From a virus: a DNA stretch of 64,000 bases. A program made the translations under genes and the position numbers. Every line of letters starts with the position of its first letter. Position 1 is the first letter of the stretch. The DNA is taken from positions 1 to 64,000 of the IMG/VR virus record IMGVR_UViG_3300011116_001048; one strand, written 5' to 3'. Of the stretch, positions 1 to 64,000 are shown in pieces. Under the pieces are notes generated by a model that saw only the letters and a list, made by a program, of their open reading frames with translations, was not told where the DNA came from and did no database searches.

Positions 1-281
1 AAAGAACAGGAACTGCTGTTTTATTAAATCTACAAAACGGAAATCTGCGTGGTCTTTCTTATGACAAAGTAAAAGACGATCAGCCAGTTTATTCTAGAAA
101 AATTCAAAAAGCAGCAGTAAAAAAGACCAAAAAAAGAAAAGGTAGAACGCCGTCTCAAGACACACAGTTAAGTATTACTAGTGTAGAAAACATGATGAAT
201 GTTCACGATGAGCACACATCCAAAGGCATCGATTCTGTTTTAGCTGGTTTAGAACGAGAACATTCCAGAATACACGATTAA
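1..281 (+). CDS. hypothetical protein, 5'-truncated by window edge
   Basis: Open frame from nt 3 (RTGTAVLLNLQNG...REHSRIHD) to TAA at 279-281; not in ORF track because it has no start in the window. Confidence 0.6.
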   Translation, partial: RTGTAVLLNLQNGNLRGLSYDKVKDDQPVYSRKIQKAAVKKTKKRKGRTPSQDTQLSITSVENMMNVHDEHTSKGIDSVLAGLEREHSRIHD

Positions 282-282
282 T

Positions 283-981
283 TCACTGTAACGGATTGTC
301 CTTGTAAAAATCTTCTAGTTGTTTAAAGTATCGCGGATCGGTTCCACCTTTAGGACCAAAACGGTGGTATTGGTGGAAACGTATAGCATCTTTCTTAGAG
401 ATAGGCTTGGTATCATCAATACCTAACTCACGCAACTCTCCACGAATAACTGCTACGCCAAGTTTTTGGTAATTTTGATGATGCTTGGGATCACAGAATT
501 CGCCTTTACAACCGGCACCGTACGTAGGATCGTCTAATCCTTTAGCAAGCATGGTTTTACCTTGTTTTATAAACGAAGCGGTAAAATCTTCTATACCCGA
601 GTACAGTTCTTTATTTTCTTTTTTACCAAAAGATCCTGCCACTAGTCCTTTTGTTAGTTGAAGTGGACCGTACGCAGTAGATACTGCTTTAGGATCTTTG
701 GGTCTGGCAGCAGTTCGTACGTATAGTTTAGGATTAAATGATGTAAGTTCTTCGGGTTTGGTTAGTCCAGAGCCAGTGTGTTCGGCTCGAACTGTGGCTG
801 CATATAGTGGTGCAATGTTTTCTGGAATTTTATAAGGTTCGGTTTTGGGAGTTTCTGCTTTTTGTGCTTGTGGTTGTTGTGGAGTTGGGGCTGTTTGTGG
901 AGCACCAGCACCTAAACTGGCCGAAAGCAGCAACGGGGCAACCAGACTTTTCTCTTGAAGGTGAGTTAAAAATGATTTCAT
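283..981 (-). CDS. putative internal head protein with lysozyme-like (SLT/goose-type) domain
   Basis: N-terminus MKSFLTHLQE resembles a T4 capsid-targeting/gp21-cleavage peptide; P/Q linker; ATVRAE...STAYGPLQLT...QYHRFGPKG resembles the three lysozyme-fold motifs; late promoter upstream. Confidence 0.45.
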   Translation of the reverse strand: MKSFLTHLQEKSLVAPLLLSASLGAGAPQTAPTPQQPQAQKAETPKTEPYKIPENIAPLYAATVRAEHTGSGLTKPEELTSFNPKLYVRTAARPKDPKAVSTAYGPLQLTKGLVAGSFGKKENKELYSGIEDFTASFIKQGKTMLAKGLDDPTYGAGCKGEFCDPKHHQNYQKLGVAVIRGELRELGIDDTKPISKKDAIRFHQYHRFGPKGGTDPRYFKQLEDFYKDNPLQ

Positions 982-986
982 GTTAA

Positions 987-1005
987 TATTTAGCTTTCAT
1001 AAATA
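987..1005. promoter_or_regulatory. divergent pair of T4-type late promoters (CTAAATA on -, CATAAATA on +)
   Basis: TATTTAG 987-993 (minus-strand CTAAATA) with ATG 981 at +6; CATAAATA 998-1005 with ATG 1014 at +9; gp55/gp33 are encoded in the window. Confidence 0.7.
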
Positions 1006-1013
1006 CTATTGTC

Positions 1014-1385
1014 ATGTTAGGATTTAAAAATTATATCACAATCTCATTACTTTTAGAAGAAAAATTGGATGATTTTGTTCAATTTGCGTGCAATCATCTA
1101 AAATTACAAGAAAAACCAAAAATTATGTTGGTGCAAGTGCGTGATGGCAACATGACAACCGCAAATTATTGCCCGAACTCTCAAAAAATCAAAGTTTACG
1201 CTAAGAATAGAGCACTTTTTGATGTTGCTCGTTCAATTGCACACGAATTAGTGCACCATAAACAGAACGTAAACGGAGAAAACTTAGACGGAGAAACCGG
1301 ATCTGACTGTGAGAACGAAGCAAACTCTGTTGCGGGCCAAATAATCCGTTTATACGGACAAAAAAATCCAAATTTTTACGAATAA
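1014..1385 (+). CDS. zincin-like HExxH metallopeptidase
   Basis: SIAHELVHHKQ followed by ENEANSVAG (third-ligand helix); N-terminus MLGFKNY...LLEE is capsid-targeting-like. Confidence 0.65.
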   Translation: MLGFKNYITISLLLEEKLDDFVQFACNHLKLQEKPKIMLVQVRDGNMTTANYCPNSQKIKVYAKNRALFDVARSIAHELVHHKQNVNGENLDGETGSDCENEANSVAGQIIRLYGQKNPNFYE

Positions 1386-1742
1386 ATGAACGAAAAAGAG
1401 AAAAAACAATCACGGTTGATCGGTGAACTTAAAAGTGTTGACCGACCGGTGGTTAGTGTACAAGAAAAACGAGACAATACTGCCGTTGAAATCACAAATC
1501 CGTCGTTTGCCGAACTTATGCAACAGTTAAATGCTGGGATTTGCACACTTTTTTTCTATAAAATCACTAACGGTATGTTTAGACGAATGCGGTGTACACT
1601 AAACGGCGTAACTCCGGTTGAAAATAAATACAATAGACAAGGAGTTGTAGTTGTTTGGGATCTGGATTCAAGCCAATGGAGAAGTTTCTACCCAAATCGC
1701 GTTTTTAAACTAATTAGAAATGAAAAAACTGACATCCAATAA
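1386..1742 (+). CDS. WYL-like SH3 domain protein (DUF2693-type)
   Basis: FFYKITNGMFRRMRCTL...VVVWDLDSSQWRSF signature. Confidence 0.7.
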   Translation: MNEKEKKQSRLIGELKSVDRPVVSVQEKRDNTAVEITNPSFAELMQQLNAGICTLFFYKITNGMFRRMRCTLNGVTPVENKYNRQGVVVVWDLDSSQWRSFYPNRVFKLIRNEKTDIQ

Positions 1743-1773
1743 AAAAACTACCAATAAAACACAGGAGTTGCCA

Positions 1774-1959
1774 ATGGCTGAAGATAAAAAATCAGATCTT
1801 CTTGAAAAGAACTGCCAGAGACTCGCTGAAAGTGCTTCAGAAGCAATCAGTGCGTATGAAGAGTATCTGTTAGACCAAAGGGATTGGCGTTCTCTTGCTA
1901 AAATTATGACAAAATTACGTACGTCTATTTCTGGTTATTTTGCTGCTGGCGGCAAATAA
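1774..1959 (+). CDS. hypothetical protein
   Basis: ORF 1720-1959; AGGAG SD at 1763-1767 favours ATG 1774. Confidence 0.65.
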   Translation: MAEDKKSDLLEKNCQRLAESASEAISAYEEYLLDQRDWRSLAKIMTKLRTSISGYFAAGGK

Positions 1960-1978
1960 ATATTTTTGTGTTTGATTT

Positions 1979-2006
1979 TTGACTGATTGATTTTTTGGAG
2001 TATATT
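1979..2006 (+). promoter_or_regulatory. sigma70-type promoter, 16-nt spacer
   Basis: TTGACT(1979-84)-N16-TATATT(2001-06); guaC ATG at +7. Confidence 0.75.
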
Positions 2007-2012
2007 ATCGCC

Positions 2013-3068
2013 ATGAAGATTGAAGATGACATCAAGCTAGATTTTGCAGACGTTCTGATTCGCCCAAAACGCAGCAATCTGGACAGCCGTAACAAGGTTC
2101 AAGTCCACCGACAGTTTAATTTTAAGCTTCCGGATAACAAAGAGTTTAGTTGGACCGGTGTTCCAATTATGGCATCCAATATGGATACGATTGGAACATT
2201 TGTGATGGCTGATGCCATGCATCGCCACGACTCCATGTGTGCTATTCACAAGTATTATAGTGTTGATGAATGGGATCATGAGTTTAGTGGCTGGATGCGC
2301 AATAACTCTGGTCAGTGTAGTGTAGTGTACACCATGGGAATGGGAGACGGTAGCAAGAATTTTGAAGAGATTGATAAGGCTCGTCAAATTCTAAAGAAGC
2401 ATCCTCAGATTAATTTTATCTGTATTGATGTTGCTAACGGTTATACCGAAAAGTTTGTGAATTATGTACAAACAGTGCGTGATCTGTTTCCTGACAAGGT
2501 ACTGATTGCAGGAAATGTGGTTACACGTGAAATGACTGAAGCCCTGATTCTGGCTGGTGCTAATATTGTTAAGATTGGTATTGGTCCCGGATCGGTCTGC
2601 ACGACTCGCAAGGTTGCAGGTGTGGGATATCCGCAACTGTCGTGCATCATGGAGTGTGCTGATGCCGCACACGGGCTGGGTGGTTACGTTCTTTCGGACG
2701 GTGGTTGCACTTGTCCGGGTGATGTAGCCAAGGCATTTGGAGCGGGTGCAGATTTTGTTATGATTGGTGGTATGTTTGCTGGCACGGATGAAGCAGCAGG
2801 TCGGATGACGGATGAGGGTAAGGAGTTCTACGGGATGTCCTCAGCGGCAGCAATGGAAAAGCACTCCGGAGGAGTGGCAACGTATCGTGCAGCAGAAGGA
2901 AAGCGAGTGTTTGTTGAGCCGGTTGGCCCTGTAGACGGCGTTATGCAACAAATTCTTGGTGGTGTTCGTTCTACTTGCACATACGTTGGTGCTGCTCGCC
3001 TCAAGGATCTACCTAAGTGTACCACGTTTGTTCGTGTGAATCGCCAACTTAACAATATCTTTACGTGA
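2013..3068 (+). CDS. guaC: GMP reductase
   Basis: [73 protein letters not shown]; ATG 2013 preferred to the TTG at 1995. Confidence 0.95.
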
Positions 3069-3307
3069 TGTGTGACAAAAAATGCCAAGACGCTCATATT
3101 CAGTACCAAGAATTGCTGTTAAAGCAAATCAAGGTATTGTCTAATGAAGTAAAAGCATGGCGTATGACTTCTTCCAGTTCTCATCGAATGAGTTTGGAAG
3201 AATTTATGCGTTCTACAGACCTGTGTGGTTGGCAGTACAGTCTGGAACGAGGAGTGCTAGGATTCCCCGGAATCCTTAAACGTTGGTGGCATAAGATATT
3301 TGGATAA
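3068..3307 (+). CDS. hypothetical protein
   Basis: TGATG stop/start overlap with guaC. Confidence 0.6.
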   Translation: MCDKKCQDAHIQYQELLLKQIKVLSNEVKAWRMTSSSSHRMSLEEFMRSTDLCGWQYSLERGVLGFPGILKRWWHKIFG

Positions 3308-3310
3308 ATA
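3303..3310 (+). promoter_or_regulatory. T4-type late promoter
   Basis: GATAAATA; ATG 3316 at +6 with no SD. Confidence 0.65.
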
Positions 3311-3315
3311 TCCGT

Positions 3316-3975
3316 ATGAACCCAGTTTTACACGGAATCCAACTAACAGATCTTGTTTACGGTAGTCCTAATGTACCACAAATAAAAAAAATACAAGATC
3401 AAGGAAAGGCTCTTAGGGCACTTTATAACGATCCTGTAACCAAACAACGATTTTTTAATAAACCGTATCCGTCTAACGTTTCGCCTGAAGTTCGTCGTGA
3501 ACTGGAAACTTTACAAAAACAAGTAAAAAATATTAGTGGCCCTGATCTGGAATTTGCAAAACAAAGCGAAAAAGATCATTACGGGATGTGGATACAGATG
3601 CTGTATAATCACGGAATTTCTGTCCAGCGTTCGTGGTTTGAAACTATTACAGACAACACAGACGGGCTGTTATACGCTTTAAAGTACCATTACAATCGTC
3701 CTCGTCCGTTTCAGTTAGGCCACTACCACAAAATCCAAGTTACTCCCACAATCTACACAAACGCCAACAGTCCTGCGTTTCCTTCTGGGCATTCTATGGA
3801 AGCACGATTGTTTGCATTGGTATTATCTCAAAAGCATCCGTTTCTTGCAGATAAAATAATGAATATGAGTGACCGAATTTCTAAATCCAGAATGGATGCG
3901 GGAGTACACTACGAATCAGATCTTGCATTTGGTCACGAAATAGCACAGTGGATATTTTCTACGAAATGTTTTTGA
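3316..3975 (+). CDS. PAP2-family phosphatase / haloperoxidase-fold protein
   Basis: KYHYNRPRP, PAFPSGHS, SRMDAGVHYESD are the three PAP2 motifs. Confidence 0.88.
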   Translation: MNPVLHGIQLTDLVYGSPNVPQIKKIQDQGKALRALYNDPVTKQRFFNKPYPSNVSPEVRRELETLQKQVKNISGPDLEFAKQSEKDHYGMWIQMLYNHGISVQRSWFETITDNTDGLLYALKYHYNRPRPFQLGHYHKIQVTPTIYTNANSPAFPSGHSMEARLFALVLSQKHPFLADKIMNMSDRISKSRMDAGVHYESDLAFGHEIAQWIFSTKCF

Positions 3976-3999
3976 CACCACGTTTTTATGATGTATATT
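3972..3999 (+). promoter_or_regulatory. sigma70-type promoter, 16-nt spacer
   Basis: TTGACA(3972-77)-N16-TATATT(3994-99); ATG 4007 at +8. Confidence 0.75.
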
Positions 4000-4006
4000 G
4001 ATTATT

Positions 4007-4177
4007 ATGCCTAATGCCCCTACTCGTAAAGTTTTTTGGAAGCACCGTAAGCGTAAGAAGAACGCTACTCGTCAGCGTCAAGAGATGATTGCTCAAAACG
4101 CTAAGAAGAAGACCCGCGAAGCTCTGGCCAAGATTGGTCGTCTTCCTAAGATTGCTAGGATTGGTTATGATATTTAA
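4007..4177 (+). CDS. small highly basic protein (56 aa)
   Basis: Hand translation MPNAPTRKVFWKHRKRKKNATRQRQEMIAQNAKKKTREALAKIGRLPKIARIGYDI; below ORF-track cutoff; own promoter; codon usage like highly expressed genes (CGT, AAG, GCT). Confidence 0.75.
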   Translation: MPNAPTRKVFWKHRKRKKNATRQRQEMIAQNAKKKTREALAKIGRLPKIARIGYDI

Positions 4178-4280
4178 TAATATTTTGCATTTTATTATAT
4201 TTTAAAAGCTTTCTGGAGGTGCTTCAACTTCAGCGTTGTCTGTGATTGGGATCTAGCAGAATCGTACCAATAATCCACTA

Positions 4281-4307
4281 AAGCCTCACGTAAAAGTGAG
4301 GTTTTTT
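4281..4307 (+). terminator. rho-independent terminator
   Basis: AAGCCTCAC-GTAAAA-GTGAGGTTT followed by T run. Confidence 0.75.
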
Positions 4308-4318
4308 GTTTGAATTAC

Positions 4319-4346
4319 TTGACACGTGCTTTTTTTGGTGTATATT
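4319..4346 (+). promoter_or_regulatory. sigma70-type promoter, 16-nt spacer (drives tRNAs)
   Basis: TTGACA(4319-24)-N16-TATATT(4341-46) upstream of tRNA-Lys. Confidence 0.75.
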
Positions 4347-4366
4347 ATGGGAGTGACAAGTGAATA

Positions 4367-4439
4367 GCCCTCTTAGCTCAGTTGGTAGAGCAGTTGACTT
4401 TTAATCAATAGGTCGTAGGTTCAATTCCTACAGGGGGCA
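4367..4439 (+). tRNA. tRNA-Lys(UUU)
   Basis: GCCCTCT/AGGGGGC acceptor, loop CT-TTT-AA, TTCAATT T-loop; no encoded CCA. Confidence 0.95.
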
Positions 4440-4443
4440 CTTT

Positions 4444-4516
4444 GGGACGGTAGACCAATGGCAGAGTCAAGACACTTAAAATGTCTGTAGTGTGGGTTCG
4501 AGTCCCACCCGTCCTA
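4444..4516 (+). tRNA. tRNA-Leu(UAA), short variable loop
   Basis: GGGACGG/CCGTCCT acceptor, AGACA-CTTAAAA-TGTCT anticodon arm, 5-nt variable loop, GTGGG-TTCGAGT-CCCAC; no CCA. Confidence 0.9.
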
Positions 4517-4529
4517 CTTAGGAGAAATT

Positions 4530-4838
4530 ATGTCAGGTAAAGTAACTTGGAATTACAGAATTATCATGGACGATACTACCGAAGATCCACACGATTTTTG
4601 GTATGCTATCTACGAAGTGTATTATCTGGACGGCAAGCCTATTGATCACACTGTGAGCCAGTCTTCGGTATTTGGCGACAGTATGGAAGATCTTGCCCGA
4701 ACTCTTGCACACATGCGAGACGCACTAAACCATCCAGTTCTCAAGAAGTCGGAGTTTCCACCTATGGACAACTACCGTCGTGAAGAGTGGATGAAGGTCA
4801 AAGAATTTTCTCAAGATATTTCATTTGACAACGGTTAA
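4530..4838 (+). CDS. conserved phage hypothetical protein
   Basis: SD AGGAGA; WNYRII...YAIYEVYY motif typical of a phage hypothetical family. Confidence 0.75.
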   Translation: MSGKVTWNYRIIMDDTTEDPHDFWYAIYEVYYLDGKPIDHTVSQSSVFGDSMEDLARTLAHMRDALNHPVLKKSEFPPMDNYRREEWMKVKEFSQDISFDNG

Positions 4839-4852
4839 TTCCGTAGTATAAT
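4825..4852 (+). promoter_or_regulatory. consensus sigma70 promoter, 16-nt spacer
   Basis: TTGACA(4825-30)-N16-TATAAT(4847-52), followed by inverted repeat 4865-4890. Confidence 0.8.
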
Positions 4853-4934
4853 GAAACAGCGTAACTCGTTCATACAGGACAGTGAACGAGCTTAATATGA
4901 GATGTCCTAAAATTTCTATAGAAAGGTTTACATT

Positions 4935-5207
4935 ATGCGTACAATTACAAAGCAAAACAAGGTAATCAACTACCTCACCAAGCGTGGTCGTACTCTCACC
5001 GCAGCCGAGGCTCGTGCTCGTTTCGGTGTACGTAACCTCCGTGCCACGATGAGCGATATCCGCGAAGTCGTTGAGGAGTTCGGTAACTGGCGTATTGAGA
5101 CTCGTACCAGCCCAACTGGTCGCACTCAATACATGATGCGTGACACGCATCCCGGTCGTCGTGTATTCAAGTTCCGTGCAGACGGTACTCGTTACAAGAC
5201 TCGCTGA
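4935..5207 (+). CDS. winged helix-turn-helix DNA-binding protein
   Basis: KVINYLTKRGRTLTAAEARARFGVRNLRATMSDIR followed by a beta-wing; SD AAGG. Confidence 0.75.
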   Translation: MRTITKQNKVINYLTKRGRTLTAAEARARFGVRNLRATMSDIREVVEEFGNWRIETRTSPTGRTQYMMRDTHPGRRVFKFRADGTRYKTR

Positions 5208-5238
5208 TACACAATTTGGGAGTTTGTTCATCATGGAG

Positions 5239-5268
5239 ATCTGTCCCTTTAAAAGGACAGATTTTCTT
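5239..5268 (+). terminator. rho-independent terminator
   Basis: ATCTGTCC-8nt-GGACAGAT then TTTCTTT. Confidence 0.7.
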
Positions 5269-5276
5269 TATAAATA
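5269..5276 (+). promoter_or_regulatory. T4-type late promoter
   Basis: Perfect TATAAATA. Confidence 0.7.
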
Positions 5277-5290
5277 CCATGGAGGTTTTT

Positions 5291-5503
5291 ATGAGTGATT
5301 TATATTACGCAAAAACTGAAATAAATGGTAGAATTTTAGACCTTGTTCTTAATGAAGAGCAAGTGATTAGTGGAGTAAAGGCCGCAATAGATAATTCAGA
5401 ACTTGTATGCAAGATGAATCCCGGAAATTGTTGGCCTGTTGAAAAACCCGAAGACTGTCCACTTTGGAAGAAAATCTTCGGACTTTGTGGTTGCAAATCT
5501 TAA
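5291..5503 (+). CDS. hypothetical protein (Cys-containing)
   Basis: GGAGG SD before ATG 5291; the longer ORF-track start overlaps the terminator. Confidence 0.65.
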   Translation: MSDLYYAKTEINGRILDLVLNEEQVISGVKAAIDNSELVCKMNPGNCWPVEKPEDCPLWKKIFGLCGCKS

Positions 5504-5518
5504 TTTAGGAGATATAAT

Positions 5519-5851
5519 ATGAGTACTATGAAAAACACTGAAACTTTAATTATGCGTATGAAGACAGGTGAAGACGTTCTTTGCCGTGCCACTAAGACTG
5601 AGACCGGTTGGAATCTGGAGGATCCAATGGCTCTAATTCCAACACCAGACGGTCGTCTGGCGTTTGTTGGTTGGATGCCATTTGCCGATACCAAGAACGG
5701 TATTGACATTCCTGCAGATTTTGTGTACCTGACTCTAAAGCCTATGGACGATATTGCTACTCAATACATGTCGTTCAAGAGTGGTCTTGCCACTCCGGGC
5801 CCAAAGAAGGTTGTTGCTCCCGAGGGTCTAAAGCTCGTGGGTGCTGACTAA
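5519..5851 (+). CDS. Sm-like fold protein, T4-like phage conserved
   Basis: MRMKTGEDVLC...LEDPMAL...FVGWMPF; SD AGGAGA. Confidence 0.7.
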   Translation: MSTMKNTETLIMRMKTGEDVLCRATKTETGWNLEDPMALIPTPDGRLAFVGWMPFADTKNGIDIPADFVYLTLKPMDDIATQYMSFKSGLATPGPKKVVAPEGLKLVGAD

Positions 5852-5861
5852 ACATCAGCAT

Positions 5862-5935
5862 ACACCCGTAACTCAGCTGGACAGAGTAACAGATTTCTAA
5901 TCTGTGGGTCGCTGGTTCGAATCCAGCCGGGTGTG
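5862..5935 (+). tRNA. tRNA-Arg(UCU)
   Basis: ACACCCG/CGGGTGT, ACAGA-TTTCTAA-TCTGT, GCTGG-TTCGAAT-CCAGC; no CCA. Confidence 0.93.
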
Positions 5936-5957
5936 TTTTTACTAAGGAGATTTATAA

Positions 5958-6188
5958 ATGAGTGTACCAAATTACATTCCCGGTCAAGCGTACAATATCG
6001 GTTACAATGCCCGCATGGAAGGCAAAGAAATGCCTGACGTTTCGGAAGTTGGTTTGTATTGGGACGAATATCGTGCTGGTTGGTTTGATGCTCATCGTGT
6101 AGTTCTTGAAAATGCTCGTAAAGATTATCAAGCATTCAAAACCAAGTTAGACGAAAATTCAGAAAAGCGTGAATTTCTACAGGATTAA
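5958..6188 (+). CDS. hypothetical protein
   Basis: SD AAGGAG; AYNIGY...YRAGWFDA resembles an Rmf-like aromatic repeat motif. Confidence 0.7.
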   Translation: MSVPNYIPGQAYNIGYNARMEGKEMPDVSEVGLYWDEYRAGWFDAHRVVLENARKDYQAFKTKLDENSEKREFLQD

Positions 6189-6191
6189 AAT

Positions 6192-6470
6192 ATGATGTCT
6201 AAGTACAAGACTTTTGTTGCAAATGGTGTGCAGCGTCATACTGACGCTCGTAGGCCCAGTATTACAGTTTATCCCGACCCTCTAAACGAAGGAAAGTACG
6301 TTGCGTGTTTTGAAGCGACAGACTGCGATGAACTTGTTAACGGTTATTCGTATAACGAATTACTGTCTATTCGTAATGCTATTAACGATGCACTTACTGA
6401 TATCGATGTTCGTGAAAGTGTAGCAGAACTAAACAAACACGATCCAAGGATTTATCCTTTCAATGATTGA
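6192..6470 (+). CDS. hypothetical protein
   Basis: Tightly packed ORF in operon. Confidence 0.65.
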   Translation: MMSKYKTFVANGVQRHTDARRPSITVYPDPLNEGKYVACFEATDCDELVNGYSYNELLSIRNAINDALTDIDVRESVAELNKHDPRIYPFND

Positions 6471-7455
6471 ACAAGTAGACATTATTTACGGTCTTGCTTG
6501 GGGGGACGAAGGCAAAGGCAAAATTGCTAATGCCATGGCAAAGCATTACGATTACGTTTGCCGTTGGAATGGTGGTCCAAACGCTGGTCATACCGTTTAC
6601 GTGAACGGCCAGAAGCACAAAACCCATATCATTCCTTCCGGTATTTTTGCTGGCAAGAAGTGTGTGATAGGACCGGGGTGTGTTATAAATATTGATAAAT
6701 TCTTTGAAGAAGTGCGTACACTTCGTTCTGCAGGATTTAATACTGATCTTGTAAAGATATCACCTAATGCTCACATCATTACTCAAGAACACATTGAATA
6801 CGATAAGAGAAATCTTGGTCACTTGGGAACAACTGCTCAAGGCATCGCTCCCTGTTATTCCGACAAAATGCTCCGACGAGGCCGACGAGCGATTGAGATG
6901 ATGGATGCCCAGTGGCTCTGGGATGGTGAATTAAACGGTAAAATTTTATGTGAGGGTGCACAGAGTGTATGGCTTGATATTGATCATGGTGATTATCCAT
7001 ACGTTACTAGTAGTACTACGATGCCGTATGGTGCGTGCTCTCTGGGTTTCTCACCCCAAAAGATACGCCGAATCATCGGTGTGGCAAAAGCTTACGACAC
7101 GAAGAGTGGAGTAGATCCCCTATTCCCAACATCTTTGTGGGATGATCCGGTTCTAAACAAAATTATTGAACTGGGTGGCGAATACGGATCTACTACCGGG
7201 CGTAAGCGTTTGGTGAATTGGCTGAATTTAGATAAACTAAAGAAAGCTATACTACTATCCGGTTGCACAGAACTTATCATTAATAAGTACGATATTCTAC
7301 AACAAGTTAATGAATATAAGGTAATACACGGCAACGAAACACAAAATTTTGTAAGTTTTACTGATATGAAACGTTATGTTATGGATACGCTTCTTATGTG
7401 TGCGGGTTCTGCTCTTCACGATATTACTTGGTCTGATAGTCCAGAAAAAATTTAA
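6463..7455 (+). CDS. purA: adenylosuccinate synthetase (short form)
   Basis: GLAWGDEGKGK, GGPNAGHT, HIIPSG, GTTAQGIAPCYSDK, EGAQ, YPYVTSS, EYGSTTGRKR, INKYD. Confidence 0.93.
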   Translation: MIEQVDIIYGLAWGDEGKGKIANAMAKHYDYVCRWNGGPNAGHTVYVNGQKHKTHIIPSGIFAGKKCVIGPGCVINIDKFFEEVRTLRSAGFNTDLVKISPNAHIITQEHIEYDKRNLGHLGTTAQGIAPCYSDKMLRRGRRAIEMMDAQWLWDGELNGKILCEGAQSVWLDIDHGDYPYVTSSTTMPYGACSLGFSPQKIRRIIGVAKAYDTKSGVDPLFPTSLWDDPVLNKIIELGGEYGSTTGRKRLVNWLNLDKLKKAILLSGCTELIINKYDILQQVNEYKVIHGNETQNFVSFTDMKRYVMDTLLMCAGSALHDITWSDSPEKI

Positions 7456-7461
7456 TAGTAA

Positions 7462-7535
7462 TCCCGAATAGCTCAGTTGGTAGTAGCGCGAAGCTGTTAA
7501 CTTCGATGTCACTGGTTCGAGTCCAGTTTCGGGAG
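7462..7535 (+). tRNA. tRNA-Asn(GUU)
   Basis: TCCCGAA/TTCGGGA, CGAAG-CTGTTAA-CTTCG, ACTGG-TTCGAGT-CCAGT; no CCA. Confidence 0.95.
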
Positions 7536-7548
7536 TTTGGAGGTTGAT

Positions 7549-7692
7549 ATGGGCGGTAAACACGATGCAGGAAAAGGTGACCAGTATCGTTCGGTAAATT
7601 GGGAACAGTATTCCAAAAACTGGGACGATATATTTGGTAAAAAGAAAACCAAGAAAAAAGACACCAAAAAGGTTGACTCTAAGAAAAAATAG
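7549..7692 (+). CDS. small basic phage protein (47 aa)
   Basis: GGAGG SD; MGGKHDAGKGDQYRSVNWEQYSKNWDDIFGKKK..., a GKG..R...Y..NWD.IF motif common in small phage proteins; missed by ORF track. Confidence 0.75.
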   Translation: MGGKHDAGKGDQYRSVNWEQYSKNWDDIFGKKKTKKKDTKKVDSKKK

Positions 7693-7700
7693 AGTATAGT
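7673..7700 (+). promoter_or_regulatory. sigma70-type promoter, 16-nt spacer
   Basis: TTGACT(7673-78)-N16-TATAGT(7695-7700); ATG 7707 at +7. Confidence 0.72.
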
Positions 7701-7706
7701 TACAGT

Positions 7707-8078
7707 ATGACCAATACTCTGATCGATTCGTATTTGGAGCAGGCGTTTCCGTTGTGTATGGAACTGCCTCGCCAAAAGAAGCACGTTTCTTTCATTCTCC
7801 ACAAGAACCGAATCGTAGCTACAGGTCGTAATTTCTTCAAAACTCATCCCAAGGCCAAGGTTATTGGTTATCCGTTTGACGAGATGCATTCAGAACTGGA
7901 TGCGTACCGTAAGGTGCCGTACAATCTTCGTAATAAGAAGTTGACGCTTCTCAACGTTCGTTTTAATCGTTTTGGTGAACTTCGTATGGCCAAGCCGTGC
8001 GAACTGTGTCTTCCGTGGTGTCGTGAAATTTTTCATGAAATTAACTACACCACCGATCAGGGAATTATTACTCTATGA
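7707..8078 (+). CDS. cytidine/dCMP deaminase-fold zinc protein
   Basis: H-x-E (MHSELDA) and P-C-x-x-C (KPCELC) zinc ligands; IVATGRN strand. Confidence 0.8.
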   Translation: MTNTLIDSYLEQAFPLCMELPRQKKHVSFILHKNRIVATGRNFFKTHPKAKVIGYPFDEMHSELDAYRKVPYNLRNKKLTLLNVRFNRFGELRMAKPCELCLPWCREIFHEINYTTDQGIITL

Positions 8079-8269
8079 GAAATTGTAAACCTAGTGATGT
8101 GCAAGCCCTAGAAGTTATATGCGGTAATTTACACCAGATAAGCACAGAAATCTCTGTAATAAATGGTAAGTTAAACAAGCTTCGTAAAGAGATTGAAAAT
8201 TACGTAAATCAAGAACAGGAACCAATCGATGTTTCGACTCCACATGGACTTTCCGCTGACAACGCCTGA
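8075..8269 (+). CDS. hypothetical protein (coiled coil)
   Basis: ATGA overlap with upstream stop. Confidence 0.55.
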   Translation: MRNCKPSDVQALEVICGNLHQISTEISVINGKLNKLRKEIENYVNQEQEPIDVSTPHGLSADNA

Positions 8270-8483
8270 AACAGATTCTGCTAATACTTGTAATCGTTTT
8301 GTCGAATTTCTTCAGCAACACAAGGACGTTTTGATTGATATGGGATTTGCTGATATCAATTTTCGCCTTGGTCACGATCAAGATCGTCAAAAGTCAAACT
8401 ATCTGATCAAGAATGAAAACGGGCATGTTGCTAATAAAAAGTCACGAATTAACTTGCTTCCCGCCGAATCTGATGTAGAATAA
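8229..8483 (+). CDS. hypothetical protein
   Basis: ORF filling the gap to tRNA-Ile; exact start uncertain. Confidence 0.55.
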   Translation: MFRLHMDFPLTTPETDSANTCNRFVEFLQQHKDVLIDMGFADINFRLGHDQDRQKSNYLIKNENGHVANKKSRINLLPAESDVE

Positions 8484-8489
8484 GACTAT

Positions 8490-8561
8490 GGGATGCACGT
8501 GTCGGGTGGCACAGGATTGCTTATAACGATCTACCGCAGAGTTCGAGTCTCTGGCATCCTA
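8490..8561 (+). tRNA. tRNA-Ile(UAU), atypical D-arm
   Basis: GGGATGC/GCATCCT, GATTG-CTTATAA-CGATC (anticodon TAT 8522-24), CAGAG-TTCGAGT-CTCTG, discriminator A; position 8 is A and the D-loop is small. Confidence 0.82.
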
Positions 8562-8567
8562 CTACAT

Positions 8568-8765
8568 ATGTACATGAATAAACCCAATCCTCTAGCAGAT
8601 AAAGTGACCAAGTATGTGCTGGAATATCTACTGAATAGATTTGATCTACAACCCGGTGATGTTAATAATATCCGAATGATTATTACCAGATCACTAAACA
8701 AAAACAACAAACAACCAATCGTTCCAGTAATTAAAAAGAAAAAGAACAAAGGCCCCATAGATTAA
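8568..8765 (+). CDS. hypothetical basic protein; stop codon lies inside tRNA-Glu
   Basis: In-frame ATGs at 8568/8574 just after tRNA-Ile; TAA 8763-65. Confidence 0.6.
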   Translation: MYMNKPNPLADKVTKYVLEYLLNRFDLQPGDVNNIRMIITRSLNKNNKQPIVPVIKKKKNKGPID

Positions 8766-8824
8766 CTGGCCAAATCCTCGCCCTTTCACGGCGATGACTG
8801 CGGGTTCGAGTCCCGCTGGGGTCA
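8751..8824 (+). tRNA. tRNA-Glu(UUC)
   Basis: GGCCCCA/TGGGGTC, TCGCC-CTTTCAC-GGCGA, GCGGG-TTCGAGT-CCCGC; no CCA. Confidence 0.95.
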
Positions 8825-8831
8825 CTACATT

Positions 8832-9761
8832 ATGCCTATTCGCAATATCGGTTACGCCTGTCAAAACCTGTCCATCAATGAGAACGTCAAGAAGAAAGAT
8901 TATATTACTTCTGATCGTACTCTCCGTATGTCAGGGTTTAGCCTTGATCGCTGCGGTCAGCTTGCTGCGGTTAATACGCGAGATCTGGTAAAGATCATGG
9001 AATGGAATGCTGATAACGGAATTAAACTATTCCGTGTCGGTAGTGGAATTTTTCCGTTCATGGATCATCCAGAACTAGGATACAAGCTTCATTATCTGGA
9101 CGAAGCCCACCAGAAGCTCATTACAGCCCATATGAACGAGGCTGGCCGTATTGCCCGTGAGGCGGGTATTCGCCTGTCATGCCATCCGGGGCCGTATACG
9201 TGCCTTGCAAGCCCTAATACAGCCATCGTACAAAAGTCTATCATGTGTCTGGAAATGCACCAGCTGATTGGTGACCTGTTGGGTCATGCAGACGACTTTA
9301 ATATTAATATTCACGTTGGTGGTGTGTATGAGGACAAGGCTACTACCGCCAAGCGTTTCTGCGACACGTACAAGATCTTGAACCCCAACCTTCAGCGTCA
9401 ACTCACTGTGGAAAACGATGACAAGGAATCTATGTGGAGTCCCATGGATCTGTACAATATGATTTACTCTGGTTGTGGTGTGCGTCTGGTGTACGATTAC
9501 CATCACCATAGATTTTGTCATAATATGGAAACTGTTGACCGTGCTGTGGAACTGTGTTTTTCCACTTGGCCAGAAGATCAAGTTCCGGACACGCACTATT
9601 CTGAATCTGCGATTGGTAAGCGTCCTCAGGCCCATTCTGATTATATCGAAGGTCCTCTGCCTGTATTCGATACGGACAGAGAATACGATGTTATGCTGGA
9701 GACCAAGGCCAAGGATCTTGCTCTCAAAAAGTACTTGACAGAACACGCGGGTGTGGTATAA
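8832..9761 (+). CDS. uvsE: UV-damage endonuclease
   Basis: IGYAC, IKLFRVGSGIFPF, RLSCHPGPY, NIHVGG, LTVENDD, VYDYHHH, HYSES, HSDYI, MLETKAKDLA. Confidence 0.93.
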   Translation: MPIRNIGYACQNLSINENVKKKDYITSDRTLRMSGFSLDRCGQLAAVNTRDLVKIMEWNADNGIKLFRVGSGIFPFMDHPELGYKLHYLDEAHQKLITAHMNEAGRIAREAGIRLSCHPGPYTCLASPNTAIVQKSIMCLEMHQLIGDLLGHADDFNINIHVGGVYEDKATTAKRFCDTYKILNPNLQRQLTVENDDKESMWSPMDLYNMIYSGCGVRLVYDYHHHRFCHNMETVDRAVELCFSTWPEDQVPDTHYSESAIGKRPQAHSDYIEGPLPVFDTDREYDVMLETKAKDLALKKYLTEHAGVV

Positions 9762-9817
9762 TGGTAGCACGACTGCCTTCCAAGCAGTAGACAAGGGTTC
9801 GATTCCCTTTACCCGCA
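9747..9817 (+). tRNA. tRNA-Gly(UCC)
   Basis: GCGGGTG/TACCCGC, ACTGC-CTTCCAA-GCAGT, AAGGG-TTCGATT-CCCTT; overlaps last 15 nt of uvsE; no CCA. Confidence 0.93.
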
Positions 9818-9819
9818 TT

Positions 9820-10170
9820 ATGAAAAAGTTTAATACATTTAAAATCTGGTTTGGTAAAAAACTGATTGATTGGGGATTTGGTATTCTACTCCGTATGGAC
9901 GACCGTAGTTGGAGTCCTCAACGAGAGTGCTATACAGGATCTATTAAACAGTTTAAATACACTGTTGGTTCGTGGTTAGTAAAACACGGAATGCGTATGG
10001 AAAGTCACGGCTTAAATAAAGTAGGCTGGCCAGGATTTTCAGAATTTAAGTATTACGACAAGAATTTTTATCTAGGTAACAACCCGTACACTCAAAAGTT
10101 TAAGAAAAAGAAGAAGCGCAACAATGACGACGGACCCGACTTTGGAAACTTGTTCAAGGACTGGCAGTGA
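9820..10170 (+). CDS. hypothetical protein
   Basis: ATG 9820 two nt after tRNA-Gly; the longer ORF-track start lies inside the tRNA. Confidence 0.65.
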   Translation: MKKFNTFKIWFGKKLIDWGFGILLRMDDRSWSPQRECYTGSIKQFKYTVGSWLVKHGMRMESHGLNKVGWPGFSEFKYYDKNFYLGNNPYTQKFKKKKKRNNDDGPDFGNLFKDWQ

Positions 10171-10708
10171 ATCACGAAACATCATTGATCACTACCATTA
10201 CTGGAAGCATGAAGCGATTCTCGCAGACCTTGACACACGAGCGAATAACTTCTCTGTTCTTTGCAGCAATCTATATAACGACTTTAACATCGCTACTTGC
10301 ATTAGGAACAGTAACGCTTTTTTGGCTAAGAAAGTGGTTATCTACGGGTCTAAGCAATATGATCGTCGTGGTACTGTTGGTACTCACCACTATGTGCGTA
10401 TGCTACACGCTGGAACGTTTCCGGGGCTGGTGCAAACGCTGGATTCCCTGAGACAAGAGGTAGGGATGCCTCTCCACCTTGTGGCCGTGGATAACGTGCC
10501 AGGAGCCAGTAGGATCGATTCGTACGCGTGGCCCAAGGAGAAGCACGTAGTTATGATGTTTGGTCAGGAACAGGTGGGCTTGCCCGAGGAACTGCTCCGT
10601 ATTGCGGATGATGTAGTGTACATTGCACAATACGGTTCCGTACGTAGTCTAAACGTGGGAACCGCATCGGGAGTCGTGATGTACGATTACTGTGCTAAGG
10701 TTTTGTAA
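10124..10708 (+). CDS. SpoU/TrmH-family RNA 2'-O-methyltransferase
   Basis: DFNIATCIRNSNAF (motif 1), MFGQEQVGL (motif 2), IAQYGSVRSLNVGTASGVVMY (motif 3). Confidence 0.9.
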   Translation: MTTDPTLETCSRTGSESRNIIDHYHYWKHEAILADLDTRANNFSVLCSNLYNDFNIATCIRNSNAFLAKKVVIYGSKQYDRRGTVGTHHYVRMLHAGTFPGLVQTLDSLRQEVGMPLHLVAVDNVPGASRIDSYAWPKEKHVVMMFGQEQVGLPEELLRIADDVVYIAQYGSVRSLNVGTASGVVMYDYCAKVL

Positions 10709-10709
10709 A

Positions 10710-11171
10710 TTACTTTTTTGATGGTTTGGACGGTTTTATTTTTTGTGTGGTAGTAAACGGATTTTGTTCTTTACCTAATCCGTAAGCAATTCCACCCATT
10801 CCGCCAAGAGTTCCGTAACCAATACCGGATCCTGCTATAACAGCACCTAACGGTTCGCCTGTTGCCATAGCTGCACCACCTATACCACCGATTACAGGAA
10901 TTGCTGGAACTCCTACTGCTGCAATTGTTTTTAGATTGGCACTCTGCCTTTCTTCTTCTGCAGTGTCCCATTCTTTTTCCAGTTCTTTTTTGACTCGTTT
11001 ACCGTACTCTTGATATTGGGCAGGAGCCTCTCCAGGTCTAATGGGTCTCATGGCAGGCTGCATGGGTTCGCCTTGCTGACCTGGAGCACCAACGTTCAAG
11101 CTGCTTTCAGCTAAACGCATGTGAACCATATCCACATACGTTTCTTTAAGTTGTTGCATCCAGCGTTCCAT
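10710..11171 (-). CDS. hypothetical protein with Gly/Ala-rich hydrophobic C-terminal helices
   Basis: ORF with AAGGA SD; N-terminal L-x-E motifs (QLKE, RLAE); glycine-zipper-like GGIGGAAMATG...GTLGGMGGIAYGLG. Confidence 0.6.
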   Translation of the reverse strand: MERWMQQLKETYVDMVHMRLAESSLNVGAPGQQGEPMQPAMRPIRPGEAPAQYQEYGKRVKKELEKEWDTAEEERQSANLKTIAAVGVPAIPVIGGIGGAAMATGEPLGAVIAGSGIGYGTLGGMGGIAYGLGKEQNPFTTTQKIKPSKPSKK

Positions 11172-11216
11172 GGGTGTTTTCCTTTTTAATTATATATTAA
11201 TTTCATAAAAAGAACT

Positions 11217-11250
11217 AAGGGCTCTCACCGTCACAGGTGGGAGCCCTTTT
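11217..11250. terminator. bidirectional rho-independent terminator
   Basis: AAGGGCTCTCACC-GTCACA-GGTGGGAGCCCTT with T runs on both strands. Confidence 0.75.
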
Positions 11251-11272
11251 GTTCCATTCGGATGTAAAATCT

Positions 11273-11386
11273 TTACTTTTTGCGGCTGGACTTCTTACAG
11301 GTTTTTTTGGTGCAGGTTTGGGGGTTGAGGTTTAGTTTGACTAATATTGCGTTAAATTTGGATTTAATCCAGTTTAATAATTTCAT
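11273..11386 (-). CDS. small basic peptide (37 aa)
   Basis: MKLLNWIKSKFNAILVKLNLNPQTCTKKTCKKSSRKK; AAGGG SD, minus-strand ATAAATA at 11406-12, terminator downstream. Confidence 0.55.
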   Translation of the reverse strand: MKLLNWIKSKFNAILVKLNLNPQTCTKKTCKKSSRKK

Positions 11387-11482
11387 GTAAATTCCCTTTC
11401 TACTGTATTTATTGAAAACGGATTTTCTATAGATACTGTGCATCCCCACCCGGGTGCATTATATACTGTAGGAGAACACGCA

Positions 11483-11830
11483 ATGGTAGATAAACTGTTA
11501 GGACTTCAAACTCAACTACGAATGCTTCACTGGGGTACTGGTTCTTACGCAGAGCATAAAGCTCTAGGTAAGGCGTACGAAGGTCTAGACGGTCTTATCG
11601 ACACTTTTGTGGAAACGTGGATGGGTGTACACGGTAAGAGCCTACCAACCGTGCGTCTAGAGCTCAAGCCGTACACTCCCGGTGCTGCTGACAAGCTTCT
11701 AGACCAAGCGGTACTGTTCCTGACCGGTGAATTAAACAACACTGTTACTCACAACACCGATCTGTTAAACATCCGTGACGAAATGTTAGGTCTGGTTCAC
11801 CACACTAAATACTTACTGACATTGAAATAA
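11483..11830 (+). CDS. ferritin/Dps-like four-helix protein (DUF5856-type)
   Basis: QLRMLHWGT.SYAEHKALG..YE.L..LID.FVE...G and LLNIRDEML...YLLTL; SD AGGAGA before ATG 11483. Confidence 0.75.
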   Translation: MVDKLLGLQTQLRMLHWGTGSYAEHKALGKAYEGLDGLIDTFVETWMGVHGKSLPTVRLELKPYTPGAADKLLDQAVLFLTGELNNTVTHNTDLLNIRDEMLGLVHHTKYLLTLK

Positions 11831-11855
11831 AGTGTTCTTTATTTCCGTGTAGATT

Positions 11856-14171
11856 ATGAGCAGAATTCCTCCTTGTTGTTGTGAGCCACTGGACCAATGC
11901 GCTTATATGTTTCTCAGACCAAAGGCTTTAAGCATATGGCCGAGTTTTGCTACACCTTCTATAAAATTATGGGCAAATAAAATTATAGGTTATACTGGCA
12001 CTAATGCGGAAGGTTATTTTGAACACGCATCAGGAATCACTGGGTGTACTGCTTACGTTAATAATGGTAAAAAATATTTAAAAAATATTGGTATTTTTCC
12101 GGATAAAGTTATTCATTCTGCTAATTTTTTAGCAGAAATACCAGGAGACAATCTTAATTTTTATGGAGCTACACCAGCAGTTCCTAATCCCCCATATAGA
12201 ACATTCGTATTTGGTAGTATAGTATTGCCTAAAAAATATGAAGGTATTACCTTACAAAATACTGTTGTTACAGAAACAGGAGAAATAAAATACGTTTACG
12301 CTAAAGGCAGAACCCCACCTTCTATTTCTTTGTTTTTTGAAACTGGAGCATGCCCCACATATCAAAGAGACGATAACGATAGAGCTGTGGCAGGAGATAC
12401 AGCAGGATATAATGAAAATAATGTGGCATATTTTTCGGTGGTATATTCTGATGATGCTAATAATTTATTTAAAGATAAAAATTTAAGTGTAATTTATTCT
12501 GTAGACCCTACAATAAATATTCCTAACGGAATATGGAATCCCAATCCGGCAATATTTCCCGGCTGTAGTCCGTGTAGAGTAAGAAATCCGGTAACAGATT
12601 TGTACAGGTGTTGGAACAGACCAGATATTGAGTGTGGTGGAGTTCCTTATGCGTATTTTCAAACGATACCAGAACCGATTGAAATATTGTCTTTAAATCT
12701 TGCACAATGTCGAACAGATGCTGGAGAAAGATTTATATCTGTAACAGATACAACTAAAATTGCCCAATTTGAACTATTAAAGGCAATAGAAACAAGTAAT
12801 TCAGAGTGTAAAAATACGATAATACCTTCTGGCTGTATAGACCAAAAAACATTTGCAGTAGAACAATGCAATCCCAGCGAACCAACTGTGCCTTCAGGAA
12901 CAATAAACTGTAAACCAAATTCTAATATTGGTAAAGGTAAAAAAAATACAGTTCAATGTAACAAATATTCCGAAGTTGACTGCAATAATAATCCTGCTTG
13001 TCAAGATTGTAGTATCATGTGTCCGTCTAGAACTTTAGTGGTAGAATTTGTATTTGAGCGATATAAAAGATTTTTCAATGTATGTGATCAGTTTGATTAT
13101 TGTGGTTGTTTCACTGATGAAGAAATATATTCACTTGTTGCAACAAACACAAAAGATCTTGATACTTTTGTTCCAGATTCTCGTTGTGGTACAACCACAG
13201 GAACACTAGAAGGTGGTCAAAGAACCTACGAATGTGTGTATTCTACTGTTGTTGTTGGGCCCTGCGATATAGAAAAACAGTTTACTTTTAATTATACAGA
13301 ATTTGGTAAAGGAACTTATGGTGGAGAAGGCTGTAATCCTGCTGGTAATTTTGATTACAACTCTCCAAAAGTAGCAACACTTGGTCCGTTTTGGGGATCT
13401 TGCTCTCCGTTTGTGATAAATGGTAAAATTAGTTGTGGATTTCAAGGTCCGGGATCCGGATGCTGTTGCTGTTGTGCGGTGACAGACGATAGTTGCGGAA
13501 CTGCTACACCAAATAATCCACCAGATGGTAATGCGGTATTTTTAAAATACACACACGTACCAAATTATACTATAAATCCTTATTTAATGTTTACTAATAA
13601 TCGTGAGTATTTTGATATTGATAATATCAAAGGAATTTCATATCCTAATTTTAGTAAATATATAGCAGATTACACTAAAACATGGATAGCAGATAGACAA
13701 GATTTATACCCTGCTGCTCAGGGATATAAACCATACTTTAAAAATCCTCAATGTTCTATTTCTGTCCCAAGATATTTTATATTCAATGAATCGTTACCGT
13801 TTACTCTTTCGCCCAATTTAGCATACGATTCGTCTATATGTGCAATAAAATATGAACAATTACCAAATTATGATGTTCCGTGTCAGGCTATGTTTGGTGT
13901 AACTGGCGGTACAATTTATTCTTGCGCAAAAAATATAAAACATAATTTGTTGGAAGAAAGATCATTTCAAATAGCATGTGCTAATCAGTATGACACATCC
14001 GCATGCTGGAAAGAAATAAAAACACATTATGAAATATATGAAAAGGAATACTATGGTATTTGTAATGGTATTGGTGTTACGTTAACAATACAACTTCCTA
14101 TAGGGTTAACATTAACAGACTGTACCAATATTTTATCTTGGGATATTTTAAGTAAAGCTCCAAAACGTTAA
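11856..14171 (+). CDS. large Cys-rich probable virion protein
   Basis: 771 aa, about 43 Cys including N-terminal PPCCC and internal CCCCC; AT-rich like the structural module. Confidence 0.65.
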   Translation: MSRIPPCCCEPLDQCAYMFLRPKALSIWPSFATPSIKLWANKIIGYTGTNAEGYFEHASGITGCTAYVNNGKKYLKNIGIFPDKVIHSANFLAEIPGDNLNFYGATPAVPNPPYRTFVFGSIVLPKKYEGITLQNTVVTETGEIKYVYAKGRTPPSISLFFETGACPTYQRDDNDRAVAGDTAGYNENNVAYFSVVYSDDANNLFKDKNLSVIYSVDPTINIPNGIWNPNPAIFPGCSPCRVRNPVTDLYRCWNRPDIECGGVPYAYFQTIPEPIEILSLNLAQCRTDAGERFISVTDTTKIAQFELLKAIETSNSECKNTIIPSGCIDQKTFAVEQCNPSEPTVPSGTINCKPNSNIGKGKKNTVQCNKYSEVDCNNNPACQDCSIMCPSRTLVVEFVFERYKRFFNVCDQFDYCGCFTDEEIYSLVATNTKDLDTFVPDSRCGTTTGTLEGGQRTYECVYSTVVVGPCDIEKQFTFNYTEFGKGTYGGEGCNPAGNFDYNSPKVATLGPFWGSCSPFVINGKISCGFQGPGSGCCCCCAVTDDSCGTATPNNPPDGNAVFLKYTHVPNYTINPYLMFTNNREYFDIDNIKGISYPNFSKYIADYTKTWIADRQDLYPAAQGYKPYFKNPQCSISVPRYFIFNESLPFTLSPNLAYDSSICAIKYEQLPNYDVPCQAMFGVTGGTIYSCAKNIKHNLLEERSFQIACANQYDTSACWKEIKTHYEIYEKEYYGICNGIGVTLTIQLPIGLTLTDCTNILSWDILSKAPKR

Positions 14172-14172
14172 A

Positions 14173-15552
14173 TTAACTAGAAATATAATAGTCTGTTTTT
14201 GTTAATGTAACTTCTTTTGAATTTATTGATATTTTACTCTCAAGATACAAATATAGTGTAGGATAATCATAATAAGTTGTATTAAATAAATGAATACTGT
14301 TCAATCCAGTTCTTTGAACCCCGCCATATATTCCCGTGGTGTATGGGGTATATGTGTTTTCAGTGGTCGAGAATCTAATTATATGATCGGTATTAGATAC
14401 ATCGGATTCTGTTATAGCATATTTAGTTTGTGGTTTTAATATTAATTTTTTATCAGATAATAAATTAGTATTACCACTCAATATGTTTAATGTCAAATTT
14501 GGAGTAGTTTCGTCAATAAAATTGATATATGAACCAAAAACAACATCAGCGGTTTGTAATTCTGCAGCAGAATCAAAACTATTGGATATAACAATTGTCG
14601 TATTAACTACCTCTACAGTTCCAGTTTGATTTGTTATAACATTTAAAACATCAGAACACGAATCGGTTGTGAAAGTGTAACCACTTCTAATACTGCACTG
14701 GTATTCTGTATTATTTGATATTTTATTGCCAGCAGAATTATAACAACACCCAAGATCTCCAGTTAATCCTGCAGTTGAAGTAGTTGTGCCCTTTACGTAA
14801 ACATTTAGTGTGGAAGGCGAACCAATCAGCGACTCTATCGTAGGTGGTATTCCGTAGATAGAATTTATTTTTAAAACTTCTTTATTGTTTATTGTGGTTA
14901 TTTCTGTAATTTCAAATAAACTGTGATTGTTGGTAGAAGACGAATTAACCACTTCTACCACATCTCCTACTGCAACACCCATATACGTTAACGGCTTACT
15001 GGTATTAGGATTCACAGACACCAAAGCGTAATTTACAGTTGAAGCAGTGTATCCCAACGAACCGGTTTTACTTAATTGTGGTGTTCCTGTAAAATAATCA
15101 CCCAGATACACATCAGATGCAGGATTTGTTTCTGTTACTGATACCACATTAGCAAAAGCTTTATAATCACTGTAACTAGCAAACGTTACCGTACAGCTAA
15201 GGTCTGCACTTAATTCTGCAACGTCTAAGTAGTCTCCTTTAATCATGGAGAACGTTTCACCACCGGAAGTCATGTTAGCAAAAAAGCTGTTTATATATTT
15301 TTTATCGGTGGCATTTGCTAAAGTGTAATCAAAGATTACTTTGTTTGTGGCACTTTCGGTGTAAAAAATTAATGTGGGTTTAGACGTTAGGTTTGAGGCG
15401 GTTTTAAACAGCTCTTTATCGTAATTGATAAACTCTAAGTAATAAAATGTGTCGGAACGTGCTAGTGTATACGTTTTACCGTTTACGTATATTACCCCAC
15501 CATCAGTAGAAGTAGTATTTCTATTGGTAAATGTACTAGGATTTGTTCCCAT
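14173..15552 (-). CDS. probable virion structural protein (Thr/Ser-rich beta protein)
   Basis: 459 aa; GCC-x-C-x-C motif; translationally coupled to upstream ORF. Confidence 0.6.
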   Translation of the reverse strand: MGTNPSTFTNRNTTSTDGGVIYVNGKTYTLARSDTFYYLEFINYDKELFKTASNLTSKPTLIFYTESATNKVIFDYTLANATDKKYINSFFANMTSGGETFSMIKGDYLDVAELSADLSCTVTFASYSDYKAFANVVSVTETNPASDVYLGDYFTGTPQLSKTGSLGYTASTVNYALVSVNPNTSKPLTYMGVAVGDVVEVVNSSSTNNHSLFEITEITTINNKEVLKINSIYGIPPTIESLIGSPSTLNVYVKGTTTSTAGLTGDLGCCYNSAGNKISNNTEYQCSIRSGYTFTTDSCSDVLNVITNQTGTVEVVNTTIVISNSFDSAAELQTADVVFGSYINFIDETTPNLTLNILSGNTNLLSDKKLILKPQTKYAITESDVSNTDHIIRFSTTENTYTPYTTGIYGGVQRTGLNSIHLFNTTYYDYPTLYLYLESKISINSKEVTLTKTDYYISS

Positions 15553-15553
15553 A

Positions 15554-16801
15554 TTAGGTTGCTATGTAATATAGAGTTGCATTACCTGCAGTAGTCTGGA
15601 ATGTTAGATTGTTTAGATTGTTGGTTTCTACGAACAACACATCACCGGACGACATTAAATATGCGCCTGTAGAGCCTGTGAAACCTGATCCGTAAACTAA
15701 CATGTTGTTATTTACCACTTTAAGCGTAATACCAGTTTTTAACGATTGAGAACTTAAAGTAGTACCTGTAAGACCAACGCTAATATTTCCTGTGTACACA
15801 CTACCGGGACGAGTAAATCCTACTATTTGTGCGTTTACACCAGTGGTTCCTACTAAACTATTGTAGATGTTGGGAATAGAAGCAGTGTTGGTGTTTATGG
15901 TGTTTACAGCAGTAACACCACTAATACCAGTTGTTATGTTTGCGGTGTTTAATCCCACAGTGTTGGATACATTTACGTATTGTGTTCCCGTCCAACCAAC
16001 TTCAACCGCAGTCCCGGACGCACTGTGAACGTAATCGCCTTTTACACGAACGGCAGGACCAGCAGTTGCACCGGCGACGTAAAACGGAACCGCAGTATTG
16101 GCTTGGCAAACGCCTACCACAGGATTAATAGTAACTGTAGCGGTTACGCCAGTACCAACGATATTCACATTTAAAGCGTTACCGCTGGAACCTATAACAT
16201 TTCCAGATCCATCACGAAGGGTGACAGGAATCATGGTTTCGCCAGCGTTAGCACCGTAAATTCTTACACCATCGGTAGATTGTAGTAAATAACGACCACC
16301 GGATACGCCTACGGTACCGGAAACAGTTACGCTATCGGTTGTTGACGATAATGGTCTACCACCAGTAATGGTTACTGGATAGCCAGAAACAGTGCCTTGT
16401 ATGGTTGCTCCTGAATTTATTGTAACGGTTCCCGAAACGCTAACGGGGGTGCCACTAGTTATACCTTGAACTCTTCCACTAATTTGTACAGGAATAGTTC
16501 CAGAATCAACGGTTCCTGCAACAACAACAGGCACAGTGGCACTACCAGAAATACCATTTACTATCTTAAAATTTCCAATTCCGTAAACACCACCAGTAAT
16601 ACCAACAGTAGCATTGGATGCTCGAATATCTACAGGAAGAGGGCTGGTTGTGGTGACACGGGTAGCAGTAGTTTGGTCACCAAACGAAACTTTCATTATT
16701 TGGACGTGAGCGTTGGTAACGCCAATAGTGGTGTAGTCTGTAGCTATAGAGGCAGTGTTACCGGTTACGTCAACTGTAATATTTTGGTCAATATCTGGCA
16801 T
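15554..16801 (-). CDS. probable virion fibre/decoration protein, Gly/Thr/Val-rich
   Basis: 415 aa of short beta repeats (PV.V.G.V, GITG, GFTGSTG); SD GGAG. Confidence 0.65.
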   Translation of the reverse strand: MPDIDQNITVDVTGNTASIATDYTTIGVTNAHVQIMKVSFGDQTTATRVTTTSPLPVDIRASNATVGITGGVYGIGNFKIVNGISGSATVPVVVAGTVDSGTIPVQISGRVQGITSGTPVSVSGTVTINSGATIQGTVSGYPVTITGGRPLSSTTDSVTVSGTVGVSGGRYLLQSTDGVRIYGANAGETMIPVTLRDGSGNVIGSSGNALNVNIVGTGVTATVTINPVVGVCQANTAVPFYVAGATAGPAVRVKGDYVHSASGTAVEVGWTGTQYVNVSNTVGLNTANITTGISGVTAVNTINTNTASIPNIYNSLVGTTGVNAQIVGFTRPGSVYTGNISVGLTGTTLSSQSLKTGITLKVVNNNMLVYGSGFTGSTGAYLMSSGDVLFVETNNLNNLTFQTTAGNATLYYIAT

Positions 16802-16860
16802 TTATTTCTCCGTGATTTAGTGGAAAAAAGTTTTGGAAATCATCTATATATAGGTATATT

Positions 16861-17091
16861 ATGGTCTTATTTTTTGATAATGAAACACAAAACGATTTCT
16901 GCAGAGAAGTCGAAAAATACGTAGAAAAATGGAAAACTAATTATCTAGACGCAGTTATAAGCATCTGCGAAGCTAAAGATATTCCGGTAGAAAGTATTGC
17001 TAAAATTTTATCTAAGCCTATAACTGAAAAAATTAAACAGGAAGGGCAAGATTTAAACTTTTTACCCAAATCGTCAAAATTACCTATTTAA
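16861..17091 (+). CDS. gp33: late transcription coactivator gp33
   Basis: F..EVE..V......YLDAV..ICE...I.VES..K.LSKPI.EKIK.E...LNFL; sits before gp32. Confidence 0.88.
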   Translation: MVLFFDNETQNDFCREVEKYVEKWKTNYLDAVISICEAKDIPVESIAKILSKPITEKIKQEGQDLNFLPKSSKLPI

Positions 17092-17095
17092 TTAT

Positions 17096-17123
17096 TTGAC
17101 TTACAACAAATTGGCGGTATACT
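17096..17123 (+). promoter_or_regulatory. sigma70-type promoter, 16-nt spacer
   Basis: TTGACT(17096-101)-N16-TATACT(17118-23) upstream of gp32. Confidence 0.72.
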
Positions 17124-17146
17124 AAAAACAATGGAGAACTATTCAT

Positions 17147-18019
17147 ATGGCATTTAAAGATCTAAAGAAGAATTCATCAAACATGGCAAGCAAGCTCCAA
17201 GAGGAGCTTGAGAAGAGTAACAAGAGCAATGATTACAAGGATGACCGTTTTTGGCGTCCTACTCTGGACTCTGCAAGCAACGGTTATGCGGTTATTCGAT
17301 TTCTTCCAGCAGTGGAAGGCGAAGACATTCCATGGGTTAAGCTGTACTCTCACGCGTTTAAGGGTAAGGGTGGTTGGTTTATTCACAACTGCCCCACGAC
17401 TCTTGGTGAGAAGTGCCCGGTTTGTGAGGCAAACGGTGAACTATGGAATAGTGGTACTGAAAGCGATAAGCGTATTGCTCGTGATCGTAAGCGTAAGCTT
17501 AATTACGTGTCTAATATTCTTGTTGTGGAAGATCCTGCTGCTCCTCAAAACAAGGGTAAGGTGTTCCTGTTCAAGTACGGCAAGAAGATCTTTGAGAAGA
17601 TCCAAGAGCAGATGAATCCGGAATTTGATGACGAGACTGCAGTTAATCCGTTTGACTTCTGGAAGGGTGCCAACTTCAAGCTTAAGGTTCGTAAGGTTGA
17701 GGGGTATGTGAACTACGACAAGTCGGAGTTTAGTGCTGCCTCAGGACTGTTTGATGGCGATGACGCCAAGCTTGAGGCTCTATGGAAAAAGCAATACGCT
17801 CTCAAGGAGTTTGTGAATCCCAAGGAGTTCAAGAGTTATCCTGAGCTAAAGACCAAGCTTGTGGATGCTCTTGGTGGTGATCTACGTGCTGATGCCGGTG
17901 AAGACGACACTATTGAGTCGGAAACACCGGTTAGTCGTGCGCCTCGTCGTCCTGCCAAGCAAGAGGCAGACGAAGATGTGGATGTAGACGATTATCTGAA
18001 GAGTCTAGGCGAAGAGTAA
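17147..18019 (+). CDS. gp32: single-stranded DNA-binding protein gp32
   Basis: DDRFWRP, GYAVIRFLP, H-NCPTT..CPVCE zinc site, KRKLNYVSNI, FKYGKKIF, NPFDFWKGANFKLK, NYDKSEF, acidic tail. Confidence 0.96.
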   Translation: MAFKDLKKNSSNMASKLQEELEKSNKSNDYKDDRFWRPTLDSASNGYAVIRFLPAVEGEDIPWVKLYSHAFKGKGGWFIHNCPTTLGEKCPVCEANGELWNSGTESDKRIARDRKRKLNYVSNILVVEDPAAPQNKGKVFLFKYGKKIFEKIQEQMNPEFDDETAVNPFDFWKGANFKLKVRKVEGYVNYDKSEFSAASGLFDGDDAKLEALWKKQYALKEFVNPKEFKSYPELKTKLVDALGGDLRADAGEDDTIESETPVSRAPRRPAKQEADEDVDVDDYLKSLGEE

Positions 18020-18022
18020 AAT

Positions 18023-18053
18023 AAAAAAGGCCCCGAAAGGGGCCTTTTCTTTT
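18023..18053. terminator. bidirectional terminator, GAAA tetraloop
   Basis: AAAAGGCCCC-GAAA-GGGGCCTTTT between convergent genes. Confidence 0.88.
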
Positions 18054-18564
18054 ATCCTATATCTGCTCTCCACTGAGGACTTCTTTGGTAATCAGATCTA
18101 ATATTTCTTAAATAATCAGAGGTTACTTGTGTTACGTTATTGGTGTGGTTGCTTACGTTTGTGTTTGTATTAGCAACTTGATTACCGCCAGATTCTTTGC
18201 CCATGACTGATGCTGCTCCGGATAGGTTTGCAATCTGGGCCATTTTTTGTTCCATATCAGAAACACTGCGTTGTGCGTATTTTATAGCATCGGCTTCATT
18301 CATTCCGTAAACTGCATTAGGGTTAATTGAAGCTGCTGTTTGTCTTGCTTGTTGTATAGCCTGTGAAAACGAAATCTGTCTGGGTTGCTCTTGTTGAGTT
18401 AGTTGGTTGTGTTCGTTTACTGCCGTTGCTGCTGCTTCCTGTGTTGATGTTCTGGTTGGTTTTTGTGGAGAAGCCGGTTTAGGCTTTTTAGGAGTCACAT
18501 CAGATGTGGCAAAAAATTTACCAGTTTTTGTAAAGTCTTCGTTAACAACGTTAGGATCAATCAT
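18052..18564 (-). CDS. short protein in the tape-measure (gp29-like) position
   Basis: Downstream of gp26/gp51; Q/A-rich helical body; C-terminal N/T-rich NTNTNVSNHTNNVT segment like T4-like tape-measure C-termini. Confidence 0.45.
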   Translation of the reverse strand: MIDPNVVNEDFTKTGKFFATSDVTPKKPKPASPQKPTRTSTQEAAATAVNEHNQLTQQEQPRQISFSQAIQQARQTAASINPNAVYGMNEADAIKYAQRSVSDMEQKMAQIANLSGAASVMGKESGGNQVANTNTNVSNHTNNVTQVTSDYLRNIRSDYQRSPQWRADIG

Positions 18565-18754
18565 TGGGCATTATTCCTTTGTTTTGTGATACTCTTTGTT
18601 TTTCTTCGTTTAAATATGCTCGTACTTGTTCTACGTATACTGCACGTTCCCACGGAATCATCATTTCTACCTCTTGTATACTGTAATTGTGGTGATACTT
18701 TAATTGAAAATTTTGTCTGTAGTACAGCTGTAAGTTTAAATGATTAAAAAAAAA
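18557..18754 (-). CDS. gp51: gp51-like baseplate hub assembly protein, lacking its own start (frameshift product)
   Basis: Hand translation FFFNHLNLQLYYRQNFQLKYHHNYSIQEVEMMIPWERAVYVEQVRAYLNEEKQRVSQNKGIMPND; YY..NF.L..HH.YS..E.E.M.PWER..Y is the gp51 signature; frame closed by TAG at 18755-57. Confidence 0.85.
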   Translation of the reverse strand, partial: FFFNHLNLQLYYRQNFQLKYHHNYSIQEVEMMIPWERAVYVEQVRAYLNEEKQRVSQNKGIMPND

Positions 18755-19449
18755 CTAATAAAATCAAACAACCCTTTAATTTTTATTTCACGAGTTTTTT
18801 CGTCTGAGGTCTGATATGTGGAGAAAACTTCAACTTGCGGTAAAGTGTCAAAATACGAAACAACGGCTTTAAACTGCCCGGATGTAAGATTTTTAACAAA
18901 ATCAATCACTTCTTTTTCTGAAACTTCTGAACAATCAATTACCTCTTTTTGATTTTGTATCTGTTTAATACACGAAGCAATAAATGCGTAAGTTTCTTCT
19001 GTGGATGTTTTGTAATTTGGATATTTTAATAGTAATTTTATTGTAGGTTCATTAAATACAACAATTAAATTTTCATTTAATTTTACTTTATTGGTGTTTT
19101 TATTTTTTATTAATCGTATTTGTTTCGTTAAATCTACTTTTATAGATACTTCTTCACCAGTATCTGGACATTTAATTGTAAACCCTTCTAGTTCTCCTAC
19201 AGATTTTGCCCGTAATAGCAAAAACATGTGCTCAAAATCTGCAACAGTCCAGTCTTTACTACTACCAAAACATGCAGAAATAACGTTTGTAAGGGTTTTT
19301 AACAGTGTTTGATTATTTCCTGATTGTATTGCTAGCAGTAAAGCTTTTTCTTCTGACACAATCATGGGCCTAAAATACACTTCTTTACCAGAAATTAATG
19401 TATCAGAATATTGAGGTAATGACGATATTAATAAATCTTTAAGAGCCAT
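18736..19449 (-). CDS. gp26: baseplate hub assembly protein gp26
   Basis: LPQY..L.SGKEVYFRPMIVSEEKALLLA, DFEHMFLLLRAKSVGE, CPD, FIASCI..I, F.TLP, IKGL.DF. Confidence 0.9.
   Translation of the reverse strand: MALKDLLISSLPQYSDTLISGKEVYFRPMIVSEEKALLLAIQSGNNQTLLKTLTNVISACFGSSKDWTVADFEHMFLLLRAKSVGELEGFTIKCPDTGEEVSIKVDLTKQIRLIKNKNTNKVKLNENLIVVFNEPTIKLLLKYPNYKTSTEETYAFIASCIKQIQNQKEVIDCSEVSEKEVIDFVKNLTSGQFKAVVSYFDTLPQVEVFSTYQTSDEKTREIKIKGLFDFISFFLII
18745..18754 (-). other. slippery site U9A (U UUU UUU / U UUU UUA) for programmed -1 frameshift
   Basis: gp26 codons AGT TTT TTT TTA; the -1 frame opens into the gp51-like ORF. Confidence 0.78.
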
Positions 19450-19451
19450 AA

Positions 19452-20024
19452 TTACTTATCACTTGTTGTATAATATCTATAGTTCATATCTACAGTTAAA
19501 GTTAAATAATCATTTGTTGCATCATTCATCATTTGTGTTGGTAATATGGTGCTAGGATACGCATCATACAGAGTTATTCGGCGATTTGTTTGCTCATTGT
19601 TGTCTAGGGCATAAATATCAACAGTCCCGGTAATTTCGCCAAAATAACGAACAAATAAAGAATTATTTCTGGTATTTCTTCTATCACCGATAAACATATA
19701 GTCAATCCAATCATCAAAGAATTTTCTAGTTTTCCAAGTTTTGTCTACAATAAAATCGATAATAAATCGTTCGTCGTATTCTCGTTTTACCGGAATGTCT
19801 ATGTTAGGTCCTGAAGGAGCCACAGTATCAGGATAATACGTGACAACTTGTTGTGGAATTTGAACGTTGGTAGCAAAAAGTACAGTTTGATCTAAATTTG
19901 CTCCTGTTGGAGGAGTAACGTCTACTCTAAATCTATTAGATCTTTGAAATCCTGATAAATTTTGAAAAAATGAAACTAATGTACCGATATCTGAATTTTG
20001 TAGTGATTTATTTACTGAAGCCAT
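19452..20024 (-). CDS. gp54: tail-tube-fold baseplate/tube initiator (gp54-like)
   Basis: GFQRSNRFRV, NVQIP, F.VDK....RKFFDDW, LYDAYP.TI, LTVDMNYRY. Confidence 0.75.
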   Translation of the reverse strand: MASVNKSLQNSDIGTLVSFFQNLSGFQRSNRFRVDVTPPTGANLDQTVLFATNVQIPQQVVTYYPDTVAPSGPNIDIPVKREYDERFIIDFIVDKTWKTRKFFDDWIDYMFIGDRRNTRNNSLFVRYFGEITGTVDIYALDNNEQTNRRITLYDAYPSTILPTQMMNDATNDYLTLTVDMNYRYYTTSDK

Positions 20025-20026
20025 GA

Positions 20027-20458
20027 TTAGCCTTTAAATAAGCTGTCTTCTGTTAATATTTTAAAAGTCCATCCTTTTTCTTCGCAATACGCCGTTGCTG
20101 CTTTCCATTTACACATATTTGTTTCATAAGTTATACATTCATTCAGATACGCTTTTTTGTTTTTTCTTGGTGCTGGTTGTTGTGTTTGCTTTTTAGGTTT
20201 AATTTCCACCATAAACGTCTTAACTTCATTTTCTTTAACCGCTTCAAACACAAAATCCGGATAATAGTGATGTAATTGTCTGTCTATAGTAGATAGATAC
20301 GGAATTTTTATCTCTTCACTGGACCATCGGATAATATTGGAATTTTCATCTAAATATTTACAAAATCTACGTTCCCAGTTAGAACGACAGACAATATTGT
20401 GTACATTACCAACATACTTGTTGGGATTTTGAGGTTCAAATTTGGTTTTATATGCCAT
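20027..20458 (-). CDS. gp4: head completion nuclease gp4
   Basis: MAYKTKFEPQNPNKYVG, RSNWERRFC.YLD, WSSEE..IPY, YYPDF, VEIKP..QT..P, N..KW.AA..YC. Confidence 0.92.
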   Translation of the reverse strand: MAYKTKFEPQNPNKYVGNVHNIVCRSNWERRFCKYLDENSNIIRWSSEEIKIPYLSTIDRQLHHYYPDFVFEAVKENEVKTFMVEIKPKKQTQQPAPRKNKKAYLNECITYETNMCKWKAATAYCEEKGWTFKILTEDSLFKG

Positions 20459-20487
20459 GAAATTTCAATATATATTTAGAGAAAAAT

Positions 20488-21279
20488 ATGGCATCCACCT
20501 TACAATTTCCACCCAAAAACGATCCGTTTGAGAGAGATGTGCCTGTTTGGATGGCATTTTATGTTGCTGAATACAGTACTTTTAATAAAAATAGAACCAG
20601 AGCAGCGGTAAAAAATGGAGCATTTGGTAAAATTCTTATACCGTATCCCAAAGAACATGCTACTCTTAATAGCCAAAACTATACAGCTGGTGGTAGTCTA
20701 AACGTACAATCGGTAGAAACCGGCAGCCTTTTAGGCACATTAGCACAACAAATAACCGGCACAAAAGAACTGTTTAACAGTTTTTTAAGTGGTGGCAGTG
20801 TTATTCGTTTTGATCACTTTGAAACCATTTTAGAGCCCGGTGCCAGAAGAACCCACGCATTTAATATTAATTTTATGGCAAAGACAAAAGCTCAAGCGGA
20901 AGCAGCAAACGCCATAGCATTAACATTTCAAGCAAACATGTATCCTATAGCAGGAACCCAATCACTGTTAACCATGAACCATCCTCCGTTGTGGTATTTT
21001 GAGGCTGTTGTTCCCAACGGCAGTGGTTACGGTGTTCCGTATGCTCCAGCATTATATTGGGATGGTCATCCTCTAGTTTCTGTATTAAAAAATGTTGATA
21101 TTAATCGTTCTCCTATTATTAATACTCCGTTTACTACTTCTGATTTTCGCCCATTAGCAATCAATGTAAAATTAACATTTATCGAACTAGAACCAGCGAT
21201 GGCACCCGGAGACGGTTCCGCAAATATTATATCCAGATCCGAAAGATTTACTCAAACAGGAAGACCACGAACGTCATAA
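20488..21279 (+). CDS. gp48: baseplate tail-tube cap gp48-like
   Basis: ILIPYP, E....PGARRTHAF..NF.AK...AE, F...MYP; position before gp53. Confidence 0.65.
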   Translation: MASTLQFPPKNDPFERDVPVWMAFYVAEYSTFNKNRTRAAVKNGAFGKILIPYPKEHATLNSQNYTAGGSLNVQSVETGSLLGTLAQQITGTKELFNSFLSGGSVIRFDHFETILEPGARRTHAFNINFMAKTKAQAEAANAIALTFQANMYPIAGTQSLLTMNHPPLWYFEAVVPNGSGYGVPYAPALYWDGHPLVSVLKNVDINRSPIINTPFTTSDFRPLAINVKLTFIELEPAMAPGDGSANIISRSERFTQTGRPRTS

Positions 21280-21283
21280 TAAC

Positions 21284-23086
21284 ATGTTTCAATATTTTCC
21301 AAAAATAAATTACGGATTTAGTGGTGGGACGTTTGAAGTAACCGATATTTTTAAATCTATTAATTTAGTTTTTGATAGACCAGATGCTCTTTTAACAACT
21401 ACTGCTTTGCCCGGAGAACGTCCCGATCAAATATCAGATCGTTTATATAAAGACCCTCAGTATTATTGGTCTTTATTTTTAACAAATGGTGTAAAAAATC
21501 CGTTAAGAGAATGGGCGCAATCTCAAGAAAGTTATAATGCCCAAATAGAAACAGAATATAGTGGTTGGGTGTATCAATTTGCTAATACGTCAGATTTTCT
21601 TCCTGCTGCCGGTTCTACTGGTTTTACAGGAGATTTTTTAAAGCGTTACGAAGGTACAGATTTAAGCTCTGTCATGGCTGGCGATCTGCTTATCTACGAA
21701 ACCGGAACTGGTCCGTTTAGTATTAAATGTTATGGTGCAGGAGGCGTTACTTCTGCTAATTCGTGTGGTTCTCCCCAATATGGCCAGTGCATAATTCCAG
21801 ACAATTTTAATCAACAGCAAAATGTTGTTCAAATTTCTGCCGGTAATTATTTTGTGTCTGCTTTGGATTCTAAAGGATACATTTACGCGTGGGGAAATAT
21901 AACACCAGGCAGTTCTTTTACCGCTTTTGACCGTTTATACAAGTCTGTATCCGGTAACTACAAGTATATTGACGCTTCCGGAGATAGAATAGTCGCAGTT
22001 AACAGTAATAACCAGATGGAATGTTTTGGTGATTGTTCAGACTTTATCGCATACAATGCTTCAGCAACAACAAACGTTGCAAGAACTGCATGGACCAGTA
22101 ATTCGTCTGGTGGTGTTGCTATTAGACTAGACGGAACCGCAGTAGGATACGGTTACACCCCGCCAGCATCCTTATACAGAGTCGATTGCGGTAACGGATA
22201 TTGTGTAGGGATATTACCAACCACGTTCGGTTTAACCGCTTTTGGTACTAATGCTGGTAATGGAAACCTAGTAGTTCCTCCGGGCGTTTTGGGAATAACA
22301 ATGATTTCGGTTACAGACACCCATGCACTGGCACTAGATACCTCAGGACAAATATATTCGTGGGGCAATAATAATGATGGCCAGTTAAATTATCCGTCTG
22401 GAACTTTCAAGAAAGTATCCGCTGGAAGATCACATTCTGCTGCTATAGACACTAATAATAATTTAGTAGTTTGGGGTCAAATATTGTACTATGGAGACGC
22501 TAGTTGCGACGGTCAATCGTATCAAAAAGCAACACCACTAGGGTTGAGTGGAGCGTTTTTTGATGTGCAATCTGGTTACGATCATTTAATATTAAAAGGT
22601 GTAGGCACAAATTACAAATATGTTGGTGTTGTAGATTCCATCGACACCATATCAAAACGAGTGTTTATAAAAACGTATCAATTCCCAAATACAACTCCTG
22701 TAAAATTTCAAGATCCTTCTGGCACTGTAGTTTCTGTTTGGCGATTTAATAATGCAACAAATCGTTACGAACAAATAAAAACTATACAAAATCAATTGCT
22801 AAGTATAGATAAGTATCTGGATTCACCAATCTACGTACAACAAAATGGAGAAATTTTAGATCTAACTGCCACTGGCGTCTGGGAGAACGTTTATCTGGCT
22901 GGTTATCAAACCGCCAATAATAATGATGATTTTATTACTCCTAGAAAACAATTATTGGACGTTGACCTTTACAACAAAACACAAATCAAACAACTCAGTT
23001 TAACTGGTGTTAAAAATTTAGAAACCGCAATACAAGAGTTATTTAATAATAATAATACAAATGAAATAAAAATAAGTAGCTTATGA
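21284..23086 (+). CDS. gp53: baseplate wedge gp53 with inserted RCC1-like beta-propeller
   Basis: N-term YFPKINY...DIF...GERPDQIS..LY.DPQYYW..FL.N...NP..EW; middle ISAG...ALD..G.IY.WG repeats; C-term N..QIK.L. Confidence 0.82.
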   Translation: MFQYFPKINYGFSGGTFEVTDIFKSINLVFDRPDALLTTTALPGERPDQISDRLYKDPQYYWSLFLTNGVKNPLREWAQSQESYNAQIETEYSGWVYQFANTSDFLPAAGSTGFTGDFLKRYEGTDLSSVMAGDLLIYETGTGPFSIKCYGAGGVTSANSCGSPQYGQCIIPDNFNQQQNVVQISAGNYFVSALDSKGYIYAWGNITPGSSFTAFDRLYKSVSGNYKYIDASGDRIVAVNSNNQMECFGDCSDFIAYNASATTNVARTAWTSNSSGGVAIRLDGTAVGYGYTPPASLYRVDCGNGYCVGILPTTFGLTAFGTNAGNGNLVVPPGVLGITMISVTDTHALALDTSGQIYSWGNNNDGQLNYPSGTFKKVSAGRSHSAAIDTNNNLVVWGQILYYGDASCDGQSYQKATPLGLSGAFFDVQSGYDHLILKGVGTNYKYVGVVDSIDTISKRVFIKTYQFPNTTPVKFQDPSGTVVSVWRFNNATNRYEQIKTIQNQLLSIDKYLDSPIYVQQNGEILDLTATGVWENVYLAGYQTANNNDDFITPRKQLLDVDLYNKTQIKQLSLTGVKNLETAIQELFNNNNTNEIKISSL

Positions 23087-25269
23087 GTGATCCAAATATA
23101 AATTTTCCAAATGTTAGTGGCGTACAAATTAAAGTTTCTGCTTTAGATCTGTATCCTAGAGATACCACTTTTGAAAACGAAACTATACTTTTTAGTAGTA
23201 TTACCATCGATGAAGATATGTTTGCTGAATCGGTATTTGGTTCTGTAGAATTTATTGATACATCCAAAAATTTATTTTACACAAACCAAATATCCATAAA
23301 CGATCCGGTGCTTATTAGTTTTGATGGAAAAACTTTTGAATTTAAAATAATAGATATAAACATTGTTAGTGATCTAGCATCCAAACAAATAGTTGGTCCT
23401 GATAGTCGTCCTACAAAAATTATTGTTCGTTTTGCTTCGGATACTTTCTTAAACGCTAATTTTACCAAAACATTTTATGAAGATTTTATAGGAAAAATTT
23501 CTATAAAAGAAGAGGACCAAAGTAAAACTAGTTATTTGCCAGAAGTAAAACTACCGGATGCAAAATCTAAAGTAGACGATTTTGTTCAGTTAACAGGATT
23601 TCTTCAAACCCAAATTGCTCCAATTTTAACTAAGCCATTAAAAGCAGATTCTACATTTAATGATATATGGTTAAAACACGACCCAACTCATTATCCCTAC
23701 TCCAAACTTGGTAGCTCGTTACGTATTTCACAAATTATGAATTATATCTGCGAATATGCATGTGACCTATACAATAAAGATGCAGTAAATTTTTTCTTTT
23801 GGGAAGATTTACAATCGTGGAATTTTAGATCTATTGAAAGTTTATTACGAGAACAAAGTAATTTAAAGGATAAAGATTTACCGTATTTTACACCCACTAC
23901 GGACGAAAATAACGCAGGCGCAATAGTATCCATGGAAGTTATTAACGCAGTATTGCCTAATAAGTTATTAGATGGTGGTGCGTTTGTTAGTGAATATGTA
24001 AGAATTAAACCTAATTGGGAAGAACCGTTTAATTCGTATCTTGATACTGTCGGCAATTTAAAAAGAAAACGAATAGAATACAATTACCAAACTGACCGTT
24101 CTTGGTTGCCCATATCGTCAACTCCTGTTCGATATTTTGAGGGGCTTAGTACAACTGTTCGTATTACAGATACTGTATACGGTTATTACACTAATCCATA
24201 TCAACAAGCGGCTACACCTTGGTGGAATTATTATGATAATTACAACCAATATGAAAACGATGAATCGTTTATTGTTCAATCCGACAGAACAGAAACAGAA
24301 TTTTGGCAATCACAATACGATATGTGTGAATTGCCCGGTGATTATTTAAATATTATCATGAAAAAAATTAAATGGCGAGAAGCTTTGGTTACGTATCGCA
24401 GAGACTATGCAGACCAAAAACGACTAAAACGACAATGGGAAGTGTATAAAAAATCTGCATGTTGTGAAAGAGAACAACCAGAAACATTTTTTGCTTTATT
24501 AACAAAAGCAACTAAATTATATGGTGGAATCGATCAAACTATTTCTGAAAATTCTACTAATAAAATAACAACAGATGCAGGTGGTATTTGGAAATACGAA
24601 TGGACAGAAATAGAATTTTGGCCACGAGCAGATTCTGCACAAATACCAGCGGCAAATATAGACCCTGCGACTGGCCAAGCAAATCCTTGGTCTCAATATT
24701 CTATAATAGAATTTGAAGATAATTCTTTCCCGTTTGTGTTTGTTATGCCACAGGGATATATGCAAGGCATTACTCCAATTGATGCCACATATCCCGATAA
24801 CAGAGCCTATAATTTAAATGAAATTTTAAATTCAAGAGTACCAGAAGAATTTGAATATCTTAATAGTGACGGATCTACCGGTGCTCCTTTTAGTCTAATA
24901 ATGAATCCAGGCATAACAGATACGTTAGGATTTACTGGAGCACGTGCAGATAAGACCTCAATAACATCATATCCTACAGGATTTAAAATGATGCCTATCG
25001 GTAAATTCCGTCTGATTAAAGGACCGTGTCCTGCAACTTGGTCTGGTGATGGTACTGATTCTAATAGTGAGTTTTATCATGCAGGTAGAGTGGTACAAAT
25101 GTTCCGTATCCCGGCAAAAGCACTAACCACGATACGCGGAGAAACTTTACCTATACAGGTGGTAGTAGATACAGAAGACGGACCAACCGTAGGCGAACGA
25201 GATCCTATTTCTAATCTATATGTGTTTGATATAGAAAATGCACACGATGGTTTGTGTGTAGATTGTTAA
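23083..25269 (+). CDS. baseplate hub (gp27-like) N-terminal part with long C-terminal extension
   Basis: I.EDMF..SV.GS..F.D, F...D, FFFWEDLQSWNFRSIESL; position after gp53. Confidence 0.65.
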   Translation: MSDPNINFPNVSGVQIKVSALDLYPRDTTFENETILFSSITIDEDMFAESVFGSVEFIDTSKNLFYTNQISINDPVLISFDGKTFEFKIIDINIVSDLASKQIVGPDSRPTKIIVRFASDTFLNANFTKTFYEDFIGKISIKEEDQSKTSYLPEVKLPDAKSKVDDFVQLTGFLQTQIAPILTKPLKADSTFNDIWLKHDPTHYPYSKLGSSLRISQIMNYICEYACDLYNKDAVNFFFWEDLQSWNFRSIESLLREQSNLKDKDLPYFTPTTDENNAGAIVSMEVINAVLPNKLLDGGAFVSEYVRIKPNWEEPFNSYLDTVGNLKRKRIEYNYQTDRSWLPISSTPVRYFEGLSTTVRITDTVYGYYTNPYQQAATPWWNYYDNYNQYENDESFIVQSDRTETEFWQSQYDMCELPGDYLNIIMKKIKWREALVTYRRDYADQKRLKRQWEVYKKSACCEREQPETFFALLTKATKLYGGIDQTISENSTNKITTDAGGIWKYEWTEIEFWPRADSAQIPAANIDPATGQANPWSQYSIIEFEDNSFPFVFVMPQGYMQGITPIDATYPDNRAYNLNEILNSRVPEEFEYLNSDGSTGAPFSLIMNPGITDTLGFTGARADKTSITSYPTGFKMMPIGKFRLIKGPCPATWSGDGTDSNSEFYHAGRVVQMFRIPAKALTTIRGETLPIQVVVDTEDGPTVGERDPISNLYVFDIENAHDGLCVDC

Positions 25270-25290
25270 TAATTCAAATATATATTAAAA

Positions 25291-26115
25291 ATGCTTCAAT
25301 TTCCATACAACAATCAATCAGATGAATACGTATATCCTCCATCAAAAAGGACAATTACTTCGTCCAATTACGATGAAGCATTAAAATGTTTGAGTCCATT
25401 TGGGCCGGTTTCAAATATGAATTGTCCAAAAACCTCTCCCGATTGTAATTGTCCTGCAGCTCTTTCACAACTCAGACCAATAGATGATGAACCCACTGAT
25501 GCAAGTTTAGCTGTAGCAAAAAATGCAACAACCGAGTGTGATTACATATTATCAGAATTAGGTGACGTAGAATGGCTTGGTATAGATTTTAATAATCCAC
25601 ATTCTACTTATAATTGCAATTATTGTGTAGAAAAATATGGTGATAATAATCTAACAAATATAAATTATGAAAATGTAAAAGGTGCCCCCTCTGATTGGAA
25701 AAAATATTTTAAAACCGACGAAAACACTTATTTTTTTAATTACGATAAACGAAAAACTTATAACGGTCTAGCGTATCCTCCAAATATAAACCAAACACAA
25801 ACAGATCCTAGCGGGGAATGTGATACAGTGATTGGTAATTATTTTAAATATTACAAAGAATATTCAAATACAGCAGCAACATTTTGGAATACACCAGCAA
25901 AAACCCCATTATTTAGAAAAGCACAAACTGCTTTAATGATGGCTCAACGTATTAAAATTTTAGTTCACGGTGATATCAGAGCAAAACCAGGAAGATTAAT
26001 CTACGTTGATTATCCCAATTTTGGTGGCCGTTGGATGATCTATAAAGTTCAAAGAGTTATCACAGCACAAAAACATTCTATGTACCTGTATCTTATGAGA
26101 GACGGAGTATCATAA
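25291..26115 (+). CDS. protein ending in the gp27-like hub C-terminal domain
   Basis: C-term IKILVHGD....PG.LI.V.....GGRWMIYKV..VI......M.L.L.RD; Cys-rich N-term. Confidence 0.55.
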   Translation: MLQFPYNNQSDEYVYPPSKRTITSSNYDEALKCLSPFGPVSNMNCPKTSPDCNCPAALSQLRPIDDEPTDASLAVAKNATTECDYILSELGDVEWLGIDFNNPHSTYNCNYCVEKYGDNNLTNINYENVKGAPSDWKKYFKTDENTYFFNYDKRKTYNGLAYPPNINQTQTDPSGECDTVIGNYFKYYKEYSNTAATFWNTPAKTPLFRKAQTALMMAQRIKILVHGDIRAKPGRLIYVDYPNFGGRWMIYKVQRVITAQKHSMYLYLMRDGVS

Positions 26116-26116
26116 A

Positions 26117-26497
26117 ATGGCAAAATACACAGATATTGATCTTTATTTTACTAAAAACGAACTAACAAACGATGCTAATTTTAAATTGGATATCGCGGCA
26201 ATATCTCAAGCAATTAAAAATATAGTACTAACAACTAAAGGCGAAAAATTATTTGAATCTGCATTTGGCGGTAATGCATACGATCTGGTTTTTAATGAAT
26301 TCAATCCTTTAGAAATAAATATAAAAGCGTCTGAAATAGCAGCAGCAATACAATTATACGAACCAAGGGCAATAGTTCAAACCATAAATATTACAGATTC
26401 GGGATTAGGATATTGGAATATTAACATTTCGTATTCTCCAATATACGACCAATCTGTCACTAAAGATATAGTCTTAACTGTAGGTAACGACAAATAA
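26117..26497 (+). CDS. gp25: baseplate wedge/sheath initiator gp25
   Basis: YTDIDL.F, AI.QAIKNIVLT..GEKLF...FG, I..YEPRA. Confidence 0.92.
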   Translation: MAKYTDIDLYFTKNELTNDANFKLDIAAISQAIKNIVLTTKGEKLFESAFGGNAYDLVFNEFNPLEINIKASEIAAAIQLYEPRAIVQTINITDSGLGYWNINISYSPIYDQSVTKDIVLTVGNDK

Positions 26498-28197
26498 TGG
26501 CAAATCCAAAAATAAACATATCTTCATTAGACTTTGACAGCATAAAAACGTCTTTAAAGGGGTATTTAAGTACTCTTCCACAATTTGTTGGATATGATTT
26601 TGAAGGTGCGGGCGTTAATACGTTATTGGATGTATTGTCGTATAACACACTATATTATAGTTTTTACAGCAACATGATTGCTAATGAGACTTTTTTAGAT
26701 ACAGCACAATTAGAAAATAATATAGTATCTCTAGTAAAACCATTAGGATATCTTGTAACGGGAAAATCATGTTCAAAAACTGAAATAGTTGCTAAATCCG
26801 TAGCAACCACTAACGTTTTACTTGCTTATACTGATTACTTTTTGGGTTCTAGCTCATCAGGCACTACTTATAGATTTTATCCTATACAAGACCAAACTTT
26901 AACCTCTGGAACAACATCCAGTTTTACATTATATGAAGCAAATTCGGTTGTTGATGGGCTACAAGTTACAGTAGACATCGCTCAACAAAAAGCGTTTTTG
27001 GGAAACACTAATATCGATTTAAATACATTAACAGTTAAAGTTAATGGTGTGGCTTGGAACAAATTTAATAATTATCAAGTAGATCAAGGTCCAGATGGGC
27101 AGATATATTTCTTAGATAGAACTTCCAATGGATTTTATATTATATTTGGTAAACGAACATTAAACGATTATCAAACAACGTACGGCAAAAATATAGCAGA
27201 AAATGATGTTGTTACTGTATCTTACTTAATACCAAGTGGCACTAAAGCAAACGGCATTTCTTCAATAACAAACAACAAAGTTACTGTGACGTCTTCGTCA
27301 GTTTCTGCCAGTGGTACCGATGCGGTAGATTTAAATCTAATAAAATTCTTTGCTCCCAAATTATTTGCAGCAAATGATCGTGCAGTGACCAAGGATGATT
27401 TTTACGGCCTACTGTTCTCTTCAAACATTTTACCGGCATCGATCACGCAAACCACACAAGTAAACGTTTGGGGTGGTGAAGAAGCAGACCCTGCTTCATT
27501 TGGTCGTGTGTTTGTTTCGTATGCAGATCCAACACTAACAACTACAACATCTTCGGTTAAAAACAGTATTGCATTTTTAAAGAGTAAATCTGTAGTTACT
27601 GTTCTTCCAGAATATGTTCAGCCTCAGGTAGTTACCATTAATATAGGAATATTAACAACAGGAGCAAATACTGCACAACTAACAGGAATTAAATCCCTTG
27701 TTGAATCATATTATAATGATAATTATAAATTTAATAATTCTGTTAAATTAATTGATGTTAAAAATTTAATTATTAATAACTACACAACAGTAAAAGGTGT
27801 TAATATAACATCTGGTGGTTTAAAGGTGCAAGTAATTGGTTCCGGTTCTGATCGTGTAATTTATTTAAAGAATGAGCTACAAACCCCACCGACTACTGTT
27901 GGTGGAGTGGTTACTAGTGATTCGTTTACGTACAACAGCACCACCATAAAACTGGCAGACAAAAAAATAACAAATACTAGCGGTTCGTTGGTTGCAGTGA
28001 ACACCAGTGGCGTGGAACAAACAGCTCTTGGTATTTTAGGGAGCGTAGATTACAGCACTGGCGCAATTTTTATAAAACCAAATGTGCTGTCAACAGGAAC
28101 AACAATAAATGTAACAGCAAATCTTCAATATCCAGATTCGGTCACGATAAAGAATGAATTTTTAGGAATAGTATCTGCAACAGTAACTGGAGCTTAA
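26497..28197 (+). CDS. gp6: baseplate wedge gp6
   Basis: LDFDSIK..LK.YL, YDFEGAG...LLDVLSYNT, ANETFLDTA, RAVT..D, VWGGEE..P..FGRVF. Confidence 0.93.
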   Translation: MANPKINISSLDFDSIKTSLKGYLSTLPQFVGYDFEGAGVNTLLDVLSYNTLYYSFYSNMIANETFLDTAQLENNIVSLVKPLGYLVTGKSCSKTEIVAKSVATTNVLLAYTDYFLGSSSSGTTYRFYPIQDQTLTSGTTSSFTLYEANSVVDGLQVTVDIAQQKAFLGNTNIDLNTLTVKVNGVAWNKFNNYQVDQGPDGQIYFLDRTSNGFYIIFGKRTLNDYQTTYGKNIAENDVVTVSYLIPSGTKANGISSITNNKVTVTSSSVSASGTDAVDLNLIKFFAPKLFAANDRAVTKDDFYGLLFSSNILPASITQTTQVNVWGGEEADPASFGRVFVSYADPTLTTTTSSVKNSIAFLKSKSVVTVLPEYVQPQVVTINIGILTTGANTAQLTGIKSLVESYYNDNYKFNNSVKLIDVKNLIINNYTTVKGVNITSGGLKVQVIGSGSDRVIYLKNELQTPPTTVGGVVTSDSFTYNSTTIKLADKKITNTSGSLVAVNTSGVEQTALGILGSVDYSTGAIFIKPNVLSTGTTINVTANLQYPDSVTIKNEFLGIVSATVTGA

Positions 28198-28200
28198 TTG

Positions 28201-29316
28201 ATGATTTTACTTTTCACTAAAACTCTTGAAAATAAAACGTATACGACAAATTATGATTTGTCCACTGTAGAGATTGAGCCCAAAGTTCAATTCGAGAGTC
28301 TAGTCCAGCCGGTTTCTTCATTTTTCGTTCCGACACCACAACCACCAACCACTTGCAAATATCCTTTAAATATCAGAGAACTATTTCCATATTGGTTACG
28401 ATTAAACAGCAATGGAAATTCAGTATTAGTTTCATTGACACAAGCGTATTACGATTGGTTATGTTGTAATACTACAGACATCAATGATTTAAGTTTTTTC
28501 AGATTGGAAGATCTGATTGATCTACAATACATTCCAGATAATTTGGTAGAACATTTATCTAATACGTATTTAAATGCATTACCAACAGATTCTATAGGAA
28601 AGTATGTAACTCATGAAAAGGTTAAAAATTTAATAGACAATATTAAAATAAATTTATATTCTTCAAAAGGATCAGAAAACAGTTTTAAACTGGTTATTAA
28701 TGATTTTTTTGGTGTAGATCCTGACGATATATCACTTACGTATCCTAAAAAGTACGTATTGCGTTTAAATGGCGGTCGTTACGACTGGATGCGAGACAAT
28801 TTAAATGCTACTGGCGATTATTCTACAAATATTAGTGATTTTTATCCACAACTAACAGGAAGTTATTTAAATTATTCTGTAATTTATGATAATAATTTTT
28901 GGCAAGAATTTTCGTACGAAGTTAGTGTTGCTGGTATAAGCCTAGAAACGTATACAAATACTGTAAGACCTATACTACATCCTGCCGGTACCAAAGATTT
29001 CTTTAATGCAAAATTTACAACAAAAACTACAGTCCAAAATCCAACAACAGCAACCACAAATGAAATTTCAATTTTTGCTAATTATGCACTGTATACCCTT
29101 GGTTCTACTGCCAGTATTGGTCATACTTTTGGTTGTTCTGGTGCTTACGGTGGAGTTACAGGATACCCTATCTACAAATTCCCGTCTTGGGATGTTGATA
29201 TTGACGGGAAATATTATACAGGAATGACTTTTGGACAGATAAATATTGGAGATTTCTTATATTTAACGCCAGTTCCCGGTTTTACTTATCCCAATTCAGG
29301 CTTAACTTGTTCATAA
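28201..29316 (+). CDS. gp7: baseplate wedge gp7-like (short)
   Basis: YY.WL, NI...Y.SKGSE.SFK......F, .YPK..VLRL..G, D..FWQEFSY.V, V...LHPAG. Confidence 0.8.
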   Translation: MILLFTKTLENKTYTTNYDLSTVEIEPKVQFESLVQPVSSFFVPTPQPPTTCKYPLNIRELFPYWLRLNSNGNSVLVSLTQAYYDWLCCNTTDINDLSFFRLEDLIDLQYIPDNLVEHLSNTYLNALPTDSIGKYVTHEKVKNLIDNIKINLYSSKGSENSFKLVINDFFGVDPDDISLTYPKKYVLRLNGGRYDWMRDNLNATGDYSTNISDFYPQLTGSYLNYSVIYDNNFWQEFSYEVSVAGISLETYTNTVRPILHPAGTKDFFNAKFTTKTTVQNPTTATTNEISIFANYALYTLGSTASIGHTFGCSGAYGGVTGYPIYKFPSWDVDIDGKYYTGMTFGQINIGDFLYLTPVPGFTYPNSGLTCS

Positions 29317-29323
29317 ATTAAAA

Positions 29324-30694
29324 ATGACTAAAACATTATTACAAAACATTATACCGCAAATACAGTCTAAGCTGTTAACAGAATTACATTTAGTTTTAGG
29401 CGGTCTGCCCGGGCAAACCCCAGAAGGCGAATACGTCCGCGAATCCGATGGTATTCTTGCCAGACGTATTGCACTGTCAGAAAAGGCACTGATTGCGGAT
29501 AATAACGAATGGCAATACGGAAAAGTGTATACCGAATGGGCACCAGATGTAACATCAAATTTTTACGTGTACAACCCAGAAAACAGAATTGTTTACATCT
29601 GCACCGACAACAAAACGTATAATCGAATAGATCAAGAACCTGCAATCTCTACGGTGATTCCTTCTCACACCGATCCTGTTATTCAACAATACAGTGACGG
29701 ATACAGCTGGATTCCAGTATACAAAGTTGATGTCACTAAACTGGAATTTTTATCGCAAACAGATCTGCCTATTCCAGATATTACTAATATCACCACATTT
29801 ACTAATTTTACAGACGTGTACACTCCTCTATGTGGTACAGGAATAACGTCATACGGTTGTTGTTGTCTGTACTTTAAAGACAACAGCATAGACGAAGTAA
29901 CCGGAGAAGTGTACAACAAAGGAGACGTAACTAATGAAGTTATTTTCTCTGATTGCTTTGAATGCCAAAAATTGGCAGATGCACTAGATCGTGATGTGGT
30001 GTTTTTAAGTGGAGTCACGTCGGGAGGTATTACCAGTTCTCATCCTCTAGAAAACCCACTATGTCCGGCCACAAAAACAATCCAAACAACACAACAACTA
30101 TTAGATACCAATAAATACAATTTAATTCCCGGTTCTAGTCAGGAATATGCTCTTATCTGTTTGAATAACTTTACAAACGAAAGCGGCATAATGTCGGCTA
30201 GAATAGACCTTACCGGGTTAACGGACGCACAGCGAACCGTAACAACGGAAAATCCATCTATCACTCTGTTGGATAAAACCGGTACTGGTGCTGAAGTACG
30301 ACTACTAACACAACCCAGTGGCTACAACCAATACCTAGTCGTAGGAATTGAACTGGTTAGTTCGGGTACAAATTACAGTACTGTAACCGACTGGGTTGCT
30401 CCTAATACGTCATTGTACAATGCTATAAAACTAGTTAATTTTCCAACTAATTTTTATAACGACCCGACAACACTAATTCATCCAAAACGTATTCGTGCAA
30501 TAATTCAAATAACCAGTGATGATTTAGACAATAATGTAACAACCAAGAATTTTACTAAATTTGCAGTTCTTGCCAATCCGTCAATTTACGGTTCCAATGC
30601 TCCAGCAATATACGCACCCGAAGATAAGAGCTTCAATAATCTTCAAACGTTTGCATTCGGTGGAACCGGAACCATTACAACAGTTGTACCATAA
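29324..30694 (+). CDS. gp8: baseplate wedge gp8-like
   Basis: W..G.VY..W, NFYV.N....VY.C.DN, P.H......YSDGY.W..VY, I.L...GT.Y. Confidence 0.78.
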   Translation: MTKTLLQNIIPQIQSKLLTELHLVLGGLPGQTPEGEYVRESDGILARRIALSEKALIADNNEWQYGKVYTEWAPDVTSNFYVYNPENRIVYICTDNKTYNRIDQEPAISTVIPSHTDPVIQQYSDGYSWIPVYKVDVTKLEFLSQTDLPIPDITNITTFTNFTDVYTPLCGTGITSYGCCCLYFKDNSIDEVTGEVYNKGDVTNEVIFSDCFECQKLADALDRDVVFLSGVTSGGITSSHPLENPLCPATKTIQTTQQLLDTNKYNLIPGSSQEYALICLNNFTNESGIMSARIDLTGLTDAQRTVTTENPSITLLDKTGTGAEVRLLTQPSGYNQYLVVGIELVSSGTNYSTVTDWVAPNTSLYNAIKLVNFPTNFYNDPTTLIHPKRIRAIIQITSDDLDNNVTTKNFTKFAVLANPSIYGSNAPAIYAPEDKSFNNLQTFAFGGTGTITTVVP

Positions 30695-30696
30695 CC

Positions 30697-31113
30697 ATGA
30701 ACAAACCAGACAATCAAACCCTGCTAATTTCCGACGTAGATCCAGCAAATACGTCAGTTCAACTTCCCACAAACGGATACAATATCCATTACACAGGTCG
30801 TAGAACTGGTGTCTCTCTGGGAGGAACGTACTACGCCAATAAAATTAGCGTAAGTGCAGACGGTTATCAGATTCAAACCGGATTTAGAGTAGATACTAGT
30901 GATGTGATTAATATCGTCAACGTAGGAGACACCATTAAAATAGGCTCTACCAACTATAAAGTACAGCGTTTAGTGTTTCCGTCTATAGATAAAACTACTG
31001 GAAAAGTAGTTTCTTTTCAGGATATCACGTCTTCGCCGGTTGAAGTGTATCCCCAAACCGTCCGTTCATATAAGTTTGATATTAGTATAAATATAAGTGA
31101 TTTACCATCATGA
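30697..31113 (+). CDS. hypothetical; C-terminus resembles the gp8 tail (IDK.TG.V)
   Basis: PSIDKTTGKVVSFQDI...; directly follows gp8. Confidence 0.5.
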   Translation: MNKPDNQTLLISDVDPANTSVQLPTNGYNIHYTGRRTGVSLGGTYYANKISVSADGYQIQTGFRVDTSDVINIVNVGDTIKIGSTNYKVQRLVFPSIDKTTGKVVSFQDITSSPVEVYPQTVRSYKFDISINISDLPS

Positions 31114-31820
31114 CAATACCAGCCCCATTTGTAAGCGAATTTCCGCTCCACCCAATTCCGTTTAAAAGTAGGATCCAAGACCAGATGGATCTTACAAAAA
31201 ATTATTTTGCTGTTGCGTTTAAACCTGGATTTCCTTTACAGGCTGCAGAGTTAAACGAACTTCAAGAAATTTTTTACGTTCAACAAACGTTAACACAAAC
31301 TTTATTTGCAAACTGGCACCAAAACGCGTATCTGTCTCAGAGTGGAACCTCTATGACCGGAACGCCGTGGAACGGGTGTACTCCTTTAAGTGCTGGTTTA
31401 GTCACATCAGCCACCGCTAACAATTTAAAATCAATAACCGTGAATCCCGGCTGGTACCTGTTAAAACAAACAGACGTAAACGGTGGATTTGGCGTCTGGG
31501 TGTATAGCACCGCTACAACGGTAGTGCTGTCTGGGTATAACAACACCACAACCGTTAAAGACGGCGATTACGGTATAATTATCAGTCAAGCAACTGTAAA
31601 TTGCACCACAAGTAATCCTGCAGGTACTAACGAAGACCGTACTTTACAAGACGCATCAAACATAAACGTGATTAACGGCCCGTGTGGTGCAGCCCGCTTA
31701 CAACTTCAAGTTGTAGGATTTGGTAAATCTGGAACCCAGACAACTGGGCAAACTTTCTTGCCTATATTTAATGCAACTAGTGGTATCGTAAAATACAAAA
31801 ACAATTATACTATAACCTAA
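31110..31820 (+). CDS. DUF4815-type (VrlC-like) baseplate protein, N-terminal domain only
   Basis: Y.AV.FKPGFPLQAAELNELQ; GAARL motif near the end. Confidence 0.7.
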   Translation: MTIPAPFVSEFPLHPIPFKSRIQDQMDLTKNYFAVAFKPGFPLQAAELNELQEIFYVQQTLTQTLFANWHQNAYLSQSGTSMTGTPWNGCTPLSAGLVTSATANNLKSITVNPGWYLLKQTDVNGGFGVWVYSTATTVVLSGYNNTTTVKDGDYGIIISQATVNCTTSNPAGTNEDRTLQDASNINVINGPCGAARLQLQVVGFGKSGTQTTGQTFLPIFNATSGIVKYKNNYTIT

Positions 31821-31824
31821 TCCT

Positions 31825-34473
31825 ATGCCCCAAATAAACAATTTATCATACACCGATACGTTTAAAACGTGGTTTGACAGAACCAATAGTGTTATTAACA
31901 CATTAAATGGTGTTACGGTATATAATATATTAGCCGGAGATGGCGTAGGCGTGACTAGTAGTGGTGGTTTATTTACTATTAGTCACGGATCAAATGTGGC
32001 CACTGGTGTAACTTTTGCCGGTAATGTAAATTTCAACGGAACCGTTTCATTTACCACAGCACCAACCGTTTCGTCCATGGTTGTGGGAGTGACTCCAAAA
32101 ATTACAGGTATCACTGCCGGTAACGTGGTTCGTGTATCCACCAACGGGTTAACTCTAGCAAAAGCAGACACCGCACAAAATGCAGAAGTTTTAGGAATTG
32201 TTGTAGGCGAAAATGCATCGTCAAACATTGTTGCGGTTAGTGGTGTTATCAACAACACAACCTTTGCAAACACCATAGCCAATGCTTTACAGATCAGTGG
32301 CGGCACACTGTCTCCCAATCAAGCGTACTTTTTGAGTCCTGATGTGGCCGGTGGTATTACCACCGTAGAACCCACGGCATTTAATACAGTATCAAAACCC
32401 ATATTATTAGGCATTACTGGAAATGTTGGTTGCGTACTTCCGTATCGCGGGCAGCTAATAGGATTAAGTTCTGGTAGTAGTTCTAATGGCGGGTCAAAAC
32501 GCGTAATTACCATAGACAAATCTGGATTTGATGCAGCGAATCTGGATACAACACAGTCAGTAAAAGTTGGAGATCTGGTTTTCTTTTTTAAAGACTCTTT
32601 TGATGGCCAACAACAACTTTTACAAAGATTTGGTCCTGAATCATCTGAATACACATTAAGTTTTTTAAAATGGGCGGGCAAATTAGACGGTTGTGTATAC
32701 AATACGTGTGGTATTTATGGTGCTCAATCATTAGGAGCATTACAAGAGATATTTACACCATACGATGACTTTATTTTGGGTTTGGTTAGTAAAGTTATTT
32801 CTACATCCGCTACTGTTTTGACCGTAGAAGTCACACAGCCAGGTGGAAACTTTGATGTAAATACTGCAGATTTGGATGCACTTTTGTGGAGAGAGATTTT
32901 TATAGAAAGTAGTGGATCTTATACATTACCATTTAATAGTTTTACGTTTACTAAATATACTAATTTAAATAGTAATTATCCAAAATTGTTTGATTTTATT
33001 AAAACTGGCCCAACCACAGCAAATATTAGTGTTTACGACGTTTCTCCCAGATCGTCTGTCGATGCTGTTACTGCAGCAACAGGCGTATTTAACCGTTTGG
33101 CAACACTGTTAGAAAACAGAATAGTGTCTGTAAACGGAGCATTAAACGCAAACCAGTACTCAAACACGTACACGTACGTCACAGGAAAACCACAAAAGTA
33201 CATAAATCCCATAACAGACGGCTGGTATTTTGTGACCACAGGAATAACGTATAACAATCTAAAAATAACTCCCGGTTTACCAAGCCAACCAATAAAAATT
33301 GACAAAATGGACTACGATTGGAGTCCATCAAAATGCCCAAATCTTCACTATTTTATAACAGGAGCAACACTAATTTCTGGTGTTTGTGGTGCGACGGGCT
33401 ACCAAAACGATTTAAAATCTATAATGCTTCCGTCTATTCAAAATATACGAAAATTTGATGCGGGAGACTTTTATTCTGGTACAAATTTAATAAAATTAAA
33501 ATTTAATTGTGCTACAGGACCAGGATATACAGGAACTTATCCAGGAATAACCCTCCAAGGTATTACTGTGTATGTGGATCGAACATACTACGCGGGTACA
33601 CAACATCCCGTAGGTCTTAGTGGGGCTATTGCGTTAAATAACTGGAGAGTTCTTAGATTGTATAATGTGCCCGGGGTTGATGGTGTAGAAAGGCAAGGAC
33701 CGCCAGCAATACCTTATGCGTTTATTCCGTTTGGTACTTCAAAAGAAATATCGTTTACTGTGAATGACACGTATTATAACCCAAGTATATCTTGGTATAC
33801 TTTTGACAGGTCTGGACTTCCATCTGTAGTGTACTTTCCGTCAGGAATATCTCAAGACATGCAGCAGTATCGTGAAACTTATTACAAGCGAAACGATGTC
33901 TGGGTAGGAACTTCCATATGGATGGAACCGTGGGCAGAACAGTTTGGTTTAAATATAGTAAGTCTTTCAGAATCTTTAACTCCATATGAAGGAAAATTAA
34001 GCGGAGCATCTCTGGCTGCATTTGATTATAAAACCGCCCAGCGGTATTATTTAAGAACGTATCCTGCAGGAGTAACAACAGGATTTCCAGAAACTGCCAG
34101 TTTAAATTACACAGAATTGTTATTAGGCAATTTAAGCACACAAAAACAGTACAAAATAAATTTTCCTGTAAAAACTGTTATTGTTCCTACAGGTATTACT
34201 CTTTATTCTCCCGTGTCTGGAACAGCAAACGAAGCGTATAACGTAAACGCAAGTAACGACATGCGAGAAACCGCAGGAAGTCTTAAAAATTTACCGTGGA
34301 GTACTGCATCAACAACCAGGACTTCTTTGACCACAAATAATATTACAGTTGCTGGTTACAATAAAGGTGCTATGACAGTACAGATTAATGATGGTGCGGA
34401 AAGTTTAGATTCATTACGATTCCACTACGTTGTTGACGCAACGTATAAAGATCAGCTTGAGCCCGGTTCTTAA
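31825..34473 (+). CDS. tail fibre/virion appendage protein
   Basis: N-term TDTFKTWFDRTN anchor motif; LAKAD....AEVLGIV domain; many GIT motifs. Confidence 0.65.
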   Translation: MPQINNLSYTDTFKTWFDRTNSVINTLNGVTVYNILAGDGVGVTSSGGLFTISHGSNVATGVTFAGNVNFNGTVSFTTAPTVSSMVVGVTPKITGITAGNVVRVSTNGLTLAKADTAQNAEVLGIVVGENASSNIVAVSGVINNTTFANTIANALQISGGTLSPNQAYFLSPDVAGGITTVEPTAFNTVSKPILLGITGNVGCVLPYRGQLIGLSSGSSSNGGSKRVITIDKSGFDAANLDTTQSVKVGDLVFFFKDSFDGQQQLLQRFGPESSEYTLSFLKWAGKLDGCVYNTCGIYGAQSLGALQEIFTPYDDFILGLVSKVISTSATVLTVEVTQPGGNFDVNTADLDALLWREIFIESSGSYTLPFNSFTFTKYTNLNSNYPKLFDFIKTGPTTANISVYDVSPRSSVDAVTAATGVFNRLATLLENRIVSVNGALNANQYSNTYTYVTGKPQKYINPITDGWYFVTTGITYNNLKITPGLPSQPIKIDKMDYDWSPSKCPNLHYFITGATLISGVCGATGYQNDLKSIMLPSIQNIRKFDAGDFYSGTNLIKLKFNCATGPGYTGTYPGITLQGITVYVDRTYYAGTQHPVGLSGAIALNNWRVLRLYNVPGVDGVERQGPPAIPYAFIPFGTSKEISFTVNDTYYNPSISWYTFDRSGLPSVVYFPSGISQDMQQYRETYYKRNDVWVGTSIWMEPWAEQFGLNIVSLSESLTPYEGKLSGASLAAFDYKTAQRYYLRTYPAGVTTGFPETASLNYTELLLGNLSTQKQYKINFPVKTVIVPTGITLYSPVSGTANEAYNVNASNDMRETAGSLKNLPWSTASTTRTSLTTNNITVAGYNKGAMTVQINDGAESLDSLRFHYVVDATYKDQLEPGS

Positions 34474-34492
34474 TTGTATAAAGAAAAAATAA

Positions 34493-35626
34493 ATGCCTAC
34501 ATCTTCAAGTCAAAACACAACAGTATATTCTCCGTACATAGTACTACAACAAAGCCCGTCTCGTGTTGCTATAAATTTATTAAATACAGACGGAATAACC
34601 TTTGTCGGGTTAACTCTAGGAGACGTAATCAGATATGATGCAATTAATGGTGGTTACACTTTAGCTATTGCTACTTCCGAAGCAAATGCAGAAGTTTTAG
34701 GTGTAGTAGAAAGTATTTCCACGACTAGTTGTACCGTTGTTACTTCTGGTTCTATAAAATACCCATCAGTACGTCTTAGTGGTATAACTTACGGTGGTGA
34801 TGGTGGAGTAGATATTTTATATCTAGACGAAACTGTTCGTGGAGGATTGACTGGTGCTGTAATAGTGGGCCTTACATCAGGTCAAAAAATTGTAAAACCT
34901 GTTATACAAGTCGCACCACACGGGCAGTACAATGGAATTGTAGTAAATTATCCTGGCTATAAATCGTGGTATACTCCTTCCACCGCAGAAGAAGGGGTTG
35001 TTTTAGCTCCTGGTGCTATTGTGTTTGCTGTTAATTCCGTGTCTCCGGGTCCAAATTGGTTGAACGTTTCAAACGATCTAACCGTTTCTGTCACTGCATA
35101 TCCTAATTTATATTCCATATACGCAAACAAAACAGATTTTATTGAAACAACAAAAATCTCATATGGAGCAATTTCTTCAGCATTAATAGGAAAAGAAGCG
35201 TATCAATTAGGAGGACTTAACAATACAACTAAAATAAACACAGGAACAGTTGTTGATGTTAATTTGTCTTCTGGATCTTTGGATATTAAAAAACTTGTTG
35301 GCACTTCACAGATGGATCCGGCCAAAATTTTATATATTACCACAGACACAAATCCGTTTAGTATATCTAATTCCAGTATTAGCAAAATAATTATACCTGC
35401 TGTTTCTTCAGGCAATCTGCCCTCGCAAAATGGTGTAACATTGGCCCCATATATCAAAGCATACGAAAGTATAAAAACCTTTATACCAAGTACTTTAAAA
35501 ATTGATAAATTAGTTGTTGATACCATTGCTCAGATTGGTACTGTTACAGACGTTCAACAAAAATTTAATACAATAGATTCTAAACTTAATGCAATTAATG
35601 CACGTTTAGGTGGTGGATTGTTTTAA
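34493..35626 (+). CDS. virion appendage protein sharing the AEVLG domain with the upstream gene
   Basis: GDVIRY...YTLAIATSEANAEVLGVVE...VVTSG...LYL...GGLT...KP; C-terminal coiled coil. Confidence 0.65.
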   Translation: MPTSSSQNTTVYSPYIVLQQSPSRVAINLLNTDGITFVGLTLGDVIRYDAINGGYTLAIATSEANAEVLGVVESISTTSCTVVTSGSIKYPSVRLSGITYGGDGGVDILYLDETVRGGLTGAVIVGLTSGQKIVKPVIQVAPHGQYNGIVVNYPGYKSWYTPSTAEEGVVLAPGAIVFAVNSVSPGPNWLNVSNDLTVSVTAYPNLYSIYANKTDFIETTKISYGAISSALIGKEAYQLGGLNNTTKINTGTVVDVNLSSGSLDIKKLVGTSQMDPAKILYITTDTNPFSISNSSISKIIIPAVSSGNLPSQNGVTLAPYIKAYESIKTFIPSTLKIDKLVVDTIAQIGTVTDVQQKFNTIDSKLNAINARLGGGLF

Positions 35627-35674
35627 TTAAAAATTTGTTGGTGTGATTGATATATACTTGTAGGAGTTTATATT

Positions 35675-36199
35675 ATGGGTTGTAATTGCAATAAAAACAA
35701 GCAAAACAATATTCAGTTTAGACAAGAAACTACTAATCAAAAGGTAGAAAGTATTCTGTCCAAAAAGATAGGCATGGTACAGAGTTTTGCTACAGCTTTG
35801 GCGTCTCGTGGTTTATCAAATCATAAAATAAACACACCAGCTAAACAGTTACGTGTTCTTAGTTGTTTTGGTAATCAACATACGGGAGGAGAACTTCTCC
35901 CGTGTCAACATCTAAAAGAAAGTGAAACTCCGGGAAAGCACTTCTGTGGTGGTTGTGGTTGTGGCGACAAACCCCACACATGGTTAATGGCTCAAGATCA
36001 AGAATACAGTAAATTAGACTACCCAAAACTAAACTGTCCGCTAAATATGCCTGGATTTACTAATTACGAACCCAGCAAACCGGATGAAGCAAACGAACCT
36101 ATAAGCAGACGATATTACATAGAAAATATTGATTACAGTGAAATTGCCAAAATTTTAGTGAGTCTTCCAGAAAAGAAGGAAGAACCTCCACAATCTTAA
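35675..36199 (+). CDS. Cys-rich putative metal-binding protein
   Basis: MGCNCNK; C..., C-x-H, FCGGCGCGD, CPL; SD AGGAG. Confidence 0.7.
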   Translation: MGCNCNKNKQNNIQFRQETTNQKVESILSKKIGMVQSFATALASRGLSNHKINTPAKQLRVLSCFGNQHTGGELLPCQHLKESETPGKHFCGGCGCGDKPHTWLMAQDQEYSKLDYPKLNCPLNMPGFTNYEPSKPDEANEPISRRYYIENIDYSEIAKILVSLPEKKEEPPQS

Positions 36200-36210
36200 A
36201 TTAATTTTGC

Positions 36211-36218
36211 CATAAATA
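36211..36218 (+). promoter_or_regulatory. T4-type late promoter
   Basis: CATAAATA upstream of gp13. Confidence 0.7.
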
Positions 36219-36235
36219 CTGTTAAGGAAGTATAA

Positions 36236-37036
36236 ATGGCAAAACCTAATTCAAGACAAGCAATAATTGAATATGCTTACAGACAACTGGGTTCTCCGGT
36301 TATCGATATAAACGTAGATTGGCAACAAGCCGAAGACCGTTTAGACGATGCTTTACAATATTTTACTGAACGCCATTTTGATGGTGTTGAAAAGGTATTC
36401 TTTAAATATCAGTTAACACAAAACGATATTACCAATCGATACATCAATACCGAAGACATCCTTTCTCCAAATGAGGTTGATGGTCCTACAGGTAAAGAAA
36501 TAGTGTCTGTAATTAAAGTAATGCAATTTGGTCAGTTTACAAACATTAATATGTTTGATGTACGATACCAATTAGCCCTAACCGATTACTTTGGTATCAA
36601 TAGAAATCTTAGTGGTACTTATTCTATGGGCCTTGCATCATACGATGCCACAAAGAGATACATTCAATTAATTCAAGATCTATTTCAACCCGAAAAAGCA
36701 GTAGTGTTTAGTAAAGTAACAAATAGACTGTATCTAGACATGAATTGGGATGCTGAAACTAAAGCAGGAGACTGGATTTGTATCTGGGCATACGCTGCTT
36801 TAGATCCAGAAAAATACACAGAAATTTTTAATGACCGATATTTAAAACGATACGTGACTGCACTAATTAAACGCCAATGGGGTGCAAACATGGCAAAGTT
36901 TGATGGTGTTGCTCTTCCCGGTGGTGTTACTATGCGTGGTGGTCAAATATACGCAGAAGCAAACGCAGAAATTGCAGCGATTGAACAACAAATTCAGCGC
37001 GAATACGAACTGCCAGTTGATTTCATGACAGGCTAA
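36236..37036 (+). CDS. gp13: neck protein gp13
   Basis: KPNSRQ..IEY..RQLGSPVIDINV..QQ.EDR.DDALQYF.E.HFDG; YVTALIKRQWG.N..KF.G..LPGGVT. Confidence 0.95.
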   Translation: MAKPNSRQAIIEYAYRQLGSPVIDINVDWQQAEDRLDDALQYFTERHFDGVEKVFFKYQLTQNDITNRYINTEDILSPNEVDGPTGKEIVSVIKVMQFGQFTNINMFDVRYQLALTDYFGINRNLSGTYSMGLASYDATKRYIQLIQDLFQPEKAVVFSKVTNRLYLDMNWDAETKAGDWICIWAYAALDPEKYTEIFNDRYLKRYVTALIKRQWGANMAKFDGVALPGGVTMRGGQIYAEANAEIAAIEQQIQREYELPVDFMTG

Positions 37037-37037
37037 T

Positions 37038-37967
37038 ATGGCAATCAATCCGTACTTTAAAGATTATTCTGGCGAGCAAGATCTAACAGAAGATCTAACC
37101 ATTGAAATTATCAAAACAATGGGTAGAGATATGATGTATATTCCCAGAAATATTGTGGAACTAGACAAAATTTTTGGTGAAGGAAAACAAGTAAACTATA
37201 AAAATGCTATTCCTATTGAAATGTATATTGATTCTGTTTCTGGATTTCAGGGGCAAGGCGATATAGCCAGCAAATTTGGTATAGAAATTAAAGATAACGT
37301 GTTTTTAACTTTATCAAAAAAACGTTTTACTCAAGAAGTTCAGACTCGTTTTCCGTCAATAACGAGACCACGTGAAGGGGATTTGGTATATTTTCCTCTT
37401 TCAAAATCCGTATTTGAAATTAATTTTGTGGAACACGAAAATCCTTTTTATCAGCACGGAAAATTACACTCGTATCGTTTAACATGTGAACTGTTCACTT
37501 ATAACGAAGAAAATGTAAATACTGGCAATACCGATATAGACGCAGTAGCAGAGGAAAACAAAGAATATGCTCGTCAACTGTATATGCTAGACGATGTAAA
37601 CGGAATAACTTTGTATGGCTACTATCCCGGAGAGCTTGTATATCAAGTTGACGGATTGAGTGGTGCTAATGCTAAACTAGAAAACGCAACAGCAACCGGT
37701 ATCGTGGCATTTGCTGATCGTGTTACCGGCTCTCTACAGCTAATCAATATTACAGGCAATTTCAAACAAGCAAACACAATAAAGGGAGTTCAAAGCAGTA
37801 TAGAGTGTGTTATGCAAACTGATGGTGGTCTTAGCTCCAATGCCGTTCTCAAGAATAGCGAAGACCGTACACCTCTTGGTGATAACGATGAACTAGAAAC
37901 CGAAAAAACTAAACTAGATATTTTTGATTTTACTGATGTAGATCCGTTCTCTGAGGGCAAATACTAA
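37038..37967 (+). CDS. gp14: neck protein gp14
   Basis: NPYF...EQ.L..DL..E.IK..G.D..YIPR, SKFGIEI.D, RPREGDL.YFP, FEI.FVEHE.PFYQ.GK. Confidence 0.95.
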   Translation: MAINPYFKDYSGEQDLTEDLTIEIIKTMGRDMMYIPRNIVELDKIFGEGKQVNYKNAIPIEMYIDSVSGFQGQGDIASKFGIEIKDNVFLTLSKKRFTQEVQTRFPSITRPREGDLVYFPLSKSVFEINFVEHENPFYQHGKLHSYRLTCELFTYNEENVNTGNTDIDAVAEENKEYARQLYMLDDVNGITLYGYYPGELVYQVDGLSGANAKLENATATGIVAFADRVTGSLQLINITGNFKQANTIKGVQSSIECVMQTDGGLSSNAVLKNSEDRTPLGDNDELETEKTKLDIFDFTDVDPFSEGKY

Positions 37968-38641
37968 TGTTTACGCACTATAAAAATGACAGTATCAGAA
38001 AATTAGTAATTGCTTTTGGTAGTCTTTTTAATAATATTAAATTAGAACAAAAAGACGAAAACGGAAATCAGCGACTGTTCACCGTTCCTCTTTCATATGC
38101 AGCAAAAGAAAAATTTGTAAAACGTTTAACAGAGCCAAGTTCTATTAGCGACAAAACGCGTATACAACTATCTTTACCACGAATGTCGTTTGAATTATTA
38201 GGTTTAGTGTACGACAATACACGAAAATTTAATAAAATGAATAAAATTGCCGATTGTAATTCCACCAACGGTTCGTACACATATTCTCCAGTTCCATACA
38301 ATTTTACATTTGGATTAAACGTTTTTACGCGAAATTTTGAAGAAAACTTACAAATAATGGAACAAATATTACCGTATTTTTCTCCAGAATTTATAGTTTC
38401 TATAAAAATGAACTCTATATTTCCCAGTGTGGACGTTCCTCTAGCTATTGCTAACACAACACTAACCCAGGAATATGAAAGCGATTTTAGCACTAGGCGA
38501 TTTATTGTTAGTACTTATCAGTTTGTGGCAAAATCGTATGTTTACGGAGAAATTCGTACAAAATACACTATTAATGATATTAACTTTAAAATGTATGATT
38601 TTAATGGACTGACGTTTTCTTCGTTTGGTATAACCGGATAA
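37967..38641 (+). CDS. gp15: tail sheath stabiliser / terminator gp15
   Basis: IRKLVIAFGSLFNNI, VPLSY..KEKF..RL, LPRMSFE, PVPYN, QI.EQILPYF.P. Confidence 0.94.
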   Translation: MFTHYKNDSIRKLVIAFGSLFNNIKLEQKDENGNQRLFTVPLSYAAKEKFVKRLTEPSSISDKTRIQLSLPRMSFELLGLVYDNTRKFNKMNKIADCNSTNGSYTYSPVPYNFTFGLNVFTRNFEENLQIMEQILPYFSPEFIVSIKMNSIFPSVDVPLAIANTTLTQEYESDFSTRRFIVSTYQFVAKSYVYGEIRTKYTINDINFKMYDFNGLTFSSFGITG

Positions 38642-38644
38642 ATA
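38637..38644 (+). promoter_or_regulatory. T4-type late promoter
   Basis: GATAAATA overlapping the gp15 stop; gp16 ATG at +7 with no SD. Confidence 0.62.
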
Positions 38645-38650
38645 TAATGT

Positions 38651-39100
38651 ATGGAATCTTCTGATATTATTTCTGAAAATTTAGGTATTGAATTTAAAGA
38701 ATCAACACCAACACCAATAATAAAAAAACCAGAAACTACTTCTGGTATTAGTTTAGATGCGGATTTTAATTATGTTCGTGAAAATATCAAAGGATTGATT
38801 GATAATGGGTCTTGTGCTATAGACGAAATACTAAAGGTAGCAAAGGCGGGTGACTCCCCACGAGCATACGAAGTACTTGGTCAATTATTAAAAACTGTAT
38901 CAGAAATGAATAAAGATCTGATTGACCTGTATCAAAAAACTAAACACGTCAAAAAAGAAGAGATCAAAGTTAATAACACAACAAATAATTCAATATATGT
39001 GGGCTCTACAAGCGAACTGCAAGATCTTATCAATAAAGATCGTAGTAGAAGAAAAGCACTAGACAGTCAACATTTTTTAGACGGTAACAATGGGATATAA
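38651..39100 (+). CDS. gp16: terminase small subunit gp16
   Basis: DF.Y.R.N...LI..G..A...IL.VA....SPRAYEV..QL.K; NN....GST.ELQ. Confidence 0.93.
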   Translation: MESSDIISENLGIEFKESTPTPIIKKPETTSGISLDADFNYVRENIKGLIDNGSCAIDEILKVAKAGDSPRAYEVLGQLLKTVSEMNKDLIDLYQKTKHVKKEEIKVNNTTNNSIYVGSTSELQDLINKDRSRRKALDSQHFLDGNNGI

Positions 39101-40769
39101 AAAAAAATCAGGATATCTTGGTAATCCCAATCTTAAAGAGATTGGTACCGAAATACAGTTTACAAAAGAGCAGGTTGAAGAATATATTAAATGCTCTAAT
39201 GATCCTGTTTATTTTATTAAAAAATATATTAAGATTGTAACTACAGATAAAGGACTTGAATCGTTCGGATTATACGATTATCAAGAAGATATCGTAAACA
39301 CCATTCAGAATAATCGGTTTGTTATTGCAAAGCTGCCACGCCAGACAGGCAAGAGCACAACAACCGTTGCGTGGATGGTTCATTATCTGGTCTTTAATCA
39401 AAACGTAAATATAGCCATTCTTGCAAACAAAATGAAAACGGCTATGGAGATCATGAAACGTTTAAAAGAAGCGTATGAGTATCTTCCTAAATGGTTACAA
39501 CATGGCGTTGTAGAGTGGAACAAGACTTCTATTCAGCTAGAAAACGGATCCCGTGTAATGGCGTCCGCAACATCTGCATCTGCCGTTCGTGGTGGTTCAT
39601 ACAACGTGATATTCATGGATGAGTTTGCTCACGTTCCTGCTAATATTGCTGACGAATTCTTTAGTTCCGTATACCCAACTATTACTTCGGGTCAAACCAC
39701 CAAAGTTATTATAGTATCCACTCCAAACGGCTTAAACATGTTTTATAACCTTTGGCAAGGAGCTAATCGCAAACCCGGTGAAGAAGGCAAAAACGAATAT
39801 GTGCCCATCGAAGTTCATTGGAGTGAAGTTCCCCTGTATCCGGGTGGTCCATTACGCGATCAAAAATGGAAAGAACGAACCATCAAACAGTTAGGTGGTG
39901 GTTCTGGTGGAGAACAAAAGTTTAAAAGCGAGTACGATTGCGATTTTATTGGTTCTTCTAATACTCTTATTTCCACAGCAAAATTACACACTTTAGTTGC
40001 CAAAACACCGGAGTCAAGAATGGCAGAAGGGCTTTGGGTCTACGAAGAACCCAAATCTAATCGAGTGTATGTAATGACTGCGGACACTTCTCGTGGGCAA
40101 GGAAAAGATTATAGTGCTGCTATTGTTTTTGATATAACAGAAACCCCGTATCGTATTGTAGCAAGATATAGAAATAATATTATATCTCCTATGTTATACC
40201 CAACAATACTAGCTGCCTTGGGCAGAAAATACAATAATGCATACATGTTGGTTGAGGTTAATGATATTGGAGGGCAGGTAGCGGATATTTTACATTATGA
40301 TTTGGAATACGAAAATTTACTAACAAGCATGAATAAAGGCCGTGCTGGTATGGTTTTAAATGGTGGATTTGGTAGAGGCGAAACTTTACTGGGCGTTCGA
40401 ACAACGGCTGTAGTTAAAAAATTAGGCTGTTCTATTCTTAAAAGTCTTATAGAACAAGACAAATTGATAATACAAGACGAGGACACCATAAAAGAACTGT
40501 TATCATTTGTTGCAAAATGGAATAGTTTTTCTGCGGATGATGGTCACACCGACGATCTTGTTATGTGTTTAGTTTTGTTTTCTTGGGTAACCAAACAGCC
40601 ATATTTTAAAGAAATTACAAACATTGATATTCGAAAAGAATTGTTTGACGGAGAAATCAAAAAAATCGAAGATGATGATTGGTTTAGTTTTGGATTTATT
40701 TCCACAATTGACGACAATCCTCGGGCTCCAACAAAAACTGAAGACGGAGAGACTTGGTTTATGGCTTAA
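39090..40769 (+). CDS. gp17: terminase large subunit gp17
   Basis: YLGNPNLK, PRQTGKST (Walker A), IFMDEFAH (Walker B), IVSTPNG, ADTSRG, HDDLVM-like HTDDLVM. Confidence 0.97.
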   Translation: MGYKKKSGYLGNPNLKEIGTEIQFTKEQVEEYIKCSNDPVYFIKKYIKIVTTDKGLESFGLYDYQEDIVNTIQNNRFVIAKLPRQTGKSTTTVAWMVHYLVFNQNVNIAILANKMKTAMEIMKRLKEAYEYLPKWLQHGVVEWNKTSIQLENGSRVMASATSASAVRGGSYNVIFMDEFAHVPANIADEFFSSVYPTITSGQTTKVIIVSTPNGLNMFYNLWQGANRKPGEEGKNEYVPIEVHWSEVPLYPGGPLRDQKWKERTIKQLGGGSGGEQKFKSEYDCDFIGSSNTLISTAKLHTLVAKTPESRMAEGLWVYEEPKSNRVYVMTADTSRGQGKDYSAAIVFDITETPYRIVARYRNNIISPMLYPTILAALGRKYNNAYMLVEVNDIGGQVADILHYDLEYENLLTSMNKGRAGMVLNGGFGRGETLLGVRTTAVVKKLGCSILKSLIEQDKLIIQDEDTIKELLSFVAKWNSFSADDGHTDDLVMCLVLFSWVTKQPYFKEITNIDIRKELFDGEIKKIEDDDWFSFGFISTIDDNPRAPTKTEDGETWFMA

Positions 40770-40780
40770 CCTCCTAAAAA

Positions 40781-40788
40781 TATAAATA
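40781..40788 (+). promoter_or_regulatory. T4-type late promoter
   Basis: TATAAATA upstream of gp18. Confidence 0.72.
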
Positions 40789-40818
40789 TTATGTAAATTA
40801 GACATTTTAGGAGAAAAA

Positions 40819-42006
40819 ATGCCAGTAACTACACAAAATAACGTTTTTACTTCCACAACATTCAGTGAAGCAGCTTCTCCACTGGTGGCTGGTGTGGTTT
40901 CTTTTAGAGGATTAGTTCAACTGTTTGGTAAAACTGGAAGTAATGGTACATCTGAAGTAGAAATTGGTTTAATGGGCGTTTCTAGCGTAAACGAATGGTT
41001 TAGCAGACTATATTCCAGCAGTGTTGGTGTGTCTGGTCCAACCGGATCTTGGGCTGGCGAATGGTGGGCAGTTCATAATTATTTACAATACGGTGGTGTC
41101 TGTTTAGTAGGTGCCACTGGTTCAACCGGTGATTATTATAGCGCAAATGGTGTATTAGGAATCACCAAAACCCCACTCCACAACAAATCTTTAGCATCTA
41201 TTGATGTGGTTTTTGAAGCAGGAAATACATTCTCAGTTGGTGCTGCCGTAGATATTGCAACAAATAGAAAAGATTGTATTGCCATAATTGGTAATATCAA
41301 TAAAATAACAGGAATTCCTCTAAGCACAACTTATACTAATCAACTATTAGATTTTGGTACAAACGCAACCAGTGAATACGTGGTTTACGTTGCTGGTAGA
41401 AAGAAATTTACTGCTGGTGTTGGTACCGACGTAATTATTTTAGAAAACAATCTAAGTCCAGATGTTGCTGGTTGTATGGCTCGTTCTGCCAGAGATTTTA
41501 CTATTTGGTCGTCGCCTGCAGGAAAAACCCGTGGACGAATATTAGGAGTTATTGCTTTACAACAAACATTTAACGAGACAGATTCAGATTATTTAGTTGC
41601 AGGAAATGTAAATCCTGTAATGGTTCTTCCCGGAGAAGGAACATTTTTAATGGGTAATGAAACCTCATACACTAGTACTGGTTCATTAAGTAAGATTAGC
41701 ACCACTAGTATGGTTGCATACCTGAAAAAACAACTACTATCTGTCGCTCAAGGGTTACTGTTTGAAGTAAATGATGCCAGTACTCGTCAAAGAATGGTGT
41801 CTTCAGCTACACCCATTTTAGAATCAATTAAATCTGGAAATGGAATTACAGATTATCGTGTGGTTTGTGATGACACCAACAACACGAGCACAACAATCTC
41901 TCAAAATAAACTAGTTGTAGACGTGTACGTTAAACCAACATTTACAGCAGAAACACTGGTAATTACCATTATAAATACTACAACTTCTCAAGCATTTAGT
42001 GGCTGA
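40819..42006 (+). CDS. gp18: tail sheath protein gp18 (minimal, 395 aa)
   Basis: NYLQYGG, RKDCIA, DVAGCMAR, W.SPAG..RG, VNPV...PGEG..L.G..T, FEVND..TR, DY.VVCD.TNNT, V.VKP. Confidence 0.92.
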   Translation: MPVTTQNNVFTSTTFSEAASPLVAGVVSFRGLVQLFGKTGSNGTSEVEIGLMGVSSVNEWFSRLYSSSVGVSGPTGSWAGEWWAVHNYLQYGGVCLVGATGSTGDYYSANGVLGITKTPLHNKSLASIDVVFEAGNTFSVGAAVDIATNRKDCIAIIGNINKITGIPLSTTYTNQLLDFGTNATSEYVVYVAGRKKFTAGVGTDVIILENNLSPDVAGCMARSARDFTIWSSPAGKTRGRILGVIALQQTFNETDSDYLVAGNVNPVMVLPGEGTFLMGNETSYTSTGSLSKISTTSMVAYLKKQLLSVAQGLLFEVNDASTRQRMVSSATPILESIKSGNGITDYRVVCDDTNNTSTTISQNKLVVDVYVKPTFTAETLVITIINTTTSQAFSG

Positions 42007-42018
42007 TAAGGAATTTCA

Positions 42019-42591
42019 ATGGCCAATCATTCAATAACAGATTTTATTTCTAAATTTGGTGGTGGAACCAGAATTAACCGTTTTCACGTAACCGGTAAAT
42101 TGGGTGAATCTACAGTATTGGATGATAATGGTGGTACGTTTCATATTCGTGCTGCATCTTTGCCCGCATCCCAAATAGGCGGAATACCAATAAATTACAG
42201 GGGAAGAACTGTGGTGTACCCCGGCGATAGAGTTTACGCACCTTGGCAAATTACAGTTATTGATGAGAATCCAAAATCAACACAAACCGGTAAAACGCTT
42301 TATAAGGCGTTTCACGACTGGAGCAACCAGATCAATAATCACAAAATAAATACAAGTACCCAAACAAATCCGTCTAAGCATTTTTCTGACCAATCTTCCA
42401 GTGCAGCTTCAACGTGGTCCATCAAGCAACTAGATACTAACGGAACAACAGTTATACGCGAATTTAAATTATATAATTGCTGGCCCATGGTTGTTGGAGC
42501 AATCGAACTGGATATGAGTCAGGACAACGTTTTAGCGTCATTTTCTGTGGTCCTTGCGTACAGTCATTTTGATTATGTACTTTCTAACTAA
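42019..42591 (+). CDS. gp19: tail tube protein gp19
   Basis: F...GG.R.NRF.V, ASLP.S.IG.IP..YRGR....PGDR.Y..W..TV, WP..VGAI.LD. Confidence 0.95.
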   Translation: MANHSITDFISKFGGGTRINRFHVTGKLGESTVLDDNGGTFHIRAASLPASQIGGIPINYRGRTVVYPGDRVYAPWQITVIDENPKSTQTGKTLYKAFHDWSNQINNHKINTSTQTNPSKHFSDQSSSAASTWSIKQLDTNGTTVIREFKLYNCWPMVVGAIELDMSQDNVLASFSVVLAYSHFDYVLSN

Positions 42592-42609
42592 AGGAATAGG
42601 TGAAAATAT

Positions 42610-44184
42610 ATGGAATTAGAACTGTTCGGATTCTCAATAGGCCGTAAAAAACAACCACAAGAAACTCGTGATGTTATCACGCCAGAAGCATACGATGGTG
42701 CGTATGTTTTAGAAACTGGTGGTGTTTTTGGTACTTTTGTTGATTTCTCTGGTTCGATTCGTGATGAAAATCAGATGATTCAACACTACCGTTCCATGTC
42801 ATTATATCCAGAAGTAGACATGGCGATTGAAGATATTGTTAATGAAGCAATAGTATTAGATCTAGACCGCAAACCAATTAAATTAAATTTAGATCATGTT
42901 AATCTATCAGAAACTATTAAAACTAAGATATATTCTGAGTTTAATCACATTTTAAAGCTGTTGGATTTTGCCAATAAAGGTCCAGAAATTTTTCGTAGAT
43001 GGTATATTGATTCTCGACTATTTTACTACAAAAAAGTAGATAAAAACGATCTACGTAAAGGGATCACCGAACTTATTCCAGTTGATCCTGTTAAAATTAA
43101 AAAAATTAGAAAGATAGAAAAAGACCGAGCTGTTTACGGCGGTTCTGGTCCTTTCTCTCCCACCAAAGAAATTCAAGAATACTTTGTGTACACTGATACC
43201 GATAAAGAATCCACGTTTCCAACCACTTCGTCTGGGTGGAAAATTGCTCCCGACACTATGGCGTATGTACACTCTGGTATAGTAGACAGTGTTACTCGTC
43301 GTATAGTTGGTCATTTACAAAAAGCTGTACGCCCACTAAATCTTCTACGTCAAATTGAAGACGCCGTTGCCATTTATCGTATTTCTCGTGCACCGGAACG
43401 TCGTATTTTTTATGTAGACGTAGGTAATCTTCCTAAACAAAAGGCAGAACAATATTTACGCGAAATCATGAATCGGTATCGTAACAAAGTAATTTACGAT
43501 CCTAATACTGGTCAAATTAAAGACGAACGCAACCACATGAGTATGCTTGAGGATTTTTGGATGCCTCGTCGTGAGGGTGGCCGTGGTACCGAAATTAGCA
43601 CCTTAGATGGTGGCCAAAATCTAGGTCAAATGGAAGACGTAATGTACTTACAACAAAAGCTTTTCCGTGCTCTTGGTGTACCTATTTCCAGAATGATGGG
43701 CGAAAGTGGCTTTAACATGGGTCGTTCTGCAGAAATTACACGCGATGAAGTTAAATTTAATAAATTTATTGATCGTCTACGTCATCGTTTTTGTGGGCTG
43801 TTTTTAGACGTTCTTAAGACTCAGATAATTCTTAAAGGAATTATGACTGAAGAAGATTGGAACCGTATTAATCAAGATATTACGTTTAGATTTAATAACG
43901 ATTCTTATTTTACTGAATTAAAAAATAATGATATTTTAAGAGAACGTTTAGATATTATTGCTGCTGTTACGCCTTATCTTGGAAGATTTTTCTCTAACGA
44001 ATACGTCAGAAAGAACTTCTTAAAACAATCTGAAGAAGACATTTTACAGATTGATGCAGAAATTACTCGTGAAATGCAAAAACAAGCAGAAGCACAAGAA
44101 ATGCAAGCGTATCAACAAATGTTGGCCGGAGAAGACCCAGAAGCAACTGAAGAAGAAACACCACAGGAAGAATCGCCAGAATGA
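42610..44184 (+). CDS. gp20: portal protein gp20
   Basis: ELFGF, PEVD.AIEDIVNE, FRRWYID.R, YRISRAPERRIFYVDVGNLPK, MLEDFWMPRREGGRGTEI.TL.GG. Confidence 0.97.
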   Translation: MELELFGFSIGRKKQPQETRDVITPEAYDGAYVLETGGVFGTFVDFSGSIRDENQMIQHYRSMSLYPEVDMAIEDIVNEAIVLDLDRKPIKLNLDHVNLSETIKTKIYSEFNHILKLLDFANKGPEIFRRWYIDSRLFYYKKVDKNDLRKGITELIPVDPVKIKKIRKIEKDRAVYGGSGPFSPTKEIQEYFVYTDTDKESTFPTTSSGWKIAPDTMAYVHSGIVDSVTRRIVGHLQKAVRPLNLLRQIEDAVAIYRISRAPERRIFYVDVGNLPKQKAEQYLREIMNRYRNKVIYDPNTGQIKDERNHMSMLEDFWMPRREGGRGTEISTLDGGQNLGQMEDVMYLQQKLFRALGVPISRMMGESGFNMGRSAEITRDEVKFNKFIDRLRHRFCGLFLDVLKTQIILKGIMTEEDWNRINQDITFRFNNDSYFTELKNNDILRERLDIIAAVTPYLGRFFSNEYVRKNFLKQSEEDILQIDAEITREMQKQAEAQEMQAYQQMLAGEDPEATEEETPQEESPE

Positions 44185-44594
44185 AAACGCCAGCTAGACT
44201 GATGAACATGGTCCTCAGGGGGCATGCAGACAAATTTAAAACCGTACTGCAAGAAGAACTAGCAGAACGTGCTTCTGTGATATTACAAGAATTCTATAAA
44301 CTAGAAGGCCAAAAAATACTAGACAGTATACAGGATACTAATGTTTCTGTTTCGGTACCACAATCCACACTAGAACGCCCCGCAGAATCTACGTCAAATT
44401 TTTTTCCAGAAAGTACGTATCAATTAAAAGATGGAAATATTGGAATATTAACCGAAAACGAACGACACTTAATAGCCAAATTACACAAAAATCTAAATAT
44501 TGATAATAAAGAAAGAATGGTAAAATTATTGTCAGAATCACGAGAATCTTTTAATAGAGTTCTCAAATTAGCAAAAACAGAGAATAAAAAGTAA
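44181..44594 (+). CDS. prohead core protein, gp67-like N-terminus
   Basis: Position after gp20; M...G.A..FK......L..RA..L helix. Confidence 0.55.
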   Translation: MKTPARLMNMVLRGHADKFKTVLQEELAERASVILQEFYKLEGQKILDSIQDTNVSVSVPQSTLERPAESTSNFFPESTYQLKDGNIGILTENERHLIAKLHKNLNIDNKERMVKLLSESRESFNRVLKLAKTENKK

Positions 44595-44603
44595 GGAATA
44601 CCC

Positions 44604-44978
44604 ATGGAAAATAACAAATTAAAATCATTTATTGGTTCTGTCATGAGTGAAAATTTAGCTCATGCTAAAACAATCATTCACGACGAATTAAATAAAAGAT
44701 TAGGCTCTGCTCTAGAAGATAAGTTTGAAACTTACGCTTCTTCAATATACGAAGCTTCCGATGCCAAACCTGATTTCTTAGACTTAGATAAAGATGGAGA
44801 CACCGACGAGCCAATGAAAAAGGCTGCAAAAGAGGCTGAAGAAGGAGACGAAGATGAGACCGAGAGCGAGGACGAGTCTGAAGAAAAAGAAGAAGGTGAG
44901 TCCGAAGACGAAGAAGATGAGGAAAGTGATGAGGACTCAGAAGAAGATGAAGAAGATTCGGAGGAAGAGCAAGACTAA
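44604..44978 (+). CDS. prohead core protein with acidic tail (gp67/gp68 slot)
   Basis: gp67-like helix, EF-hand-like PDFLDLDKDGDTDEP motif, about 40-aa D/E tail. Confidence 0.6.
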   Translation: MENNKLKSFIGSVMSENLAHAKTIIHDELNKRLGSALEDKFETYASSIYEASDAKPDFLDLDKDGDTDEPMKKAAKEAEEGDEDETESEDESEEKEEGESEDEEDEESDEDSEEDEEDSEEEQD

Positions 44979-45625
44979 TGAAACTAATAACCGAGACAGT
45001 TGAACAAGTAGAATTTATTACTGAGGCCGCTGCTGATGGTGCAAAGTCTTATTTTATTGAGGGTACCTTCATGCAAGCGGATACCCTTAATCGTAACAAG
45101 AGAATGTACCCCAAGCACATTCTACTAAATGAAGTGGCTCGTTACACCAAAGAGTTTGTGAACAACAGCCGTGCTTTTGGTGAATTAAACCATCCATCAG
45201 GTCCAACTGTAAATCTTGATCGCGTTGCAATTATTATTAAAGAACTTAACTGCAACGGCACGGATGTGTACGGTAAAGCCAAAGTAATGAGCACCCCCAT
45301 GGGCGAAATTGTCAAGAACCTTATCAACGAAGGTGCTCGTCTTGGCGTTTCAACTCGTGGCATGGGTTCACTTAAAGCCAAGAACGGATACAATGAAGTT
45401 CAACCAGACTTTATGCTTTCTGCCGTAGATATCGTTGCAGATCCATCTGCTCCAAACGCTTTCGTAAACGGTATCATGGAAGGCAAAGAGTGGATCTGGG
45501 ACAACGGAATTCTAGTTGAACGTCACATCGAAGAGTACCGCAAACAAATTTCTAAAACTGCTGCTCGCAATTTAGAACAAAAAGGCATCAAGCTGTTTGA
45601 AGACTTCCTTAAGAGACTAAAATGA
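44978..45625 (+). CDS. gp21: prohead protease gp21
   Basis: MKLITE, IEG.FMQA...NRN.R.YP, GEL.HP, LGVSTRGMGS, VDIVADPSAP.AFV.GIME. Confidence 0.97.
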   Translation: MKLITETVEQVEFITEAAADGAKSYFIEGTFMQADTLNRNKRMYPKHILLNEVARYTKEFVNNSRAFGELNHPSGPTVNLDRVAIIIKELNCNGTDVYGKAKVMSTPMGEIVKNLINEGARLGVSTRGMGSLKAKNGYNEVQPDFMLSAVDIVADPSAPNAFVNGIMEGKEWIWDNGILVERHIEEYRKQISKTAARNLEQKGIKLFEDFLKRLK

Positions 45626-47244
45626 AAACAAAATTCACAGACTTAACCGAAGCTTTTGTTCAGATACAAAATCCCATGCTTACTTTTGGTGGAGTCCAAA
45701 AACAGTACTCTCCAATCAATACCCCACAACAACGTGGCCAAAAGATAGCCAGTGGTATTATGGGCGGTATTCGAGACACGTACCGCCAAATGCAAGGCCA
45801 AAATATAGCAAGTGGTATTATGGGCGGTATTCAAGACACGTATCGCCAGATGCAAGGCCAAAAGATAGCCAGCGGTATTATGAGTGGTATTCAAGACACT
45901 GCTAAAGAAATGGGAATCGGTGCAGCACAACCAGAATTTACACCAGTAGGTCAAGCAGGTCCTAAAGTAACTCCCGGTTTTACACCAACACCTTTTGGTC
46001 AAATTCCCGGAAAATTAACATCAGTACCGGGTAAACTACCAGAACAACCAATGGATCGTGCGGTACAAGATTTTAAAAATACTCCACCAGCAGGAAGTAA
46101 ACCCGGAGAAACAAATTTATTACAAAAACCATCAGAACTTCAAAAACATTTATTAAGCAGAATGAGCAAAGCTCAGTATGATGCTTATCGCGGAAAAGGA
46201 ATGACTGATGAAGACATAATGAAACAAACTTGGAAACTCCGAGAACAAGGTAAAGCTTGGACTAAACCGGCTGGGGTTTCTCAAGAAGATTGGGATAAAC
46301 TTGACGATAAAAGACAAGGAGAATATTGGGCAAACGAACGAAAAGTTCAAGACCGAATAAACGCACAAAATAAACCTGCTGGTTTAGGCGATATATCCGC
46401 TGGTGGAGAAGAGGCCCGCAGACAACAACGAGTCAGAACCGGAGAAACTAGTGGACGAGTAGTTCAACCCGGTGAAGTTGTTTCATCTGGTGCAGTTGGT
46501 ATGGGTGCTGCTCGTAGTGCTGGAGAAGGTATGCTTGGCGCAAACTGGGGCCAAAGTGTACAAACTAAATACACCGGTTATTATCAATACCCCCACCCCA
46601 AAGCTGGTATGCCCATAACTGCTGCAGATAAAAAATCACTACAAGATCGTGGTGTTGCGGTAACCGAGGGATTTAGATTTGGTAAAAATGTTTTAAAAAG
46701 TTTATTAAACGATGCGTTTGATCCCAAAAATCCATTAGGTTTGCCTAATGTTTTAGTGCCGGGATCGGTTGGTAAACCACAACCTCCAGCCGTAACTCCA
46801 AGCGGCCCGTACGTTCCAACCCCCGGTGGTGTTAAACCCAAAAACCCAAAAGTTAAATACCCCCCAATAACATCAAAAGCTCCTACTGGCAGAACAACAA
46901 AACAATCACAACTTTCACCAGAAGCAAAACAAGCACAGGACCAAGCTTTAGGTTTAATAGACAAAGTATCTGGTACAATATCCGGATTTTTAAAAGACCC
47001 TCTTGGCTCAATACGAACAGTAGCCGGTCTTGCTCTTGATCCGGGTCTTGGTCTTGTTTCCACTCCACCGGGAGAACTCGCATCTGCTACCACCGGAAGA
47101 CTGGCGGATCAAGGATTTAGTGCGTCTGGCAGCAAACGAAGACGAGATTATTATGAAAAAACATTAGGTATGCCAAGAGAAATGTCTACCATGTTGGGGA
47201 TGGCTACCTATGATCCCCGATTTGGTGCCTTGGAATCACGATAA
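45622..47244 (+). CDS. low-complexity G/P/Q-rich putative internal head protein
   Basis: 540 aa inserted between gp21 and gp22; N-term MKTKFTDLTEA with L-x-E cleavage motif; internal 20-aa repeats. Confidence 0.65.
   Translation: MKTKFTDLTEAFVQIQNPMLTFGGVQKQYSPINTPQQRGQKIASGIMGGIRDTYRQMQGQNIASGIMGGIQDTYRQMQGQKIASGIMSGIQDTAKEMGIGAAQPEFTPVGQAGPKVTPGFTPTPFGQIPGKLTSVPGKLPEQPMDRAVQDFKNTPPAGSKPGETNLLQKPSELQKHLLSRMSKAQYDAYRGKGMTDEDIMKQTWKLREQGKAWTKPAGVSQEDWDKLDDKRQGEYWANERKVQDRINAQNKPAGLGDISAGGEEARRQQRVRTGETSGRVVQPGEVVSSGAVGMGAARSAGEGMLGANWGQSVQTKYTGYYQYPHPKAGMPITAADKKSLQDRGVAVTEGFRFGKNVLKSLLNDAFDPKNPLGLPNVLVPGSVGKPQPPAVTPSGPYVPTPGGVKPKNPKVKYPPITSKAPTGRTTKQSQLSPEAKQAQDQALGLIDKVSGTISGFLKDPLGSIRTVAGLALDPGLGLVSTPPGELASATTGRLADQGFSASGSKRRRDYYEKTLGMPREMSTMLGMATYDPRFGALESR
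45736..45900 (+). repeat. 2.75 x 60-bp coding tandem repeat (GQKIASGIMGGIQDTYRQMQ)
   Basis: Units start at 45736, 45796 and 45856 with mostly synonymous or conservative differences. Confidence 0.92.
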
Positions 47245-47265
47245 AACAGTTAAAAATTACTAAAT

Positions 47266-47273
47266 TATAAATA
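47266..47273 (+). promoter_or_regulatory. T4-type late promoter
   Basis: TATAAATA upstream of gp22. Confidence 0.7.
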
Positions 47274-47294
47274 AAAAAGTACTAGGAAAAAAAT

Positions 47295-48296
47295 ATGAAA
47301 AAATCACAACAACAACGACCCGTAGTAATGGATGCCACCGGAAAAGGTGACATGGACGCAACAGGCAAAGGTTCATTCCTTGGCACACTAGACACTAGTG
47401 CCATGGAAGGCCAAGCTCAAATGAATCAAGCAAGCCTAAGACCGAACGGCAGTCAGTTTGCTGGCGATCCGTCTCGTCTAAAGCACGAGATGAAGGATCG
47501 TACCAAGGCTGCTGCCACTAATTTTGGTGTAGACGTTCCAGACACCGAAGGTGCTCACGAAGACCAAATTTCGGACACCGTTCAAGAGCACTTAACCGCT
47601 CTCTTTGGTGGCGAGAATCTTTCCGAGGAGTTTATGAACAAAGCTTCAGTAATTTTTGAAGCAGCAATCAACGAAAGAACCACCACAATTCGTGAACAAC
47701 TAGCACAAGAGAGTGCTGCTCTTCTAGAAGAACAAGTACAAAACACTGTAAACGAACTAGCTACTCGTCTAGACGAATATCTAAGTTACGTTGTAGAAGA
47801 GTGGCTCAAGGACAACAAGCTTGCAGTTGAAAGTGGTATTCGTACCGAAATCGCTGAGAGTTTTATCGGTGGTCTAAAGAATCTTTTTGAAACCCACTAC
47901 ATTGAAGTTCCAGAAAAGAAACACGACATTCTAGAAGACCTGTTCACCGAAAACAACAAGCTAGAAGAAGCACTAAACGAGCAAATTCAAGCCAACATTG
48001 ATCTCAACAAAGAAATTACTGCTGGTAAAGCTCGTTCAATCTTCCTAGAATCGGTTGCAGATCTGTCCAACGTAGACGCTGAACGTCTAGCTTCTTTAGC
48101 TGAAAGCATCGATTTTAGTAACGCAGAAGACTTCCAAAATAAGCTTCTTATTCTGAAAGAAAATTACCTTAAGGCTGCTCCTGTTGCTGCCAAAGAACCC
48201 GAAACACTTACAGAGCAAAGGAACACCACACAAGTTTCTGAAGGTCCAATGTCTGTATATGTAAACGCTCTGTCTCGTCAAACCAAAACTTACTAA
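47295..48296 (+). CDS. gp22: prohead core scaffold gp22
   Basis: LSEEF..KA..IFEAA, D.YL.YVVEEW...N..A...GI.TEI.ESFI.GLK.LF..HYI.VP. Confidence 0.95.
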   Translation: MKKSQQQRPVVMDATGKGDMDATGKGSFLGTLDTSAMEGQAQMNQASLRPNGSQFAGDPSRLKHEMKDRTKAAATNFGVDVPDTEGAHEDQISDTVQEHLTALFGGENLSEEFMNKASVIFEAAINERTTTIREQLAQESAALLEEQVQNTVNELATRLDEYLSYVVEEWLKDNKLAVESGIRTEIAESFIGGLKNLFETHYIEVPEKKHDILEDLFTENNKLEEALNEQIQANIDLNKEITAGKARSIFLESVADLSNVDAERLASLAESIDFSNAEDFQNKLLILKENYLKAAPVAAKEPETLTEQRNTTQVSEGPMSVYVNALSRQTKTY

Positions 48297-48298
48297 TC

Positions 48299-48306
48299 CA
48301 TAAATA
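48299..48306 (+). promoter_or_regulatory. T4-type late promoter
   Basis: CATAAATA upstream of gp23. Confidence 0.72.
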
Positions 48307-48334
48307 ACTAAAACTTTTCAAGGAGAAAATTAAA

Positions 48335-49756
48335 ATGTCAATGGATTTTGCAAACCAAACCCCCTACGATACACTCGTAGAAAAATGGAATCCTCTACTA
48401 AACCACGAGGCACTTCCAGAAATTCAAGATACTTACAAGAAAAAGTGCACTGCTATACTACTAGAAAACCAAGAGAAGGCTCTTCGTGAGCAATATCTTG
48501 TTGAAGCTCCAACCAACTCTATGGGCGGCAACCCAGCCACTGGTCAAGTAGGTGCTGCTTCCGGCGGTATCGCAGGTTACGACCCAATTCTTATCAGCCT
48601 AGTTCGTCGTAGCATGCCTAATCTCATGGCCTACGATCTAACCGGCGTTCAACCAATGAGCGCACCAACCGGCCTAATCTTTGCCATGCGTAGCCGTTAC
48701 GGTGGTCAAGGCACAAGAGGCAACGTAACTGGCGAAGCTCTGTTCCAAGAGCCATGGGCTAAGTTTGGTGGTTCAGCCGGTACTTCAGCCGGTGCACCAT
48801 TCTCAGCTACCGGCGGTATTAACCCAGTCGGTGTAAGCGGTGGTACTAGCGGTGGTTTTGCTCAAGGTCCTAACTTTGGTATCCGCGATAGCGCATTTGA
48901 CATCAACGGATTCCGTGGTTTGCTTACCAGCACTAGTGAAAATCTTTCAAACACTTCACCAGCGTTCCAAGAAATGGCGTTCAGCATTGAGCGTCTAGCT
49001 GTAGAAGCCAAGACTCGTGCCCTAAAGGCTGAGTACAGCACTGAGCTAGCTCAAGACCTCAAGGCTGTTCACGGCCTAGACGCTGAGAGCGAGCTTGCTA
49101 ACATCCTTAGCACCGAAATTCTCAGTGAAATTAACCGCGAGCTAATTTATACTCTATACCGCACAGCTAAAGCCGGTTGCCAACAAAGCGATCTAGACAA
49201 CAGAGGCGTGTACGATCTTAACACCGACTCTGACGGTCGTTGGAGTGCCGAGCGTTTCCGTGGCCTCATGTTCCAAATTGAGCGTGAAGCTAACGTAATT
49301 GCCAAGGAAACTCGTCGTGGTAAGGGTAACTTTGTTGTTTGCAGCAGCGACGTTGCTTCAGCTCTCGCCATGGGTGGCTTCCTAAACCTCACTCCTGCCT
49401 TACAACCTCAACTAGAGGTTGACGACACCGGCAACACTTTTGCTGGTATCCTCAACGGCAAGTTCAAGGTTTACATTGATCCGTACGCTGCTCTAGGTTC
49501 AAACTTCTGCCTAGTCGGCTATCGTGGTGCAAGCCCATACGATGCCGGTATGTTCTACTGCCCATACGTTCCTCTACAAATGGTAAGAGCAGTTGATACC
49601 AATACTTTCCAACCAAAGATTGGTTTCAAGACTCGTTACGGCATGGTAGCCAACCCCTTCGCTGAGAACACTGACATCAATGCTCTCGGTGGAAACCAAT
49701 ACTACCGTCTTTTTGCCGTTACCAACCTCCACGGTAACACCGGTTTCGGTCTCTGA
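48335..49756 (+). CDS. gp23: major capsid protein gp23
   Basis: EKW.PLL, LLENQE, DP.LISLVRR.MPNL.AYD..GVQPM..PTGLIFAMR, EM.FSIE, ELAQDLKAVHGLDAE.EL, YCPYVPL, FQPKIGFKTRYG. Confidence 0.98.
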   Translation: MSMDFANQTPYDTLVEKWNPLLNHEALPEIQDTYKKKCTAILLENQEKALREQYLVEAPTNSMGGNPATGQVGAASGGIAGYDPILISLVRRSMPNLMAYDLTGVQPMSAPTGLIFAMRSRYGGQGTRGNVTGEALFQEPWAKFGGSAGTSAGAPFSATGGINPVGVSGGTSGGFAQGPNFGIRDSAFDINGFRGLLTSTSENLSNTSPAFQEMAFSIERLAVEAKTRALKAEYSTELAQDLKAVHGLDAESELANILSTEILSEINRELIYTLYRTAKAGCQQSDLDNRGVYDLNTDSDGRWSAERFRGLMFQIEREANVIAKETRRGKGNFVVCSSDVASALAMGGFLNLTPALQPQLEVDDTGNTFAGILNGKFKVYIDPYAALGSNFCLVGYRGASPYDAGMFYCPYVPLQMVRAVDTNTFQPKIGFKTRYGMVANPFAENTDINALGGNQYYRLFAVTNLHGNTGFGL

Positions 49757-49790
49757 TCTAAACCGTAACTAATCACTAAACCCTAACGTT

Positions 49791-49822
49791 AAGGGCTCCC
49801 CCCAAAAAGGGGAGCCCTTTTC
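49791..49822 (+). terminator. rho-independent terminator after gp23
   Basis: AAGGGCTCCCC-loop-GGGGAGCCCTT then TT. Confidence 0.85.
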
Positions 49823-49827
49823 GTTTG

Positions 49828-49835
49828 CATAAATA
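49828..49835 (+). promoter_or_regulatory. T4-type late promoter
   Basis: CATAAATA; gp3 ATG at +6 with no SD. Confidence 0.68.
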
Positions 49836-49840
49836 TTATT

Positions 49841-50335
49841 ATGACAGCACCATGCAATCGTTCTACCAATCCATTATTAGTAAATTATTTTCAATTTATA
49901 TTGGATCGTGTTCCTAACATGGTTTTCTTTTGTCAGAGTGTAAATTTACCGGGAATTGGATACGGTGTAGAAGAACAGCCAACAACCTTAGGCCATCCTG
50001 TAAAAATTCCAACCGGAGCTTTTCGGTTTGAAGATCTGGAAGTTACGTTTCGTGTAGACGAAAATCTTACCAACTGGAGAGAGCTACACGAATGGATACG
50101 AACAACCGGTAACTATACTGACGATATAGCAACATTACCGTACAATAAAAAAACCTCAGACGCCACATTAATAATCACAAACAGTGCGTTTAATCCAAAA
50201 TATAAAATTCATTTTAAAAATGTGTTTCCGCAGTACATAAGTGGAATTAATTTTACTGTAAACGCTGCTTCATCCACAGAAGTGATTGCTAGTGCTAAGT
50301 TTGCACACACAGGATATACTGTAGAATTAGCTTGA
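49841..50335 (+). CDS. gp3: tail tube terminator gp3
   Basis: N.L..NYF.F...RVP...FFCQ.VNLPG, FEDL.V.F.VDE.L.NW.E...W, SDATL.I. Confidence 0.93.
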   Translation: MTAPCNRSTNPLLVNYFQFILDRVPNMVFFCQSVNLPGIGYGVEEQPTTLGHPVKIPTGAFRFEDLEVTFRVDENLTNWRELHEWIRTTGNYTDDIATLPYNKKTSDATLIITNSAFNPKYKIHFKNVFPQYISGINFTVNAASSTEVIASAKFAHTGYTVELA

Positions 50336-50359
50336 ATTTTTTATAATTTATTGTATAAT
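50332..50359 (+). promoter_or_regulatory. sigma70-type promoter, 16-nt spacer
   Basis: TTGAAT(50332-37)-N16-TATAAT(50354-59); ATG 50366 at +7. Confidence 0.7.
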
Positions 50360-50365
50360 ATGAGT

Positions 50366-50800
50366 ATGAACCTAGATGAATTAAAAAACATGATCAAAAA
50401 AGATCTGGAAATCGACCAAACTGCTTTAGACGCAGAATCGTCCAGAACTCCGCAAATACACAACAAATATCTGATTATGTACATGGATGAGAAGTTAAAA
50501 CTTAAGCGGATGGAAAACGAGTTAGCCGTTCTTCGTCGTAATAAATGGTTATACTATACTGGCCGCATGAGCAAAGAAGAGCTAGACCAGCACGGTTGGG
50601 AGCCGTTTGAACTAAACATCCTCAAGAACGAAGCAGACCAAATGATTGAATCAGATTCAGATTACATTAAAGCATCAGAAAAAGTAAACTTTCAACAAGA
50701 AAAAGTTAACTATCTGGAAGATGTAGTAAAAATTGTTAATAATCGCCAATGGCAGATTCGTTCAATTATAGATTGGCTTAAATTTACCCAAGGGGTTTAA
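50366..50800 (+). CDS. uvsY: recombination mediator UvsY
   Basis: DL.ID...LD.ES..TPQ.HNKY, KW.YYTG, R.W.I...I.W.KF..G. Confidence 0.92.
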   Translation: MNLDELKNMIKKDLEIDQTALDAESSRTPQIHNKYLIMYMDEKLKLKRMENELAVLRRNKWLYYTGRMSKEELDQHGWEPFELNILKNEADQMIESDSDYIKASEKVNFQQEKVNYLEDVVKIVNNRQWQIRSIIDWLKFTQGV

Positions 50801-52329
50801 TGGCTGATATAACGATCACACAACCGGATTCGGTTAATTTAAAGATTGATTGTGATCGCTCTTTAGCCAAAGAGTTGAACGGCTACTTCACGTTTACTGT
50901 TCCTAATTTTCAATACACCCCTGCGTTTAAAAAACGTCTCTGGGACGGTAAGATTCGTCTGTTTAATCTGTATACCCAGACTGTATACGCTGGCCTTATA
51001 GACCATGTGGTTAAATTTGCCAAAGATCGGGGGTACACTTGGGAGCATATTCCTGCTCCATACGATATCCCTAAACCAGAAAAAGTCAAGGAGTTTATAC
51101 ACGGGTTACCGCTGTCTGCAGGAGGCAAGCCCATTCAACCCTACGACTACCAGATAGAAGCCGTACAACACGCCCTAGAGCGTTCTAGGGCCCTTCTAGT
51201 GTCTCCTACAGGCTCTGGTAAGTCTATGATGATCTACCTCCTGTGTCGTTGGATGCTAGACCAAAACCCAACCGGAAAACTCCTGATAATTGTTCCTACA
51301 ACCAGCCTTGTGGCGCAGATGTTGGCAGACTTTCGAGACTATTCCAAACAAGATACGTGGAAAGCGGATAGAAACATCCATACCGTCATGTCCGGTAAAG
51401 ACAAAACCTCTACCAAACGAATAATTATTTCCACATGGCAAAGCATTTACAACCAGCCATTTGAGTACTTTGACGATTTTATTGGAGTGTTTGGCGATGA
51501 GTGCCACCTGTTTAAAGCCAAATCACTTACTTCAATCATGAGTAAGGCCAAGAAAACCAAGTACAGAATAGGCACAACCGGTACATTAGACGGTACTCAA
51601 ACACACAAATTGGTTATTGAGGGGCTGTTTGGTCCAACGTATCACACCACCACAACCAAAAAACTTATAGACCAGGATTTGTTGTCGCAGATTAGTATTG
51701 ATTGTTTACAACTTCAGTACAGCCCCGAAGACGTTCAAACAACTAAAAAAATGACGTATGTGGACGAAATTCGTTGGGTTGTGAGTAATCCACAACGAAA
51801 TCAATTTATTAAAACCCTGTGTAAAAAATTACCCGGTAATACATTAGTGCTGTTTAACTTTGTGGAACTGCAAGGCAAACCGCTTCACGAACTATTACAA
51901 TCAGAATTGGATAAACCTGTTTATTTTATCCATGGTGAAACAGAAGTAGAATCCCGTGAACAAATCCGTAAAGCAGTCGATAAAGGATCCGATTCAGTTC
52001 TTCTTGCTTCGTACGGTACATGCAGCACAGGTATAAATATTAAGAACATTCACAACGTTATTTTTGCTTCACCATCCAAATCAGTCGTTCGTGTATTACA
52101 ATCAATCGGTCGTGGATTACGTAAGAGTGACACTAAACAGCACATGAAGCTGTTTGATATAGCTGACGATCTTCGTTATAAGAGCTACATCAACCACGGC
52201 ATGAACCATTTAGATGCTCGTTTAAAAATATATAATAATGAGAGATTTCCTTACAAAATTTTCTCTATTCAGTTACCAAAGGAGTCCAATGAGAAAACCG
52301 TACAAGATACTCAAAATGAAATCGGGTGA
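50800..52329 (+). CDS. uvsW: DNA helicase UvsW
   Basis: F.F.VP.....P.F....WDGKIRL, SPTGSGKS, DECH, GTTGTL, ASYGT.STGINI, LQSIGRGLR. Confidence 0.96.
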   Translation: MADITITQPDSVNLKIDCDRSLAKELNGYFTFTVPNFQYTPAFKKRLWDGKIRLFNLYTQTVYAGLIDHVVKFAKDRGYTWEHIPAPYDIPKPEKVKEFIHGLPLSAGGKPIQPYDYQIEAVQHALERSRALLVSPTGSGKSMMIYLLCRWMLDQNPTGKLLIIVPTTSLVAQMLADFRDYSKQDTWKADRNIHTVMSGKDKTSTKRIIISTWQSIYNQPFEYFDDFIGVFGDECHLFKAKSLTSIMSKAKKTKYRIGTTGTLDGTQTHKLVIEGLFGPTYHTTTTKKLIDQDLLSQISIDCLQLQYSPEDVQTTKKMTYVDEIRWVVSNPQRNQFIKTLCKKLPGNTLVLFNFVELQGKPLHELLQSELDKPVYFIHGETEVESREQIRKAVDKGSDSVLLASYGTCSTGINIKNIHNVIFASPSKSVVRVLQSIGRGLRKSDTKQHMKLFDIADDLRYKSYINHGMNHLDARLKIYNNERFPYKIFSIQLPKESNEKTVQDTQNEIG

Positions 52330-53002
52330 AGAACTTATAGCTGGTGTTACCAGAACCAGAGACGGTAAATATAAGCTACATCGACCCATGGTTTTTAGAT
52401 CAATGGTTTCTCAAGACTTGTTTGGTAGCATGAAAGAAATTTTTATGTTAAAAAATTGGTTGATATTATCAACCGATAAACAAACTGTTATTCCGCAAGA
52501 TGCTGTGAACGCATTATTAGAACCATCCAAAGATGTAACATTTTTATACGAATCAGAAAAGCGTAAGGAAGATAAATCTGTATTAAAAGCTAAACCGTTT
52601 AAGCCACATTTACCTCCCTTAGGTTTGCCAGAATTGCCCCCAAATGCAACGGAAATGGATGAACAATCGTTGGACAAGATTCAGCAAAATCTCGAAAAGA
52701 TGATGGAAGATCTGTTTAATTTACCCGAAGAAGATTCTAACTTAAAAGATCTTGCAAAACCCAAAAAAGATGATAAAATGGTGTTTATGAACATGGTCTT
52801 TTCACCCGAAGTACTTGTTGAACTTCTTCGTTCAGGCATTCTTGATCGAAAAGAATTAGGTGAAATGATCAATGAAATTACCAATGGAAATGGCGAAGGT
52901 ATGAACCCCACCAAGTACACTGGTAATAAGAAGGACAAGAAGGATTTGGGTAATGAGTGGACGGATTGGAGTGCTGATCCGTCTTCAGAAGACTACAGAT
53001 AA
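52289..53002 (+). CDS. Sm-like fold protein with C-terminal extension
   Basis: KILKMKSGEELIA...L..P...W; SD AGGAG before ATG 52289; conserved slot between uvsW and gp55. Confidence 0.7.
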   Translation: MRKPYKILKMKSGEELIAGVTRTRDGKYKLHRPMVFRSMVSQDLFGSMKEIFMLKNWLILSTDKQTVIPQDAVNALLEPSKDVTFLYESEKRKEDKSVLKAKPFKPHLPPLGLPELPPNATEMDEQSLDKIQQNLEKMMEDLFNLPEEDSNLKDLAKPKKDDKMVFMNMVFSPEVLVELLRSGILDRKELGEMINEITNGNGEGMNPTKYTGNKKDKKDLGNEWTDWSADPSSEDYR

Positions 53003-53053
53003 TCTAATATTCCTTTTTACTCAGACAATATATTATATCAGGATTTTTATAGC

Positions 53054-53647
53054 ATGTCAAGTGGAAAATTAAAAAAAGTTAAAAAGAAGATAAAACCAGA
53101 AAAACAAATAGAAAAATTAGTAGAAAAAGAATTAAACAACGATCATTACGTAGACAACAAGCAATTCTTAGCGGAAATGATCAAGTGGAAAAGAGAAATA
53201 CGAGAAGCTGAAGATAGTGGCGATGAAAAACCACCAGTTTCTGAATATATTGGAAGTTGCTTTTTAAAGATTGCAGAACGATTATGTTCTAAATCTAATT
53301 TTATGAACTATCCGTACAAAGATGAAATGATCGGTGATGGAATTGAAAATTGTTTGATGTACGCTCACAATTTTAATCCACGTAAATCAAAAAATCCATT
53401 TTCATATTTTACTCAAATAATATATTATGCATTTTTACGCCGAATAGAAAGAGAAAAGAAACAAGCATACATAAAATTTAAGTTGACAGAGAACATGGAT
53501 GATGGTACACTACATAAGTGGTTTAAAGAAAATTATTTTGATAAATCAACCGAACGTGAAGCTCTAAGTGAGCATTTTAGTATTTCTGAACGTGATATAG
53601 AAAAGTACGAACCAAAAAAACGTAAAAAGCGTAAATCTACAAAATGA
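53054..53647 (+). CDS. gp55: late sigma factor gp55
   Basis: HYVDNK.FL, YIG.CF.KIAE.L....NF.NY.Y..EMI.DG.ENCL.Y..NF.P.KS.NPF.YFTQI.YYAFLRRI. Confidence 0.96.
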   Translation: MSSGKLKKVKKKIKPEKQIEKLVEKELNNDHYVDNKQFLAEMIKWKREIREAEDSGDEKPPVSEYIGSCFLKIAERLCSKSNFMNYPYKDEMIGDGIENCLMYAHNFNPRKSKNPFSYFTQIIYYAFLRRIEREKKQAYIKFKLTENMDDGTLHKWFKENYFDKSTEREALSEHFSISERDIEKYEPKKRKKRKSTK

Positions 53648-54681
53648 AAATTGCAGTTATTAGTGATACGCATTTTGGAGCACGTGGCGATTCTCCTCTG
53701 TTCCTTAATCATTTTTTAAAGTTTTTTGAAGACCAGTTTTTTCCGTATCTTAAAAAACACGGAATTACTAAAGTTCTTCACTTAGGTGATCTGTTTGACC
53801 GTCGAAAGTTTGTGAACTTTAATACCCTTCATCACACCAAGAAGCGATTTATTGATTGGTTTGACCAGAATGGTGTAGAGTTACACTGCATCTTGGGTAA
53901 CCACGATGTGTTTTACAAGAACACAAACCGGCTAAACTCACCCAAAGAAGTGCTGGCAGAATGTCATCCTTCGTTCCATCTGTATGAAGATGCACAAGAA
54001 GTGTGCTTCAACGGTGCTACTATTCTTATGGTTCCGTGGATCAACGAAGAAAATCAAGACCGGTTCATGCAAAAAATCAAGAACACCAAGGCAACTATAC
54101 TAGCAGGCCACTTGGAATTAAGTGGTTACGAAGTTATGCCCGGTGTAAAGTTCGGTGAAGGCATGGACGATAAGTTCCTAGAAAAGTTTGATCTGGTGCT
54201 GTCTGGTCACTTTCACAAGAAAAGTTCCAAGGGAAATGTACACTATCTGGGCACACAATACCAGATGACCAGTATTGATACCAATGAGATTAAGGGATTC
54301 CATGTGCTGGACACAGAGACCCGAGATCTTCAATTTATTCCCAATCCCATGAAAATGTTCCATAATGTGGAATGGCGAAACGGAACTCTGATTCAAGACT
54401 TTGATCCGGCCCGTTACAAGGGAACGTATGTAAAAGTGCTGGTGTACGAGAAGAAGAGTGAAACTAAGTTTGATCAGTTTATTGACAACCTGTACGCTGC
54501 TGAACCAGCAAACGTTAGTATTATTGAAGATCTGACTGATCGTACCAAGGAAGAGGGCGAACTGGATATCTCCGAAGACACTCTAAGTCTTATCAACAAA
54601 GAGATTGATGGGATGGAAGCAGAAAACAAAGAAGAGTTAAAGAATATTGTGCGTGAGCTTTATATGGAGAGTTTAGAGTGA
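53644..54681 (+). CDS. gp47: recombination nuclease gp47 (Mre11/SbcD-like)
   Basis: ISDTHFG, HLGDLFDRRK, GNHD, GHLE, SGHFH. Confidence 0.96.
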   Translation: MKIAVISDTHFGARGDSPLFLNHFLKFFEDQFFPYLKKHGITKVLHLGDLFDRRKFVNFNTLHHTKKRFIDWFDQNGVELHCILGNHDVFYKNTNRLNSPKEVLAECHPSFHLYEDAQEVCFNGATILMVPWINEENQDRFMQKIKNTKATILAGHLELSGYEVMPGVKFGEGMDDKFLEKFDLVLSGHFHKKSSKGNVHYLGTQYQMTSIDTNEIKGFHVLDTETRDLQFIPNPMKMFHNVEWRNGTLIQDFDPARYKGTYVKVLVYEKKSETKFDQFIDNLYAAEPANVSIIEDLTDRTKEEGELDISEDTLSLINKEIDGMEAENKEELKNIVRELYMESLE

Positions 54682-56402
54682 TCACATTCAAGACTGTTCG
54701 TTTTAAGAATTTTGGTTCTTTCGGTAATACCTTTACTGAAATTAACCTAAACAAAAATAACACAACTCTGGTGTGTGGTTCTAATGGTAACGGTAAGTCG
54801 TTTGCTTTCCTAGACTCTATCTCGTTTGCCCTATTTGGCAAACCGTTTCGTAACATGAACATTCCCCAACTTGTAAATAGCATCAACAAGAAAAATTGTG
54901 TGGTGGAATTAGAATTCAGTATTGGTAAAACCGAATACAAAATTGTTCGTGGTTTGGCTCCCAAAGTGTTTAAGATCTACAAGGACGATGAGCTACTGAA
55001 TGAAGACGCTAAGAGTAAAGACTACCAGAAGATCCTAGAAGAACAAATTGTGGGCATGAATCATAAGACGTTCTCTCAAGTGGTTGTGCTTGGCTCATCT
55101 TCGTTTATTCCGTTCATGCAGTTAACCCCAGCAGATCGTCGTCTAGTTATTGAAAATATTTTAGACATCGGTATCTTCTCAGAGATGAATGGTGTACTAA
55201 AAACCAAGATTGGTACTGCCAAAGGCAACCTACAGGCAGTAGAGTCTGAACTATTGTTAGTAAACGAAAAAGTTTCTGCAACCAAAGAGGTGTTGGAGTC
55301 GTACCAACGCAACACGTCAGATCGTGTGGCAGACCGTAAAAAGACTCTGGAAGAAAACACCGAAACCATCAAGGCCCTTTCCAAGGAGATCAAAGCTCTT
55401 CAAAAGACCATGAAGGAACTGGAAGCCGAAACAGAACCGGGAGATCAGATCAGTGCTGAACTTAAAAAACAACAAATTGTACTTTTTAAACTGGAAAGTA
55501 CTATTGAGGGAGTTCAAGAAGACATCAAGTTCTTTGAAAAGAACCAAAGTTGCCCAACCTGCAAACAAACCATCAGCAAGGAACACAAAGAAACAGTTAT
55601 TGCTGAAAAGACAGAAAAAGCACAAGAACATAACCGTTCACTGGAACGCATAAAAGAAGCAATCAATATGTCTAAGAATAATTTGAACAAGATTACCAGT
55701 GTTCAAAATAAACTTAATGATCTAATCATCAAAGCTTCTGCCAAAGAGCAAACAGTAGAGTCTCTGGTTAAACTAAACCAAAAGTTAGATCAGGAGATGC
55801 TGGCGGTTGTAGAAACCGCAGACACACAAGCCAAGATTCAAGAAGCACAGGAACGTCTTTCTGATCTGCTATCCAAACAAGAAAAACTTTTGGAAAAAAA
55901 ACAGAAAGCTCTTGACACGCTCCGTTCGTATGATAAACTGGTATTCTTGTTCAAGGACAGTGGAATCAAAGCCAAGATTGTAAAATACTATATTCCACTA
56001 ATTAACAAGTACGTGAACAAGTATCTAAACAACATGGACTTCTACGCAAACTTCCATCTAGACGAGGAGTTTAACGAAGTCATTAAGAGCCGCCATCGTG
56101 ACGAGTTCTGTTACGAATCGTTCAGCGAAGGCGAGAAAATGAGAATCGATCTGGCACTGCTTCTGACATGGCGAGAGATCGCAAAGTTGAAGAACAGTGT
56201 CAATACTAATCTGCTTATTCTGGATGAAGTATTTGATTCCAGTTTGGACAGTGGTGGAGTGGATGAGCTAATGAAACTGCTGTCTAGTTTTGGTGCCCGT
56301 GCAAACGTCTATGTCATTAGCCATAAGACGGACCAACTACTAGATAGATTCAATCACGTTGTTCAATTCGACAAGAAAAAGAACTTTAGTAGGATTGTAT
56401 GA
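54678..56402 (+). CDS. gp46: recombination ATPase gp46 (Rad50/SbcC-like)
   Basis: GSNGNGKS, CPTC zinc hook, FSEGEKMRIDL, LLILDEVFDSSLD, ISHK. Confidence 0.97.
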   Translation: MITFKTVRFKNFGSFGNTFTEINLNKNNTTLVCGSNGNGKSFAFLDSISFALFGKPFRNMNIPQLVNSINKKNCVVELEFSIGKTEYKIVRGLAPKVFKIYKDDELLNEDAKSKDYQKILEEQIVGMNHKTFSQVVVLGSSSFIPFMQLTPADRRLVIENILDIGIFSEMNGVLKTKIGTAKGNLQAVESELLLVNEKVSATKEVLESYQRNTSDRVADRKKTLEENTETIKALSKEIKALQKTMKELEAETEPGDQISAELKKQQIVLFKLESTIEGVQEDIKFFEKNQSCPTCKQTISKEHKETVIAEKTEKAQEHNRSLERIKEAINMSKNNLNKITSVQNKLNDLIIKASAKEQTVESLVKLNQKLDQEMLAVVETADTQAKIQEAQERLSDLLSKQEKLLEKKQKALDTLRSYDKLVFLFKDSGIKAKIVKYYIPLINKYVNKYLNNMDFYANFHLDEEFNEVIKSRHRDEFCYESFSEGEKMRIDLALLLTWREIAKLKNSVNTNLLILDEVFDSSLDSGGVDELMKLLSSFGARANVYVISHKTDQLLDRFNHVVQFDKKKNFSRIV

Positions 56403-56593
56403 GAAAAAAACAAGATAAAAGAAAAATACCATATCAAGGATCTCCACATAAGTTTAGAGTTCCTGATGCTTATCTTAAAAATCCTAAATTGTGGGAAGCT
56501 AAAATTAAAAAAGAAGAAGATAAAAAGAAAAAAGAAGAAGCAGAATTTTTTGAATGGTATAATAAAGAACTGAAAAAATACGGATATAAATGA
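56399..56593 (+). CDS. small Lys/Glu-rich hypothetical protein
   Basis: ATGA-coupled to gp46 and to the next gene. Confidence 0.6.
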   Translation: MRKKQDKRKIPYQGSPHKFRVPDAYLKNPKLWEAKIKKEEDKKKKEEAEFFEWYNKELKKYGYK

Positions 56594-57330
56594 AAAAGAA
56601 AAAGAAAAAGGTGTCACGCCGCATCGGTAGGGGAGATTCTGTAGACTCGCTAATTATGGGTAGCGAGCCTATATGGAAGGATGCAGACAAGCTAACTCCA
56701 GAAGAATACGATACCAAGATCCTTAAGGCTATTAACTGGTACAGTTATTCGTGTGACAATAACATGTGCAAGCCATGGGTCATCGACTGGATGATGAAGA
56801 ACGAGTATTCTAAAAAGGACATCAAGGCGGCTGCAGCATGCGATATCAATGCTATGGAGTTTATGTATATTGGTAGCCGTTGCCGTATTATGAATCTGGG
56901 GGCTAAACTACGACCAGAAACTCTGGATATGATCAAGAAGAACGTAGACCAGATTATTCATCAGGGGTTGATTCGTCCGGCTAAGATCGAAGATCCTAAC
57001 AAGGAAAGGGTTAATGTTCAAGAACGTATTCTAAAGAAGAGTATAGAATACATGGCCGTAATTGAAGGCCGTATTGATCATTTTTACGATCTTGCAATCC
57101 ACGATGGACTAAAGAACGTAGATCATACTGAATGGCTTCGTAGTGAAGGCATCAAGCCTGTACACTATAAGCGTTTAGCTAAAGTTCTAGACCCACACAT
57201 TAAAGAACTAAAAACAGCATATAAAGGCCAAGATGCAGATCTTAAAGAAGGATTTTCGTTCCTCGGTAAACGTAAGATCAAACAAATGATAACTACATTA
57301 GAGGAATTTAAGGAAATTCTTAATGGCTAA
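56590..57330 (+). CDS. conserved T4-like phage hypothetical protein
   Basis: EP.W...A.NWY.Y..., EL..A..G.D..L.EG.S.L pattern of a T4-like family. Confidence 0.75.
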   Translation: MKKKKKKVSRRIGRGDSVDSLIMGSEPIWKDADKLTPEEYDTKILKAINWYSYSCDNNMCKPWVIDWMMKNEYSKKDIKAAAACDINAMEFMYIGSRCRIMNLGAKLRPETLDMIKKNVDQIIHQGLIRPAKIEDPNKERVNVQERILKKSIEYMAVIEGRIDHFYDLAIHDGLKNVDHTEWLRSEGIKPVHYKRLAKVLDPHIKELKTAYKGQDADLKEGFSFLGKRKIKQMITTLEEFKEILNG

Positions 57331-57643
57331 TTTTCCAACAATATTTAAAGTAACAGACGGTTCTGGAAATTGTATACAATACGCCAAAGGTGATGTTGTA
57401 TATAAAAATGGAGAAGCGTATATTGCAAAAGTAATTCCTACACCGTGTCTTTCTCCGGAGCACAAAGCGTCAGGATGGGAACCACTAGCAAGTGAAAGAA
57501 CTGGAACAACAGTAACTTATTACAATTCCACTACCGCACCCGCCAGAGTGGTTCAGGGAGATGAATGGTTCAATCCAAGTACTGGAAGATTGTACAAATA
57601 TATTATTGATTCAAATTCCGAACAATGGGTACAAATCTTTTGA
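57323..57643 (+). CDS. small protein with CBM5/12-like module and GD.W.D fibre motif
   Basis: YAKGDVVYKNGEAYIAK....P.....W; GDEWFNPSTGRLYKY...SEQWVQ. Confidence 0.6.
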   Translation: MANFPTIFKVTDGSGNCIQYAKGDVVYKNGEAYIAKVIPTPCLSPEHKASGWEPLASERTGTTVTYYNSTTAPARVVQGDEWFNPSTGRLYKYIIDSNSEQWVQIF

Positions 57644-57667
57644 CTTTTGTTTTTTCTGTGGTATATT
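57640..57667 (+). promoter_or_regulatory. sigma70-type promoter, 16-nt spacer
   Basis: TTGACT(57640-45)-N16-TATATT(57662-67); rnh ATG at +7. Confidence 0.75.
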
Positions 57668-57673
57668 TAAATC

Positions 57674-58510
57674 ATGTTACTTATTGACAACAACCAGATT
57701 ATTCTGGCTAATATTTTTCAGGCATCCAAAGATGGCGAACCCTTGAATGAAGATTATGTTCGCCATACGGTTCTGAACACGTATCGTAAATATCGCACAA
57801 AGTTTCGCAATTATGGAGAAATGATTCTCTGTAATGACGGAAATAATTATTGGCGCAAAGAGATTTTTCCTTATTATAAGGCAAATCGTAAAAAGCAGCA
57901 AGAATCTAAGAAAGAAGAATGGAAAGCTGTTTTTGATGTACTGGATAATCTAAGAGAAGAAATTAAAGACGTTTTTCCGTATCCTAGCATTCGTATGCAA
58001 GGAGCAGAAGCAGACGATATTATTTACACTCTTTGCAAGACTTATTCGCCATCCGAAAAAGTTCTTATTATTTCTAACGATAAAGACTTTCAACAATTAC
58101 AGATGTTTCCAAATGTAGAGCAATACAGCCCCACTACAGATAAATATCTTACATGTTCCGATCCTCGTGGATTTCTTTTTGAACATGTAATTGGTGGTGA
58201 TTCTAGTGACGGAATTCCTAATATTCTGAGCGATGACGATACCTTTGTGCAAGACGGAAAGCGCCAAACACCATTAACTCAAAAACGAATTACACAAATT
58301 AAAAAGGACGCGGAATTGTCCACATTTTATGAAAATCCTAAATATGTTAGAAACAGTACACTAATTGATATGAGTAATGTACCACAAGATCTACAAGATC
58401 GTATTTTAGAATCTTATCAGTCTCAGAAAGGAAAAGGCAGAACCAAGCTGCTTCAGTATTTTATTGATCATAAACTGAAGAGTCTCATGCCACATTTAGA
58501 GGAGTTTTGA
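57674..58510 (+). CDS. rnh: RNase H / 5'-3' exonuclease (T4 rnh)
   Basis: LIDNNQI, YWRKE.FPYYKANRK, EADDII, IISNDKDF.QLQ, GDSSDGIPN. Confidence 0.95.
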   Translation: MLLIDNNQIILANIFQASKDGEPLNEDYVRHTVLNTYRKYRTKFRNYGEMILCNDGNNYWRKEIFPYYKANRKKQQESKKEEWKAVFDVLDNLREEIKDVFPYPSIRMQGAEADDIIYTLCKTYSPSEKVLIISNDKDFQQLQMFPNVEQYSPTTDKYLTCSDPRGFLFEHVIGGDSSDGIPNILSDDDTFVQDGKRQTPLTQKRITQIKKDAELSTFYENPKYVRNSTLIDMSNVPQDLQDRILESYQSQKGKGRTKLLQYFIDHKLKSLMPHLEEF

Positions 58511-58692
58511 TGTATACCCCAGAACCTGAATCAGAGTATGAGCGTTGGAAGCGTGAACAAAAAGAACGTAAGCAAGCGCGAAAAACAAAACGCCCTCGCA
58601 AACCAAATCAACAACAGTGGTTAAATGATCTTCGCCACGGATACACATCTGATGGCGATGATTTTGAAAATTTTGAACGATTTAACAAATAA
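58510..58692 (+). CDS. small hypothetical protein
   Basis: TGATG coupling to rnh; GGAG SD. Confidence 0.6.
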   Translation: MYTPEPESEYERWKREQKERKQARKTKRPRKPNQQQWLNDLRHGYTSDGDDFENFERFNK

Positions 58693-58707
58693 AAGGAAAT
58701 GTATATT

Positions 58708-59394
58708 ATGACTAAAGCGACAACAACAATCTCTAAGGATACGCTGAACATTCTTAAGAATTTCAGCGGTATTAATTCTAATCTGTATGTAAAGCCCGGT
58801 TCAAAGATTACAACTATGTCCCCTACCAAGAACATCATGGCAGAGGTAGAAGTTGAAGAATCTTTTGATACTGAGTTTGGTATTTGGGATCTGAACAAGC
58901 TTCTGGGTGTTATTTCACTGTTTCAAGAACCAGAATTTGCTTTTGAAAACAAGTACATGACAATTACTGGTGCTAGAGGTTCCACTGTAAAATACTATTA
59001 TTCTGATCCTAAGCTCCTATCATATCCAACTAAGAGCATCAAGAAGATCGATTCTGTCGTAGAGTTTGATCTTACTGCAGATGACTTTAAGGAACTACAA
59101 CGAGCAAGTGCTGTTCTAGGCAATCCAGATTTGTGTTTTATTTCTGAAGATGACAAGGTACTTGCTGTGGTAAAGGATCTCAAGGATCCAACCTGTAACG
59201 TGTTCTCTATTGAGGTTGGTGAAAACAAGAACGAAGCCGAGTTTTCATTTAACTTCAAGATGGAAAACATGAAGATGTTAGATGGAGATTATCACGTAGC
59301 TCTGTCTAAGAGCGTGATTGGTCAGTTTACAAACGCCAGTCGTCCACTAACGTATTGGGTGGCTATGGATGCCAGCAGCACCTACAAGGGATAA
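58708..59394 (+). CDS. gp45: sliding clamp gp45
   Basis: T..ILKNFS.IN, FGIWDL...L, Y.YSDP, F.FNFK.EN.K...GDY. Confidence 0.95.
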   Translation: MTKATTTISKDTLNILKNFSGINSNLYVKPGSKITTMSPTKNIMAEVEVEESFDTEFGIWDLNKLLGVISLFQEPEFAFENKYMTITGARGSTVKYYYSDPKLLSYPTKSIKKIDSVVEFDLTADDFKELQRASAVLGNPDLCFISEDDKVLAVVKDLKDPTCNVFSIEVGENKNEAEFSFNFKMENMKMLDGDYHVALSKSVIGQFTNASRPLTYWVAMDASSTYKG

Positions 59395-59395
59395 T

Positions 59396-60355
59396 ATGCT
59401 AACTGCAAATGATGCTATTGGACTTCTCGTTGAGAAGTATCGTCCTGCTATTATTGATCATTGCGTACTTCCTCAAGACTTGAAGGACACGTTTAATAGT
59501 ATTGTGGAGTCTGGGGAGTGCCCTAATCTGCTTCTAGCAGGCAAGCCCGGTATGGGTAAGACCACAGTAGCCAAGGCACTGTGTACCCAACTAGGCGCAG
59601 ATTATATTCTGATCAACTGTTCTGAAGACGGTAATATTGATACCCTACGAACCAAGATCCGACAATTTGCCAGTACGGTGTCGCTGTCAGAAGGGGCCAA
59701 GCAGAAGATCGTTATTCTGGACGAGTTCGACTACTCTAACGCCCAGAGCATTCAGCCAGCCCTTCGTGGAGCTATTGAAGAGTTTGCTAAGACTTGCCGG
59801 TTTATCTTGACGTGCAACTACAAGAACCGTATTATTGAGCCTATCCATTCTCGTTGCACGGTTATTGATTTTAATTTCCCTGCAAAGGAACGTCCAGAAC
59901 TGGCCAAGCAGTTTCTGTCCCGTTGTCAAGGTATTCTAGACGAAGAAGGCATCAAGTACGATCTCAAGGTGCTGTCTAAGGTCGTCGTCAAGTTTTTTCC
60001 GGATTTTCGTCGTACCCTAAACGAACTCCAGAGGTACTCTGCGGCTGGGGTTATTGATATTGGAATCCTTAGCACGGCTGGAGAACTTAACATCAAGGAA
60101 TTGATGGGGTTCTTAAAGACCAAGAACTTTACAGAGATTCGTAAGTGGGTAGCCAACAATCTAGACAACAGCCCTCAGGACGTGTTTAGGAAGGTCTACG
60201 ATGGCTTATACGAGCATCTAGATCCCAAGAGCATTCCTCAAGCAGTTGTGATTATAGGCGAATACCAATACAAAACCGCATTTGTAGCGGACCAAGAAAT
60301 CAATCTGTGTGCGTTTATGGTAGAAGTAATGATGAATTGTGAGTTTAAGGAATGA
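59396..60355 (+). CDS. gp44: clamp loader large subunit gp44
   Basis: EKYRP, GKPGMGKTT, IN.SE...ID.LR, ILDEFD, FILTCNY, SRC. Confidence 0.96.
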   Translation: MLTANDAIGLLVEKYRPAIIDHCVLPQDLKDTFNSIVESGECPNLLLAGKPGMGKTTVAKALCTQLGADYILINCSEDGNIDTLRTKIRQFASTVSLSEGAKQKIVILDEFDYSNAQSIQPALRGAIEEFAKTCRFILTCNYKNRIIEPIHSRCTVIDFNFPAKERPELAKQFLSRCQGILDEEGIKYDLKVLSKVVVKFFPDFRRTLNELQRYSAAGVIDIGILSTAGELNIKELMGFLKTKNFTEIRKWVANNLDNSPQDVFRKVYDGLYEHLDPKSIPQAVVIIGEYQYKTAFVADQEINLCAFMVEVMMNCEFKE

Positions 60356-60747
60356 ATCCGTTTGACTTCCTAAATTCCATAAATCAAACAAAAATTCCAC
60401 TTATGGACGAAGACCCCGGGTGCGAACGGGAGTACAATCCATTTCTAGCCAATCGTGGTCTTTCGTACTTTTCTGATACTATATTTTTGGCAAATGAAAT
60501 GAACCGCTTACCAGGTTTGGGCAAAAAGCTCCAGTACGACTTTCTTCGAGTATCTGCCCGAGCCCGTAAACGATACAGTAAGTGGATCAAGGACGAGTCT
60601 AATGACCGTATAGACGCTTTAAAGACCCTATACGGTTACTCCCATACCAAAGCCAAACAGGCAGCAGAACTAATATCAGAAGACGATTGGAAGCTTATTT
60701 TTGCTCGTTTGAATCAAGGTGGCACAAATACTAAAATTCCTAAATAA
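60352..60747 (+). CDS. gp62: clamp loader small subunit gp62
   Basis: PFDFLNSIN.TK, Y.PFL.NR.LSYF.D....ANEMN, RKRYSKW.K, YGYS..KA. Confidence 0.94.
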   Translation: MNPFDFLNSINQTKIPLMDEDPGCEREYNPFLANRGLSYFSDTIFLANEMNRLPGLGKKLQYDFLRVSARARKRYSKWIKDESNDRIDALKTLYGYSHTKAKQAAELISEDDWKLIFARLNQGGTNTKIPK

Positions 60748-60784
60748 TTCCGTGTTACTGAAATTTTAATGAAAGCGGATTATT

Positions 60785-61189
60785 ATGGAACCCGAAGATA
60801 TTTTTGATGGCCTTGGAGTTGAAATTAAATTAAAATCTAAAGACGATTTTCTCAAGGTCAAAGAAACACTTACCCGCATGGGTGTGTCATCCAAGAAAGA
60901 AAAAAAGCTGTATCAAAGTTGTCACATCCTCCACAAGCGAGGACGTTACGCTATTATGCATTTTAAAGAAATGTTAGATCTTGACGGATTAGAAACAGAT
61001 ATAGACGATACCGACCTTGGCCGTCGTAATATGATTGTAAAGCTGCTAGTAGAATGGGGGCTAGTAGAAGCAGTCGATCCAGAAGAATATAAAGAACCAA
61101 TTATTTCTCTGGCTCAATTAAAAATTATTCCCCATAAAGAAAAGAAAGAATGGCAACTGGTGCCTAAATATCATATAGGAAACTCTTAA
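60785..61189 (+). CDS. regA: translational repressor RegA
   Basis: DDFLKVKETLTRMGV.S.K...LYQSCHILHK.GRY.I.HFKE...LDG; KIIP.KEK..W.L..KY.IG. Confidence 0.96.
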   Translation: MEPEDIFDGLGVEIKLKSKDDFLKVKETLTRMGVSSKKEKKLYQSCHILHKRGRYAIMHFKEMLDLDGLETDIDDTDLGRRNMIVKLLVEWGLVEAVDPEEYKEPIISLAQLKIIPHKEKKEWQLVPKYHIGNS

Positions 61190-61191
61190 TC

Positions 61192-61830
61192 ATGAAAACT
61201 GAAGTGATTTCTTTTTATAGTGACATAGACGGTAAAACATATTACAGCGATCATGCAAAACGGCTACACGAACAGTTAGTTCGTTTAAATATACCACATG
61301 ATATCAGACAAAAAGATTCTTTAGGTTCGTATCAAAAAAATTGTCTGAGTAAACCACAATTCATTTATCAACTGTTAGTCCAAAAACAAAAACCACTTGT
61401 TTGGTTGGATATTGATTCAGACGTGCGAAAAGATCTGAATATATTTGATCAATTTATAGGAAATACAGATTTGGCAGTCGCATGTTCTACCAACAAACTG
61501 CACGCAGCAAAAGCATCACCGATCTATTTAGATTTTAATTCCAAAGTATTGGAATTTTTACAACACTGGACCTTTATGGCAAAACAAATGGCTAACAATG
61601 GCCAATGGTTTGATCATGAAGCTTTAATAGGAATTTTACACTCTTTCTACCAAAAAGAAGGATTTCGTATGAAATTTATAGGTCCAGAATATTGTGTATG
61701 GCCCGGTCAAGAAAATGAACATTCGGCTATTGTAATGGGTCTAGCGGATGCTGATTCAAAGAAAGAAGCTCTGAAAAGATTAGGAATGAGTGAGGATTTA
61801 ATAGCATGGCAGAGTCCCGGTACAAAATAA
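61192..61830 (+). CDS. GT-A fold glycosyltransferase (DxD)
   Basis: Y..NCL.KP.FI..LL......VWLDIDS; W.DHEAL. Confidence 0.7.
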   Translation: MKTEVISFYSDIDGKTYYSDHAKRLHEQLVRLNIPHDIRQKDSLGSYQKNCLSKPQFIYQLLVQKQKPLVWLDIDSDVRKDLNIFDQFIGNTDLAVACSTNKLHAAKASPIYLDFNSKVLEFLQHWTFMAKQMANNGQWFDHEALIGILHSFYQKEGFRMKFIGPEYCVWPGQENEHSAIVMGLADADSKKEALKRLGMSEDLIAWQSPGTK

Positions 61831-62690
61831 AAGGAATAGGTCTTCCTTTTGATGCGTCTCATTCGTCTTGTTCTAATATAAAACCAAAAAAATTTGATTG
61901 GAATTTACAAACAGGAATATGTAACGTCCATGTTGATCGTGGATTGATGATTCGTCCTGATTATTCTTTTGAAAAAAATAAAACATTCGGATGGGTGTGT
62001 GAGTCCAAATTTATTGTTCCGGACGTTTATAATTTTTTAATTCATAATTATAAAATTTTATTTGAAAATTATTATAATAAAATATTTACATGCGATCATG
62101 AATTATTATCTTTGCATAAAAATTTTATATATTGCCCTAATGGTAGTAATTATCCTTGGGTAAATAAAAATGATTGGAAAATTTACTCTAAAAATAAAAC
62201 ATGTTCGATGTTTTGTTCTCCAAAATTGATGACAGAAGGGCATGTATACAGACATCAAATTGCGAGATTAGCTCTTGATTGTGGTTTTGATGTATTTGGC
62301 GGTGCACACGGAACAAAAAGAACAGTAACAGATATACGCAATCCATGGAATACTAAAATAGATGGTATCAGAGATTATATGTTTAGTATCGTGGTAGAAA
62401 ATGGTGTTTACGATGCGTACACCACAGAAAAAATAACAGATTGTTTTGCCACAGGTACTATTCCTATATACGTAGGAACAAAACAAATCCCAAGCTGTTT
62501 TGATCCACAGGGAATTATTTGGTTGGAAATGGACAAAGAAAAACAAATACTTGATACTTTAACCGAAGAATTATACATATCTAAGATTAAGTCAATAGAG
62601 CACAATTTAAATGCTTTGAGTCATTTTAAATTAGCAGATGATTACTTATACGAGATGATAGAACATGAAATTTTTAACCCAACTAAATAG
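61806..62690 (+). CDS. glycosyltransferase family 10 (fucosyltransferase-like)
   Basis: Y.FSIVVEN...D.Y.TEKI.DCF..GTIPIY.G is the GT10 alpha-1,3 motif. Confidence 0.82.
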   Translation: MAESRYKIKGIGLPFDASHSSCSNIKPKKFDWNLQTGICNVHVDRGLMIRPDYSFEKNKTFGWVCESKFIVPDVYNFLIHNYKILFENYYNKIFTCDHELLSLHKNFIYCPNGSNYPWVNKNDWKIYSKNKTCSMFCSPKLMTEGHVYRHQIARLALDCGFDVFGGAHGTKRTVTDIRNPWNTKIDGIRDYMFSIVVENGVYDAYTTEKITDCFATGTIPIYVGTKQIPSCFDPQGIIWLEMDKEKQILDTLTEELYISKIKSIEHNLNALSHFKLADDYLYEMIEHEIFNPTK

Positions 62691-63327
62691 TGGCTGTATT
62701 GATATCTGTAAAAATATGATTAAATCTGGAGAATTAGTAGGATTAAATCCAGATGATTTTATTATTGCTTGCCTGGATAAAAATGCACACAACGAATTGA
62801 AGCATTATAAAGGTGCGTTTTTATATCAAGAAACACCATTAACAAATTATCAAAATTGGTCTTTTGATCCGTCTAGTAATTTTAGACAAATTGTTAAAAA
62901 TAAATGGAAATTAATTAAAGAAATATACCAAACACATAAATCTCTTTGTTGGATCGATACGGATATTGTGTTTAAATCAAATCCATTACCCATAATCGAC
63001 AACCACACTCATATACTGTTTCAATGCGATACTCCCGGTTCTTTTATTTGTTCTGGATTTATGGTATTTAATAATACAAAAGAATGTGAACAACTAATAT
63101 CTGAATGTGGAGAAAACACAGAAGAAGACGATCAAATTTTAATCAACAATAAAGTAAGAAAGTACGCAAACAGCTGTGGCATATTAGATCAAGAAAAATT
63201 TCCAAATGGTTATGTGTATCATACACTAGGAAAGAAAGACAAAGCCGTGATAGTGCACAATAATCATATGGTGGGGATTGATACAAAAATTAATAAATTT
63301 AAACAAGAAGGAATGTGGCATATATGA
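62665..63327 (+). CDS. nucleotide-diphospho-sugar transferase (GT77-like)
   Basis: IACLD, WIDTDIVF..NP, C.GFM, EDDQ..IN, FPNG, VHNN..VG...K...FK..G.W. Confidence 0.82.
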   Translation: MKFLTQLNSGCIDICKNMIKSGELVGLNPDDFIIACLDKNAHNELKHYKGAFLYQETPLTNYQNWSFDPSSNFRQIVKNKWKLIKEIYQTHKSLCWIDTDIVFKSNPLPIIDNHTHILFQCDTPGSFICSGFMVFNNTKECEQLISECGENTEEDDQILINNKVRKYANSCGILDQEKFPNGYVYHTLGKKDKAVIVHNNHMVGIDTKINKFKQEGMWHI

Positions 63328-64000
63328 TCTATACAGAAGACCGATTTAGAATTAAACCCAGTTATCCAACATATCCACCATATCATATTGGTGATTATCT
63401 TGAAGATTATTTTTATAATAAATTTTCAAAAGAATTACCACATGTAAATGCAGATTATATTGGTATAAGTTGGACTACACTATACTGTGATAATAAAAAA
63501 CAAGATCTCCAAGAATATTTAAATAATCTTCCTATAAATGGTAACTATTTTACAGTGAGTCAACACGATGATGCTCCCATGGAGCATTTACCAAAAAATA
63601 CTTTGTGTTTTTCTGCTGGAGGAAATATACAAAAATCTGGTATAGTACCAATACCTTTAGTTTGTTCAGAATTACCAATAAAATCACAACAAGAAACACA
63701 TAAACGAGAATTGCTTGCATGTTTTGTTGGTTCTTATACTCACCCTATCAGACAAAAATTAATGAAAATTTGTGAAAATATAAAAGATATTACATTTTAT
63801 ATGAGACAATCAACTGGTAAGCCTTTGATACAAGATGAATTTAAAATGTTTATAAACAGTGCAATAAACAGTAAATTTTGTTTATGTCCTAGAGGATACG
63901 GTTTAAATAGTTTTAGATTATATGAATGTATGCAATTGGGTTGCATACCAGTTATTATAACAAATAAATTTTATTTACCATGGGAAGATGAATTAAATTG
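63324..64000 (+). CDS. exostosin-family (GT47) glycosyltransferase, 3'-truncated by window edge
   Basis: Hand translation from ATG 63324: ...FVGSYTHPIRQKL...SKFCLCPRGYGLNSFRLYECMQLGCIPVIITNKFYLPWEDELN; no stop before the window end, so missing from ORF track. Confidence 0.85.
   Translation, partial: MIYTEDRFRIKPSYPTYPPYHIGDYLEDYFYNKFSKELPHVNADYIGISWTTLYCDNKKQDLQEYLNNLPINGNYFTVSQHDDAPMEHLPKNTLCFSAGGNIQKSGIVPIPLVCSELPIKSQQETHKRELLACFVGSYTHPIRQKLMKICENIKDITFYMRQSTGKPLIQDEFKMFINSAINSKFCLCPRGYGLNSFRLYECMQLGCIPVIITNKFYLPWEDELN

Follow-up and report, generated by a model that had tools for sequence, protein, structure and literature searches.

How is a protein gene translated if its ATG lies a few nucleotides past the end of a tRNA, and what becomes of the gene before it if the stop codon of that gene lies inside the same tRNA? 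Both questions are raised by a block of genes on the + strand of the 64,000-nt stretch of DNA analysed here (the window), which comes from an uncultured T4-like water phage whose 118-kb record holds only seven tRNAs and for which the GenBank phage collection contains no near-identical record. The genes of the block are as follows.

7707-8078, + strand: 123-aa ORF, predicted leaderless
8490-8561, + strand: tRNA-Ile(UAU) (ARAGORN call tat, 8490-8562); discriminator A at 8561; without CCA
8568/8574-8765, + strand: small conserved protein gene, 63 aa from the ATG at 8574 or 65 aa from 8568; stop TAA at 8763-8765
8751-8824, + strand: tRNA-Glu(UUC) (ARAGORN call ttc, 8751-8825); without CCA; followed by CTACATT and then ATG
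8832-9761, + strand: UvdE/UvsE UV damage endonuclease, 309 aa (PF03851, E 2.1e-51; phrog_8420); stop TAA at 9759-9761
9747-9817, + strand: tRNA-Gly(UCC) (ARAGORN call tcc); without CCA; followed by TT and then ATG
9820-10170, + strand: conserved 116-aa protein gene; ATG 2 nt past the tRNA-Gly discriminator
10124-10708, + strand: SpoU-family RNA 2'-O-methyltransferase gene (PF00588, E 7.4e-22), the last of the + strand block; start position uncertain

ARAGORN calls and the reading of ORFs bear out the head-to-tail order given by an earlier sequence-only reading (tRNA-Ile, small ORF, tRNA-Glu, UvdE, tRNA-Gly, 116-aa ORF), and also its observation that the small ORF and UvdE each overlap the next tRNA by 15 nt, with tRNA nt 13-15 as their stop TAA; nt 1-15 of tRNA-Gly encode the final four residues of UvdE and its stop. 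That a value of exactly 15 nt occurs twice is no more than chance, because T13-A14-A15 is present in both tRNAs and an ORF entering either of them in that frame stops at nt 13-15; A14 is near-universal in tRNAs. The tRNA genes directly flank protein genes of the same strand on their upstream side, through 15-nt overlaps or gaps of 6-9 nt. On the downstream side the discriminator A is followed by the linkers reported earlier (CTACAT before 8568, CTACATT before 8832 and TT before 9820), but in the small ORF the start that is conserved proved to be the second ATG, at 8574, which lies 12 nt past the tRNA-Ile discriminator; the first ATG is absent in the related contig L010. The distances from tRNA to ATG are 2 nt (Gly), 7 nt (Glu) and 6 or 12 nt (Ile), and it should be noted that the tRNA-adjacent starts listed are all ATG, the scripts having covered ATG only.

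UvdE is a full-length member of its family (175.2 bits against a cut-off of 24 for PF03851, with residues 6-273 aligned to profile positions 1-264 of 275; residues 6-303 match phrog_8420). Pfam and PHROG searches found no family for ORF 8574 or ORF 9820; both are conserved at the protein level from their first ATG, in relatives down to 56-64% identity. At ORF 6463-7455 a reading as PurZ (Z-genome) was rejected, PurA being far closer (E 1e-63) than the solved PurZ structures (E 1e-13 to 3e-17). The Rfam tRNA model matches tRNA-Glu (8751-8824, 62.9 bits) and tRNA-Gly (67.4 bits), the latter with compensatory stem changes in the related contig L069. tRNA-Ile has a G1-U72 pair and an odd D-arm and falls below the Rfam gathering threshold, RF00005 giving no match even at E<=10, yet it is called by ARAGORN and both sides have changed in 15 of its 23 cloverleaf pairs across eight relatives, and for these reasons we judge it to be a non-canonical tRNA. 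CCA is encoded in none of the seven tRNAs of the phage, and no CCA-adding enzyme domain was found in the 118-kb record, which is possibly incomplete.

Three further loci in which tRNAs precede protein genes served as comparison cases.

4367-4516, + strand: tRNA-Lys(UUU) and tRNA-Leu(UAA), 3 nt apart (ARAGORN, Rfam), followed by an AGGAG Shine-Dalgarno sequence (SD) and ORF 4530
5862-5935, + strand: tRNA-Arg(UCU) (ARAGORN, Rfam), followed by an AAGGAG SD and ORF 5958
7462-7535, + strand: tRNA-Asn(GUU) (ARAGORN, Rfam), followed by a GGAGG SD and ORF 7549

The tRNA-Lys/tRNA-Leu pair lies downstream of a promoter (4319-4346) and a terminator (4280-4305). The genes behind tRNA-Leu, tRNA-Arg and tRNA-Asn have clear SDs, as had been stated (anti-SD duplex energies of -7.3, -9.1 and -10.5 kcal/mol), and keep a spacer of 12-21 nt. 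The companion claim, that no SD follows tRNA-Ile, tRNA-Glu and tRNA-Gly, holds for the small ORF read from 8568 (-1.5 kcal/mol) and for ORF 9820 (+0.3 kcal/mol) but not entirely for UvdE (-5.9 kcal/mol), whose ATG is preceded at 10 nt by a weak GGGGU, within the acceptor 3' strand of tRNA-Glu. In relatives in which neither a tRNA nor a coupled ORF stands in front of UvdE, AGGAG or AAGG precedes the ATG at 9 of 11 loci. In the phage as a whole a 4-mer SD motif was found in 43 of 116 genes of a crude gene call, over half being without one, and the internal genes ORF 8075 and ORF 8229 have weak SDs only. As many genes have a weak SD or none, SD-independent initiation on uncut RNA may be common in this phage.

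Three promoter-like sites bear on how the block is transcribed.

7673-7700, + strand: sigma-70-type promoter-like site TTGACT-N16-TATAGT; the ATG of ORF 7707 lies 7 nt past the -10
8464-8481, + strand: weak promoter-like site TTGCTT-N16-TAGAAT (8/12, below the scan threshold), ending 8 nt before tRNA-Ile
9735-9762, + strand: sigma-70 promoter with extended -10, TTGACA-N16-TGgTATAAT (12/12 positions; 16-nt spacer; TG extension)

Transcription of a unit that includes all three tRNAs probably starts at the first of these sites, whose position predicts a primary leaderless message for ORF 7707. The distance from this promoter to the ATG of the 123-aa ORF is kept in six related contigs (L002, L004, L005, L006, L010 and L022), in each of which the spacer sequence differs. 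An ORF-opening ATG lies 6-7 nt past the -10 at 7 of the 65 promoter-like sites of near-consensus sigma-70 type in the genome (background 0.95%; binomial p = 3e-6), and at related loci 13 of 21 promoter-proximal ATGs lie at this distance. Such placing of ATGs 6-7 nt past near-consensus -10 boxes is, as judged from these spacings, a routine of the phage group that is newly described here, and because of it leaderless messages look like the normal style of the group. The TAGAAT before tRNA-Ile stands at the same distance even in L006 and L007, despite their differing upstream sequence. Between 7700 and 9735 the + strand has no promoter-like site of at least 10/12 and no convincing terminator, there is no free space between tRNA-Ile and UvdE, and reading the 20 nt upstream of each of the ATGs at 8574, 8832 and 9820 revealed no promoter that would place a transcription start on them.

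The UvdE/tRNA-Gly overlap and the TT(T)ATG behind the tRNA are present in 13/13 related contigs. Conservation of the 15-nt overlap, which had been proposed as a check, is thereby borne out at this junction but not at small ORF/tRNA-Glu, where the stop lies at tRNA nt 13-15, at nt 8-10 (a 10-nt overlap) or 5 nt before the tRNA, and where four relatives have no ORF overlapping tRNA-Glu. As the stop position varies and these four relatives do without an overlap, it is evidently tolerated here rather than required, and from such comparisons the stops within tRNAs look as if they were borrowed through tight packing. The linker behind tRNA-Glu is always short and A/U-rich and ends in ATT-ATG, also before a different ORF of 51-53 aa that has been lost in the lineage of the window precisely from ATG to ATG. 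More distant relatives show a tRNA, 1-3 nt and ATG with other tRNAs (TT-ATG behind tRNA-Lys, T(T)-ATG behind tRNA-Leu(caa), T-ATG behind tRNA-Tyr and TT-ATG behind tRNA-Arg), the downstream ORFs being unrelated. Measured by its presence in 13/13 contigs and its recurrence with other tRNAs, the abutment of ATGs to tRNA ends exceeds chance. The cultured cyanomyophage S-RIM8 has no ATG abutment at any of its eight tRNAs. No homologue of ORF 9820 without an upstream tRNA-Gly was found, the tRNA being present in 7/7 matches.

The explanation that we favour, with a probability of roughly 0.52, is that tRNAs and mRNAs are co-transcribed and that near-leaderless mRNAs are set free when the 3' end of a tRNA is cut. 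The region from about 7700 to 10700 would be an early-type transcription unit yielding a single precursor of tRNAs and mRNAs, in which the tRNA 5' ends would be cut by host RNase P and a 3' endonuclease would cut at or just past the discriminator; RNase Z or an equivalent is invoked because no tRNA encodes CCA. The released RNA would start 2 nt (Gly), 7 nt (Glu) or 6-12 nt (Ile) before the AUG, have no SD and be translated by a leaderless, SD-independent route, as for genes of this phage group with their ATG at the predicted transcription start. As long as a folded tRNA is attached, its acceptor and T arms would fill the space of the ribosome upstream of the start codon, and initiation is for this reason probably enabled by excision. 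By the standard of classical leaderless initiation as studied in E. coli, the 6-12 nt left behind tRNA-Ile and tRNA-Glu would make a long leader, which would have to be trimmed further or else be used by some other SD-independent route. The full-length upstream protein would come from still-uncut precursor, and cutting would end such a message. ORF 9820 is possibly also transcribed from the promoter at the UvdE/tRNA-Gly junction. The earlier proposal of near-leaderless mRNAs made by tRNA maturation is thus retained in part: the lack of an internal promoter and of space for one, the CCA-less tRNAs, an abutment that outlasts a change of downstream gene and the leaderless signature all point to it indirectly, but for ORF 9820 a predicted promoter of its own has to be reckoned with.

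That promoter is the basis of the alternative that survives best, which we regard as possible though on the doubtful side: ORF 9820 and the SpoU-family methyltransferase gene would be transcribed mainly from 9735-9762, with a truncated tRNA of some 50 nt serving as the leader, and the abutment would be incidental for ORF 9820. The -35 coincides with Leu-Thr codons of UvdE and the -10 with tRNA-Gly nt 11-16 (D-loop), containing the UvdE stop; the predicted start is near 9769, inside tRNA-Gly. The full consensus match, the TG extension and a 16-nt spacer like that of the phage's other strong promoters argue for a functional site, as does its invariance in 13/13 related contigs, including L069 with its changed tRNA stems; the tRNA-Gly of a distant relative has neither hexamer, and a given TATAAT would have a properly spaced TTGACA by chance with a probability of about 7e-4. 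From this match ORF 9820 may have its own transcription start. Against this, the spacer is G+C-rich where those of the other promoters are T-rich, and TTGACA contains just two synonymous sites, too few to show selection. The leader would still have no SD, leaving translation unexplained, and ORF 8574 and UvdE would not be covered; of the separate promoters that had been named as evidence against release by processing, a candidate was found for ORF 9820 and none for these two genes. Transcription from the junction is moreover compatible with tRNA processing and not exclusive of it. In L003 an ATG lies at the predicted start within tRNA-Gly, in frame with the next ORF, but it is out of frame in L004 and L005 and we discount it as coincidence.

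Plain compaction of the genome, in which ribosomes would initiate on the uncut precursor without an SD (S1-type or standby binding, A/U-rich starts) and processing would be irrelevant to translation, would account for the many operon-internal genes with no or weak SD, for the A/U-rich linkers and first codons, and for stop overlaps that vary as neutral packing predicts. We nevertheless consider it unlikely, as the abutment is exact to the nucleotide (TT/TTT) in 13/13 contigs and recurs with five different tRNAs before unrelated genes, whereas the SD-followed tRNAs of this phage keep their spacer. A folded tRNA 2-7 nt upstream of an AUG falls in the stretch of mRNA covered by the 30S subunit and would have to be melted.

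Release of mRNAs by tRNA processing could be extended to the idea that the CCA-less tRNAs are processing-activated translation gates, in which the gene behind a tRNA would stay untranslated until excision, and excision would regenerate a leaderless 5' end of the kind that these phages use at their promoters, strip the stop from the preceding gene and set the timing and ratio of neighbouring proteins, the six bases at UvdE/tRNA-Gly that serve as stop, D-loop and -10 having three mutually exclusive uses; we think this distinctly improbable. The sequence-only reading had gone on to suggest a coupled or mutually exclusive switch between tRNA and protein output, through removal of the upstream stop and tmRNA tagging. 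Taken as a regulated design, the RNase P cut would remove the stop purposely and the upstream protein would be tagged and destroyed whenever the tRNA is made, the two outputs being mutually exclusive. A cut of the precursor at 8751 or 9747 does mechanically leave ORF 8574 or UvdE stopless, and 13 contigs share an unchanged UvdE/tRNA-Gly overlap. However, the overlap of the small ORF may be 15 nt, 10 nt or none, or there may be no ORF before tRNA-Glu, the 15-nt value is fixed by the tRNAs themselves, and the invariance at UvdE can be put down to three constraints, from the tRNA sequence, the UvdE frame and the promoter spacing, that are stacked on one another. Any endonucleolytic cut in a polycistronic mRNA yields non-stop ends and no special design is needed, and a regulated switch is in our view very improbable. 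An artefact, with meaningless overlaps of spurious small ORFs or of tRNAs in decay, is hardly credible and was rejected despite the lack of a Pfam or PHROG family for ORF 8574 and ORF 9820 and the failure of the Rfam model to detect tRNA-Ile, given the covariation in the stems of tRNA-Ile and tRNA-Gly, the protein conservation of both ORFs across relatives and the full-length UvdE.

The nearest parallel is found in animal mitochondria, whose transcripts are punctuated by tRNAs (Ojala, Montoya and Attardi 1981, as reviewed in PMC4394434). As there, the phage tRNAs stand between protein genes without spacer and coding runs up to or into the next tRNA; if the phage unit is cut by RNase P and RNase Z, its mRNA ends too would be made by cuts and have almost no 5' leader. 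Unlike mitochondria, this is a bacterial virus depending on host enzymes, with multiple sigma-70-type promoters, and known here from its sequence; its stops lie whole inside the tRNA, whereas the partial stops of mitochondria are completed by polyadenylation. Nor is punctuation the source of nearly all mRNA ends, there being seven tRNAs in 118 kb, three of the seven before SD-led genes, and many sigma-70-type promoters. Mixed tRNA-mRNA operons also exist in bacteria, thrU-tyrU-glyT-thrT-tufB of E. coli being one. In C. glutamicum eight tRNAs are co-transcribed with protein genes (PMC3890552). If the phage block is co-transcribed it would share with such operons a transcript split by RNase P and 3' processing, but in these the downstream gene keeps its SD leader and coding and tRNA sequences do not overlap, and the phage junctions differ in both respects. 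Like the leaderless mRNAs of bacteria and phages, for example those of lambda cI and prophage repressors (PMC3848588, PMC4681348), the phage messages would have AUG at or near their predicted 5' end, no SD and a strict ATG, and the phage group is predicted to have the classical leaderless form as well, with ATG 6-7 nt past a -10 box. In the known cases the message is a primary transcript whose 5' AUG bears a triphosphate, whereas the ends proposed here would be processed, with a monophosphate and 2-12 extra nt. E. coli MazF makes leaderless mRNAs (Vesper et al. 2011, as cited in PMC3848588) by a post-transcriptional endonuclease cut just before the AUG, which the proposed phage route would resemble; MazF is, however, a stress toxin that cuts at ACA without a tRNA, whereas the phage route would be constitutive tRNA maturation. 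Full-text literature searches for a phage with leaderless mRNAs made by tRNA processing returned no such description, just mitochondrial or plastid punctuation and general bacterial transcriptomes.

If release by tRNA processing is correct, tRNA punctuation would not be confined to organelles but would also be a strategy of free-living bacterial viruses, a compact and portable route to tRNA and protein from one transcript. A leaderless gene could then stay expressed after a tRNA has been placed between it and its promoter, which would give a new view of how tRNAs are acquired in operons. The annotation of phage tRNA regions would change, with starts placed flush to tRNAs and stops within them, and the small 'filler' ORFs between phage tRNAs would be real, expressed genes.

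As a minor observation on the relatives of this phage, four aquatic metagenome runs labelled 'RNA-Seq' contain 5-8% of the sampled words; their sequences are contigs of related phages, probably of DNA, and carry no information on RNA ends or expression.

Excision of the tRNAs lying between 8490 and 9817 is likely, on the evidence of conserved tRNA-ATG abutment and a promoter-ATG signature, to release near-leaderless mRNAs, as the sequence-only reading had proposed; the non-stop switch that it added is unlikely, given the variable stops of the small ORF. The layout itself (tRNA-Ile, small ORF, tRNA-Glu, the UV damage endonuclease gene UvdE, tRNA-Gly, ORF 9820) was borne out by ARAGORN, Rfam and the sequence, and comparison with relatives indicates that the genes and tRNAs at these junctions are real. 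The tRNAs are:

8490-8562, + strand, tRNA-Ile(UAU), ARAGORN
8751-8825, + strand, tRNA-Glu(UUC), ARAGORN; Rfam 62.9 bits
9747-9817, + strand, tRNA-Gly(UCC), ARAGORN; Rfam 67.4 bits

Both the small ORF (8568/8574-8765) and UvdE (8832-9761; PF03851, E 2e-51, family match over the full length) end with a TAA at tRNA nt 13-15. The exact 15-nt overlap is seen twice because both tRNAs carry T13-A14-A15, and it signals nothing in itself. Rfam's tRNA model gave tRNA-Ile no score, not even with the cut-off relaxed to E≤10; as double-sided changes occur in 15 of 23 cloverleaf pairs (eight relatives compared), we regard it as real though non-canonical. G1 pairs with U72 in 8/8 relatives, the D-arm is unusual, and a UAU anticodon reading AUA is uncommon in bacteria. 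In the tRNA-Gly of L069, a locus on a related viral contig (as are all L numbers below), the anticodon stem and the T stem both show compensatory changes. The small ORF encodes a conserved protein (61-69 aa across relatives), as does ORF 9820 (110-116 aa, conserved from its first ATG).

The discriminator (last encoded tRNA nucleotide) A is followed by CTACAT-ATG at tRNA-Ile, CTACATT-ATG at tRNA-Glu and TT-ATG at tRNA-Gly. The claim that these starts lack a Shine-Dalgarno (SD) sequence holds for the genes behind tRNA-Ile and tRNA-Gly (anti-SD pairing −1.5 and +0.3 kcal/mol) but less well for UvdE (−5.9 kcal/mol), where a weak GGGGU lies within the tRNA-Glu acceptor strand; the genes after tRNA-Leu, tRNA-Arg and tRNA-Asn do have the clear SDs described (−7.3, −9.1 and −10.5 kcal/mol). 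The small ORF had been started at 8568, but as L010 lacks this ATG the conserved start is the second one, 8574, 12 nt past the tRNA-Ile discriminator.

UvdE was located on 21 related viral contigs and ORF 9820 homologues on seven, four of these new. In all 13 contigs that have either UvdE at ≥76% identity or a homologue of ORF 9820, the last 15 nt of UvdE lie within tRNA-Gly, and behind this tRNA come TT or TTT and then ATG. The expected conservation of the overlap thus holds at this junction but not at tRNA-Glu, where the stop of the small ORF falls on nt 13-15 (five contigs), on nt 8-10 (L009; the common U8-A9-G10) or 5 nt upstream of the tRNA (L006/L007), and where four contigs have no ORF ahead of the tRNA; with the stop so variable or the ORF absent, this overlap is tolerated, not required. 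Behind tRNA-Glu there is without exception a short A/U-rich linker with an ATT-ATG end (CTACATT, CTAAATT, CTTCATT, CTAAACATT and an 18-nt version), which leads to UvdE or, depending on the contig, to an unrelated ORF of 51-53 aa; in the window's lineage this ORF was lost precisely ATG-to-ATG and the linker retained (8825-8834). The 51-53-aa ORF is coiled-coil-like and overlaps the UvdE start (L022:3856-4014, L006:3859-4014, L008:123-284). In more distant relatives UvdE lies away from these tRNAs and AGGAG or AAGG precedes its ATG (9/11 loci).

Other tRNAs show this layout too. In relatives whose UvdE is 53-60% identical, the ATGs of unrelated ORFs (65-175 aa) stand 1-3 nt behind tRNA-Lys, tRNA-Leu(CAA), tRNA-Tyr and tRNA-Arg, several further tRNAs show a gap of 7-17 nt to an ORF without SD, and SD-followed tRNAs retain a spacer of at least 12 nt. 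The sole tRNA with an encoded CCA, tRNA-Met of the further sequence G005, has a normal SD-led gene behind it. In the cultured cyanomyophage S-RIM8, a small control, no ORF starts <20 nt behind any of eight tRNAs. At almost every tRNA of the window and loci L002-L052, SD or not, T or TT (or C-T) directly follows the discriminator, perhaps as a common determinant of 3' processing.

Between 1.5 and 12.5 kb on the + strand there are seven sigma-70-type sites (score 10 to 12 of 12, spacer 16 nt in all), three of which have an ORF-opening ATG (2013, 4007 and 7707) 7-8 nt past the −10. Genome-wide, an ATG stands at +6/+7 in 7/65 promoter-like sites (background 0.95%, p = 3e-6), and the related loci have 21 ATGs ≤30 nt from a −10, 13 of them at +6/+7. 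For the 123-aa ORF 7707 this spacing is kept in six loci with a different spacer sequence in each. The near-consensus sigma-70 sites with such an ATG are:

1979-2013, window
3972-4007, window
7673-7707, window
50332-50366, window
57640-57674, window
86501-86537, further sequence G000

An ATG at +6/+7 from the −10 is the signature of primary leaderless mRNAs, here predicted, so that the translation route needed by the tRNA-adjacent genes is very probably already used in this phage group. It also suggests how the abutment could arise: if a tRNA came to lie between promoter and leaderless gene, no harm would result provided that excision regenerated the short 5' end, and in line with this L010, L065, L067 and L068 have a promoter-like TATAGT box directly before tRNA-Glu and an ATG directly behind it.

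Alternatively, these genes may be initiated on uncut RNA, consistent with the weak or absent SD at many of the phage's internal genes. For leaderless initiation of the classical type, 6-12 nt is a long leader. A tmRNA-linked switch in which RNase P strips the upstream stop by design has low odds: cutting would indeed leave the upstream messages stopless, but any cut in a polycistronic RNA does likewise and the precursor can yield protein beforehand, so that the stops are better read as borrowed through tight packing. For release by excision, mitochondrial tRNA punctuation (PMC4394434) is the nearest parallel; at these junctions the phage layout would work in the same way, but it is not genome-wide and places whole stops inside tRNAs. 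Bacteria are known to have leaderless mRNAs (PMC3848588, PMC4681348) and, separately, mixed tRNA-mRNA operons (PMC3890552); we found no description of the two combined in the searchable literature.

Separate promoters would count against a shared transcript, and for ORF 9820 there is a candidate that, if active, would do so in part. A perfect consensus promoter (TTGACA-N16-TGgTATAAT, 9735-9762) is predicted on the UvdE/tRNA-Gly junction, with UvdE Leu-Thr codons as its −35, tRNA-Gly nt 11-16 (D-loop, including the UvdE stop codon) as its −10 and a predicted start near 9769, within tRNA-Gly. Given the D-loop TATAAT, the chance of a perfect −35 at 16-18 nt is about 7e-4. The promoter is unchanged in 13/13 contigs, with synonymous sites too few for this to prove selection, the spacer is unusually G+C-rich, and neither hexamer is present in a distant tRNA-Gly. 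That this junction does not vary may be due to the three constraints stacked on it (tRNA sequence, UvdE frame and promoter spacing). If active, the promoter would give ORF 9820 and the methyltransferase gene behind it their own transcript, still without SD; tRNA-Gly cannot come from it and must derive from read-through of UvdE. In L003 (4904-4945) tRNA-Gly has a C-to-T change and thereby gains an ATG that coincides exactly with the start predicted for this promoter; the frame agrees with that of the ORF 9820 homologue, whose product would become 17 aa longer. L004 and L005 share this ATG, but out of frame.

The source record (118,564 bp, linear; the window is its first 64 kb) is, by its gene content, that of a T4-like myovirus (portal, gp6-like baseplate wedge, large terminase, gp46-like nuclease). 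Cyanomyophages are the nearest cultured phages, yet portal identity is just 52%; the relatives include a 125-kb complete genome with terminal repeats. All seven tRNAs of the record lie in its first 10.7 kb, a + strand block that also holds small genes and genes of nucleotide metabolism. Its genes include:

2013-3068, + strand, IMPDH/GMP-reductase-family gene, Pfam match from residue 9
6463-7455, + strand, shortened adenylosuccinate synthetase (330 aa), PHROGs label PurZ
10124-10708, + strand, SpoU-family RNA 2'-O-methyltransferase closing the block; annotated ATG without SD, 47-nt overlap with ORF 9820

The PurZ label was rejected, ordinary PurA being far closer (E 1e-63) than solved PurZ structures (E 1e-13 to 3e-17), and with the IMPDH/GMP-reductase gene a GMP-to-AMP conversion route is more likely than a Z-genome. 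The methyltransferase could be a modifier of the phage tRNAs. At 4280-4517 a terminator hairpin is followed by an 11/12 promoter, tRNA-Lys and tRNA-Leu 3 nt apart, and an SD-led ORF.
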